From: Utricularia gibba
Lineage: Eukaryota; Plantae; Magnoliophyta
Assembly: GCA_002189035.1 (NCBI GenBank)
Contig: NEEC01000009.1
Coordinates: forward strand, 3,286,001-3,350,000
Direction of reading: 5' to 3'
DNA length: 64,000 nt
Position 1 is the stretch's first letter. Every line of letters begins with the position of its first letter. The notes under the pieces were generated by a model. That model made no database searches. It saw only the letters and a program-made list of their open reading frames with translations, and was not told the DNA's origin. The translations under genes and the position numbers were made by a program. This document shows positions 1 to 64,000 of the stretch, in pieces.

Positions 1-2863
1 TGGGATGGAGGGGTTGAGTCCAAGCTCCTGAACACAAAAAAGGGAGGGCCGGAGCAGATTCAGGGATTGCTCGCTGGTTCAAGGAAATGGCACATATAAG
101 AATTTCTTACGGAGGCTAATTCTTCTATCATGATGGTCCGGTTGCCTTCCTTCTCGAAGAATTCGTAGCCGCAGCGGGCGTGCTGCTCCCATCTCTCCAG
201 AGCTTCCAACTGGTAGACACTTAATGCAGCAGCACAGAATTCATCAAGATCCATCCTCGTATACTGGAGTGCTGTCAGCTGTTGTTGAGGAGCACCAAGG
301 TGAGAAACTACATACAACGGAAAAGGGGAGGTATAGGATTGTATTAAGGATCGCACCGAAGCGAGGAAATCAAAGATCCGAGATTCACTCATGGCATCCG
401 TGGCATTTCTCTTCAATGCCTGAGGTCATAGTGAAAGTAAGTTGCGATTTCTAAGATGGGAAAAACCGAAACAAGACGCCAAGAGAACGTACTGCCTTGA
501 TGGTTTCTAAGCTTATGAAACCATTCATGTTTGGTTCAAGAAGAGAAAATTGCTGCCTGAGGTAGAAGAGTTCGTCTTCAGTCAGAGTTCGGGATAAAGC
601 CTGTATCAATGAGCCATAACAGAAAGTTTAGTGCGTGTTTGCTAACAGCTGCCCTCAGGGAAGCTCCTGCAAACCACAGAAACAGAATAAGATGAACGAT
701 AAGCACCCGCAGAGCAGCTTTACGCAGGGGAGAAGAACGCATATAAGCTTTCATAAGCCTAAGGACCAATATATCCAATGGCACCTCAACATTGTGGGTG
801 TTTCTGATCCATGGATGACCTGAATCAGAAACATTCCTGTAAGCGGTGGCAACTTGATTCTGGAGGCAGACTGATAATCTAAAGAAAGGGGGAACACTAA
901 CACATGGCTTGAGCTGCAGAGAGCCTTTTCCTGGGATCCTTGTTTAACATCCGCTTCACAAAATCTCTGGACTCTGGAGACAGCGTAGGCCAGGGGGGTT
1001 CCTCATATGTCGGTTCAGCTTTAACCACAGAACGAAAGATGCCAGATTCGGTTCGAGCCCAAAAAGGCCGGCTTCCACACAGCAATATATAGGCTATCAC
1101 CCCGATACTCCAGACGTCGGCCTCTGTATTATAGGCCCTGTGCAACACTTCAGGTGCAACATAGTAGGCGCTTCCAACAATATCATTCAGCCTTTCATCT
1201 GCAAAAAATTTGAACTATAGTCATTCAGCAGCTAACTACCCGTGAAAATCATAATTTAGACAATGAAAAACTGTAATTCCTCACCTGGTCGAACAAAATC
1301 TGATAACCCGAAATCTATAGCCTTCAACGTTGAGGTCTCTTCTTTGGATGTGAACAAGAAGTTCTGTTAGAGGAGCAAGCAATACATAAGACAGGATTTG
1401 GTAAATTGTACATCATAAACTTGGGTTACAACTCTAACCTCAGGTTTAAGGTCACGGTGAACCACTCCTTGAAGGTGGCAGAATGAAACGACATTCAGTA
1501 TCTGTACCATCACAGTCTTTGCATCATCTTCTGAATACTTTCCACCCCTGTAACCAACGAACTTGTTTTAGATGCTGCAACAAACAAAAGATTTCATTGC
1601 TTCGTCAGCAAATCGTTCAAACATAAAAAAACCTTGAAAGGATTCGGTCCAAGAGTTCGCCTCCTTCACATAACCTGAAATTTTAACATGCAATCAACAA
1701 CTGCTTAGAGAGGATAATCGCATCATAAAGTTCCGAAATTTGAGACCAGATTGTCATGAAAATTATCTGAAAATTAAGAAACCTTCGAACTGGTCATCAA
1801 AATAGAGAACAGCCTAACCCAAGGAGAGGTAAAATTTCATGATCATTGATGAAACAGGTTTTCAATACATTGGGTCACAATATTTCGCTTTGGAACTTCC
1901 AAGTGCACTTTTGAAAATCCCAGACTTACTCCATAACTATGTAGACATTGTCATTATCTTCAAATGAATGGTAAAACTGCACTAGGTTGGTATGTCCTGT
2001 CAAGGCCCTGAGTATCTTCACCTCCTTTCTTACATCTTCAATGGCTATAGCAGTGGTCATCTGAAAAACAATATCACATTGAAACCATGAAGAAAGAAAA
2101 GCAAAATGCCTGTGTATCCAAAACTAAGCAAATCTGTAGAAGGCAAGGTAACAATAAAGGAGCACTGGGATAAACAAGGAAATTAAGAAAAAAAAAACTG
2201 AATTCCTTGTTCATAAAGATAGATCAGATCTCGAAACGCACAAAGGAGGGAAGCAAACCACAACACATCAAAAGAAGAACTCTCACCTTCGCTTTTGGTA
2301 TGACCTTAACTGCAACTTCTTGCCCCTGAGATCCCCTTTCTTGAACTTTGCCCGACAAGTGTAACCAAAGTGCCCTCTCCCAACCTCCTCCCCTACTTCA
2401 AACTTGCTGTAAAAATTCTTGGAATACCCAAAATTCCTATCCAGACCCGCACCTCCAACCAGATTCTTACTCTCAGGCAAAGACGTTTCATTAGGCTTCA
2501 CAGAGCCCTGCCGCCGCGCAAGCACAGCCTTGATGTGCTTCGCCGGAGACGGCGGAGGAAACGGTCGCTTGAAGAGACTTCTCGGTGTGGCGTTTGGCCC
2601 GGCGACTTCTTAGAGAAGAGATAATGAGCGGGGCTGGGACTGTAAAATGGGAAAAAGGGAGACCTTTTACCCACTTCGTGATCCACTTCTTCACTCTTCT
2701 TCCGCTCCTCAAAATCACTAGACCGCTTGACATTGTCAATACTTTCCTTGCCCTGGCCAGGATCACACCGTTCCTGGGAGGCACGAATCCCTGGTTTGAT
2801 CTGCAGAGGCGAACCAAAGTTGGGTTCTGCAGGCACTTTGGGTTTAGAAATGCACACCCCCAT
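1..2863 (-). CDS. CRK: CDPK-related kinase (CRK), multi-exon, 3' end runs off the left edge
   Basis: MGVCISKP myristoylation/palmitoylation start; [34 protein letters not shown]; [11 protein letters not shown]; [31 protein letters not shown]; degenerate EF-hand tail [19 protein letters not shown]; GT-AG exons. Two apparent 1-nt losses in C/G runs (2598-2600, 2323-2326) break exon 1. Confidence 0.95.
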
Positions 2864-4306
2864 TTCCGGCTCGCACCAAAGAACTCAACTTTTATCGACC
2901 CAACAACGCTGGAGCTTTCTTTCTCCAGCCCCGAATCGGATCCCGTCTTCAGCTTTCAAAACGGCATAGTCTGGAATCTTTAAAAGTTTTGAATGCACAT
3001 TTTTTAACGGAACCCCGCTTTGAATATTTTTTGCTGCGAGTCAATGCCTGAGAGGGAAGAGAAGAAGGAAAAAGGGTACACAGAGAAGAAGCTCCCAAAG
3101 CAGCAGATAAAAAAGTAATCGATGATACCTGCTGCTGCTTTAGTTAAGAAGGCACAGTACACACACGTATACATTACTTTCATTTCAAGATCAGATCACA
3201 AGAGGTGACCAATCAGAGATAGCCCCAACCTACCCTCAAATCTTATGGCCACAATTCAAATAACCCACGTCCTATCACGCGAGTTAAGCCTCCCCAATAT
3301 CCATACCACCAATGAACAGACATGAGACGGGAGTGGATCAAGGAACATAAATGAATCCACGACTAAAATAAAACCCCACACACGAGAACCAAATAACAGA
3401 GGAGTTTCAACTCACCTTGTCTAGCTTCCAAATAGCAGAGATCCCATTAATTTGCAGGTGGCCATTTTGGAAGTTCTCCTCTCACCAACCAGTTTTACTT
3501 TCACAGCAAGGAAAGGGGTTCCATTTTCCCAAGTGTATTTATTTCTTTTACCGCAAAAGAACAAGAAGTTGTGGCGTTGGTCATCAATTCCTGTATTTAC
3601 TTGTTCTCAGATGGGATGCTAATCCGATCCGCCAAAGCGCGTGGGGAGGTCCATTTGAATTAAAATAAATAATAAAATAAAAGCGTTATGTTATTTCGAA
3701 TTTAAGGAGCCGAATGTGATACCATTTAATGGGCAGCAGCGTTTTGGGAGATGGATTGGACGAGCATTCAATTTGCCCTGGGCCCCACCGCATTCACTCC
3801 CCAGCTTCCCTTGCAAGAAAAAAATAATAATAATAAAAAGGCTGTCATGACATCATCATCTTTCTTATTTTCTTTTATTATTTCCCCTTCATAATTAATT
3901 ATCCAAACCAGCAGTACTTGATGACGTGGCAGCCGGCAAGGTGGGCAATGCACCCGATTCGTGATGATTAGTTAGAAGTATTTCACTTCAACTTGTTCTC
4001 CCGGGGCAGCCATAAAACGGTGCGGTGCGGTTTGCTGCTCCACAGTGGACATAGGCACCGGGGTCTTTAAGGCGCAGTTGCATTGCCCATTCCTTCTTTC
4101 AACATAGAGAGGAGTCAGACAACGGATGAAGTGGTTGGTAGAAGAGTTCAAATATGTGTGCATCATTCCTACAATTGCCTCCACAACATACAAGCATCTC
4201 ATCTTCCAACTGACAGGTAAAAGCTTCAGACGAATGGCATGTATGTATGAATGATGTAAGATAACGACATCCCGGAGTAAGTTCACCTGGAGGAGTGGAG
4301 CGGAGG

Positions 4307-7258
4307 TCAGTCATCACCAGCATTCTCAGAGGATGGAGTTCCGGCAAGCCAACCCCAAACACCACCTGGGTTCTGCCTTTGCCTTGCCATCACTGCTGCA
4401 GCTTGTTCGGAAGCAGTCTTTTGTCGCTGTAGGATTTCAAGTTCCTTCTGTAGCGTCTCCGTTGTCTGTAGCTTCTGCCTCAGCTCTGCGGCGTCCACCT
4501 GTTATTCCAAGGATAAAGTGTTACTCTCCTAATCTTTCAGATCCTTGGCACAAACAGTTAATGCTTCCAGTTGTGGTAATGAATACCAAGAATAATCACT
4601 AGCTCTGTAATCAATCTAACATGAAGACACATACAGAGAGCCTTAGAGGATGAGAATGAAGATCTTGATGAGCCGTTGTCAAATATGCACTCAGCACGTT
4701 TTGAGTTTCAAGCACGGTACTTACCTCGAGTTTGAAACATCTGGACTGTTCAGCAACAAGCTGGCTTCCTACAGATTGCAATACCTGAAAAGATTTAGTA
4801 GCTTGACTCATTCACCATTGTGGGAGGTTTCTCTTCAATCAGAAACCTCCACATGGCAATAACACAAATATACAGAAAGATCTAAAAGACAACTCGCCTT
4901 GTACATTTCCGCACTGCAAGAGTCGGCTTCTTTCACACAGAAGGCGGGATGCCCCTACAAAGTAAGAGAAAATGACAAACAAGATTGATAGATCTTCCCC
5001 AGCTAGATGAAAAAATGCGAACCAAAGGTTCCATCCCTCACATTACAAAGCACCCCCGACCAATGAAATTATCAACAAAGGAAATACTGAAAACCAAATT
5101 CATTACAAATTCTCAGTTAGTCACTGAATCCCAAAGAACTACTCTAATCCAATCTGTAAATCTAAAATCCAGTTCTTGCAACAAGCATCACACTCATTTT
5201 CTTTTCTTTTCTTTTCTTTTTTAATCAAGAACCAGATCAGATAAAAATGTCACTGGGTAACATGATTTACCAGGCAAAGGGATTACAAGCGGCAACATTA
5301 TCCCCGTGAAGCTTCTGTAGGATCCTTTGAATGTCCAGCTGCTGAAAGAAGTTTATATCCATCCCATGGTATCTACAAAATGAGCTGTAAAATTTACGGC
5401 TGAATCAACTGCTTAAAAAAAATATATGACCAATATTCAACAATGATAACCATTCAATGATAATATTGGTTCACTTTTGTTTAGACAAGCATTCATGACT
5501 GCATGTTGCATAAACCTAGTATCTATTTAGAAATGGTACTGTACAACTTGGCCTCTGTTTACAATGCGAGCTATTTAGATGTTACTCACCAATGAATGAC
5601 ACCAGCACAAGGAGAAATCGTGCTCCCTTTCCTTGAGTTAGGTTCAACTTTGAAGCAAGTCCACATCTTCATATCCAAAACCTAATATAAGCGCAAAAAA
5701 ACCATAGGTTTGAATTTCCAAATATAAAAACAATGGCACATAGCAGAGAGAATGCAGAAAAAAGCGATAGGGGTATTTAGGGCATAACCACTCACACAGA
5801 GATAAAGTTCCTGATGCTCCAACAACTGAATTCAGATGCTTTACATTTGCATAAAATCTATTGCAATACTTCAGTACATAGCTTTTTGAAAATAGATAAC
5901 TAGTGGTCCCTTACCTGGAGATCATTAAGATAACGTCCATTGTGAATGACACCAAATATGTACATTTTATTTCCAAGAACTGCTGCTCCATGCTGTCAAG
6001 GGCCAAGTTAACTTATATACTAATGAAGATTATACGAGTGTCAAAACGTCCTCCCTCACTCAAAATACATGACAAGTTAAATGCAAAGCATGAATCAGAT
6101 ACCTCATATCTAGCCTTCGGAAAATTTCCAGAGATCGGAGGAGCCACCCATTTGTCATATAAGTTAATGATGGTAGTAACTTCTGATAATACAACTTTAT
6201 CTTGAGCTTCAGATAAGATAAGATTTTCTGTTTGAACGTTCTTAGCTTCTGAGTCAATGATATTGTAGGAAATAAAGCAATTTCACTCTGTAATGGGATT
6301 AATTTCTGTCTAAAAAAACTTGCTTCCTGCATGTTTCTACCAAATTTTCTGTCATTCAAGGCATAGCAATCTGAATTAGCTATGAGCACATGGCATTCAG
6401 AAGAAAACAATAACGTCAATAGGCTCAGCTGCATAAATCATGTCAGATTTACTAAAAAAAAAGTAAATGTAGTATGCAAACCTCGTCCACTTGCTTTGCT
6501 CAATGGGACTCCAACCTCTTGGCTTTGGAATATTGCAAGGCCCTATGGTAGCCTTAAACCACCAAAAACAACCTCATTATTAATGCGCAAATTGAACTCA
6601 TCCTGGAAAATTTTCTCGTCCCTTACTCCAGACAAAAAAACCCCACTTCTAAGGCATAAATGTTCAGGTTCTCGTCAAAAAAAGCCTCATATTTCACGTT
6701 GAAATACTCGTATTCAAATTCTTGATCACAAAAGATACAGAATTCCCGAAGCTTTGATCAGAAAACCTTCAGAATGTATTTCATGGTAAAACATGATAAC
6801 ATCGAAAATAAGCCAATTCTGCAAAACAAGAAGCCAAACATAATCATAAGTACGTAACAGAGACCCCGAACGGACACCAGGATTTAAAAGTGAAGACCCG
6901 GTGTGGCTAGAAAAGCAGAAAGACTTATAATCCTTCCAGGAATGACATACCTGTTCTGGAAGAAATTTTAAGACCAAGAGAAATGGACTGATTTCCCATG
7001 AAGATCAAATTTGGAACGTCGCGTAAATGCATGAACCTAAAGCTCTGATCAATATGAGCACGACGCAAAACTGAAGAACTGATGAAACTAACACCTGCTG
7101 ATAGAGAGCATAAAGGAGCAACGTGGAGTCATTTGAGAACTTGGAGGTGACGTCTCTAGACGCAGATGTGGGAGATCCCCAAATCCAGCGTACGCCGCCG
7201 CTGCATAGAGCTTATCAGGATACGAGAGACCAGCCAATGCCCTCGCCGCCGCTTCCAT
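4307..7258 (-). pseudogene. ACBP4: Kelch-type acyl-CoA-binding protein 4/5 homolog with large internal deletions and a premature stop
   Basis: Exon 1 MEAAARALAGLSYPDKLYAAAAYAGF..LLLYALYQQ (7258-7095); exon 2 ATIGPCNIPKPRGWSPIEQSKWT; KARYE|HGAAVLGNKMYIFG; C-terminal AEQSRCFKLE..ELRQKLQTTETLQKELEILQRQK..GGVWGWLAG. The second half of the ACB domain and most kelch repeats are absent, and splicing exon 2 to the exon at 6428 gives AGC TGA. Confidence 0.75.
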
Positions 7259-7627
7259 TGCTGCCGACAGCTTGCGATTTCAGATCGGAAACAAGAATCA
7301 AGAAGCAATAAGACCGTTGGGATGAAGAACATGCGAACGAGTACACCTATAAATAAACTTAATTAATGATACTTAAATCGCTAGATTTATGCCGTTATTT
7401 GTATTATTAAGAAATATTAATTAGATTTGTAAATATAAAAATAATATTTATATTTCCTTAATTATCATTTCATCCTCGACTCACCTCTTCCTCTTCTTCC
7501 TCGATGTGAGGCTCATGATCTGCTCCTGTGCTCAGATGATCACACGAGGTTTAACCTTCTTCTTTCGTGTTAAGGTTACGTTGTTCGTATAGATCTTCGG
7601 ATTCCGAGTTCCAAGGTGATATCCGTG

Positions 7628-10600
7628 ATGAACGCTGATGATGCTGACAACGCCGACACGCAGCCGCCGCTCGATCGGAAAGATGGAGACGTTAAAGAAG
7701 AGTTGTTTGAACCTTCATCGAGTGTCTCTGTTTCCCGTACTGGTGCTGATGCTGTCGGTCGTAGCGAGGAAGTGTCTAGGGTTTCACCTGCGGGTGCATA
7801 TGGGGCAGTTGATGCGATGATTTCTGATGCAGTGGAAGGCTCGATAGGGTTGAAGCAACCAAAGGAATATAGCGTAATGGGGGAGGCGGGTGAAGGAGCT
7901 TTCGAGAGTCCGCCGATCGTCTCTCGCTACGCCTCTAATGATGGTGATGAAGATGTACCGAATTTTCATCCGAAAGCTGAGGATAAGAAATTAGTTGGGG
8001 ATTATGATTCGATGCTTTTTGAATTTGATCGATTTGCATACAAGGGTGGCGGTGAGGCTGTTGGATATGGGTATGAGATCGGTGATATGGTATGGGGTAA
8101 AGTGAAGTCCCATCCATGGTGGCCTGGACAAATCTTAAACGAGTTACTTGCTTCTCCTGCGGTAAGGAGAACTAAGCGTGAAGGCTTTGTGCTGGTTGCG
8201 TTTTTCGGGGACAGTAGTTACGGCTGGTTTGATCCAGCAGAGTTGATTCCATTTGTAGAGAGTTTTATGGAGAAGTCTCGGCAGTCCTCTTCTGGAGCTT
8301 TTGTAACAGCAGTGGAGGAGGCTGTGGATGAGTTGTCGAGGAGGAGGAGCCTGGGAATGGCTTGCCGCTGTAGAAATGAGTTTAATTTTTGGCCCTTTAG
8401 CGTCAAGGGTTATTTTACGGTTTATGCAGGGGGTTATGAACCTGGTATTTATTCTTTGAGTCAGATTAACAGGGCAAGGGAGGAGTTCCGACCGAAGGAA
8501 ATGCTGTCATTTGTCCAACGAATTGCGTTGAGACCAAAGACTAGCAACAATCTAACCATTGAGTTCTTTAAAAACAAGGCCACAGTTCTAGCTTGCAGAA
8601 AAGCTTTGTATGAAGAATTTGATGACACATATGCACAAGCCTTCGGAACTACACCTGAACGACCTGCTAGGCCTACTGCTCCAGTGGCTCCGGATCCATC
8701 TGGAGGTATCCCATATTCCTGAGTGCATTTTTTTCTGCAGATCCCTGGGCCCTCTTATGAAATGGTTAAGCTGGCATTTATCTTTATTTGTCGGTTATTT
8801 CACTTTTGGACGCCTTAGGAAAAGCCAATCGTCCTCTATTTGAAATGAGCGTAAGCTCCTGTGGGATTTGTGGTGATATTTCGCTGAACTGGTGCATCTT
8901 CTTGCATGCTGATTTGCATTTCTTATGAGAATAGAGTCTACAATGGGGTGAATTTAGTTCTTGTTGTTTTTTTTTTCTGGAAGAAAGAATGCTGCATTTC
9001 TTAGTGGCCTTCTTACACCTAAATTTATGCAGTTTCTTTGAGTGGTCGGCTGGTACTTGCGGAAGACCTTGGAAGAGGGAGGCTCTCTTTGACGACGAGT
9101 CAAATGAAAGATGAATTGGAGAAAGAGCAATATTTGTTCCAAAGACGCGATGAACTAATTATCATGAAGGCCAAGAAAATTGCGCAGCCACTCTGGGTAG
9201 ATGCATCCAGCATATCTGGAACATCAAGTGATTCTGGCATGCGAGGTCGTATCCAACCAAGTTCTAATATGAGTGGCGCAAATGCTTTCTCTACTCATCT
9301 ACCAAGAGAGGGGACTCAAATTGCTTTCGCTGAAATCAGTGCTAGAAAACTTCTTGCAAGTGGAAAGCAAAATTTGAAGTTACTGAAGAAGAGTGATGTG
9401 GCAAAGAGTGATACACGTGCACTGTTAATTGATGAGAAGATGAAAAGAAAGGGAGAAGCAGGTTCTCATGGGCCATCTCCTGATCCTGGTGCCTCAAGAA
9501 TGTCACTGATCAAGAAAATGAGGAAGGAGTTGGGAGGTGCTGCAAATCGTGGTTATATGAAATCAGCTAAAAGCAGCAGTAGTACATCTGGGCAGCAAGC
9601 TCCACAGATTTTGCATGGTGGTCGAGTTAGTGGTTCTAATACTCAGGTTGACAGTCAGATGGGAAAACCGGAGCTCTTATCGCTTCTTCGAGACCTTCAT
9701 GCACTTGCAATTAATCCATTACATGAAATAGAGAGGTGCTGCCCAGCTACTTCTCGTCAGGTCTTCTTGAAATTCAGATCTCTCATCTATCAGAAGAGCT
9801 TGGTTTCGTCTCCTCCAGCTGCAAGAGAGACAACTGAACCTCACATGACTAATGCTGTACAGAATCCCGCTTACAGAAGCCATGAAAAATCATCAGTTAA
9901 GCTTGCCCGACCGTCGGTGAGGCCTGATGATGCAACTAGGGAGGGTAAGAAACGCATACTATCAGATCATGTGGACGTTATTAAGAAAAGGAAGGTTGAT
10001 GACTCGAAGGATGCTTATCCAAAGAAGCTTGCAGATTTGGGACGCGAAATCAAGAAGAAGATGATGAGTGACTCGAAGTCATCAGCGATGAAGATTCCCC
10101 ACAAGTCTGTTGTAGCTCAGCGGAGAGATCTGATGGAATTACCTCCAAAACCTCTGAAATCCAGTAAATCAGATTCTAGCAGAAGTGAGAAGCCGGCAAA
10201 AGTACGGCGTCGAACTGCACTGATGATGAAGTTTCCAAAAGGGGCTTCCCTTCCCTCTGGTGCAGAGCTGGCTGCAAAATTCGCTCGTTTTGGGCCACTG
10301 GAGTTCACAGCCACTCGGGTTTTCTGGCAAACAGAAACTTGTCGCCTGGTCTTTCAGCATAAGGTTGATGCTGAAGCTGCCCTGAAATTCGCTGCTTCGA
10401 GTGAAAACTTATTCGGGTACGAGAATGTATTTTGTCATCTCAAAGATGCAGCTACCGAGGGAGCAGAAACCAAGACGGCCAAGGTTCGGAAGGAAGATGC
10501 GCCGCCCAAGGACATTCCTGTGGAATCGAGATCAGCCGCTGTCCAGCCGACAGTACAAGTACAGCTCAAGTCGATCCTCAAGAAACAACCCAACGACGAG

Positions 10601-10922
10601 GGTGGCAATGGTAGAGGTACCAGAGTGAAGTTTGTTTTGGTTGGGGATGGAAGCCCCGCTACTGAACGAAATTCTGTTACCGCCACAACACATTCAAATT
10701 CAATGGATTTTACGACTAAAAACGTTGTCCCCAAGCTAAAGCCTCAGCCTGGTGTTGTTGGGCAACTTCAGACCCGAACACCCTCAGCCGTGAGGCCGTC
10801 GACCCTCCCCCGGCGGCGGTGGCCGATATTTCTGGGAGTTCTTGAGGTTGTTGAATCGGTGCCGGGAGTTGGTGAACAGCGTGACGGGGACACTGGGGTA
10901 TGTGCCCTACCATTCCTTGTAA
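7628..10922 (+). CDS. PWWP (Tudor/PWWP/MBT) chromatin reader, PDP1-like; exons 7628-8705 and 9033-10922
   Basis: GDMVWGKVKSHPWWPGQI PWWP motif; LVAFFGDSSYGWF; C-terminal LMMKFPKGASLPSGAELAAKFARFGPL domain. The family-type end LLNRCRELVNSVTGTLGYVPYHSL* appears after restoring two 1-nt C/G-run losses (~10775 and 10834-10836). Confidence 0.9.
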
Positions 10923-11278
10923 TGAGAGGTTGAGCAGGTGGCTCTCTCTTCTATTTTGTGCACCCGATCAACAAGAAGCATCTTTGTATTCGTCCACGAG
11001 GGTGCATTTTCGCTTGGTGTTGTGTAACAACCCCTATGGATCGTCAACTTTCTTCATTTTGTGCACCTAGAAACCACTATCTCAAGGATAAAATATTTTA
11101 TAACTCATGATGTAGGATTCAAAGAAGTTTGTTGCATGAATTTTCTGATCACAAATAAATCTGTAAATATATTTAAAGAGTTTATGTATATTTGAATACG
11201 TATCCCAAATCCCACGTAATGATTCATGCCATCAAGGGAACCTGTGGAGGAGCTTCGAGTTTATTGGGCCGTTTCGGG

Positions 11279-11285
11279 AAAAAAA
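11279..11285 (-). terminator. Pol III T7 terminator of the U3 gene
   Basis: A7 on the plus strand, about 12 nt beyond the U3 3' end. Confidence 0.8.
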
Positions 11286-11296
11286 GGTTGGAGGGG

Positions 11297-11507
11297 CCTG
11301 TCGGCACACTGCACGACCCATCATCCAAGACCAGCCGAAGCTAGGTCACGGAACGATCCTCAACTGCAAGCCCGAAGCATATAAGTTCACAGACTCGGGA
11401 AGCCGTACACCACGCTCTGGTCACGCAGCCGCGTTTCATCATCCAGACTTCGTCTAAGGAGACGGATGTACGAGCCTATAGAACAGATCCTGTTCAAGTA
11501 AGGTCGT
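11297..11507 (-). ncRNA. U3: U3 snoRNA (plant Pol III type)
   Basis: The minus strand begins ACGACCTTACTTGAACAGGATCTGTTCTATAGGCTCGTAC (GAC box, boxes A'/A of plant U3). It also has box C' TGATGA, box B GAGCGTG, box C GAGGATCG and a terminal GACAGG, with an upstream USE+TATA and a downstream T-run. Confidence 0.95.
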
Positions 11508-11530
11508 GACCGAAATCGTTATCTCTTTGG

Positions 11531-11571
11531 TTATAAACACTTCCGGGATATTTTAAAACCCGATGTGGGAC
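11531..11571 (-). promoter_or_regulatory. Plant snRNA promoter: USE GTCCCACATCG (11571-11561) + TTTATAA (11537-11531), 23-nt spacing
   Basis: Exact RTCCCACATCG consensus. The short USE-TATA spacing is the known Pol III geometry, and the TATA box starts 30 nt before the U3 +1. Confidence 0.92.
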
Positions 11572-11687
11572 AACTAATACACCTGCAATTCCAAATATGC
11601 CCCTCGCTCGCTCACAAAATTAAAAATCCGTACGTTCAACTTATGCTTAGCTCAACCTCTTCTTTCTCTGCTTCTCTGGGTGGACCA

Positions 11688-13428
11688 ATGGCAGCGGGGA
11701 AATTGGATGGAGAAGTGAAGTACGGAATTATTGGAGCGGGTATGATGGGAAGAGAGCATTTCATCAATCTATATCACCTTAAGAACGAAGGCGTTTCCGT
11801 GGTCGCCATAGCCGATCCTCATGTCCCTTCTCAGGAACAAACCCTCCAGCTTGCGCGCTCTTTCAACTCACCTCTTCAAGTATCTTACAAGCCCATATGT
11901 TTCGCTTATTTGGATACAGTTTTGTGTTCTGGGATATGGATTTGGAACACAGATTTAGTTGTTATCGGTTTCTGATGTGAAGGTCTTCTGTGATCATGCG
12001 GAGTTGCTGGATAGTGGGTTGTGTGATGTGCTAGTAATTGCAACTCCAAATATGACTCATTGTGAGATATTGATGGATATCATCAACCACCCTAAGCCCT
12101 ACCATGTCTTGGTGGAGAAGCCTCTCTGCACAACTGTCGCTGATTGCAGAAAGGTTACAAGAGAAATTCTTGCTTGTTATCTCCGGCAATTTCGGAAGGG
12201 AAAACATTTTTTTTTTTTCCGCATTCTGCTCTATGACGGTGTTTATCGCATATATTTGATCTCCACTATCGCATGTTAGGTCTTGAACCCTCCTTAAATA
12301 CGAGGAGACAAACCAATAAACCCAGCAAGGGCTAAAGATTTTTTCTTGTGCATCATTGTTGGTGTGTTTACAGTTTTTACATGAAAATCCTATAATTGAA
12401 GTATATACTCAGGTCATGAATGCCTCCAGAAGAAGACCAGATATGCTGGTTCAAGTTGGCTTGGAGTATAGATATATGCCACCAGTTGCCAAGTTGATTG
12501 ATATTGTTAAAGGCGGAAACCTGGGAAGGATCAAGATGGTGGCTATAAGGGAACATCGATTCCCTTTCCTCGTAAAGGTAATCGACTCCAATTCAGCCAG
12601 AAGCCAGTGCAATTTAAAACCTGTATCCTTTGTAGGTCAACAACTGGAACAGGTTTAATTGCAACTCTGGAGGTACCCTTGTTGAGAAATGCTGTCATTT
12701 CTTTGATCTCATGAGGTTGTTTGCTGGCTCTGAACCCATCAGAGTCATGGCTTCTGGAGCTATCGACGTTAACCATAAAGATGAAACGTATGACGGAAAG
12801 GTAAAATGAGAATCCAAGGACTTGCACACATCAGCCCTGGTGACCACATGGTAGCAACTTAATCTTGCAGGTGCCAGACATAATTGATAACGCATACGTG
12901 ATTTTAGATTTTGAAAACGGTTCTCGGGTATGCTTGATCTCTGTATGTTCGCTGAGGGCAGTAAAAACGAACAAGAGATATGTGTTGTTGGTGATATTGG
13001 GAAGGTAAGAAGTCCACTTCATTCCATCACCTTCAGTCTTAACCGGTGCCCCTTGATGACTAAACTTGCAGGGAGAGGCATTCGTGCCGGAGAACGTCGT
13101 TCGGTGGGGCACTCGTGCCACAGGCAGAGACGGTGTGGAAACTCTAGAAGCGAAAGACAATGGGATTAAGTGAGTCCCCTGTCCAGACTTTTTTCTGTAT
13201 AGCAGAAGCAGAAGAAAAGTTTAACCTTTTAGCAGATATGAAGGGTTGCATCATGGCGCGAGTTATCTGGAACACGTTCAGTTGCTGTCTGCAATACGAG
13301 GCAGGGGCAGGGGGGGTCCGACCGTCGATCTGCATGACGGATTGATGTCCGTAGCCATGGGTGCTGCGGCTCAAGAATCCATTGAAAAGGGTCGATTTGT
13401 GAGCCTTGAAGAGGTCTTGCGTCCATGA
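11688..13428 (+). CDS. Gfo/Idh/MocA family oxidoreductase (myo-inositol 2-dehydrogenase-like), about 7 exons
   Basis: [14 protein letters not shown] Rossmann motif; ATPNMTH; [11 protein letters not shown]; [10 protein letters not shown]; [10 protein letters not shown]; [12 protein letters not shown]; [10 protein letters not shown]. Apparent 1-nt loss at 12926-12928. Confidence 0.9.
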
Positions 13429-13768
13429 TGTGTTGTTGCTTCTCTGGAAAACAAGAAGGTCTTGGCAGAGCCATGGAGGCTTCCTCTCCCAAGCTCTTAT
13501 TCTTTGAGTGCCTTCTGCCAAGACACCTCTGTCTTTGTGGAATCTCAAGGACGTGTGCTATCATGTTATCTATTGAAATACAGAGATTAATAAATTAATT
13601 AAATAAATCCTCAGAAAGGCCTTCTTAATGACCAGCCCAGCCCAATTTATATATATAAACGGAGAGGCAGCGGAGGGGGTGATGTTTGAGAGAGAGAATC
13701 TAGAGGGAGAATAGAGGCCGAGTCGTCCGTCAGTTTTCAGCGACTCCGGGAAAACCAAGCAGATCGAA

Positions 13769-14113
13769 ATGGCCGCCGCCATCTGGAGATTTCTCCCGGC
13801 GCTCCTCTGCTTCATCGCTGCGCTAGGGCTCTCGAGCGCGGCCGGGGACGCGGCGCTGTGGATTATGCCGTCCGTCAACACCGGGGGTTGCAAGGGGACC
13901 ATAGGCGAGTGCACCGAGACCGATTTCGACCTCGATTCCGAAGCCAACCGGCGAATCCTACAGTCCACGTCTCGCTACATCAGCTACGGGGCGCTCGCGA
14001 GGAACAACATCCCTTGCTCGCGCCGCGGCGCGTCCTACTACAACTGCCGTGCCGGCGCGGAGGCGAACCCTTACCGCCGCGGCTGCAGCGCCATAACGCT
14101 GTGCCGGAGCTGA
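13769..14113 (+). CDS. RALF: Rapid alkalinization factor precursor (RALF1/22/23/33-like)
   Basis: Signal peptide, acidic pro-region, RRIL cleavage site, YISYGAL motif, IPCSRRGASYYNC and ANPYRRGCSAITLCR with four cysteines; single exon. Confidence 0.97.
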   Translation: MAAAIWRFLPALLCFIAALGLSSAAGDAALWIMPSVNTGGCKGTIGECTETDFDLDSEANRRILQSTSRYISYGALARNNIPCSRRGASYYNCRAGAEANPYRRGCSAITLCRS

Positions 14114-15460
14114 AAGGGCAATTTCTACATTCCGTCGCGGTCGATTTTTTTTTTTCCTGGTTAACTAAATTGATTCGTCGCGTTTGGTATACGAAGAATT
14201 GGATTCAATGGTCATCATCAAAATAAAGAATCGCTTGTATCCCCAGCATCATTCCACCGCAATTAGCGGCGTCATTAATTCTTTAATGATCTCAGGAAGG
14301 CGCGTCGGGAACGGGCAGTTGGAATTTAAGGGCGGGCAGCCATGTGCCAACCACATCCAGCTGGACGGGTGACCACCTTATTCAAAATATGAATACACAT
14401 CTGCTACATTAACTATGAAATCAAGCACCCCGTGGACGTTTTTTAAAAAGTACAGAAACCTGATTTTGATGCGAAACGGAATTATGAAGCCACGTTGCAC
14501 AGTCCCATGACATGTCCATAGTAACAAGATCATGATCCATTAGTATCATCCCACATCGGAAAGTCACGCGACTACGAGTCGGAATCCAGTGTTTAAATGT
14601 GCACTTTCATGTGATCAAATATAATAAAATAATACTTTAGAAAAAATTATTGTTTTTTGTTTATTTACTTTTTGGGTGAAGGAAGCAAGGAATAGGTGGA
14701 GTGGGTGGTGGTATTAATCAGACAACGGCGGTGTACACGCAACCGCAACAACCAAAGTCCATTTTCCCCATCATACTCTTTCTTCCCTTGTGTTTTTAAT
14801 TTTTTTTGGTAAAAAAATGCTCACTCTTCGTTTGGGGCAATTATTATTGCATCATCTCCCCGTCATCACAATTCACAGGCCATAATTTTGCTTTTTTTTT
14901 TGTTTTGTTTGACTTGTGGTGAAGCTCCATAGTTTGGCAGACACGTGAGCGGCGATTTGTGGGCGCGATCAACCCCCAAAAGAAGCATCCACATTGAATG
15001 AGAGTTGATTTGTTCACAAGAAAAAGATTCAAATCTCGGGGCGTTGATTGAGTGAGTTCTCTGTTTTCCAACTTCCTCTCTTCGTCTTTATGTGATGAGA
15101 AACAGACAATGCCCAATGATTCTATTCATGACATTGAAACCAAACTGTGTATCCTAATAGATTCCCGACAAAATCGAAGGACACCCTCCACCTTTTCCTT
15201 TTCTTATGGGAGTTGAAGAAGGAAGGCATGGTGGTGGTGATGATGATGATGATGAGACAGTTTTCTTGCTGTCGGAGCTATAACCTCTCGCATGGCATGT
15301 GTGGGATGCTGTGTGTGTTTGTTGCATGAGTGCGGACGAATGATATGATATGATATCATATCAACCTTTAAAGAATGGCAACTCCAGGACTCCATTTCCC
15401 TTATTTATCATACTTCGCCACTCACACACAACCCTCCCCTCCTGTTTCTTTTTCTTCCAT

Positions 15461-15468
15461 TATAAATA
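15461..15468 (+). promoter_or_regulatory. Putative TATA box of the MIR164 primary transcript
   Basis: TATAAATA after a CT-rich tract, about 75 nt upstream of the hairpin. Confidence 0.6.
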
Positions 15469-15540
15469 CCAGGCCTGCTGCTGCTTCTGCCTTCCTGTGT
15501 GCATTTGGGAAGGGAATTGTGGGATGGTACCCGTCCGCGA

Positions 15541-15649
15541 GTGAGCGCCCCTCGTTGGAGAAGCAGGGCACGTGCACCGCCGCTGCTCCGGCCCGCCGCT
15601 GGCCGTGGCTTCGGGTTTGCACGTGCTCCATTTCTCCGACATGGGTCAC
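15541..15649 (+). ncRNA. MIR164: miR164 precursor hairpin
   Basis: Exact mature TGGAGAAGCAGGGCACGTGCA at 15556-15576; complementary star arm CACGTGCTCCATTTCTCCGAC at 15620-15640; basal GTGA/TCAC pairing. Confidence 0.97.
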
Positions 15650-15867
15650 TCCCTCCTCGTCCTAGGGCGAAGCAGTCTTTCGTTTGCTGAACTTGTTCGT
15701 TTCTAATTAGAAGTGGGCCCGGACATGAAATTTATGTGGGCCCATTAAATGGGCCTTTTCTGTGTTAATTGGAGGGCTGTTTTATGTTTATTAAGTATGA
15801 TTAATTGGAAATGATTTTATAAATTCTAAAGAAACGGAATCCAGAAGGGAAATCGACGGGCCAAATT

Positions 15868-18174
15868 ATGGCTGCGACGGCGACGCCCGCGGTGTTCGTG
15901 GATTCCGATGCGGCATCCTCTGGCAGTTGCGGTTCTGTGCAATTCGGAACGGCGGAGGCGCTTGAGCACGTGCGCAAGCTGACGGACGTCGGCGCCATGA
16001 CACGCCTGCTCCACGAGTGCATCGCCTATCAACGGGGCATAGATCTCGAACTGGAGAATCTGCTTTCCCAGCGCCCTGAGTTGGACCAGCAAGTGCTGAA
16101 TCTGCAGAGATCTGCTGACGTTTTGGCTATTTTGAAGGGTGATTCATCCGACATGCTCTCCAAGGTCGCCTCCACATCCGGCCTAGCGGATGAGGTCTCC
16201 GCCAAAGTTCGTCATTTGGATCTCGCTCAGTCACGAGTGCAGGAGACGCTCCTCCGGATCGACGCCATTGTGGATCGATCCAACTGCCTTCAGGGAGTCA
16301 ATAAGTCTCTCGAGGCTGAGGATTTCGAATCTGCAGCTTCATACATTCAGACATTCCTCCAGATTGACTCCAAATTTAAGGATTCGTCCGCCGTGGATCA
16401 GCGTGAGCAGCTCCTTTCATATAAAAAGCAATTGGAAAGTATTGTGAAAAAGAAGCTACTGTTCGCTGTGGATCAGCGCGACCATTCGAATATTCTCCGC
16501 TTCATTAAACTGTACCATCCTCTGGGTCTCGAAGACGAAGGATTGCAGGTTTACGTGGGCTATTTGCGGAAGGTAATCTCTGCGAGGTCAAAGGTGGAGT
16601 TTGAGCAATTGGTGGAAACCATGGAGCAATCAAACAGCAACACACAGGTGGATTTTGTTGCTTGTCTCAGAAATTTGTTTCAGGATACTGTTCTGGCTAT
16701 AGAGAACAATAGTGAAATTCTGAGCAGCTTGTGCGGTGAAGATGGAATTGTTTATGCAATTTGTGAGCTCCAAGAGGAATGTGACTCTCGTGGCTTCCAT
16801 ATTCTGAAAAATTTCATAGAGTTCCGGAAGCTGGAAAAATTGAGTTCTGATATCAACTCATACAAGAGCAACATGTTGCCCGTGGCTGTGGAGAGACCTG
16901 ATCTCAAGAAGATCGAGCTTTTTCTAGAAGAGGTTCTCTCGTTGACGCTGCTGGGTGAGAATTATACAGAGTACATGGTGTCCAAAATTAGGAATTTGAG
17001 CTCTGTAGATCCAGAATTGGGTCCGAAAGCCACAAAAGCCTTCAGAAGTGGCAATTTCAGTATTGTTTCTCAGGAAATCACAGGGTATTATGTTATCTTG
17101 GAAGGGTTTTTTATGGTGGAGAATGTGAGGATGGCAATTCAGATTGATGAGCATGTTCTTGATGGCCTCACCACCTCCATGGTGGATGATGTTTTCTATG
17201 TGTTACAGAGTTGTTTCCGGAGGGCAGTGAGTACTTCCAATGTCAACCCCGTAATTGCACTGCTTAGCAGTGGTGTTAGTCTATTGGTCGGTGAATATAG
17301 TGAGGCCTTGCAGCAGAAGATAAGAGAACCTAATCTTGGGGCCAAGCTGTTTTTGGGTGGTGTTGGAGTTACCTTGACTGGGACTGAGATTGCAACGGCA
17401 CTGAATAATATTGACGTTAGTAGCGAATACGCCTTGAAACTTCACCAGTCTATTGAGGAGCAATGTGCCGAGGTATCTGTGTTTGCTGGTGGATTTTTTT
17501 CTTATTTTTTTTTTATCATAGGGATAACATTGTTTATTGTTTCAGGTCTTCCTTGCACCTGCCGATCGCGAGAGAGTGAAGGCATGCCTATCTGAGTTGA
17601 ACGAAACAAGCAGTAGGTTTAAGAAGCTGCTGAATGTTGGGATGGAGCAACTGGCGGCCACTGTGACACCCCGAATCAGACCCGTTCTAGACACGGTGGC
17701 AACCATTAGCTACGAGCTCACTGAAGCAGAATACGCGGACTACGAAGTGAACGATCCCTGGGTGCAAAGGCTTCTGCATTATGTTGAGACCAATGTAGCC
17801 TGGCTTCAACCCCTGATGACTGCCAACAATTACGATGCGTTTGTGCATTTGGTGGTCGACTTCGTGGTAAAGCGGCTTGAAGTGATCATGATGCAGAAGA
17901 GGTTCAGCCAGCTTGGAGGTCTTCAGCTTGACCGTGACACCAGGGCGCTTGTCAGCCATTTCTCAAGCATGTCACAGAGGACGGTCCGAGACAAGTTCGC
18001 GAGACTCACTCAGATGGCCACCATCCTCAACTTGGAAAAGGTGTCGGAGATTCTAGACTTCTGGGGGAGAACTCAGGGCCCATGACATGGAGACTAACCC
18101 CTGCCGAAGTCAGAAGAGTTTTGGGTCTGAGGGTGGATTTCAAACCAGAAGCCATTCTTGCTTTAAAACTCTAG
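15868..18174 (+). CDS. COG4: Conserved oligomeric Golgi complex subunit 4; exons 15868-17472 and 17546-18174
   Basis: [19 protein letters not shown]; [12 protein letters not shown]; [17 protein letters not shown]; the end [32 protein letters not shown] is restored by one extra G at 18063-18067. Confidence 0.95.
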
Positions 18175-18491
18175 ACAAGTAACTATTAGCAAGGATCAGA
18201 ACCCAGCGAGCGAACTTGTCGAGTTGATTCTTTTGTGAAGCAATTTAACTACCGGACACAAAGCTGCTGCTCCTCCTCCTCCTGTGCAGAGAAAAAAAGA
18301 TGATGGGATCATGGGAAAGCCTGTCAAGAGCAAACAGTGGGAGACCCCATCTTGACAAAGCACGATCCTCCACCGCAAAAGATTTGTGGCAGTGCGCTTG
18401 ACTACAGGCACCCAAGCCACGCGCTCCGATTCAATATTATCTGGTATTCTTGAAGAAAGCTAGGCCTAGACTTAAAATAACATTTTTTATG

Positions 18492-19893
18492 TCACTTGGG
18501 AATAGAATATTGATTACGTGGAGAAGAGGAAGACGAGGCATGGAAAAACAGAACAACAGCAGAGATATCATCCATGGCTATTCCCGTCCTCTTCCTCTTC
18601 CACGCCTTCGCAGCACCCTCTACCAACCGCTTCGCAGCTTTGCCACGATCGGTTGCGGCCGATACGATGCTCACAGCTTCTTCATTGGATATCACATCCC
18701 ATACCTGCAACAAGGACCAGTGGATATTCAAATTCATCATAAAATGTAAAGGCACACAAGATGGATGGATCCCTTGTACCAACCCCATCTGTAGCCAGAA
18801 TGATGAACTCATCTTTGCAGGTTACATCAATGTGTGGAACTTCAGGAAGTGAAATCAACCCGAATTCTTTCAAGCAGTAGTCTCCAAAAGCTCTGGACAT
18901 GGCAAGACCAGGCTTTTCCTCATCTGGCAGCCATACTCTGTGAACCCCGGGTTCATCCATCAGGCAAAACACTCGTCCTTTGCACCCGAATATCCTGTCA
19001 GCTTCGTCTGCAATGCTTCATTCCATCAGAAAATGTCGAAAAACTATGATCTGCGAATGCGGGAAAAAAAGAAAAATTCTAACGAGGAAGGTTGGGCTTG
19101 AAATCGACTGTAAGCTGTACAGCCATCAGGTTTCCATCATCTGATGTTGTGGCTAGAACTGCACGTGAATCTCCAACGTTTGCCAAGAAAACTTTGTCTC
19201 CCTGCAGGAACCATTGAGGTAAAATGCCTTCTTTTATTTCCTTCCCCCATTTTCGACAATAACATGAACTGAACTTCTGCTACCTGTCTAACAGCAGCCA
19301 AGGCAGTTGTTCCACTGTAGAAAGAGTCGATTTTACGGTTCTGCACAAGCTCCTTGTCCACAGCAGCACAGGCCTTAATGAAGGAATGCTTCCATACATT
19401 GAAAATCATCTTTCCATCATCTGATTCCAAATCACAGCCTGGATTTAGTGAAGCTGCTGCGACAAGGGATTCCTGCCAGTGGCGGAGAAGAGTTCGCGGC
19501 ATCGACCGCCGAACACATTTCGCAACGAAATGCCCCCAAGGTCCATGACCATCGAACACCCACAAAAAATCATATCCTCCTGGCACCCAAAATCCTGCTC
19601 TTTTGAAGAGGAAATCAGATGAAATGGGAGTCCCGGATTAAGCAACAATGCAACCATCTTACCTCCCAAACAACACAACAGTCTTGATTCACCCCCTTTT
19701 CTCCTCTCCTGGAGTATACAGAAACCGAGTTCTTCATCCCTGAGGTCTTCAGTATCAAACCATTTCTCCTGGCATCTTTAGCCATGGATTCAACTGCTTC
19801 GCTTCTATCGCTGCTTCCGGGAATCTTCTTTTGACTTCCATTGATTGAAAGTGACCTTTTAATCCCGTTCAACATCCATGACATATGACCCAT
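18492..19893 (-). CDS. Clade E PP2C phosphatase (EGR1/EGR2-like)
   Basis: MGHMSWMLNGIKRSLS; RRGEKGVNQDC; FGCQEDMIFCGVFDGHGPWGH (one G lost at 19559-19561); GLAMSRAFGDYCLK; ILATDGVWDV; KRTGIAMDDIS. Confidence 0.92.
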
Positions 19894-22233
19894 ATCTCCT
19901 CCCCCTGTAACTGCAGTAGATTAAAAAAAAACCCTTCCTGACTCCAAATTACATGAGAAAAGAATGCTGAAGAAAACCAGTTCTTGGCACTGCTCACAAA
20001 TGAATCTTGAGAGAACTCTGCTCCTCAACTACTCCATTCCATAGTTGCAATGCTTTCGCTGGTGGGAAACCTGACTCGGGAGGCAAGAAGGCAGCAATCA
20101 AGGCATAGATCTGAAGAAGAAGGCGATGAACATGAACAGCATTCTCGTACAGTGCAGGGCACCCAACAAAATATCCAGAATAATTCAAAGGCAACAGAAC
20201 AGTACGACTCAATTGATAATGCTCAAGTCCATGAACGTGACCTACACGTGGCACGCGCACAAAAGAAAAACGTACTCGCACTTCTCACCACGCATCCAAT
20301 CCAATCCTCTTCGTTTTAACTGGCAGAGCTCCATCGACGGCAGAATTGCTTCATCGGATCTCTTCCAAATGAAAGGACATTTAATGTTCAAATGAAAAAA
20401 AAAAAAAGAACAGCCGCGTCGGAAAATGACGTGAGCAGGCGGCGAAGGAGAGTCTCTCGGAGACGAAAGCACGAAATGCCTGCCATACCTAAAACAAATC
20501 GCCAGATTCAGAAAAGCGACGAGCACTGGAGCTTAAATCGCCAGAACGCAGGGAAAAGGATTATATATTCTTGTTTTTTTTTTATTTATTTAAAATCTCC
20601 CGTCCGTTGTTATTTATTCCTGGTTGACACTGGGACATGGACTCGGGTGTCCTGCCCAGCCGCATTAACCTCTTTAAAATGTAATTGACTGAAATTAATG
20701 AAGACAATATAATAACTCATGTATTAATTTTGTGCTCTAGATTTATAAGAGGGACTGGAGACAGGACATTTGTGTCTTATCTAACCCTTTGTCCCAAACC
20801 ATATTGTATTAATTAAAAATATCGGTGCTTGGAATTGGATTGGTTTCCCGACACAAGTCAATGGAGATGAAGGCAGTAGGAGCGACTGCTCAGGGAACTG
20901 GAGAGAAGCCGAGCGAGCTCTTCGCCTCCAACCCCGGCGTTGCGGGAGGTGTCTTCATCACCTCCAAACAATTGCGGGATGGATCTCGGCGTCATCTCCA
21001 CCGGGATTTGGAATGTACCTTCTCGGGGCTCCAGACAATTGAAGAGGGAGAAACACCCTGAGAATCATGCGGTGATCGGGTTGGCATGAAGCGGATGGGA
21101 GACGGGATCATGAAACGGCCCCATGCCGGGAACCCCGACGAGTCCGGTAAACTCGTGAATTGCCACCGACAGCAATGGAATGCTGCCAATGATGAAAGGA
21201 GGTCGTCTAGCAGCATTTGTATGGCGAGGAATAGCAGCATCATTTTACACCCACCCCCTTTTTCCGGCGGCTCATTATCATGGGAGTCGCCTTAACGCAG
21301 AGGTGCCAAACTCTGGCTGGTTGGGGTTGGCAATCGGCATGATGCAGTTACTGTCCAGGAGATGAGTGGGTCGCCATGAAACCTGAGGAGCTCCCCCACC
21401 CTTTCCTGCCAACAAAGAGCTGCAATAATAATGTCATTTTTATGAATATTTTTTGCCCACTAATTTCCACAGGCATATGAATGTAGTAATCTAAGGGTGA
21501 CGCGAGTGGTGGCATTTATTGATAAAATATATTTGAAAATGAATGCATCGATTTGCAATTTCTGACCGCATCATTTGCATTCACTGACCAAATCTAGCAC
21601 GCGTTGACTTCCTTTTTCCACCCACCCATGCACGCACTTCGAAACACATAAAAATGTCAACGCATGGACGAAAGTCAAACTCGACCTCCAGGGAACAACA
21701 CACACACACACACAAGGCTTCGATCCTCACGCTTGCTCCCACGCATTAGGAGTTATGTGGGTGCGTTTGGTGGGAAGCTTTCATGGGTGCGTTGTGCACT
21801 GCCTGCGATTCCCCCACCTCCTCCTCCTCCTCGGTGTTCTCCCCATCTGTTATCGAAAATCCGGCGTAGCAACATGCAAGTCTCGTCAGTTGACTTTTTA
21901 ACTTAGTCAACCCCACGAATATTAGTCCAAACGTTATGGCAAATAAAATTTCCCAGATGAATTTGCCGAAGCCATTTATTTATTGTCCACGGCGTCCAAG
22001 AATCGGCGCAGCAGCTTACTGGTATAAAATGGAGGAGGAGGAGGAGGAGAACGGAGGAGGAATCCAGGCACGAGGCACAACATGAAAGAGCACAAAGGAG
22101 TGCGTTGACTTTTCGGCATTCCGAAAAGGAGGTCTCTAATTCTGAAAGCGACTTGCACGCGCTTGTTCTCTGTCTTTTCTTTTTGCCCGGTGCCTCTCCA
22201 CCTTACGCTTTGAAATTTCGAAATCAGAAGTCG

Positions 22234-23206
22234 ATGGAGTTGGAGGGTTTGCCCTCTGGGTATCGCCCCAATGTCGGAGTCTGCCTCCTCAACGCTGACG
22301 ACATGGTAATAACCGGCAATCCTCTTCTGCCTTCGATCTCTTCATGGTAATAATTCCTTGCTTTTTTGGAGACTGGTCTTCAGGTGTTTGTGGCTTCAAG
22401 AATGAATGTCCCTGGAGCATGGCAGATGCCGCAGGTGAGATGACGAACAAACACCGTTTGTTTGAATTCCTGGAGACAAGAATAAAAATCGGTTCTTAAT
22501 GCTTTACAAGGCTTCTTCTTCCAGTAGGCAGACATGGGTCTTGATTAGAAACTATTGAGAAGAAGCAAGTTGTGCTTTTTTTCTTTTTTTCTTTTTTTTT
22601 TCGTGTGTGTCTGTTTCCACATACCCTGTTCGCGGTATTTGATTTAGTAGCCTTTGATTGCTGATTCCCTTAGGGAGGTATAGAGGAAGGCGAGGATCCA
22701 AGGTCCGCGGCAATCAGGGAACTGCGTGAAGAAACCGGAATTGCATCTGTTGAAATCATAGATGAGGTAGTAGCGGTTAGCAGCTATGTTTGAATTCTTT
22801 TCTCAATGATGTGAGCTGAGCGCAAGATCTGGACCGGTTTTCAGGTTCAACAATGGCTGACTTGTGACTTCCCTCCTCCTGTGAAGGCTAAAGTCAGTCG
22901 TCTTTGGGGAGGGGAATGGCATGGCCAAGCACAAAAATGGTTAGAGATTGATCTGTTGTCCTGTCATCGACTAGAGCTTTTTACTTATGCGAATGCATAA
23001 TCTGCAGGTTTCTGATGAGAATGACAGGACAAGAGAATGAGATCAATCTAGAGAATGGTGAAACAGACCCTGGATTCTCAGACTGGAAATGGGCTACGCC
23101 TGAAGAAGTCATCGATCAGGCTGTGGATTACAAGAGACCTGTGTATGAGCAAGTGATGAAAAGCTTCAAAGCCCATCTCAGTTCAAATAAAACTGCCATA
23201 TCTTGA
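22234..23206 (+). CDS. NUDT25: Nudix hydrolase 25-like (Ap4A hydrolase), 5 exons
   Basis: LPSGYRPNVGVCL|VFVASRMNVPGAWQMPQ|GGIEEGEDPRSAAIRELREETG (Nudix box)|WLTCDFPP..WGGEWHGQAQKW|..WKWATPEEVIDQAVDYKRPVY. Confidence 0.93.
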
Positions 23207-23818
23207 CTCATCAACCCGGTGAAGACCAAAGCAATGCATCCTACAATACAAAAAGCAGTGCGGTGATTGATGATAATTACTACTGCACTTCATGTAAACG
23301 AGAAGGTAGTGTTTGTTGTGTGTGAGAGTGAGACATTCAGTGGTGGGATTTACCTTCCTTTCCTACACTGTGGAATAAAGATGGAGCTTCTGGCACCTAG
23401 GCTTGTCCTGGTTGTACATTTGAACTTCCGGCATCGTTTTCTTACACTCAAACATGAAACAGCAACAAACACAAAGGTTACCAACGTCGCGTTCTATGCA
23501 TCCAGTATGTCGGCGAGCGAGCCCTGACAGTTCGATTCAGAGAAACTTCAGAGCGAGAGGGCGACGGGACTTTTTCATGCAAACTATAGAAGCTAGTCAT
23601 CGCCCAAATCAATCTTCTGGCACCCAAAAAGGGAAGGGTGTGATCTTCGTGACGCCGTCACCGGAAGTCAAAAGAAGATTCCTCCAAAACATCACCAACC
23701 ATTCTGCCATTGGTTCAGCAAGCAGCCAGATAACACGAAGAGACAAAACTGCAACTCAGTTCAGACAAGATCACTGCTTAAGGCACAGCGCAACATCCCA
23801 TACCCAAAGGTGATGGAA

Positions 23819-23896
23819 AGACTGGCGAAGTTTCAAGGCATATTCGCCGCAAACGTCAATACTATTCCGTGGCGTAGCAATCTCAGTCCCGGTCAA
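23819..23896 (-). repeat. 78-nt inverted copy of a COG4 exon-1 segment (17374-17451)
   Basis: Direct ungapped alignment of the reverse complement to COG4 shows 10 mismatches in 78 nt (about 87% identity). Confidence 0.9.
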
Positions 23897-24109
23897 TGGT
23901 GACCATTTTTTTCCCTCCATAATCCAACCAACTTCTCTAAAATTGTGTTCCGTACACAGTCTGGGTTGGATCCCAATCTAAAGCCCAGAACAATGCTTTT
24001 GTTGGGCCGGCCTGATCCAAAGTAAAAAAGAGGGAAATATTTATTTAAAAAGTACGTATTTTCCACGTAGGTGTGTACCTGGAAATTGGAATCCAGTCCA
24101 ACGGAACAG

Positions 24110-26100
24110 CAGGGATGGGGAGGGCCTCGCTACTCGTCATCGGCGCCTCCGCCTGCGAATCGGCGGTGGTGATGCATGCGGAATCCATCGAATCCTTGCC
24201 GCGGTCCCCCGTGGGAATAATTTTGAAACCGGGGCTCCGCATCGGTCGCAGAAGCTGCTGCTTATGTACAGGTATGGAGGGCACATAGTTCCCCGACAAG
24301 ACGCTCTGTTACGTCGGCGGCGAGACGAGAATCATTGTGATTGACTGTCATGATTTTCATGCCGATATTCGGAGCCGTCTCTCCAAAAGCCTCTCTTCCA
24401 ACCGAATCCCGTTTTTGCTGAAATACCAGATCCCGAATGAGGATCTTGATTCCCTGATTTCTGTGACCACTGATGAAGATCTTGAGAACATGAATGAGGA
24501 ATATGACCGCCTCAATAGTTCAGGAGGAGGATCGAAACCCGCCCGTATTCGTCTCTTCTTGTTTCTTAAATGGCCGTATAACATTGAGCGCCTTCTTGCC
24601 GAGACCCGCTCGGCGGAGTCGGATGATTGGTTCTTCAAGGCCTTGAATAGGAAGACAAGTGTATTATCTGTGGGAGCTAATAGAAATGTGACCGTTGGGC
24701 ACATCTACCAGGAGACATTGTATATAAAAGCATTCAACCAGTAGTACTTGCTTTACATTCAAATCCTTAGATTACTGTATTCTCTGAAACTCTTCTACAC
24801 CAGCTTCTGGTTTTCTTATAGGTCCTAGTGATTGTGGGATTTCAGAACCTTCCTCCTTGGTTTGGACAAGGATCTAGTGTGAAAAAGCCGGGGTAGGAGG
24901 AAAGTATGATGAAATGCATTCAGAGAGGTCAAAAGTGGTTGGAAATGAATCGGGAGTCGGGAGATAGTGGTGTTGATCATGATGTGAACTCTATTCCTGA
25001 TTCTCCCATGCTTGAAGGCGGATCATATTTTGATTCCGCTTTCCATTTGGCCTTGTGTTGCGAACTTTCCGTGTTGAGGAGAAACCAAAGGCTGGTGCTT
25101 TGGGAATCGAGGGTCAGTTTCAGAGTTGAATGTGGGGGGAGTTGGTAATCCTGAAGAATTGGGGTTTCGTGACGCCATCACCGGTAGCAGCGTGCGATTT
25201 TCCAGTGGCTTCCGTTGGCGTCAGTGAATACGCCGCTAACCGGGTTTGGTTCGATAATGAAATGTCGGATCACAGTAGGTACAGAAAAACCCAGCAGTCT
25301 CAATTGCCTCAGCATCCAGTTGCTCCTCATATTCAGCGGAAACCAGTTGATGTCTTGGATTTACCTTCTCCTGACTCGGTTTCAAGGTACACATTTAGAA
25401 CTTTGGCGGAAAGTTTTCTAATTCGTGTTATATACTCCTCTCTGATATGCATTTGATCTCAAGCTACGTATTATGCCTGGGGTGGTGACGCAAGCAGTGC
25501 ATCAGCAACAAATTGGCGAAGTGAAATCTGGAAACATTGGGCTGCCTCCTAATCAAGCTGATCTGAAAAATTGGGAGCCAAATAGCATGAAGTTTCAAGT
25601 GCACTCAAAAGTTGAAGAATCTGGTGGATACGCGATCCGAAGCCAACATAATCAAAACCATCCAACTTTGCATCAGCCACTACAGTTTGTTCACGATGGA
25701 CGCCAGTATCTTCAAGCAGGAGCCATGCCAATTGCATCTCACTACCATGTTTGTGCACCCCAACAGCAACATCATCCACAGCAGCATCTGCTTGACCAGC
25801 AATACTCATTGTACTTCATGCCAGCTCCAGGCGCCCAAGCATGTAAGTTTCCAGGCCAGCAACCGATGTAAAGTGAATCAACACAGTCTGGTCTGTCCAG
25901 CCGCCCCCAAGCTCTCCCGTCTTCTCCTGCTGGTGTATCCCATCGTATGGTTTTTAGTCCAGTTACTAGTGTTCCTTCCTACCTCCAAACCTGACGTGGC
26001 CTCTGAAATGTATCAAACAGCTGCTGGGGTAGCAGCACCGAACAGAGTTGATTGAAACCATCCTAAACAGGGGAACGGTTTAGAAGGCACAGAAGAAGAA
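24110..26100 (+). pseudogene. PB1 (octicosapeptide/Phox/Bem1p) domain gene, degraded; ends approximate
   Basis: KLLLMYRYGGHIVP / DKTLCYVGGETRII / LKYQIPNEDLDSLISVTTDEDLENM..RIRLFLF; later DVNSIPDSPMLE and LDLPSPDSVS plus a Q-rich tail. Frameshift at 24291-24294, loss of the RPH residues, substituted conserved residues and several further frame breaks. Confidence 0.6.
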
Positions 26101-26518
26101 GAGTCACAGTGGTTATTGGTTACGGAAAGCTGAAGAATCAATAAAACTGATGTCCACTCGTGTCAGCATTCAATACAAGAACCCACCGACACAATTTCGT
26201 TAAAATGTTTGGGCTGTAGGAAATCAAAAAAAAAATAAAAATAGGCCAAGTGAAACCCTGAATCAATGACCTCGCAATTTCCTTCAAAAACCAGCAGCCA
26301 TTGGGATTTGGGAACAAAGCTCAATGCTTGGGTGGGTGGGTTAAAGTTATCTATTAAAAAAACATTGAGAAAAGAAAAGGCCCAATAGGCGGGATTGATT
26401 GGTGTGGTTGGAAGTCGTACACATCTTCCCTTTTGTGAACCGTTGGAACAGCGGGTTCCTGCTATTCGTGCAGTCCAGTTTGGGGATAAGAGAAGTATAG
26501 TGCGCGGCTTTGTTCAAA

Positions 26519-28642
26519 ATGGAGCTCTGTAAAGCGCATTATTGTTCCTGGTCCAAGTCTATGAATCCATCCTTTCGTCTCCCACATAACTGGAAGATGG
26601 TTTCTTTTCTTTCAAGAATGTGTTTATTTTTGGTGTTTCTTGAGGCTTATGACTCCTTTTGATGCGATTCTCCCAATCTTGTTTCCAGGCGATGAGGGAT
26701 AGAAGGATGTCGACATTCTTTATCAACAACTCCAGTAATTCCAAGGTATCGTAGTCGTAGTTTAGGTGAAGGGGCATATTGTTTCTTGAGTTTTCAGGAT
26801 TTCACTATCTGAAGGCGTAGATGATTTCTGAATGCGGTTATGATGAATGGTTTCGTAAGTTTTTGCTTCAAATGTTGACTTGCAAAACCTCTATGTCAGC
26901 CTTCAGATGAGATGATAGTTTCAGTTGCTGGAGGCACGGGGTTTATAGGGAAAAGATTGGTTCAAAGATTACATTCAGGTTGTCATGTGCAAACCTGCTG
27001 ATTCTCCCTTCTACCTTCATTGCATTCTCTGATCTCTTCTGAGCTGTTTGATCCTGATAACAAATCTAAAACACAGATAATCACCGTGTTTACGTCTTGA
27101 CGAGGACGAGATCCAAAGCCCTCTCAATTTTTCCTGGTATGGAGCCTGCCTATATGTAACTGTAGTTTTCTGGCATGCTTGGTGCCCGCCATTTTTTCCT
27201 TTGGCAGAATAAGCCTGAGATGCCGTATTTTGTTTGAATGTAGCTAGAGATTATCCTAAAGTCGAAGTTGCAGAGGAGCCAGAGTGGAGAAACTGCATTC
27301 AAGGTTCAACTGCTGTTGTAAACCTGGCCGGCACGCCCATAAGCACGAGATGGTCTGCAGAGGTATGCTGTAAAGATTCTTTCCAATGGTGATCTACCCT
27401 GAGTTTCAGAGGGGGGAAGACTTATCTGCAGCGCCATGTTGCAGATCAAAAAGGAAATCAAGGAAAGCAGGATCAGAACAACGGCAAAGGTCCTCTTTTG
27501 CTACTTAACCCTCTGAAGTTTTATAAGCTAAACCACCAGCTGCAACAATGGCTTTCCATATTACCAGGTTGTAGATTTCATTAACGGATCACCTGAAGGA
27601 CTCCGTCCCAAGGTTTTTGTCAGCGCAACTGCAGTTGGCTACTACGGTATGGATCTCGAATTGCTGATATCCAACAAAAGCTATTTCGCTTATGGTTTTA
27701 GTGATTCAGGAGCTAGTGATACACAAGTTTTCGATGAGCGCAGTCCATCAGGCACCGACTACCTATCCGAGGCAAGTGATGTGGATTTCTATTACCTGTG
27801 CATTGAAAAGTCTTACGAGCCTGAGTATTCATTCAGGTCTGTAGAGAGTGGGAGGCTGCTGCCCTTGGGGTCGATGAAGAAGTTCGATTAGCATTGATTC
27901 GCATCGGAGTTGTCCTCGGAAAAGAGGGTGGTGCTCTAGGTAAACCATCTTCTTCTTCTCCATCACTTTACCTCGACTCAAGTGGCAAAGAACCTACAGC
28001 TTCTGGTATGTTGCAGCTAAAATGATACCTCTGTTCATGATGTTTGCTGGAGGGCCGCTGGGCTCTGGTAGGCAATGGTAACTTTTCAAGACTTTACAAC
28101 CTTGTTTCAGTTCATCTTGATTAAAGGTCTTCTATCCAATGGAAGTAACCTCATCCCCCCAGGTTTTCATGGATCCATGTAGACGACCTTGTGGACCTCA
28201 TCTATGAAGCTCTAATCAACCCATCCTACACAGGTGAACGTACTTGCTGCCTCTGTGCGATCCATGGTCGGAATTTTCATTCTCACCGATCGTGCAATGT
28301 TCAGAACAACAGGGGTCATCAACGGCACGGCTCCCAACCCAGTTCGTCTGGCAGAGATGTGCGATCACCTAGGATCCGTTTTAGGGCGACCCTCATGGCT
28401 ACCTGTACCAGAGTTAGCCCTCCAAGCTGTTCTAGGAGAAGGAGCATATGTGGTTAGATTCCTCGAACCTTCAAAGTCCGTAACTTTTTGGGCACAGTGA
28501 AACAGATAACTGATGAAAATCCATGTTATTGTTTCAGGTTCTTCAAGGGCAGAAGGTGCTTCCCACAAGAGCTCAACAACTCGGGTTCCCCTTCAAGTTT
28601 CCATACGTGAAGGATGCCCTCAGGTCCATCATGTCAAGATAA
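26519..28642 (+). CDS. GC1: Chloroplast SulA-like epimerase (GIANT CHLOROPLAST 1 / SDR39U1 homolog), about 12 exons
   Basis: VSVAGGTGFIGKRLVQRL; VVNLAGTPISTRWS; VSATAVGYYG; DYLSE|VCREWE; IRIGVVLGKEGGAL; FSWIHVDDLV; GVINGTAPNPVRL; transit-peptide-like start MELCKAHYCSW. Confidence 0.93.
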
Positions 28643-28876
28643 GGCGTCTTACACCTGGCTCTGTTACCTCTGTCACCGGCTCCTTGAGGATGCATGAATT
28701 GCTTACTGATCAGTTATTCCAAGAGTCGTTTGAATTACTTGCAACATCAATTTGTATGTAAATGCTGTTTGAGATGAACAGGCATGATCAAGATAACTAG
28801 GCTTATTCTTCAGAGAGAAGTAGGTGCGTGAGCAGTCAAGCATGTTACGGTTAGGTCCCAGTGGTGGTGGTGGGAT

Positions 28877-30362
28877 CTATGGCTGCAGAACCTTGGAGGA
28901 AGTAGAAGCAAGAGGCTGGTGAATGATGGAGTCCGTGGAGAAGGAAACCGGGCAGCCTTCCAATTGCAGCATGATGCTTCCCAGCGCCGCTCGCAACAGC
29001 TTCCTGAAGTCCTCTTCCTTCAGCAGCAGCTCCGCATCCTTCTCCACCATATCCAGCGCTCCGTTCATCAACTCATCCATCTACGACCGCAAAAACCAAC
29101 AACATCCATCAAGGCGATGTCGAAAAAGAGAAGCCGCTTTGTAGTAAGTAGACTGTGTGAGCAACCTTTGGTACCGCACCGAGGGGGGGCAGGTCAGCAG
29201 AGGCGCCCAGCAGATCAAACGCAACTCTCAGATGCCGGGCTGCGATCTTTCCTTTACGCTCTCGTGGGATGCCTGCGAGTGCAGCATCCATAGCCTGCAC
29301 CATCCAACGAGGTTAGGAGGCAGCGCAGCAGCCAGCCGTTTTCCGAGTTCCAGAGTTGCACCAACCTTGTTCAGTTCAATCTGATTGGATAAAAGCCTCT
29401 TGATCCCATCCCCCGTGAAGGTATTCTGTGAGTGGGCTACGATTACAGGGTGTTCCCTGAGAAGCTGTACCACGTGCTCTGCAGCCCTTCTGAAATCCAT
29501 CAAAAATACCTCATCTGAAACACGTCGCTCAGGGGGGATCTTCAGGGACTCCACAGCAGGCTCCACGATGTCAGACATCACCTGGTAAGGGATTTAGTGA
29601 AAAGGTGCAAAACTCCATATGCGTGTAATGTAATTTACGGGGCACCATAGAAACTCATGACTAGAGTAATATGGGGATTACCCAGGGATCTGAGGGGGGT
29701 GGCATCCCCTGCTCAATGCTGAGCTTCTTAAAAGCACTAATCACGCGCGCTCTCAAATCCTCGTCAGAGGATTCCATCTCCCAGAATAGGGAAAGCATCT
29801 CTGGTTCAAAACTGGAGCTTTGAAGGAACACGTAAAGATCTTGACCGTCGATTCGATGAATGACGACGGGGTCTCGTTTCAATCCGTCGGCCATCCCGAG
29901 GAGAAAGTCGGAGAGAACTTCTTTAAAATGAGTTTTAGTTACATTTTTCTCAGTTCCATGAGTGAACTCTTCAAGGACCTGCGAACCATCAAGAGACAGA
30001 TCGAGCAATCCATTCAAAAAACGAAAGAAATTGCTCTGCTCCACCCACATTCCATATCGCTTTTCAGAAATGAAAAAAAAAAAAGCTTTTACACTACGGG
30101 ATGACGTGATTGAAAAGAAAACCTGAGCATAGATCTGATCGGACTCGGGAGAACTACCCTTGGCGGGAAGACCGAGAGCGGCGACGATATCGGAAACGGC
30201 GGGTTGCAGTTCTTTGACGGAGAGTTTGCCGTCGCCGTCCGCGTCGAGTTCTCGAAACTTATTATCCACGAATTTTGTGAAGACCTTTTCAGTCTCCACT
30301 AATTCCGTTATCTCCGACCCGTCAAGCACATGCCGCCGGTCTCCGTCCGCCTGGTTTTGCAT
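28877..30362 (-). CDS. Calcium-binding EF-hand family protein, 3 exons
   Basis: VLDGSEITELVE..FRELDADGDGKLSVKELQPAV EF loop; LLGMADGLKRDPVV; LSIEQGMPPPSDPW|VMSDIVEPA; LGSIMLQLEGCPVS. One apparent 1-nt loss near 29304. Confidence 0.88.
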
Positions 30363-31316
30363 GTCCAAATTAAAAAGGAAAACGACTGTGTAGGTTCCAG
30401 TGAAAGGGTGTGGGCATGGACAACAGAACGCACGCAGGCCTGCCCATTTTACAGAAGACGATGGAAAATGAGGCACTCGCGTGGAGGAAGCGGAGAAGGT
30501 TTCGCGACACGTGGCGCCTTTGTGGCTTGCAGTTTCACCCCCGTCTTTTTATACACACATAAAAACTTGATGAGCGTGTGCACTTTTAACCCATTTCTTT
30601 GTGTTCTCGTTTTTGAAAAAGGCGAGACCCCAAACCATCTGGATGTTGTGCTGTTGAATTGTTGCATGATCTGTGCATATTATCTTGTTTTCTGGGGAAT
30701 ATGCTCATTTCTAAGTAGAGATTACGCGGTTTGTTGCGGTTTCGGGGTTCTGGAGGAAAAGGGGAGGGACCCCGTGTGTTGTGGATAGGAGGAGGAACAG
30801 ACCACCGGCAGGGGATCAAGATGCTCGATCGCGCCAGTTGGTAGTCGGAACTCCCCGGCAAAGTCTGTCGGGGACCGGCGAGCACTATTCTATTCAATGG
30901 GAATGCGCTTGAGTTGAAGAGCAAAAGGAAGGACTCCTCCCTCCCTGCACACGCTGGCCCACCGGAGCCCCGACCCCGTAATAGAACCTCCCGGCGGGAC
31001 ATCAAATTTCCCATTTCATTTCCTCCAAACTGGCGATCAAGGGTGTGGTAGCCGACCGGAAGGCGGCCCAATTTAACCGAAGGGATTGGATTTACATCTG
31101 GGATTGCTGCTGTTCTGAAATCCAGGGCTTAGATGATCCATTCATTCCCTTCCAATCCCAAGCGGTGTTGTGAACTGGCGATCCGGCATAGATATTAAGG
31201 CGGAAGTTCGCATTCATCAATAAATCAGAGTGGTTCTGGTGCATGTGTCGACTCGCAGGTAGCAGCAAATTGGGCCACTAAACAGTTCTTGAAGGGCAAT
31301 TGATTTCAGTTAGGAC

Positions 31317-32709
31317 TCAGGTAACCGTCTGCTGAAGCTGCAAGTGGCCTTGTGCTACCAAAGAATCCACAGCATCTGCGAACATCTCTTCGATGGACCT
31401 GAACTCCATCCCCAGTCTCCTTAACTTGGACACATCTAACTCGTAGCGCGGTCCCGCACCGCCACCGGAGTCGAACCTGCAGCTTCAAAACGCGACACCC
31501 AGAAACGGTTGACGCTCAGGTGTACGAGGAAAGTCATATAGCCAATCATGAACCAACCTCGTTGTGATTGGTAGAGTGGGATACTTGTGCGACAGGATGC
31601 TGGCCAGCTCGCCGCTGTCCACCACGGTGGAGCTGCAGAGGTATCTCCCCTCGGCCTTGTCATTCTCGTAGAGGAGGATGTGGGCGGCCGCGACATCGTC
31701 GATGTGCGCGTACCCCATTCGTCCGTGCCGTCGAAACTTGTCCTCTTCCCCTGTATCATTGTGAAATGTTGCTCTCCCGTAAAAATCGATGATGAGAATG
31801 GAGCATCGGTCTGGGTCTGTGGTACCGGTGAGCAAGCCGAGCACGTCGGAGGCGGTGGAGCATAGGCGAGGCGGCAAGCTGGGTCCGATCACGAAGGAGG
31901 GTAGAACGGTCACTAGATTTATTTTGTTCTCCCGGCAAAAGTCCCATGCTGCCTTCTCCGCTAGAGTTTTGGACAAGGCGTACCACAGCTGCACGCACAA
32001 CAAAACGAACGTGGCGGTGTTCCAAATCATTTGCAAAAGGGGGGAAATAGAAAAACCTTGAGTTTCACGCAGAGGTCGAGGGAGCTCCAGGAGGACTCGT
32101 CAAGTGGAATAGCAGGATCGAAGTCGTCCCGGGCTCTGGCAGCGGAGGAGGAGGAAGTGAGGACAACGCGCCGCAGCGATCGATTGTTCTTGCAGGAGCG
32201 GAGCACGTTGAGCGTACCGTCAACCGCGGGGCGCAGAATTATTTCCTGAGAACAGAGGGATTTAGGGACGTTGGTCATTTCTAAATCACCGGACGTTGCA
32301 GTTGTGCATCACCGATTGAATGAATACAAGGGAGAGAGTGAGTGCCTCGGGATTGGAGCCATCCGGCACTCCCACAACGGGCGACGCCGTGTGGAACACT
32401 CCATGGCAACCGGCGATTGCGTCGTCGAAACTGCCGTCGACCGCCAAATCGGCCTTCACCAGGCGGAGTCTCTCCGCCGCTCCCTCCAGGCGCCACAGGT
32501 GCCCAACCTTGTCCGCGTCACCTGCATTTCACATTCAACCGATTTCAATTTTGAATCAGGACTTGAAAGCAGCGGAGACGCTGACATGGATCTCGGACAG
32601 TGCCGACGACGTCGTATCCAGCCTGAAGAAGACGTTTGACCAACCACGAAGCGACGAAGCCCGCAGCCCCCGTCACGCACACTCTACCCTTGCTATGACC
32701 TCCGTCCAT
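31317..32709 (-). CDS. TKPR1: Tetraketide alpha-pyrone reductase 1 (DFR-like, sporopollenin pathway), 6 exons
   Basis: [22 protein letters not shown]; GVFHTASPV; [16 protein letters not shown]; [14 protein letters not shown]; [19 protein letters not shown]; [13 protein letters not shown]. Confidence 0.9.
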
Positions 32710-33079
32710 CCCGCCGCCGACTCTGGTGGTCAAGCGTTCAACCTCCGAGTTCCACTATATACTGTCACCTTCCCTCGAAGTCGGTGGGGGAAGTTGAGTC
32801 ATCCCTCGCCTGCTTCGGTGCTGGTAGCAGAAATTGCGCATGCCATTGCCGTGATCCGGGTAACTATTCTTCCAGCCTCAGTCAACCAATGGGGTGGATT
32901 TTTCTTGTCTTTTTTATATTAAATAATAATTAAATTTTTATTTTTGTGTGATGAGAGTCCATTAGGGATTTGAAATTTAAGAAAAGCGGCGTGAACCTGC
33001 AAAACTTACACCTTCGGAAACCTAGAGTTACATCTTTGAGGAACGACACAGGCGCCACAACACTCACTCGAACTACAGA

Positions 33080-35349
33080 TCAACGATGGTGAAAGGGCGG
33101 CGGCGCGTGAGTGAGGTTGAAAGAAGGCTGTGGCAGCGGAGGAGCGGTGGCGCTCCCCCCAACATGCGGAGGCGGGCACTGATAGCACTTGGTGAAAAGG
33201 CCAAAGGTGTCGATTTGGTGAACGAAGTTGGTCATGCTCGCCCAGCCGCCGAACCCGAACCCGACAACAAAAACCCAGACCACCACGAATGAGTTGATGA
33301 CGTACGCGCCGACCCACCTCCCTAAGAATCTCGGAGGTTGCTCCACCGCATTCTGCAAAATAAATGCATCGAGTCAAGTCATTATTGGAATATAACAACT
33401 AAGTAGGATGTGTAATCGTAACTGTTACCTCACGCGCGGATGGTGATCGGAAGGTGCAGGAGTAGGCCAAGGCCGGAATGATGTAAACGGTGAAGCTGAC
33501 AAGGAGGGAACCGACGGTGGAGTTGATGGGGCCGAAGAAAGGGAATATGATAGCCAGGAACCAGACGGGCACCACCACCGGCAGCCGCGCCGCCGCCCTC
33601 TTGCACAGACTCTTGCATTCGTGCATCCCGATCATCTTCTCCCACACAAAATACAAGGGCGTACACGCGAACCCAAATGTGATGAACTGCATCATAAAAC
33701 GAACGAACATGAGACCGGCCGCGGCCGTGTCTCCTTCCTTCACTGACATGGAAAAAACAGAAAAGCTTGCCTGGTGGATGAGCATCAAAATGACGGCCAT
33801 GTCCCTGAAGGGCGACTTGGGGAGAAGCGAAAAGGCGTTGGAATGGTTGAGCAGCAAGTCCCCAAAAGCCCAGTAGACAGCCGAAGCGGAAGGCAGAGTG
33901 AGCGTCAGGACGTACAGAGTGGCAAAAAGGTAAATTGCTTTGAACCTCCGAGGCTTCCACATTGCGTGCATGATCTCCCTGCCCAACAACAAGAAGAAGA
34001 TGGTGAGATGAGGGGCAAAAACGTCATTCCGCGCCATAGGTTTGAAAACGACCCGTCGCGGCAACGGCTCTGTAAAAAGTGACGATGTTGTCACTGGATT
34101 GCGCGGTCAGATGGTGTCATTGTCCAAATTACCCCCCACCGCAAGCGTGAAGTCACTTTCCATATCCAAACTTTACAGCAAGTGATTACTACGGAAACGC
34201 ACTACTAACTAATTCTGATTAGTGGCCATTCCAATTCCATTTCTTCCTGGATGCCCAAGGTTATGGAGTTTGAGAGGGAGGGGGTGTTTCTTACACGGTA
34301 ACTGCGTGTCCTCCGAAAGTGTAGAGAATGTTGGTTGCCCCCGTGAAGTAGAGCACGAGCTTCGTTGGCCCGGAATGCTTCACGCCCTCCACCTGTTCGA
34401 CAAAATCACTCAATGCCGTTGCACTTACTTTGAGGTGTCAATGTGTTTTATCTATCTATTTACACCGACCTGCCCGTGGAGGAGAGAGGCAATGGTGAGG
34501 TACCAAGCTGTGTAGGTTGTCATGAGCAAGCCGAGGAAGGACCAAACTCTGTAGTTATGGAAAGAGGGGATGAAGACTGTGGTGGCACAGCATGCTCCGA
34601 AGATGTAAGTCCATGTTCTCTTGTCCAAATGGTCATTTATGTAGTAGATGTTGCTGCACAACACGAGTTTTAAGGTTAAGCTTCATCATTCTGCTGGGGA
34701 AGACTTGAGAGGGGTGGAAAGTACCTCGCGCAGGCTATGAGCTGAATGACGGACCCAAAGAGGAGAAAAGTGCAGTTGAAGGCCAACCCAAGGTTCCTCC
34801 AGTGTTTCCCGAGAAGCCCATCAAGAACTTCGAACCACTGCAAGAAAAAAAAAAAATCAATGGCCCCTGTGTTCGAAAGATGTGAATGAAATTCAGGGGA
34901 AGGAATTGAAATGAAAATGGGAACCTGAATGACGTGGTTTCTGAAATCAACTTTCTCCTTTTCTTTTCTGCTTCTGTACTCGACGTAAAGAGCGCTAATT
35001 AGATACGCCGTCCAGCTACCCATGACGCCGTAGAAGATCTGAAATGCAATCCCCGACGCCATTCCCAGCTGAGAGAACGAGTACGGGAGAGTTAGCAGAA
35101 CTTGAGCCACCTGCAAAAAAAAAAAAAAGAGTTGAAACGTCAGAGAGTCGAGAACGTGAGTTACAAAAATTATGGATGACGAGGGGGTACCTGGTTGGAG
35201 GCGCAGCTGAACCAGGCGTCGTAGACGGAGCCGCCGTGCCAGAAAAACTTAGAAATCTTAGATTTGGCGTTGGACGCCGGGGCCTCTATATCGATGATGG
35301 GACCCTCCTCCGCCCCCGGCGATGCCTTGTTGCCAGAAGTCGCCGTCAT
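33080..35349 (-). CDS. LAX2: AUX1/LAX auxin influx carrier (LAX2-like)
   Basis: FWHGGSVYDAWFSCASNQ|VAQVLLTLPYSFSQLG; YINDHLDKRTWTYIFGACC; EIMHAMWKPRRFK; FAIIFPFFGPINS-type segment; FGLFTKCYQCPPP tail. Confidence 0.93.
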
Positions 35350-36609
35350 TGGTGATTATGGTTCTTCTGTCGCCGGAAGTAGTGGTAGGAGCAGTCCTAT
35401 TTATATCCAAGTCACCACGCGGAAGCCATGGCGCTTTTGCCAACGAAGGGCAACAGCAAATTATAGCCTTTTTTTTTCTTTTGTAAATTCACAGAGCCAT
35501 TTTCTTTTTCCGTTTATTAGGAGGCAAATAAAGTAGCACTTTTTGGGAAGACATGAATATAGTTTTGGGTGTGAATAGTGTGCGAGTGGCATCGCCTCGA
35601 AGAGCTCCATGGCGATAATGAAATCATCTTGTCAAAATCTGGGATGGGTCTCTGCATTTATGTCGCGATTGGCAATAAAGAAGAATCTGAATGAAGGGAA
35701 TGGGATGGGCGTCGGCTACAGTCACAAGGCACCACAAGTTGAAGGGAAGGGAAGGGATGCGTAAATGAGATGAGATCATGAAGATTCTGATTCCCGGATT
35801 CACTTTTCCAAACACACACACTTGAAAAAAACTGCATCTTTTCAGTATTTTTGCATGTTTCCATGAAAGCTGTTCGTTTATTCCTTCCCTCTGGGTCTCA
35901 GACAACAGGGGCAGTTAAGATTCGCAGATTTTAACTAGTAATTAGCCGAGCACATCACTGGCGACTCATGATTTGATGATGTGAGGCCCGGCCAGTTTGG
36001 TGTGTGAACAAATCCAGATTTCCGGGTTTCATGCTGAGGAAAACGCACATCAGGTCGGCGAGTCGAAGAAAAGTGGCGTGTAGTGGAGCGGCGAGCTCAG
36101 GAGACCAAATGATTACATGGAGAGGAGCGCGTGGTGGCTTTTATTGGTGTCCAAATAATTGCCTCAAGCCACACCATGTAACTAACGAATTGGCTTTTAG
36201 AGTCGGGGTTGGTCTGAGGGTGCCTGAGACACATCTCGTAGCCAGGGCTCACACCCATCCTGTTTCACCACGCATTGTCATGCATACATACAATGTGGGG
36301 TACCAGTGTTTGAAGATGGCTGTGGGAGAAAAGGAAAAAAGACAAGCAAAAGGGAGGAGGAGTTTGAGAAGAAGAAACAGGGACAGCAGCAGCAGCAGCA
36401 GGAGGGGGAAGTAGTGTAGTGGGAGGGAATGAAAATGCCTGAGCCGAGGCAAAACATTCCCTGCAAAATGTTGTCCCCTTTTCCTTTTCTGCTGCCCATA
36501 CGCTCTACACGACTCCGCATCATAACCAGTCCCCTCTTTTTCAAACTATGCGCTCATCACCTTTTCTGCTGCTGCGTTCTGCCTCGGACTCGGAGCATCT
36601 CAAAATATA

Positions 36610-36649
36610 GGCCCGGCCCGGCCCGGCCCGTCACGGCACGGCACGGCCC
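36610..36649. repeat. (GGCCC)4 + (CACGG)3 tandem motif cluster
   Basis: Read directly from the sequence; lies in the divergent LAX2/TLP intergenic region. Confidence 0.85.
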
Positions 36650-37523
36650 ATCTCTCGGCGGACTGCAACACGGCCATGCTCCAGGCCCATTCTGCAGTCC
36701 TTCTTCTTCTAGTGCTACCGCTTCTGTTCTGTTACAAAGAATATCGTCCCCTCGGTTTTAGGGTTGTTGAAATCGTGATCGTCGTCCACTTTCAATTCAA
36801 CCGAGAAATGCATCATATTTGACCTTGCTCGTGAGGTCCATATCATCAATCCAATCGTGCATTGTATTTCCTATGTCGGATAAGCTTCCTGCAGATCCCC
36901 AAATCCTTGTCCCCCCAAGTGTTCTTCCGACACCAGATGCAATTTAACGTAATTACAATCCTTCCTTATTAGTGACCATGAAAGAGGATGCACACCGTCC
37001 ACTCAGTGCAGTGCAGCCCAGCGAGGCGAGACGGAAGGCTGCAGGAAAAGACGAGCCATCGGGATTGCAGTTCGTCGATCCCCAGAAACGGGGGGACCCG
37101 CCACTCGGCGTGGTTTCATTAAGAGGCCCATGTTTCCCGGGATTACGATAATAAATCTGAAAAGACGAGGTGGTTAATGATTAATGATCTTTTTTACGTT
37201 CGTCTTTCCTGTGTGTCAGACTCGGGGGCACTGGTCCCTAGATTCTTCGCGCATTAATCGCCGTTACTTTCTCCGTCAACACTCCTGACGGCGAAGGCTG
37301 GTGGGGAGTGGGAGTGGGAGTGGTGCTTCTTGAGCGAGCTGTGCTGCTGCTCTCGCCTTATTGCTCCTTTGCCCGGCGATTCAGCTTGGTATGTTTTAAT
37401 CAAGAAAATCTCTGCACCGCCATTGTCCCCCATTAAACAGAGACCCTAAGTTAGATTGGCCGTTCGCTTCTTCTCCAGGGGAAGAAGGCAGCTTCTCATC
37501 ATTGGCGTAGAGGAGCACCGTTT

Positions 37524-38861
37524 ATGGATCTGTACGCTTGTTGTTCGCTCTTCCTAGTGGGTCTTAACCTGTCTCTGCTTTTTCCTGGAGGTAATTGGGA
37601 CTGTTCTTCTGCTACTCCAATGGGTTTCTAAGCGTGATATTAGTGTTTTCTTGTTTAAAAATCGAGTCTTTGAAGCTGCGTTTTCACTGTTTTCATGTCA
37701 AGAACTGATTATGGAGCGCTGCTTCTAAAGAAAATGAGGGATTTCTGATCTGGGTTTTCTTTTTCTTGGTTTCTTTTTTCCGCTTCTTCAGCTGTATTTG
37801 GAGCCAAGTTCACGTTTGTGAACAAATGTGAGTACACGGTTTGGCCTGGGATACTTTCTAACGCCGGTAGCCCAAAGCTTCAGAGCACCGGATTCGAGCT
37901 TCGGCGAGGTTCGTCCCGGACTTTCGCTGCACCCACTGGCTGGTCTGGCCGATTCTGGGGACGAACGGGCTGCTCATTCTCCGGTGGATCCGGCTCCTGC
38001 CAGACGGGTGATTGTGGCTCTCGCCAAGTCGAATGCAACGGCGCAGGTGCGGCGCCTCCGGCCACACTCGCGGAGTTCACTCTCGGAACAGGTGGTTTGG
38101 ACTTCTACGACGTTAGTCTCGTCGATGGTTACAATCTCCCCATGATCGTCGAGGCGACTGGGGGTTCCGGCACCTGCGCTACTACCGGCTGCGCCACGGA
38201 TCTAAACCAGTTGTGCCCGTCTGAGCTCCGAGTTAGCAGCGGGGAAGCTTGCAGAAGCGCGTGCGAAGCCTTTGGTAGTCCGGAATATTGTTGCAGCGGC
38301 GCGTACAGCACACCCAACTCCTGTCGCCCCTCCGTTTACTCCCAGATGTTCAAATCAGCGTGTCCCAAATCTTACAGCTACGCTTACGATGATCCGACGA
38401 GCACTTTCACTTGCGCTGGCGCCGATTATACGGTCACATTTTGCCCTTCTTCCCCGAGGTACCTAAAAATGGCTTCTTTTACCTAATTTTGCCCTATCTT
38501 TGCAATTTCTTCTTCGTCATTGGTCGTTGTGTTCCTCTCCGTGTGCAGTCAAAAATCCTCCATGGATCCAAATCCAACCGCAACAACAGAGACATCTGCA
38601 ACTTCTACCGCCGGTGCATCTCTGTCCGGATCGGAGCCAATCAGCATCAGCTATTCCGGATCTGTCTCCGGCATTGGCGTACCCGGGGCGGACCTCGGCT
38701 CAGACCCAGAACCGTACTCCCATGACTCCCTTGTCGATGGATCAATGGTGGCTGATTTGGCAATGGGGAATGCTGCAATATTCCTGAATCCTTCATTTCT
38801 CCATTCATGGGGCTTCGTAGTTTCCGCTATTTTTCTGTGCATTTTTATGAACGGCAACTAG
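37524..38861 (+). CDS. Thaumatin-like protein with S/T-rich linker and hydrophobic C-terminus (probable GPI anchor); exons 37524-37590, 37792-38458, ~38549-38861
   Basis: Signal-peptide exon; NKCEYTVWPG; GRFWGRTGC; PATLAEFTL; DFYDVSLVDGYN thaumatin signature; FKSACPKSYSYAYDD. Confidence 0.93.
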
Positions 38862-39243
38862 TTCAGATAGTTTTAGTTGAATGTCCTAGCAGGGTAATAC
38901 ATCCCTTTTTCCGGTATTGTTACTTCACTACTCTGGTGCGTTGTCTATAATCATGAAATCACTCTCTTCCCCTTTCATCCAAAGTTTTCATCTTGGAGAT
39001 TATGTTATGTTACCTTTTGGTTGGAAAGGGAACGTTGATGGGTTGTTCAAAGTGATGCATGAGAAAAGTGTAAAGGCTAAAGGCCACGCCTTTGCTGAAG
39101 TGGGAAGCATTATCCTCAACCCCTGTATGATTCGAGGAGTATCTTTTCTACAATTTCGGCCATAGCACTCTTTGATAATCAAACTGAGTACAAGCAAGTA
39201 TTCTAGAGGCAAATTATAGTCTGAGATGGCAATAATAACCGAG

Positions 39244-41441
39244 CTAGAGAATGATGTTGAAGTGTTTGGTTTCTTTGTTTCTATTGAGCGAGAACGTGGA
39301 TTCTACTGTTTTGTTTCCTTTACTTGCAGATACTTTATACTCACCCAGAAACCCGAAGAAGGAATAGGAGCCGTGATTGTCTGTCTGGCCTTGTAGAATC
39401 CCAGTTTCCCACTCCTTCAGGAGCATGTCTACCGTTTCACCAGTTGGAAGATTGCTGAAACCATCGTCTGTGAGGCACATCTGGTAGCAGCTGCCACGGC
39501 GAATGGCCGCCCACAGCATTATTCCATCGACAGCGGGATGTGAGAAGCATTCCCTCAGAACTTGCTCGAGGTAAATGGCCTGCAATCAGTTAAAAATATT
39601 GGTGTTCAAGATCATTTCAATCCTTTATGGAAGAAGTGACCTGTTTTCACTGACCTGCACTTCCTTTGAGTACCTTTTGCTTATATCAACTTCTGTTAAC
39701 CAAATAGGAAGCCCGAGAGTATCCAACTTGTCTATGATCGCCCGCATCAACGGAAGGTTCGGTTCGTCGAAATGGCCTTGAAGTCCTATACCTCCCATCT
39801 TCACCCCTCCAAGGTTCAGCTCCCTCATTTTTGACACATATGAGTCTACTGTTGAGTTATCATCGGTGCAAGTCTCCACCACGTTGAACTCGTTCATAAA
39901 CAGTGTGGCCAATGGATCTGCCTCATTTGCAGTCTTGAAAAACCGGGCGCTGGCATTGGGACCGAGCCTTTCTTCATAAAAATCATAATGCAGCATCTCA
40001 TTGTTGACATCCCAGTTGATGAAACTCTCTCCATATTGGTTCATCAAGCTCTGTATTCTCGAGGCAATGGCTGACTCCAGTTCAGATGTGTTGAGGTTTA
40101 GAACCCATGGTGGAGCGTACTTGGGATTCTCCCAGAAAATGTTGTGGCCTCGGGCAACTATTTGGTTCGACCGGACAAATTCCATCATCCGATCTGGTAC
40201 ACTGTAGTCTACTTGGCCACGTGTGTGCTCTGTTGCATTCCACTTCAGCTCATTTTCAAACACTGCTGCATTGAACCTGTCCACAAACCATTTCTGCGCC
40301 GCGGCAACAGAAGTCATGAGGATCCATGTAGCTTCAAATTTAGGCAAGTTTTGAAGCAGCACTAACCTGGTACGCTGAGTTTCCTATTATAGATTCTGCA
40401 ATGGCAGATCCAAATGGGAAATCCTTGGAAACTTGCTCCACTCTTATTGAAGCTCCCTGGTTAGAGACTCCCCGTTGATCCGATACATGGATGGTAACTG
40501 CTCGCTTTCTTACCTGTGAATGATCTTGCCATGAAACCAAAACTTCTTTGTTCATCAGAATGTATGTAAATGCAAGCTCTCGCCTGGTTTATCTTCATAT
40601 CTTGGTTCATTTTCCATTCTTCTTCTGTAAAGGGCTGCAAAGAAGTGCTTGCCATATCTAGATTTATGTTCCTTCCATCCGAACTCTGACATTTCAGATG
40701 CTTGAGTTTCAGTTCCACAAAAATATATGATGCTACACATTTTAGCTGGCAAGCATATCATACCGTAATGCGTATGGTGGATGCATTCGACGGGGACGAC
40801 AACACGAATCCACCCTTAAGAAAAGACCAGCAACCCCTTTTCGCGATCACAGTCCCTATGCATCCCAGTGTGGTCGTTTCTGTTTGTAGCGATGCCCTCA
40901 TCAGAGCCGAGTCTGCGTTTCTTAACTTGATCCAAGCTGTTTTGCACAAGAGATTGTTTAGTAATGTGTACAGAATATCGAGTTGGAAAGGGAAAATCCC
41001 TGGCATAGTAGGCAATGCACTCACTGGAAAAGCAATACTTGGAGCCCTTGTCAAGATTTGGGAGAGAAAATGCGAAAGCAGCAACATGATCACCATTGTT
41101 CTGTACAATCTTCTTCAACTTTGGCTGCTGATCTTTGAGTACCCCTCCTCCATACAACGGTTCTTCATATTGCAGCTTACACTATTCAACAACACAGAAA
41201 GATATCAAACTCCCGTGTATGCAAGTTTCTGCAACTGAACCGAGCCAGAGAAGCAATGGCAAGAACACAAACCTCAGTGTAGGCTGAAGAATCATACAGG
41301 GGACCATCTGCAGGCAAACATTTACTCATAGCAGAAAAGTGATAACGTAATCTGCACAAGAATTGATAGCGTACCATATGAAGAAACGGGGATCGGGCTG
41401 CAGAAGAAAAGAAGGACCAAACTGAACAAAACTTGATGCAT
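39244..41441 (-). CDS. Glycoside hydrolase family 10 endo-1,4-beta-xylanase-like
   Basis: Signal peptide; FPFGSAI; FNAAVFENELKW; RGHNIFW; WDVNNEMLH (acid/base E); LFMNEFNV; IGLQGHF; PIWLTEVD (nucleophile E); HPAVDGIMLW. Confidence 0.93.
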
Positions 41442-42634
41442 TTTCCTCTCTACACAAGCTCCAAAAGGAGAGTTTTTGGAAGATGGGTATGGGAGAAAAC
41501 AGGACATTTGTAACAAAAAGACAAGAATCACGGGTGTCCTCAGAGAGGGTACAGAGACCACCAACATCATCTTTCTGGATTTGAAATACGAGTAGAGGAC
41601 GCAAGCGGACGCTGGTTCATTCGGAATTTAGATGTGGTATTTGGACAGTTGAACGTTGTGGTGTAAGAAGCATGAAAATAATGAATAGATGCCCGGAAAC
41701 ATGCTCACGTGTGTTGCCTTTGTACAGAAACAATTGAATTGGTAGACTTGAACTTGGAGCCAAGTTTTCATACTGCTGCTTTACGCGTCGGCCTTCCCAG
41801 TTCCCACACAAGACCCAAGCAGGACAACGTTCCTTTCCGCCTTGAGAATCATATTCTCACTTCACTGTTCACTTGGGCCGTGGGCCGGAGCTCGACGGTG
41901 GAGAATAAAATCAACATGATGGGAAGGGGTTGGGCCCAACTTATGTTTGTTGTCGACTGCGAGTCAATTCCCTTCCCCACCCAAAAAGTAATAAAATAAA
42001 AGGTGAGGGAGCCGGAATGCAATTACTGAGACTGTGGGCCACCACGGCAGACGTGACCGCGGGGCCCACTATGAAACTCAGTCCTCCCGTCCCGACCGCC
42101 ACCCACCTACCTCTGGCGCATAATTTGCATGTTGCCGGCCGGCGAGTTGGTGGGGTAGGCTGGGCGTCGCTTTTCAATCCGGTTTTCCAGCTTTTTGTTT
42201 AAAAGGGTGTTTGGTGGTGAATATCGTAAGTTGGTGGAGGAGCGGAGCCCCCTGTGGGCATTCCTTCCAACCACCTCACCTCCCCCCTTCTTTGATTTCC
42301 ATCCTCATGCATCTTATCCGCTCCCTTGTCTCTTTCCACAGCGAAAAGAGAATAAAAAAGAGGATTCCCATTTTCAGCTTCTTGTCCTCAGCTCACCTGG
42401 TGCCAACGTGGAGATTAATCCTGACTACCCCAGGGTCTGTGTGCTTCCAAGATCCTGGTTTACGGTTGATCCAGTTATTGTGTGGAGGGAACTATGATCT
42501 CACACTCTGGGGGTCGATGTGAATGACATATGTGGTGCTTGTAAATTCGGTGCAAGCTTGAGGATGAGACAGCACTGATTCCTTCTTTTTTTCTTTACAT
42601 TGAATGGCATAATTATAAATCACGCGAAAAGTTT

Positions 42635-43316
42635 TCAAATGAGGTTGCTGAAGCTTAGAGCTTCGGAGTTGGAATTCAGGCCGAGGAAATCATAGCCCGA
42701 TATCACTCTGTTACAGCTGCAGTCATCGGTGTTGGTACAGGCACAAAAGGACGCCGTGTTGTTCAGGTTTCTCCGTGCCGGTCCCTCATCATCATGATGA
42801 CGTGGTGGGCTGATGCGGAGATCGAGATTCAAGTCCGCTCCTTGGCTGCTCTCCCGCTCCTTGATGGGACGGTGCGTAGATGGGTCGATCCCCTGGCTCA
42901 GAAGCTTCCTCCTTATGTGTGTGTTCCAGTAGTTCTTGATCTCATTATCCGTTCTCCCCGGTAACCTCCCCGCGATGAGGGACCACCTGCGGTGTTTCCT
43001 TGTCTTATTCAGAGCGAAGAGGAGGAGTATGGAAGGGAAGAAAATGGTTTTACTTGTTTCCGAGGAGGCTGTGGAGCTGAACGATGGCTTCCTCTTCTTG
43101 GGGTGTGAAGTTGCCCCGCTTGATGTCAGGGCGGAGGTAGTTGATCCATCTGAGACGGCAGCTTTTCCCGCAGCGGAGGAGCCCAGCGGCCTTGGGCATG
43201 GAGCGCCAGCAGCCTTCCCCGTTGGCTCGAATATAGGCTATGAGGCGCTCGTCTTCCTCCTTGGTCCAGGCCCCCTTGTTGGAATGAGCTTTATCGCAGC
43301 AGGGGGATCTCCCCAT
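42635..43316 (-). CDS. MYB4: R2R3-MYB subgroup 4 repressor (MYB4/MYB308-like); exons 43316-43054 and 42986-42635
   Basis: [22 protein letters not shown]..; [29 protein letters not shown]; [10 protein letters not shown]; EAR motif [11 protein letters not shown]; GYDFLGL. Confidence 0.92.
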
Positions 43317-44228
43317 GAGGGCGGGCGGGCCGTTCTTCTTCTTCCTCCCACTCCGTCTCCGTCTGCGTCTGCGTCTCGTCTGCGCTGCGTGTTATATACA
43401 TAGAAGCGCAGCAGGAGGTTGGGTTCCACTTGAAAAATGGAGCCCAAGTAGCACCACAGAAACACAACATCGCAACAGAAACCAGCGACAATGTCGAGTT
43501 CGTTACGAGCTGACTTCATAACCCAGGACACTGATGCACCAACTACTACGTACTATAAAAACATCATCATCATCATCATCCAACGCGCTTTTTTATAACA
43601 ATTTCAAAGTAACTAAAGCTATTTTTTCCAAAATATGAAAAAAGCCCTCATCTCTATTTCTGTTTTTATTTTATTTTATTTGTAAACAAAATCAAATTTT
43701 TAAATGATACCGGTATGGTAGTTAGGCGCCTACCAAACGCTTTCAAGACGGGCCGTGAAAGAGACACGTGGGCCACTGCCTTCATTATCAAGCCCGCCAA
43801 CGCTAATGGGCCATGTATATGGATCTGGGCCCACGAGAAATCATCATTCTTCAGCGTGTGCCGCAGGGGACTCCCCGAAGGCATCGGACACCGAAGGGGA
43901 AACGTTGACTTTTGGCGATGGCGGCAGAGGCATCTTCAGACGAGGACTCCTCGTCGGAGCAAGATCGAGATGAAGATCATCGTCTGAGGTGCGGCGCTCG
44001 TCGACGACGAGAAGAATTAAAACCGGGAGGGAATCTTTTCCAAAATTATTTATATTTTTTTGGAGATGAGATTATCGCAATTCTGTGACAATCATCACTG
44101 CAAGTACTTTCATTTCATGTGCCCATGCCTACGCTCATGATGCCACAACTCCACTACTTATTTGCTGGTGAGCTTCTTAAGCGTCAGATGCACAACACTG
44201 AATTCAGAATGCTTGCTACTCATCCTCT

Positions 44229-46403
44229 TCACAGCTTCGAAACGGCCAGACCTGCATCAAATGGGTTGCTTCAAGTTTGAGGTTTGGCAGGGAGGGCACA
44301 GGGATTTCAGTGTAGCGCACCTATTTCTTTTGAGTTCACAATGCTTGGGCAAGCAGCTGGAGGTGGAGACTTTTCGTCCAAGAACGGCTCCACGTTGTTC
44401 GGGTTGGACCAAACTGGGTACCCTTTTATCTTCCCCTGTGTCATACAACCAGAAGAAAAGGGCATGGATCCAAGTTATGTTTGTTTACATTTGCTGCGTT
44501 TTCTCGAGGTGCAGTTCCAATGGTGAGAGGTATCATACCAGAACGTTGAGAGCAGCCAGAGTTGCCATTCCTTCACGAGTCCACTGCATATCAGGCACAG
44601 TGTGAAACACAGAGCATGATTCACTGTCAGTGGAGCCAAGGTGGTCGTAGGTACCTTTGAGGCAGAGGCTATGTGAGGTACCACAACTGCATTTTTCATT
44701 TCCGCGAGCCCCGGTTTCATGTATGGCTCATCCTGCATCAGGATCGCGCTTGATGTCTCTCACATGCAACCAAGGTGTCTCAGAAAAGGGAAACCATACC
44801 TCAAACACATCCAAACCAACCCGGAACATGGGATTAGCCTTCAAATGTTGGACGAGAGCGACCTCATCCACAACTGGCCCCCTGCTGCAGTTCACAAGGA
44901 CGGCTTCCTGATGATTTCAAAGGTTTCAGCACTGTAATAGATTCATCAACGGAATAGCCCAGATAATGACTTGCCTTCTTCATGATCGCAAGACGCTCTT
45001 TGTTGATAAGGTGGTAAGTTGTTTTGTCCAGCACGGGATGAAGGCTTATCTGCAAAAGCACCAAATTAATGTGCCACCACTTCAAGATCACCTAACTTGC
45101 AGACGAACTTACCACATCAGCCTCGCGAAGCACCTCCTCCATTGTCGAAGCTCTCTTCCAGGTCACAGGCTCTTCACCATTGGCTTTCAAAAACTGACCA
45201 TAAGCTGGAATTGCATGACAGAAAGTGAAAACTGCTGCTGCACTGCATTTCGAAGGTAGCATACATCTCAAGATCAAAAACACACATACCAGTAACAAAC
45301 TTCTCAAGACGAGTAGCTTGGTAGAGATCATAGTAGATTAAGTTCATTTTGAAGCCTTCAACCTAATGCATACACAGGGAAAGAGTTATTCTTCAGCAGG
45401 TTTCCCAGGAAGGATCACGCCATTCTTTTTAGTTACCATCATTCTAGCATATGCAGACCCAATCCGACCGGCTCCGATTACTCCAACGGTTTGCCCTTTG
45501 AGCAAGTTTCCCACAAACCTACAAGCAAACACGATTCACCTCAGGCAGGCTTTAGTAACCATGAACAAAGTAAATTTTGAAGGATGAGCGACAAGAAATA
45601 AATAAGGTATTCACAGATGAGGGAGCCATCCATCATATCTTCCAGCCCTCATGAACTCATCGGCCTCAACTATTCTTCTCGCTGCTGCTAGAGAAAGCGA
45701 GGCCGCAAGCTCAGCTGTGGTCTCTGTGAGTACACCCTGAGCAGGTGACCATACAGATTTCAATACTTGGGAGAACCGTACACGACGCCTCATAATAAGA
45801 CATAGATAAAATAAAATAAAAAAAGTTTCTTGCTGTAGAATCTTGAAGAACTACCAACTGAAACAAGGTTTCGATAGAATATGAGAGCTCACTGGTGTAT
45901 TTCCGACAGCGACACCGTATTTAGTGGCAGCCTTGGTATCAACATTGTTATAACCTACAGCCATATTGCTGAATGCTCTGCCTCCGGCGCGGCTCAGTGC
46001 AGAAAACAACTTCTCGCCCCAGTCTTCGGTCAACTAAAAGCATACCCAGAAAACGGTATCAACGAGCACTCTAGAACCAGTGCGTGGTTAATTTCAATTT
46101 CACCTCACCTGTCCAATGACTCCATCGCATCTATCGCCAATCAAAGAAATGATGTCCTCAACAGAGAGTATGGTTTTACTCTCAGTGCATATCTGCGGGG
46201 GAAAAAAAAGAACCAGAGTTGGGGCAACAAGCAAAATGGATCAAAAAGAGAAAAAAAAATTGAGAAAGTAAAAAAGTTACTTCGAGACGGCAATCTTGAT
46301 CGATCAATAGATTGATCCACCGAGTACCCGGCATGGATTTGGTGCTTACAATTCTGTATCTCCCATTGGGATTGTAAACTTCGACTTGCAGGGGCCTCGC
46401 CAT
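44229..46403 (-). CDS. HPR1: Peroxisomal hydroxypyruvate reductase (glycerate dehydrogenase), about 13 exons
   Basis: EVYNPNGRYRIVSTKSMPGTRW; AVGNTP|GVLTETTAELAA; GQTVGVIGAGRIG; LVNCSRGPVVDE; VPHIASASK; last exon 44251-44229 encodes GLAVSKL* (PTS1). Confidence 0.96.
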
Positions 46404-48256
46404 GGGAGACAAGCTTCAATCTTTGGCAGCGAGATGTAGTGAGTGGTGTGCAAGCATAAATGATACTGCTAAAAAAAGGGTGGCGGCATGGACTGGATAA
46501 GGCATGTGCTTCCTCTCAGGCCCGCCGCAGCAATTTACTGGCTTGGAGGCCGCTGAATTTTCGCTGGATAAAGAGACCGCAAGCGGCTGACACGTAACCA
46601 GGGAAGCTATCTGCACGTCCGGAAACATGGGGATGTAATGAAACGACACCAAATATTTTCGAAATGAGAACAAATAACATTTTTGTTACATACAGTAGTA
46701 GTTACCATAAATAAAACACATTTAACAATCAATTTGATTTTATTCCTAATGCCATGGGCAAGCTTTTCTGGCAGAAAGTTGATAATGGTTCATCCATACC
46801 GGTCTGGGCTTTCAGGCTTTGGGAATTGGGACTTGATCGACTCGGCTAGACACCTGGGATGTACAAGCTGGCCCTCTTTACTCTTCGTTTCTGTGTTTTG
46901 TGCACGGTAAGAGTGATATTCAAAGTCTTAATATGTGCTAAAATAAAAGAGTGTTGTTGGTTCTGATATCAGGCTTACCAGACTTTAGCGCTGGAGGAGG
47001 TGAGAAAGGTCAGCTTCCTCTTTGCAGCCAGCTGATGTTTGTATTATTGAACTTCAGGCTAGAATGGAGCGAACCGATGCATGTGAAGTTCCAGTGGAGT
47101 GTGCGGTCTGGAAAAGTCACTCTCGAACGTTTTAGATACTGATTTACAGCACATTTCTGTTTGAAATCATCCGGAGAAAGAGGTGGTCATATTTGGGGCG
47201 ACCCAGTTTGAATGCCTGGTGAAATTGTGAGGGTGTCATTACTGCTCTTCTCTTGTGTTGATGGAACAAGTAGAGGCGGTTTTATCTTCCAGGCTGCAGA
47301 GACGAAAGTGATAATCTTGTTGGGTGCTTAGACCATGGGCATTCGATCCAGATATCAGTTTTCATCGTGGCCTCCTCTAATTTCATTCCCCCACAAACAC
47401 GTTACTCTGCCTCCACCCCCCGCGTCCCAACTCTCGCCGAAGGGGAATCCCACCGGAGATTTCTTGGTCAGAACTGAAGGCAGAAGAGGGTTTCTTGGTG
47501 GTGGAGAATTCTGAGCCCCAGAATCACATCCAACGTGTCCAGGATAGCAATAAATTCTGTTTATTTCTATATCGCCGGGATCACCGCTCCATCCAGGACT
47601 CGTCGTTGATGGACGGCTTACGGTGGTCCGACTTCGCTTTGTTTGTTGCCGGCGGCGCAGATCGATCGAAGGGGGTTCTGAACGGGGTGAGCAAAGAGAA
47701 GTGTAGGGAGATGAATCATTTGCGTGTGCAAAACTGCTGACCATTTGATGTTTTCATCTCTGGATCCGACAGTTCGATCTTGTGTTAGTGTGCGAATGCG
47801 GGTGGGGGGGGGGGGTTGTGTCTACATCGAATTAACGGCAGAGAGTATGGCGCCTGCGGTTGTATCCCCAGGCACAGATACTTGAGAAGGAAGAAGAGAG
47901 AACAGGCCAGCAGGCAGCCTCTTCCATAGATGCAGGGATGAATTACACACAACTGCGTGCTGCTCTTCTGGGTTATTTTGACCCTTTTGCCCTCCACGTG
48001 GCGGGCCGGCTGCTTATTAGTTTGGGCGGCGGATTTCGGACAGGAAGCATCGGAGATCGAACCCACCGGCGTCTCTCGTTATTTCCTCTCATCCTGACTT
48101 TTTTTAGGGTAATTTTTATGTTTTCAGGATATCCGTTAAATTTCGCATAGGACTCTTGGGGTTTGTAGTGGCGTTCTATTGATTTCACTTCTGTTCATCC
48201 CACTTTTTTTGTGTGTGTTTGTAGTTTAGGGTTCTTGATCGCTTATCCGGAGTTCG

Positions 48257-50983
48257 ATGGGAGAGGAGCGAGAAGTTAAATTGAATTTAGGGGACGGTGG
48301 GCTGGTGAATGTGAATATTCGTTCCTCTAATGGCTCTAAACTTTCAGTCAAAGCATGCCTCGATTCCACCGTCCGGGAATTCAAAAGTTTGCTGGCCCAG
48401 AATTGCGATGTTCCTGCTCAACAGCAGCGCCTGATCTACAAGGGTCGAATCTTGAAGGATGACCAGACCTTAATCAGCTATGGTACCTTTTTTTTCTTTT
48501 TCTTTTAGAATTATTTTATTTTTTCAGTTGAGCTGTTTTCTTGGCTTTGATTTCATTGAAAGGACGTGAGGGAACGGTTTCTGAGGTTGCTAATACTAGT
48601 TTTTCATGTCTTATCTAATCTCACTCGGAAGGAATGGATCCAGTTTGGTGTTGCGTTAGTGATCCTGGTAATTTCCTTTTTATTAGGATTGCAGGCTGAT
48701 CACACGGTTCATATGGTACGTGGCTCTGCACCGGCTACCCCCCCTCCATCTGATGCTCCTGCAAGTGCAGGGGGTACCACCGGTGTACCTGCTGCCACTC
48801 AAGGACCCAACCCAGCGGGGGTTGGACCACCTGGGACAGGATCCCTATCGTTTGGTAGAACACGGGATCCTGGACTGTTGGGAGCTGGGCTGCCCGATTT
48901 TGAACAGATGCAGCAGCAACTAACTCAGAATCCCAACATGATGAGAGATATCATGAATATGCCTGCAATTCAGAGCCTTATGAACAATCCTGAGATCATG
49001 CGTGGCATAATTCTGAATAACCCTCAGATGCGTGAGATAATTGATCGAAATCCCGAGCTTGGTCATATCCTTAATGATCCTAGCATTCTTCGGCAAACAT
49101 TAGAAGCTGCTAGGAGCCCAGAAATCATGCGTGAGATGATGCGGAACACTGACAGGGCAATGAGCAATCTTGAATCCTCTCCAGAAGGATTTAACATGCT
49201 AAGACGTATGTATGAAAATGTCCAAGAACCTTTTATGAATGCAACAACAATGGGTGGTGCCTCTGGAGCAAATCCATTTTCAGCTCTTTTGGGAAGCCAG
49301 GCTGGTTCCCATACCAGAGATGATGCTAATTCATTTCCTGGATTCGAAAATAATACCAGAGGAGATGTTGCTCCAAACTCCAACCCACTTCCCAATCCAT
49401 GGAGTAGTAATGGTAAGATAAGCCTTGCTGTACGTTCGTAGTTTATTTTTGTTGTCGCTTATATATGAATCGGTTAGATTGGGCTTTTATGAGCTCGCTG
49501 TGATTTTTCCTCATTTGATTTGCAGTCCCTTTTTTCAATATCTCAGCTGATTAGGTATTCTCATTAGCTGAATGCTAATAGGGCAAGAAAGCTTTCCTGC
49601 TTCCAGTTTACGCCATGAATTTGTACTGGATATCTCTTTTTCTTTGCATATCTCAACGAATCTTGGTTTTTCATAGCCTCTCATGGGAACTCCTAATGTC
49701 GCTTTCGCTGGGAATTCTGTGTGTTGATCCACAAACAAATGATACCCTTATTTCCTCTTTGTGCAATGACATTTTCAGAATCTAATATATTCTAAACAAT
49801 GCATTTTGCAGCAGCTCCCCAAGCAAACACTGCTCGTAGAACTAACTCTACTAGTAGCCCAAGACCTCCCACCGTTGCTGGGTGGGGAGGACTTGGTTTT
49901 CCTCAGTTGGATACTAGTGGAATGCCTGAGACATCGGCATTTGGTCAGTTATTACAAAATCCTGCGTGGCACAGATGATGCAAAGCTTGCTTTCCAATCC
50001 TCAATATGTTGATCAAGTACTATGGCAACTTTCTTTGGAGATGTTTCATTGTTTTGCTTTACTTAGGGTCTGTCTTCAAATCAGTAGTCGATTGCAGGTT
50101 CTAGGTCTTAACCCTCAGCTTCAGAGCTTGACAGACGCGAATCCCCATCTGAGAGAGATGATGCAAAACCCTTTTCTACAAGACCTTACCTCTCCCGGCG
50201 CCATGCAGGTGTGTGGCCTTCCTATACCCACTCCATTTTTTCTGCAAATAATGGTTTTACACGTGTTCCTTATGTTGTTTTATTCACCGTTTCTGTTCGT
50301 CAATCATACTAGTAGAAACCTTTTTGCTAACCTACTTGGTGAAATTACTTAGCAAATGCGAGCTCTGCAGCGACAACTTTCACAGCTTAGTCGTCAGCCT
50401 CAGTGAGTTTTGAGAGTTTTAATTTAGGATTCTTGTTTTTTGTCTAGTAATGCTATGGATTATGAATATGATATGCTCCATTATTATACATGTGCGCTGG
50501 CTGTGCTCCTAATACATCTACATGATTTTCTCTCAGGGATGGAGCCCAATCTAATGAAGCTAGAGGTACACATTGGTTTTGTAGAAAAGTAAACAGCGCC
50601 ATGCATCAATCACACTGACCGTTTTGATGGACTATTCTGATGCACTTGAAGTCCAGGTTCTCAAAATCGCGTTGGTTTGGAGTTGCTAATGAACATGCTC
50701 GGTGGAGTCGGAGCTAATGGATTGACCCCAAACGAACCCAACGGTCGGCAATCTCACTGCCTCCTCCATCAACCAACTTACTCCTTGAGATGATGCTGCT
50801 AACTTCACTTTGCTAAATTCATTTCAACCACCAGTGCCCCCTGAAGAGCTGTACGCAACTCAACTCTCCCAGCTTCAAGAAATGGGCTTCTTTGACGCGC
50901 AGGAGAACATCAGAGCGCTCCAAGCTACTGCCGGGAACGTTCACGCCGCAGTGGAGCGTCTCCTCGGAAACCCCGGTCAATAG
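48257..50983 (+). CDS. DSK2: Ubiquilin DSK2 (UBL-STI1-UBA proteasome shuttle)
   Basis: [21 protein letters not shown]; STI1 repeats [21 protein letters not shown]; [27 protein letters not shown]; [41 protein letters not shown]. Confidence 0.95.
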
Positions 50984-51264
50984 TGGTGCTGCAAGAGCAG
51001 AGCAGAGCAGGCGTGAAGCCGAGTGGTGCTGGCGGCGCTGAGGCGTATGATGTCATTTTAGTTGTTGGTTTGACGGCGCTGTGGGCCTTTAGATGAAGAT
51101 TGTGTTAGTTTGATGGATACTCTGCCCCCCTGTGCACGCATTTACACACGAATCCTATGATACCCCGTCCAGGCATTCCTTTTTTCTGCGTCATCATCCT
51201 CGTACCAACTCATCCATTCTTTCATCTCTCTGTAAGAGGGCGTATACTTCAATAAATTCCCATA

Positions 51265-51285
51265 TCTCTCTCTCTCTCTCTCTCT
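51265..51285. repeat. (TC)10 microsatellite
   Basis: Read directly from the sequence. Confidence 0.9.
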
Positions 51286-51591
51286 GGACAAAGAAATAAT
51301 GATGATGATAATATGGAGGCCCATTAGTATCTGGATAAAATACAAAGGAATGTGTTAGACATGATCGAGTTCAAGTATGGAAATATCTGAGATCTGATAG
51401 TCAAGAAGAGAGATGGTGGACGGTGAGATCTGTTTCTCCCGCCAGCTACTGCTCTCGGATGTTCTTGAAGGAAAAAGGAAACTTTTTCGTATATATGGGT
51501 GATACCATGGACTCCAAACATTGCATTGCCGTCCTGAGGCTGCGATAGAACCGGGTTTCTTCTGTTCTTGCAACAACGACGTGCAAGTTTG

Positions 51592-52440
51592 ATGGAGATG
51601 AACGACGGCAGCCGCTTTCCTAGTCGTGATTCCGGTCCCTTTTCTTATCTGTTGTCGGCCCGCAGGAGCCTCAAGAAGAAACGCTCGAAGATGATGACGA
51701 GAATCGGCGACGCGGGGAGATGGGACGGCGCTGGATTTGTTCGGAATGAGACGGCGGTTCATAGCTGCAGTGAATGTGGGAAGAAGTTCCGCTCTTCCAT
51801 GGCTCTGTTCGGGCACATGCGGTGGCACCCTGAGAGAGAATGGCGTGGGATGAATCACCCACAGGAGAAGAAGATAAAACTACAGCACCACCCATCGTCT
51901 TCTCTTTCTTCTTCTGAGTTCACGGAGGAGGAACTCGAGGCGGCCTCGATTTTATTGACTTTGGCCAACATGTCTCCCGCTCATACCTATCATTACTCTC
52001 CGCCGGACGCCGTTGAGGAAAAAGACACAACGGGAGCGGTGGGCCGGTTTGAGCGCTCGAGTTGCAAGAAAGGACTTCCTTCTCAGCAACCGCTACCCAC
52101 GACGACATCAAAAGGGTGCTCCAAAATCACCGCGAACGGACGAGAACAACGCTTCTCCAGTGCTAGCAATGAGAACGCCGCGGCGATCAGGGGAGATGAC
52201 GCTAATGAACACAAATGCAACAGTAACCTTGGAACTGAGATTGGTGGGCACAGATGTCGGATCTGCTTCAGGGTGTTCTCTAGCGGCCAAGCACTCGGTG
52301 GTCACATGAGCGGCCATAGGGAGAAACTGATACCTCTACCACCTGCCGCTGCTCCCATTGATCTTGATCTCAATGTCGACGCCGGTTCTTGGCCTTCAGC
52401 ACCGGAGTTCGTGCCCCTGGATTTGAAGTTAGGATTCTGA
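51592..52440 (+). CDS. C2H2 zinc-finger EAR repressor, DAZ1/DAZ2 (ZAT2/ZAT3)-like, single exon
   Basis: CSECGKKFRSSMALFGHMRWHPEREWRGM; EELEAASILLTLA; CRICFRVFSSGQALGGHMSGH; EAR motifs DLDLN and LDLKLGF*. Confidence 0.88.
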   Translation: MEMNDGSRFPSRDSGPFSYLLSARRSLKKKRSKMMTRIGDAGRWDGAGFVRNETAVHSCSECGKKFRSSMALFGHMRWHPEREWRGMNHPQEKKIKLQHHPSSSLSSSEFTEEELEAASILLTLANMSPAHTYHYSPPDAVEEKDTTGAVGRFERSSCKKGLPSQQPLPTTTSKGCSKITANGREQRFSSASNENAAAIRGDDANEHKCNSNLGTEIGGHRCRICFRVFSSGQALGGHMSGHREKLIPLPPAAAPIDLDLNVDAGSWPSAPEFVPLDLKLGF

Positions 52441-52909
52441 CTTTTGCGCCACTTCACTGACCGACTCCAATTTCCCTACTCGTAACTCCACGCCAATTCA
52501 TTCATTCTTGACATGTTATGCTACAGTTTCTGAATCATCAGTTCTACAAACTGCTCACATACCTGTCTTTCACTTCAGTGATTCCTGATCTCCAACAATT
52601 ACTAAACAAAATTTACTTCGTTGAGCGCTGTTTTTTGGTTCACTTTTAAGATCTTTTGCAGGCGTGTGCCATTAAAATACATGAGAAAGATGAATGGAAA
52701 TACGCAAACCAAAGAAAGAAAACAATGAATTATTTATTCATTCATTCATTCATATGTTTGAGCAAACAAACATACACACCCACGAAAAGCAACTGTAGAC
52801 TACTAAAAAAAATGGGATCAAACCAGATTGCATCGAGCAAAAAGCCAGATTTTGGAGTGGCATTGCAATTTGTACAGCACAAACTTTTCACATTGCAAAA
52901 GAAATTTAA

Positions 52910-54217
52910 TCAAGCCTTAACTGAGAAGATCTCTAAAAGAGAATACCAGGTTCCAGATACTCCAAGCAGAAGGCCAACTATAATGACCACTATATCAGCA
53001 ATGGCTTCTCTTAAGTTCATCTCCTGCTTGAATGCTAAATAGTGAAACAAAGCAGGCAAGACAAAGCCAAGAATACAGCAGGTGCTGCTTCCAACCAGAG
53101 ACAGGAAGTCGGCGAAACTAGGCACGAAAAGTGCAACAAAGACAGAGAACAATACTAGCGCCCATCTCAACAATAAGCAGTACCTCCCGAACCAAAACCT
53201 TCTCTCAAACACTTCATGAACTGGGTTCATCATTAATGGGAAGCTAATAAACAGATTGACGCAAAGGGCAAGCTGAATAAGAACACTCAACAACCCTTTC
53301 CCCATGTTGGCGGTGATTATGTCACTCGTGCTTTCACCATAGGCGAAGTACCCAAGTGCACCAAATCCACCAAACATGCAGGCAATGAACAGGATTGCCA
53401 AAGCCAATATCTTTCCATACTTGGACTTCTCTTTCATCTCTGCCTCCAAGGGTAAGGCCATCCCAATCCCTTCAAAGGAGTAAACAATCACACCTAATCC
53501 ATAGAAAAAAGAAGAGACAGTTCCAAATGCCTCTATCACAGGCATCTGCTTGAAGAATATGACCATATCCTCAACCATGACAACTCCCTTGGCACCAATA
53601 TCCAGAACATCAGCGATAATGCTCAAAGGGGCTAAAACTGTCAGTGAACGAATCGAATTCAAGCCCAATTGAAAGGGGAAACAACCCCAGATGTAAACAG
53701 CCTTTGCAGAAATCCCCCAAATTTCAGGGCTAGCACCAATCGACAAATTGACAGGTGAAGTAAAGAGATTGCTAAGGGTATTACCGATGAAAATAAGATA
53801 TCCCACGCAAAACCCAGTCTGGGAGAGCACAATCAAGATATCCACGGAAAATCTACCGACGGACCCACAGGAAGCGTAGCCCAGATCACCAAAAGAAGTG
53901 GGATTTGGGAACGAAGCAGTGGGGGAATCAGCAATCTTCCTACGGGTGTCAACTAGGAGCATCATCCCCCGATAGGTGAGAGCAGCGACGAAGAAAATCA
54001 TGACAAGACAGGTTAGCCACCCTGTTCGCATGAACGTGTACGGAAGGCCGAGAACCCCGGCACCGACGATCGCAAGAACGACATTTGCGAAGGTTTTGAG
54101 CCCAGAAGAGAGTCGTTGGTGTTTAGCGTTGCCGGAGAGCAAGGGAGTATACTCTTTTGGGATTGATCGCAGGGAGCCGGCGGATGATCCAGCTTCACTC
54201 CGTCTCCCCAAACCCAT
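52910..54217 (-). CDS. AVT3: Vacuolar amino acid transporter AVT3/ANT1-like, single exon
   Basis: TPLL motif; KTFANVVLAIVGAGVLGLPYTF; SFGDLG; VYSFEGIGMALPLE; FPLMMNPV; multiple hydrophobic TM segments. Confidence 0.92.
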   Translation of the reverse strand: MGLGRRSEAGSSAGSLRSIPKEYTPLLSGNAKHQRLSSGLKTFANVVLAIVGAGVLGLPYTFMRTGWLTCLVMIFFVAALTYRGMMLLVDTRRKIADSPTASFPNPTSFGDLGYASCGSVGRFSVDILIVLSQTGFCVGYLIFIGNTLSNLFTSPVNLSIGASPEIWGISAKAVYIWGCFPFQLGLNSIRSLTVLAPLSIIADVLDIGAKGVVMVEDMVIFFKQMPVIEAFGTVSSFFYGLGVIVYSFEGIGMALPLEAEMKEKSKYGKILALAILFIACMFGGFGALGYFAYGESTSDIITANMGKGLLSVLIQLALCVNLFISFPLMMNPVHEVFERRFWFGRYCLLLRWALVLFSVFVALFVPSFADFLSLVGSSTCCILGFVLPALFHYLAFKQEMNLREAIADIVVIIVGLLLGVSGTWYSLLEIFSVKA

Positions 54218-54858
54218 TATCCAGCACTGCAACCTGTAAACCCTGAAAACAAGGAGAAAGCAGGATCCCTCCTCGGGATAACCTCAAGCTGAGGAGCGCG
54301 CCGGGGGACCTGAACAGAGGTGAAGCCGCGTGGTGTCCGTGCGCGTTCTAACACAGAAATGGAGAGTGACAATTCTGATACGCCTATTATTCTCACGCTT
54401 ACCTTTCGCCAGCCAACCACCTCACCTTGTGCGTGACTGTGCCTGTGGGTCTACACTCGGACAATGCAAATCGCAAAGTAGGAGGGTGGGCCCCAGAAGA
54501 AAATCATTTCTTATTCTGCTCATTGGGCCGGGCCTCACGAAATGTATAGGAGGGGGAGCTCGGCCCAATCGACACTCATTCTCTCTTTTTTTCTTGTTTT
54601 TTAGGAGGTCCGTACAGTACACGCGGAAGAGGAAATTTCCAAAAAGCACACGCCAACACTGACTGAAATTTACAAAAACGCCCAAAACTTATCCACACCA
54701 CCACCCATTTATATTCTAGTTGTTGCTGAAGCCCACTGCCAACATGCCATTGTAAAAAAAAAAAAAAAAGAGGTTGCTGAAGCCAACAGTCGCCCCCGAC
54801 ATCAAACTAATTTCAGGCGGTCGCCATCGGAGAGTCCTCACCCTTATCCACATCACGA

Positions 54859-55503
54859 CTAAGCGCTCGAGCTGAAGCCAGACCCCCCGGCGACATCAAA
54901 CTGGGAAACGTAATTTCCGGCGGCCCTTCCGGACGCCGTCGGCGTTTTTGGGGGTTCATTCAGAAATGCCCAGTTGCTGTTTATCCACCTGAAAACATTT
55001 AAACACCCGCGCACACATGAACGGATCTTATGCTTTCTTCTTCTTGAATCTAGAAACTCAATAGATAATATACCAGCCGTTCTTTTGAAGAAGATCGAGG
55101 ATGTTGGCGTCAGCTTCAGCCACGTCGACACTCGTGTCCGCATCAGGCAGGATCCCCTGCGTAAAACAAAACGAAATCTCTTGAAATGACCAAAACAAGG
55201 AGTAACAGCATAGAGGATTTGGAGGTTGTTGCCTGCCTGAGGATCAGTTTCAGCCGCAAGAGGGGAAATGTCCTTGAGATGTTCCTCTTCTATCTGCTTC
55301 TTCACTTTCCAAAAGGCGTCAATTTCTTCCCTGGTCATCGACTTGCTCCTCTGCATCAACTTCTCTGACGGACACATCCGCAAAAGTTATAACACATCAT
55401 GTGCAGGCGACGGAAGGGTAATCAGTTTAAACAAAGGGTCAAAATACTAACCACGGTTGGGATCTGTAACAAGGGAGTACCACCCTGACATGAGAGAACC
55501 CAT
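54859..55503 (-). CDS. Small conserved plant protein of unknown function, 3 introns
   Basis: Spliced product MGSLMSGWYSLVTDPNR|EKLMQRSKSMTREEIDAFWKVKKQIEEEHL..DPQ|GILPD..KNGW|WINSNWAFLNEPP..NYVSQF matches a recalled family pattern (MGSLMAGW; EEI.AFW; W..SNWAFLNEP). Confidence 0.8.
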
Positions 55504-56116
55504 CTCACAGAATTCTTCTTCAGTCAGTTCCCTGTCGGTCCACTGAGAAATGGGAACAGAGATAAAGAACACCAGCTGCACAAGGATGGATGTATCTATA
55601 TGTATAGCCAGCTGGAGCGGATTAGGATTAGGGCGGGCGGTGAGTGGTTTAGTTGATTGGAGTAGACCCACAGAAAAGAAAAAAGCATCCATCATTAGAC
55701 TATAGGTTTGATTTGGGCGGAGGATATTTTTGAAATACAAAAGTAAAAACCAGATATTTTAGATGAATCCCTTCTTGATGGATAGAGATTGTTTTATGTA
55801 TAAAATAAGAATGGGGTAGCAGTGGATAGACACGCATTAGGAAGAACATGAGAGGAAGGGAAAGCGACGTAGAAGAAGCAAGCATATCCGCCACATAAGA
55901 GTTACATTTGAAACAACGAAATCTAATCTATCATTTACTTTTGATGCTCCTCCGCCTACTAACTAGACTACCACGCCCTTGTTTTTCTCCATCCGGGCCC
56001 TGCTCTGCCCATTCCACCAACGCAGCCTGCAAGGGAAAGAAAGCAACCACAACGCAACACATGAAATAAATCACGAATTAGCTTTTGTTGCTCCAGGTAG
56101 GCATCCATCCTAAGAA

Positions 56117-56196
56117 GGGGTCCAGGCGGAATCGAACCGCCATCCCCCAACGCATTCCTGCGATGGAGTGCTCTTCCAGTACGAGCTCATGAACCC
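56117..56196 (-). ncRNA. tRNA-like structure (80 nt) without a canonical anticodon loop
   Basis: Acceptor GGGTTCA/TGGACCC; D arm GCTC-GTACTGGAA-GAGC; extended arm CTCCA-T-CGCA-GGAA-TGCG-T-TGGGG; T arm GGCGG-TTCGATT-CCGCC; discriminator C. Confidence 0.85.
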
Positions 56197-56691
56197 ATCA
56201 TTGACCGCCGCATAGAATTAACCCCAACTACTAAAATAATCTACGATTCCTAATCGCAAATGAACCCCAATTAATAGTCAACAACCCTCTTGCGGGAAAT
56301 AAAACTAAAATAAAACACCCATTTAATTAAAGTCTCGATGGAACATTAAACGCGTTCTTAAAGCCACGACAAAACTACAACGCTAGTAAACGTGAAAAAA
56401 AGCCTGAACACGCAAACTTTTTGCAAACCGAGATAAAACAATCCTATCGATAAATTTGACTTTAAGACAAGGAAACAAACCCGTTCCCCACGATCACATG
56501 TGCAATTGTATTCACATGGATGTTGCACACAAGCGCATTCACTACGCTCCAGAACAAGTAGACCACCCGTGAACGGCGTCCACGCTCCAATATGCTCCAC
56601 AAATGCAGATTATTCTCTATCTTGCCGTAGATCAAGCAGTTGAATGAACTTATTATACTAATCATTCAACCTTGAGATGCCTCCTAACGCC

Positions 56692-56705
56692 GGGGGGGGG
56701 GGGGG
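56692..56705 (+). repeat. G14 homopolymer (a G12 run also lies at 47804-47815)
   Basis: Read directly; the lengths may be unreliable given the homopolymer error pattern. Confidence 0.8.
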
Positions 56706-57329
56706 AAGGACTAGCCGTACTGTTGGGCATTCCAAGATCCGCAAGTCAAGTCGCAGCACTCGGAGATGGTTGCAACAGCTTGTCAGTGACACTCCCGCCG
56801 CCAAGCTCCCGTTGCCTTGAATCCGGTCTCAACCATACAACTCATAGGTGGAATTTCTATTACAACCCAACGATGACTGGAATGTTTACAAGCTCACATT
56901 CCAAGACACTATTGGCATTACCCGGAAAAAAAGACAAGATATCATGTGTCCGAAACAGGCATCAGAATTATCAAGGAAGATACTAAAATGAATTAGGTCG
57001 AATTGCTTTCCAGTGGCAGACACAGTTATTACCTTGTAACTTTGATCCCAATAGGGATTTCAGATATTTTTTCTCGCGACAAATGAATTATAAACCAAAT
57101 AGAGTGCACATTGAGTACCTTTATGGGATGATGCTTCGGATAGGTGAACAGCGGAGATTCACTGATGACATGGTGGTGAACTGCAAATGATGGAATGTTT
57201 GAATGGATTGTGCAATTCCTATTTTCTGTAAATAGGAATTGGCACAAGCATCCAAGAACAAACAATCGATCGCAATGAACGTTTGATGTGCGAGTGCAGG
57301 TAATGCGAGGAACCAGACGCGACGCAGCA

Positions 57330-57439
57330 GAGGGGAGAGCCGGGCTGAAACCCCGTACCATCTCCCCTCAAAACCAAAAAAGAGGTACTTTTATTAGGTT
57401 TCGACCTGCCATGCGAGCGCACCCATCATGGCAAAGGTC
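57330..57439 (-). ncRNA. Double-hairpin element resembling the CR20/GUT15 conserved core
   Basis: Hairpin 1 GACCTTTGCCATGATGGGTGCGCTCGCATGGCAGGTC (57439-57403); A/T-rich linker; hairpin 2 GAGGGGAGA..CGGG-GTTTCAG-CCCG..TCTCCCCTC (57369-57330) with a perfect 9-bp basal stem. Confidence 0.7.
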
Positions 57440-58697
57440 ACTCTGACATCTTCGCTACCCACCAAGCACAACCAACAACCGTCACATTTTCCCTTACCCC
57501 CACCTCCCCCAATCGACAGATATGAAGAATAACGCAACAGCTAACATATCAAAAGTTACTTCCCTTTAGATTCTTCACCCGAAAGAGGGGGTGCTGCGGA
57601 TGGGAGTCTCGGAGCAGCGAATTCACCAAAACTTCGAAAGGAACATCAGATCAAGCGCTCGGAGGGATATGTACGGCCACCGTCGCAGCGGCTCATCTTC
57701 TGCGAATTACAGAAAATAAATGTAACCATGACAAGTACACATGCCTGGGCAATTAACCAACAAGAAGGGTAACCAAGCGATGCAAATCAAACAGAAAAGT
57801 TAGACAACCGCCACACGCTTATAGATCTACAAAGGAAAAGAGGCAGATCTGTGAAGGAAACCTCTGTTAACCGATGAGAGCCGCGTGATCCATCACCACG
57901 ACGGCGTTCCCGAGGCGGTGGAACGTATTCCGCCGCCACTTATCCTCATACGATGAGGAATAAGCTTCTGAACAAACAGATGAAAAACCATACTCAAAAC
58001 GTAGATCTCCGGGAGATCCATCACGAGATGGGGAAGAGAATCGCAGAAGCGCCGGCGGAAAGAGTAGATCTGGAATTGCAGAGTTGGGAGGAGAGGGCAG
58101 TTTTTTCTTCCTAAAGGTCCGTGAGAAGACATGGCTTTAAGCACCTTCGCGATGTGATCCTACGGTCAGAAAACAATCGGCCCAGAAGATCTAACGGCCA
58201 TCGTGTTTGCGGATCTGTGACGCGAGTATTTTGCGGAAAAATCGACGGTTGCTAGGAGTCGTGAAAAGATTCTAGAAGTTCCTACCGCCGCCAAAACTCC
58301 CTCACCTATGCCTCTATGTATGTATGTATATTGAGCGAACAGTGGAGGCCCATTATAGGGCTGGTCAACCCAAGAGAAAAGCAAGGGCCTGGCCCATTCC
58401 ATGGTGCACACACTACATGTCCACCTGGACTGCCTACTCTTGCACACCAGAGGAAACTTCCCGGGTTGCGGCTCCGCTTGTGCATCCCACGCAATCCACC
58501 CACTAATACACCGCCACGTATGCTTGGCGATCGCGGCACCCACCCGGTGTCCGTCTGACCGGAAACATTCTATAAATTGGTTGGTTCGCAAACAGAGCTT
58601 ACGCAGAACGACTTCCTTCCTGCAACAACTCTCATAGAAAGCTCGCGGCTTACGGTAGATTTTACTTCTTCTTCTTCATTACTCGTTGGATTCTCCG

Positions 58698-59320
58698 ATG
58701 TGTTCTCCGCCGCCTCATTGTTTGGATGAACAACTCATCGAAGAGAGCTTCACCGAATCCTCTCTTCCAAGCGATGCGTCATTCGATTACGGGTCCTATC
58801 AGTTCCCTCCCCTGACTCCTAAAGGTCTGGTCCGTCTCTCTCTCTTTCCCACTCTGCTTTTGAAAAACAGAGAGCCTGTTAAGGATGTGTGCTCCGATTT
58901 TTGTTTGTTGTAGAAGAAATGGATGATGCGTACTGGGGAAGCGGCCAAGATTACTTCCCAAACGTATACTACGCAAGAGAGACGGCAGATTGGATGACGC
59001 AAGAAAAGAATCCGACGGTAAATCCTGGTCCCTTATGGAGAATGATGTGCAGATGATGAGTGTGTGGTTGTCTACAGGTGGCTCCAGATGGAGAGGAGGA
59101 GGAGGATTTGTTCCTTGACGGCGACTACCTGGAGCTGAATGATCTTGAGGATCATCATGGCTCCGGCAACCAGATGAGCGGTTACACGTATAGGTACTCG
59201 CAGGAGGGCGTGGAGTCTGCTAATGATATCCTGATGTGGGAGCGAGGGCAGTGCATTTCTATTTACGCGGGTTTGGATTTAGCTGATCTGAGCCGAAGTG
59301 CTTCTGAAAATGGTGAGTAA
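58698..59320 (+). other. Spliced acidic ORF resembling a NAC transcription-factor C-terminal region without a NAC domain (gene fragment or small gene)
   Basis: Three in-frame exons with GT-AG borders: MCSPPPHC..FPPLTPK|EEMDDAYW..EKNPT|VAPDGEEEEDLFLDGDYLELNDL. No NAC domain is visible upstream. Confidence 0.35.
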
Positions 59321-60203
59321 GAAGAAGCAGCAGCAGGGCTGCGCTGGCGACAACATGATTTACTTTGCAAAGGAACTGGTAACAAGGGTAGGTAGGTGAG
59401 GCGATCCCAGCCAAAGGCAGGCAGTAGTAGAGGAGACAGGATGCCGTTACCTTACCTTATCTTACTATGGTGGGTCTGGGTCTGGGAGCATGCCCGGCTG
59501 GGCTGTTGCCTCCCCTCAATTTGCATGATTTGAACACAAAATTGTAAAGGAAAGAAGAGGGGAGGGAGTGCGGACGGCGGCATGGTTCAGTGCGCCACCA
59601 CATTATTAGCAACATAATAATCCATTCCACGCACTCTCTTACAGTATCTATGGATAGATGGATGGATGTTTTTATTTCAATGAGGAAAACGGCAACAAGA
59701 TTCTTGGACTTGGACAGGTGTCGAGGGCAGTCCCGTAATCGTGTTCTCTCTCTCCTTAACAATGAATAAACAAACGAGAGTCTATTTTTTCTTTTTTCTT
59801 TTTTTTTTATGTGGGTCGGTTGCAACGCGCAGTTTCCCCCCGTAGGCAAGGAAGGCTAGGCCAGGCCAGTCCGCACACGAAAGCCGGACGGGAGACACCC
59901 AATTCTCACTCTTCGCACCACTCGCCCCCGGCCCCAAATCCAATTCGCACCAACGCTCTTCCCCACACCCCTTGATTCGCTCGCTACACCTGCCCAACAC
60001 TGGGGACACGCCCACGTCTGGGGAAGCCACTCACTAATTCCCTGATTCTTTCAGCTGGATTTCTTCAACTAGCTGGCTCGCCATCCTCTGGGTATTGTGT
60101 AATGCGGGAGTTCTCGCCTCCTTCCAAGGCTAGGACCAAATGGGGGGGAGCCTGCCGACGATTTGATGGAAACGGGACTATTCGCGCTTAACGCCCTCGT
60201 TTC

Positions 60204-63200
60204 ATGGAGTTGAGGTTTCGGTGTAACCGATGTGCCGAGGTCTCTTTACTCCCCAGATTCGAACTCAATTTTACCATCATCGTTACAAAGGCAAGGCGCT
60301 TCTCTTACTTCTTTAATTATTTCTTGATATTTGCAGCAACTCTGTTCAGGCCATGGCTTTTCAGCCTTTCTTCTTCCCTTTTCCATGTCATGTGAGTTCG
60401 ATTATGGCGCATTCCATCGTTTTTGGTTTTTGCAATTTGCACACTTGTATGGCCATTTGAAGATGTATTCACCACCCATGGCATATTCTTCCCGAGGCAT
60501 GCCACATTCTTCTGTGTTGTTATTTAAGGCGGTCACGTCAAATTTCCCTTGTGGTTAAGGGTCCCTTTTTTCCCAAAACAAAGCCACTTTTTTTTTTCAT
60601 AGAAAATATTTGCCTGATCGCCTTATTCTCGGCGATGCTTTTCGTTATTTTACGTATTGTATCAGTGGACTTGCTCCAGAATGTTTGTGGTGGATCCTTG
60701 GTTATCATATATATTTTATGTCGGTTTTAATTAGAAGGCATTTGTGTGACATTATTTAACGCTTTCGTGTAAGAAATGATTTTTGTGTGTGTAAATCTTC
60801 TGTTTATCTATCAGGTCTCTTTACTGTTGCTACTCCTGGAAACTGCTTTTGGAGCAACCAAAGGTTTTCAATTGCAGAGGCAAACTCTTGAGCAGGGAGA
60901 TCAGAACATAGTGGCACATTCGTGTATCCACGATCAGATAATTGAACAGAGAAGGAGATTTGGTCACAAAGTATATACTGTGTCACCTCAGGTTTATGTT
61001 GAACCTGATATTTCCCAGTCACTTCAAAGAAAAGGAAGAGTGTTGCTGGGTGTTTCTGGATTGCCAAAGTGGAATATTGACGCAAAGCAGCCAATTAGAA
61101 TATATTTGAATTATGATGCTGTTGGTCATTCTTCTGACAGGGACTGCAGAAATGTGGGGGACTTAGTAAAGGCAAGAAACTACAGAACCATTTTTTGGCT
61201 CATGCGACACATTTTAGTTTTCAGGATAACCATTTTTATGTTTTTATTTTTATTTTTTGTGCTAGCTTGGGGAACCTGCAGGCGCGTCATACTCAGGTAG
61301 ACCATCGTGTAATCCACAAGGGAATCCTCCAGTTTATGGTGATTGCTGGTATAACTGCACTCGAGATGATGTTGCTGGGGAGGACAAAAAGCATCGACTT
61401 CGCATGGTACAGTATATATATTTTACCGTTTCCCTTATTCTACATAACTATAAAATTTAGGATCTGCTACTGGAGGCCCAATGTTGAAATATTGAACCAC
61501 TTGAGTAAATTCTAATTGCAAGAGACCTTTTTTGGGGGGCGGAGGGGCTAATATTTTTTATGTAAATCTGCTGAGTGTGAGACATTATTCAGGCCCTTGA
61601 GCAAACAGCCACCTGGTTTGGAAGAGTGCTGTCTGTCGAGCCTGTTAGAGGGAACTTGCGGTTGAGTGGATATTCTGCATGTGGTCAAGATGGGGGAGTC
61701 CAGCTTCCACGGGAATATGTGGAAGGTCACTTTCTGGCTGTTGGCATCAGATAGGATTTACAGTAACCACGTTTACTGACAGCCATACCTCTCCATAATT
61801 TCAGAAGGCATTGCTGATGCGGATCTGGTTCTTTTGGTCACAACAAGGCCCACGACAGGCAACACTCTAGCTTGGGCTGTGGCATGTGAGCGAGATCAAT
61901 GGGGGCGTGCTATTGCTGGTATGTATTTCTTGTTTGACCTAATCTAAGATGTTCTACATTGAGCTTAGGGAAGGAAGGTGGGCTTGATCACTTCTATTCT
62001 GGCAACAGGACATGTGAATGTTGCACCTCGACACTTGACAGCTGAAGCAGAAACTCTGCTTTCAGCGACACTTATACATGAGGTCAGTTGTGTAAGATGC
62101 ATAATTAATACAAGAGCGACTTTGTTTTCATTGAGGTTTGTGTTTTTATAGGTTATGCATGTACTTGGATTCGATCCTCATGCCTTTGCTCATTTTCGTG
62201 ATGAGAGGAAAAGAAGGCGGGAGCGGGTATGGTTTTTCTTTGGTTCAACTTTTTTCATTACCGTTGTCACTATTAATGTATTAAGTGTTTTTATTCTTTC
62301 TTCTAGGTAATAGAACAAGCTATGGATGAGAAACTTGGAAAAATGGTAACAAGAGTGGTGCTTCCTCGTGTAATTATGCATGCTCGGTATCATTATGCGG
62401 TAGGGTTCATAATCCCTAGATTTTGGAAGTCACTTTTGACCTGAAGCAGGGTTTTTACTTTTCAATGCATTTTTTCTACTAGTCTTTCTCGGAGAATTTC
62501 ACCGGTTTGGAATTAGAAGATGGTGGTGGCCGTGGAACATCAGGTTGCTCACTGCGATCTGTCTTTCACAATCTCCAATCCGTATCATTTAAATGTTATT
62601 CTTTGCTTTTTGTCTATAAAACGCGTGTGGATCATGTTGATCTGATTATATGCTTGGCACTCAATATAAGGCTGAGTTTTTATTTTTCTAATGCATGTCA
62701 GTTTTGTAATATGATGCAGGATCTCATTGGGAGAAAAGACTTTTAATGAATGAGATCATGACTGGTTCTGTGGACACAAGATCCATAGTGTCTAAAATCA
62801 CTCTTGCTTTACTTGAGGATAGTGGATGGTACACGGCTAATTACAGCATGGCAGATCGCCTTGAGTGGGGTCATAATCAAGGAAACGATTTTGTTACCTT
62901 GCCTTGCAATGCCTGGAAAGGTGCTTATCGTTGCAACTCGACACAGATTTCAGGCTGCACATATAACAGGGAAGCCGAAGGGTACTGTCCTGTTGTTGAT
63001 TATACTGCAGATCTTCCACGTGGGCTCGCCATTTTCCCCAGGCTAATAAAGGTCATTTACGCAGCATTGCCTCATCTGCTTTTGACACGACCTTACCAGA
63101 GTTACCCTGTTATGCAGGTGGACAGTCATCCTTAGCTGACTACTGTACGTATTTTGTTGCTTACTCTGATGGTTCCTGCACGGACAGCAATAGTGCTAGG

Positions 63201-64000
63201 ATACCTGATCGGATGCTGGGCGAAGTACGGGGAATCAATTCACGGTTAGATATACCTATTCCTCAGAACTGCAGTGTGAACAAGCAATAAGTTACTAATT
63301 CTTGGCATCATTGAGCAGATGTATGACCTCAACGCTAGTTCGTAATGGGTTCGTTAGGGGTTCAGCAGCTTTAGGTAATGGTTGCTACCAGCATAGATGT
63401 GTGAACAACACACTCGAGGTTGCCGTGGATGGGATGTGGAAATCTTGTCCTGGAGCTGGCGGGACCATAAAGTTTCCCGGCTTCAATGGTAACAATATTT
63501 TCTGATTTCTTGTTGTGAGTTTCTGCTTCTGATCACAAAAGGAACACTGATTCTGTAATGCATATTTCCTTCATCAAATGTAGGTGAACTCACTTGTCCT
63601 GCCTACCATGAGCTCTGCCAAGCTGACAACATCCATGTCTCTGGTCCATGCCCGAATTCATGTCTTCTCAATGGTGATTGTGTCGAGGGGAAATGCCACT
63701 GCTTCTTGGGTTTTGAGGGTGAAGACTGTAGCCAGCGTAAGCTGTTTGTGCTGTTAATCAAACCTGATTATGCAGAATATTTCTTAATAATTCCATGTCT
63801 CCTTATCAACAGGTACGTGCCCCAACAACTGTAGTGGCCAAGGGCAGTGCCTCGAAGGTGGAATCTGCAACTGCCGAAGTGGCTTTACGGGAGTCGACTG
63901 CTCAACTGGTAATGGCACACGCACTTGTGTCTACGCCTACGTCAGTTCCATCGCATGACTACCGAATGTGTTCTTTTATTGTGCAGCCATATGCGATGAG
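60204..64000 (+). CDS. Leishmanolysin-like M8 metallopeptidase, multi-exon, continues past the right edge
   Basis: [13 protein letters not shown]; [20 protein letters not shown]; [23 protein letters not shown]; zinc motif LIHE|VMHVLGFD; [17 protein letters not shown]; EGYCP; Cys-rich EGF-like repeats near the edge. Confidence 0.93.

Follow-up and report, generated by a model that had tools for sequence, protein, structure and literature searches.

A tRNA-like element with an extended anticodon arm in Utricularia gibba, very probably a module of a GUT15/CR20-family long non-coding RNA

In vertebrates, mascRNA of MALAT1 and its MEN-beta counterpart are non-decoding, tRNA-shaped modules of RNA polymerase II long non-coding RNAs (lncRNAs), on which RNase P, RNase Z and the CCA-adding enzyme act. 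The tRNA-like element of the Arabidopsis GUT15 gene (At2g18440) has stems and loops of standard size and a conserved T loop, with three bases instead of two where the acceptor stem meets the D stem, an A box lengthened by 2 nt and no canonical anticodon stem-loop (Plewka et al. 2018, PMC6152437). It is located in the spliced final intron, 674 nt long, slows the splicing of this intron and is not independently transcribed by RNA polymerase III (PMC6152437). In CR20-1 the element is exonic (exon 2), is 12 nt short and was undetected as a small RNA in Arabidopsis tRNA-seq (PMC6152437). Reviews describe the lncRNA family as conserved across angiosperms and do not mention the tRNA-like element elsewhere. 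In a search of mostly non-subscription literature, Plewka et al. (2018) was the only description of the element found, and it covers Arabidopsis alone; an earlier report is possible.

The stretch of Utricularia gibba DNA analysed here, 64 kb in length and referred to as the window, contains an element that can be compared with these:

56196-56117, minus strand: tRNA-like element (ARAGORN, minimum-free-energy fold, covariance model, arm-by-arm comparison and pair counts)
56145-56168, minus strand: extended 'anticodon' arm of this element, with a 5-bp outer stem, a 1x1 internal loop, a 4-bp inner stem and a GGAA cap

In the minimum-free-energy fold, the acceptor stem of 7 bp is followed by three unpaired nucleotides at the acceptor/D junction (TGA, versus TAA in Arabidopsis) and by a D stem of 4 bp, which closes a 9-nt D loop containing GG. 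The T arm is perfect, with a stem of 5 bp and the loop TTCGATT, and all 21 stem pairs of the element are standard pairs. The fold has an energy of -36.9 kcal/mol and represents 65% of the ensemble (z = -3.07); its stability was equalled by 1 of 200 shuffled sequences. In the extended arm, the 14 nt in the position of the loop form a 4-bp hairpin capped by GGAA (56151-56162), leaving neither a usable anticodon loop nor the canonical anticodon arm of a 5-bp stem and a 7-nt loop. An RNA released from this site could not decode, because its anticodon arm is a closed, extended hairpin. An earlier note, made from the sequence alone, had proposed this cloverleaf with these coordinates and on this strand, with a GGAA-capped anticodon arm unable to decode; the cloverleaf is borne out by ARAGORN and the fold together (acceptor stem, GG in the D loop, T arm), and the arm matches the minimum-free-energy fold. 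The length of the element is 80 nt in the window and 81 nt in RNA contigs: contigs from two studies contain an extra C behind 56143 (plus strand), which lengthens the G-run of the RNA by one. The true length may therefore be 81 nt, with a variable loop of 4 nt.

ARAGORN, which had been suggested as a check, calls the locus, and calls it as the sole tRNA-type gene in the 64 kb, but the label that it gives, tRNA-Leu(CAG), is not credible, involving a C-C mismatch, a G at position 33 and an unpaired variable region of 9 nt. We reject this label because the alternative fold, described above, dominates the ensemble and because the outer stem of that fold covaries. An intron-containing tRNA was also considered and rejected; the insert would be 7 nt long, position 33 would be a C and there is no plausible anticodon context.

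The marks of a canonical nuclear tRNA gene, namely a match to the Rfam model, a 7-nt loop with U33 and an RNA polymerase III terminator, are all lacking. The Rfam tRNA model RF00005 has no match over the element at the gathering score or at E<=10, nor was any other meaningful family found there, and the roughly 140 nt that follow the element contain no run of four T. This absence is consistent with an origin other than from RNA polymerase III, and so is the irregular A box; both had already been noticed in the earlier reading. The B-box-like T arm and the tRNA call by ARAGORN would fit an autonomous transcription unit of RNA polymerase III, or a SINE head derived from a tRNA, but either is extremely improbable. 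There is a single copy in the 64-kb window, where the D-arm pattern, the T-arm pattern and the covariance model each match one site only; no A-rich tail or flanking direct repeat is seen at the element; RNA contigs pass through it without the breaks typical of a dispersed repeat; and the Arabidopsis homologue is not transcribed alone by RNA polymerase III (PMC6152437). The dispersed copies with A-tails that the earlier note had named as the sign of a SINE head are thus not observed in the 64 kb.

Upstream of the tRNA-like element on the same strand lies a second structured region, by which the host can be recognised:

57439-57330, minus strand: double hairpin of the GUT15/CR20 family (BLAST, alignment, consensus fold)
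57403-57439, minus strand: hairpin 1 of the double hairpin (consensus fold)
57330-57369, minus strand: hairpin 2 of the double hairpin (consensus fold)

Similarity to Arabidopsis continues beyond the double hairpin to about 57286 (minus strand). BLAST matches 57439-57286 to GUT15 (locus L113, positions 2681-2858) with E 2e-12 and to CR20-1 (locus L002, positions 612-769) with E 3e-16. The alignment of the window with the Arabidopsis loci contains long invariant runs, and the domain is near-invariant in the family; the consensus fold calculated from four sequences (the window, L113, L002 and the contaminant contig L126, see below) comprises 29 pairs, and compensatory changes are seen in four of these. 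Strand and order of the double hairpin and the tRNA-like element are identical in the window and in all the two-module loci compared. The distance between the two modules is 1231 nt in the window, versus 1140, 1176, 1647 and 1555 nt in the relatives. The 75-aa open reading frame of the Arabidopsis host is not retained; it is cut to 11 codons in the window, where no long conserved reading frame is present, and this shrinkage fits selection on RNA structure and not on a peptide. A protein search with the 67-aa reading frame over the hairpin domain found nothing. Scanning for the hairpin core gave no match in viral contigs and, in genome contigs, one plant contaminant contig that ends before any tRNA-like element. 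This contig, L126 (NZ_JANCLT010000044.1, 1157 bp), has low coverage in the Ectobacillus ponti assembly and carries the GUT15/CR20 double hairpin, in which each of the two hairpins shows compensatory replacement of A-U by G-C.

The host lncRNA contains a further strong and nearly perfect hairpin (57192-57268, minus strand), some 60 nt downstream of the double hairpin. It has a folding energy of -33 kcal/mol over 91 nt (z = -6.0), and none of 200 shuffled sequences was as stable. Its only matches, to animal miRNA models, are weak and below threshold; the hairpin may give rise to small RNAs or form another structured module.

The two Arabidopsis loci were the useful result of a metagenome pattern scan that was too loose, giving 120 matches, almost all of them to ordinary bacterial tRNAs. 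The identity of both was checked against the primers of Plewka et al. 2018 (PMC6152437). L113 is GUT15: all published primers map to it, the gene starts at 2237, the tRNA-like element is at 3825-3905 and intron 4 (3446-4119) has exactly the published 674 nt. L002 is CR20-1, with its tRNA-like element at 1792-1860 and 12 nt missing, as published. Further loci were brought in by phmmer with the Arabidopsis 75-aa reading frame, which overlaps the hairpin domain. Chromosome 2 of Rosa chinensis (L130, 5073-9368) contains two tandem GUT15/CR20-type genes 2.7 kb apart, both with the hairpin domain and each with a tRNA-like element of its own (6720-6801 and 9287-9368). ARAGORN labels one of these as 'tRNA-Lys(ttt)', and an annotated 121-aa 'hypothetical protein' overlaps the non-coding hairpin domain at the same locus. 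The transcript contig L131 has a tRNA-like element at 1541-1616, cut by the end of the contig. In Erythroxylum novogranatense (L129), the hairpin domain is present and no tRNA-like element was found within 5.6 kb downstream, even with the model filters off. The tRNA-like module is not universal in the family and can be absent or far away, as at this Erythroxylum locus.

A covariance model (R2) was built from four rosid copies only, leaving out the window. Within the window it matches the tRNA-like element and nothing else, over the full length, with 46.6 bits and E 3e-12, and the alignment has no gap at the acceptor/D junction or in the D loop. With R2, the nuclear tRNA-Ala(AGC) of Paulownia (L123) reaches 52.8 bits, above the element, but needs deletions at three places: 1 nt in the junction, 1 nt in the D loop and, in the anticodon loop, 6 nt. 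As tRNA-Ala outscores the window, the model score alone cannot separate the family from tRNA-Ala; the membership of the window element follows from the insertions in the junction and D loop and from the host context, which it shares with the family. Its identity to the rosid copies is mostly in parts common to all tRNAs. The family itself looks to be derived from a tRNA-Ala gene in which the junction and the D loop each gained one nucleotide and the anticodon loop about six, judging from this one comparator and from shared strings of sequence: the rosid members have in common with the Paulownia tRNA-Ala the strings spanning D stem and anticodon stem, and anticodon stem and variable loop. The family is distinguished from nuclear tRNA-Ala(AGC) by the extra nucleotides in these three places, and the window and Arabidopsis copies are without the G3:U70 pair and without an anticodon loop.

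The similarity of the window element to that of GUT15 is mainly one of architecture. Both have a 7-bp acceptor stem, a 3-nt junction, a GCUC/GAGC D stem, a 9-nt D loop, a 5-bp outer anticodon stem with an oversized loop, a 5-bp T stem and a UUCGAWU loop; both are 80-81 nt long, and both belong to the same host family, with the double hairpin about 1.1-1.2 kb upstream on the same strand. In contrast, the sequence of the acceptor stem is wholly different. Compared with the rosid copies, including Arabidopsis, 7 of the 21 pairs are changed on both sides and none is broken. Arm by arm, the double changes relative to Arabidopsis affect four pairs of the acceptor stem (1, 3, 6 and 7), two of the anticodon stem (4 and 5) and one of the T stem (3), and two more pairs are changed on one side, to G-U. 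The elements also differ in the variable loop (3-4 nt in the window, 5 nt in Arabidopsis) and in the discriminator base, C in the window and G in Arabidopsis. When the six true members are aligned by fitting to the model, 94.3% of the cells are paired, versus 27-54% when the partners are slid; this alignment contains seven doubly changed pairs, a number reached in none of 500 shuffles, nearly all of them stemming from the window lineage and thus representing few independent events. These pair counts are taken from the arm-by-arm parse and the model-fitted alignment of the true members, since MAFFT alignments shift the 3' anticodon strand of the window by two columns.

In the asterid copy one third of the base pairs are new, yet no stem has been lost, which argues that the cloverleaf itself is under selection. 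An inert relic, that is, a functionless tRNA-Ala pseudogene caught in a transcript, would have no decoding capacity, would fail the Rfam tRNA model and would let its anticodon-arm sequence drift between lineages, all of which is the case. We nevertheless regard it as very improbable: seven pairs differ from the rosids on both sides and still no stem pair is broken, and Brassicaceae, Rosaceae and a Lamiales-type plant, with two paralogues per genome, have all retained the odd insertions.

The anticodon arm is conserved in part. Its outer stem is kept in the relatives, with two compensatory pairs, and its inner hairpin is specific to the lineage; the earlier note had suggested a search for compensatory changes in the extended arm. 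The GGAA-capped extension is likewise present in the window but not family-wide: the loops of Arabidopsis GUT15, of both Rosa copies and of L131 are 13 nt long, differ in sequence and are partly able to extend the stem, and CR20-1 has a 12-nt deletion that leaves a mini-hairpin. The stable GGAA-capped hairpin distinguishes the window from GUT15, and its arm is the most stable version compared. With CR20-1 the window shares the family, the order of the modules and the location of the tRNA-like element in sequence retained in the RNA; it differs in that the arm shortened by 12 nt in CR20-1 is of full length, and even reinforced. The earlier note had left it undecided whether the element was orthologous or merely analogous to that of GUT15. 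The double hairpin, the order and spacing of the modules, the 3-nt junction, the enlarged D loop and A box and the non-canonical anticodon arm show homology, and we are nearly certain that the element is a homologue of the GUT15/CR20 tRNA-like element. The resemblance to mascRNA of MALAT1 and to MEN-beta of vertebrates is one of mechanism only, with no sequence relationship.

RNA contigs of four runs (X2, X9, X10 and X11), mapped on 54000-59500, define the host transcript:

58093-55830, minus strand: host transcription unit, about 2.26 kb (RNA contigs X2, X9, X10, X11)
57861-57700, minus strand: intron 1 of the host, 162 nt, GT..AG (joint 57699/57862 in X2, X9 and X10)
56665-55830, minus strand: low-abundance 3' portion carrying the tRNA-like element (unspliced single contig)
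56082-56027, minus strand: branch-like CTAAT, pyrimidine tract and CAG (sequence only; no joint at 56027)

The host is spliced and abundantly transcribed, and a precursor RNA containing the tRNA-like element is expressed. The assembled RNA over the element, from libraries of mRNA type, represents this unprocessed precursor. In the flanks the depth is 0 (58232-58599) and 12-14 (55656-55839), which identifies the host signal as RNA and not as DNA carry-over. The joint 57699/57862 is the only canonical spliced joint of the host in the RNA contigs. The depth of the 3' portion is about one sixth to one eighth of that over 56707-57699: 216 (record 18, 55830-56665) versus 940-1240 in X2, and 518 (record 23, 55835-56819) versus 1361-4126 or more in X9.

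The earlier note had placed the element in an intron, upstream of a branch-like CTAAT, a polypyrimidine tract and a CAG acceptor at 56027. These signals are present in the sequence, but no use of them is seen: X2 record 18 and X9 record 23, contigs of two studies, run through the tRNA-like element and 56027 and show no joint there. Were the last 197 nt an exon joined at the abundance of the body, record 18 could not have a mean depth of 216, so the intronic location is unsupported; contigs drop rare variants, and a minor spliced isoform could have escaped them. This is a difference from GUT15, where the element is intronic, while in the window no splicing is seen around it. The copy of CR20-1 is also exonic, hence an intronic location does not define the family.

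The step in depth is at about 56665-56707, some 500 nt upstream of the tRNA-like element, and cleavage at the element does not account for it; the contig depths are flat means, from which ends cannot be mapped. In MALAT1, the module is located beside a triple-helix element at the mature 3' end, which is itself produced by cleavage of the module, in contrast to the distant depth step of the window. A C-run of about 15 at 56690-56705 varies in length between runs, 6 nt of it being missing in X9, and the 6-8-fold drop in depth occurs across it.

Taken together, the tRNA-like element is very probably a module of a GUT15/CR20-family lncRNA, the precursor of which may be processed as in Arabidopsis. 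Transposing the Arabidopsis pathway (PMC6152437) to the window, RNA polymerase II would make the host transcript, the 'elbow' of acceptor and T arm would be recognised by PRORP-type RNase P and tRNase Z, the CCA-adding enzyme would then act on the released end, and a stable RNA of about 80 nt would be set free. By this analogy, excision of the element and addition of CCA in this species are somewhat favoured over their absence.

The fold may instead serve in cis, as a processing or splicing signal, either a splice brake or a cleavage site setting the level of the long isoform, with the small RNA as a by-product. This overlaps with the lncRNA-module explanation and is not exclusive of it, differing solely in the site of the selected function; we consider it a live alternative, albeit a rather unlikely one. 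It fits with the sequence around the element not being spliced out and with the portion carrying the element being 6-8 times rarer than the body. RNase P cleavage does not, however, explain a drop in depth at 56665-56707, so far upstream of the 5' end of the element, and the full D arm and the T loop are kept, which is beyond the needs of a cleavage signal; for the CCA-adding enzyme, minihelices suffice (PMC6152437).

With the element as a module of the lncRNA, the known Arabidopsis system is extended to a distant lineage: a double hairpin followed by a tRNA-like element occurs also in Rosaceae and in a Lamiales-type asterid. New aspects are the conservation of the fold between rosids and asterids, the likely origin from tRNA-Ala and, in this lineage, the exonic or 3'-extension context. 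Variation is seen in the sequence of the acceptor, in the anticodon arm, in the intron context and in the short reading frame of the host; the elbow, the 3-nt junction and the geometry of the stems are kept. This division can guide mutational tests and a family-wide covariance search. Tentatively, and with the odds against it in our judgement, the module could be an ancient derivative of tRNA-Ala, at least as old as the common ancestor of rosids and asterids, in which the L-shaped fold and not the sequence is selected. In the Lamiales-type lineage it would have left the intron for an unspliced 3' extension, where tRNA enzymes would cut the transcript into parts, as in MALAT1, and so set free a reinforced, tetraloop-capped tRNA mimic acting in trans.

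One contig of X2 joins 57439-57330 directly to 56199-56150 and then diverges. The diverging end contains a second T arm, whose loop is TTCGTTT, and resembles Arabidopsis and Rosa in its 3' anticodon strand and its variable loop. This contig indicates that the genome expresses at least one paralogue in which the double hairpin lies beside a second tRNA-like element. In X9 and X11, contigs with loose ends at 57330 and 57439 suggest this paralogue again or a third one.

Other genes were located around the host and elsewhere in the window:

52910-54232, minus strand: AVT3-type vacuolar amino acid transporter (PF01490), intronless, 75% identical to Sesamum and Paulownia proteins
54754-55660, minus strand: gene for a small protein of about 130 aa, with three GT..AG introns (54987-55071, 55156-55235, 55365-55451)
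58694-59500, plus strand: divergent spliced gene with GT..AG joints 58822/58912 and 59016/59077, at low depth and in X9 only
11295-11507, minus strand: plant U3 snoRNA gene (Rfam Plant_U3, 110.5 bits, E 2e-28, full length)

The identity of the AVT3-type protein to those of Sesamum and Paulownia puts the window in or close to Lamiales, in a plant with a compact genome. Using the first two of these genes as anchors, no tRNA-like element was found near the AVT3 orthologues of Sesamum (L121) and Erythranthe (L122), or near the orthologues of the adjacent small-protein gene in Paulownia, Salvia and Cucurbita (L123-L125). The protein of about 130 aa belongs to an uncharacterised family without a Pfam domain, present from Sphagnum and Amborella to eudicots, and its gene starts only about 200 nt downstream of the 3' end of the lncRNA. 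On the other side, the divergent gene starts about 600 nt from the 5' end of the lncRNA.
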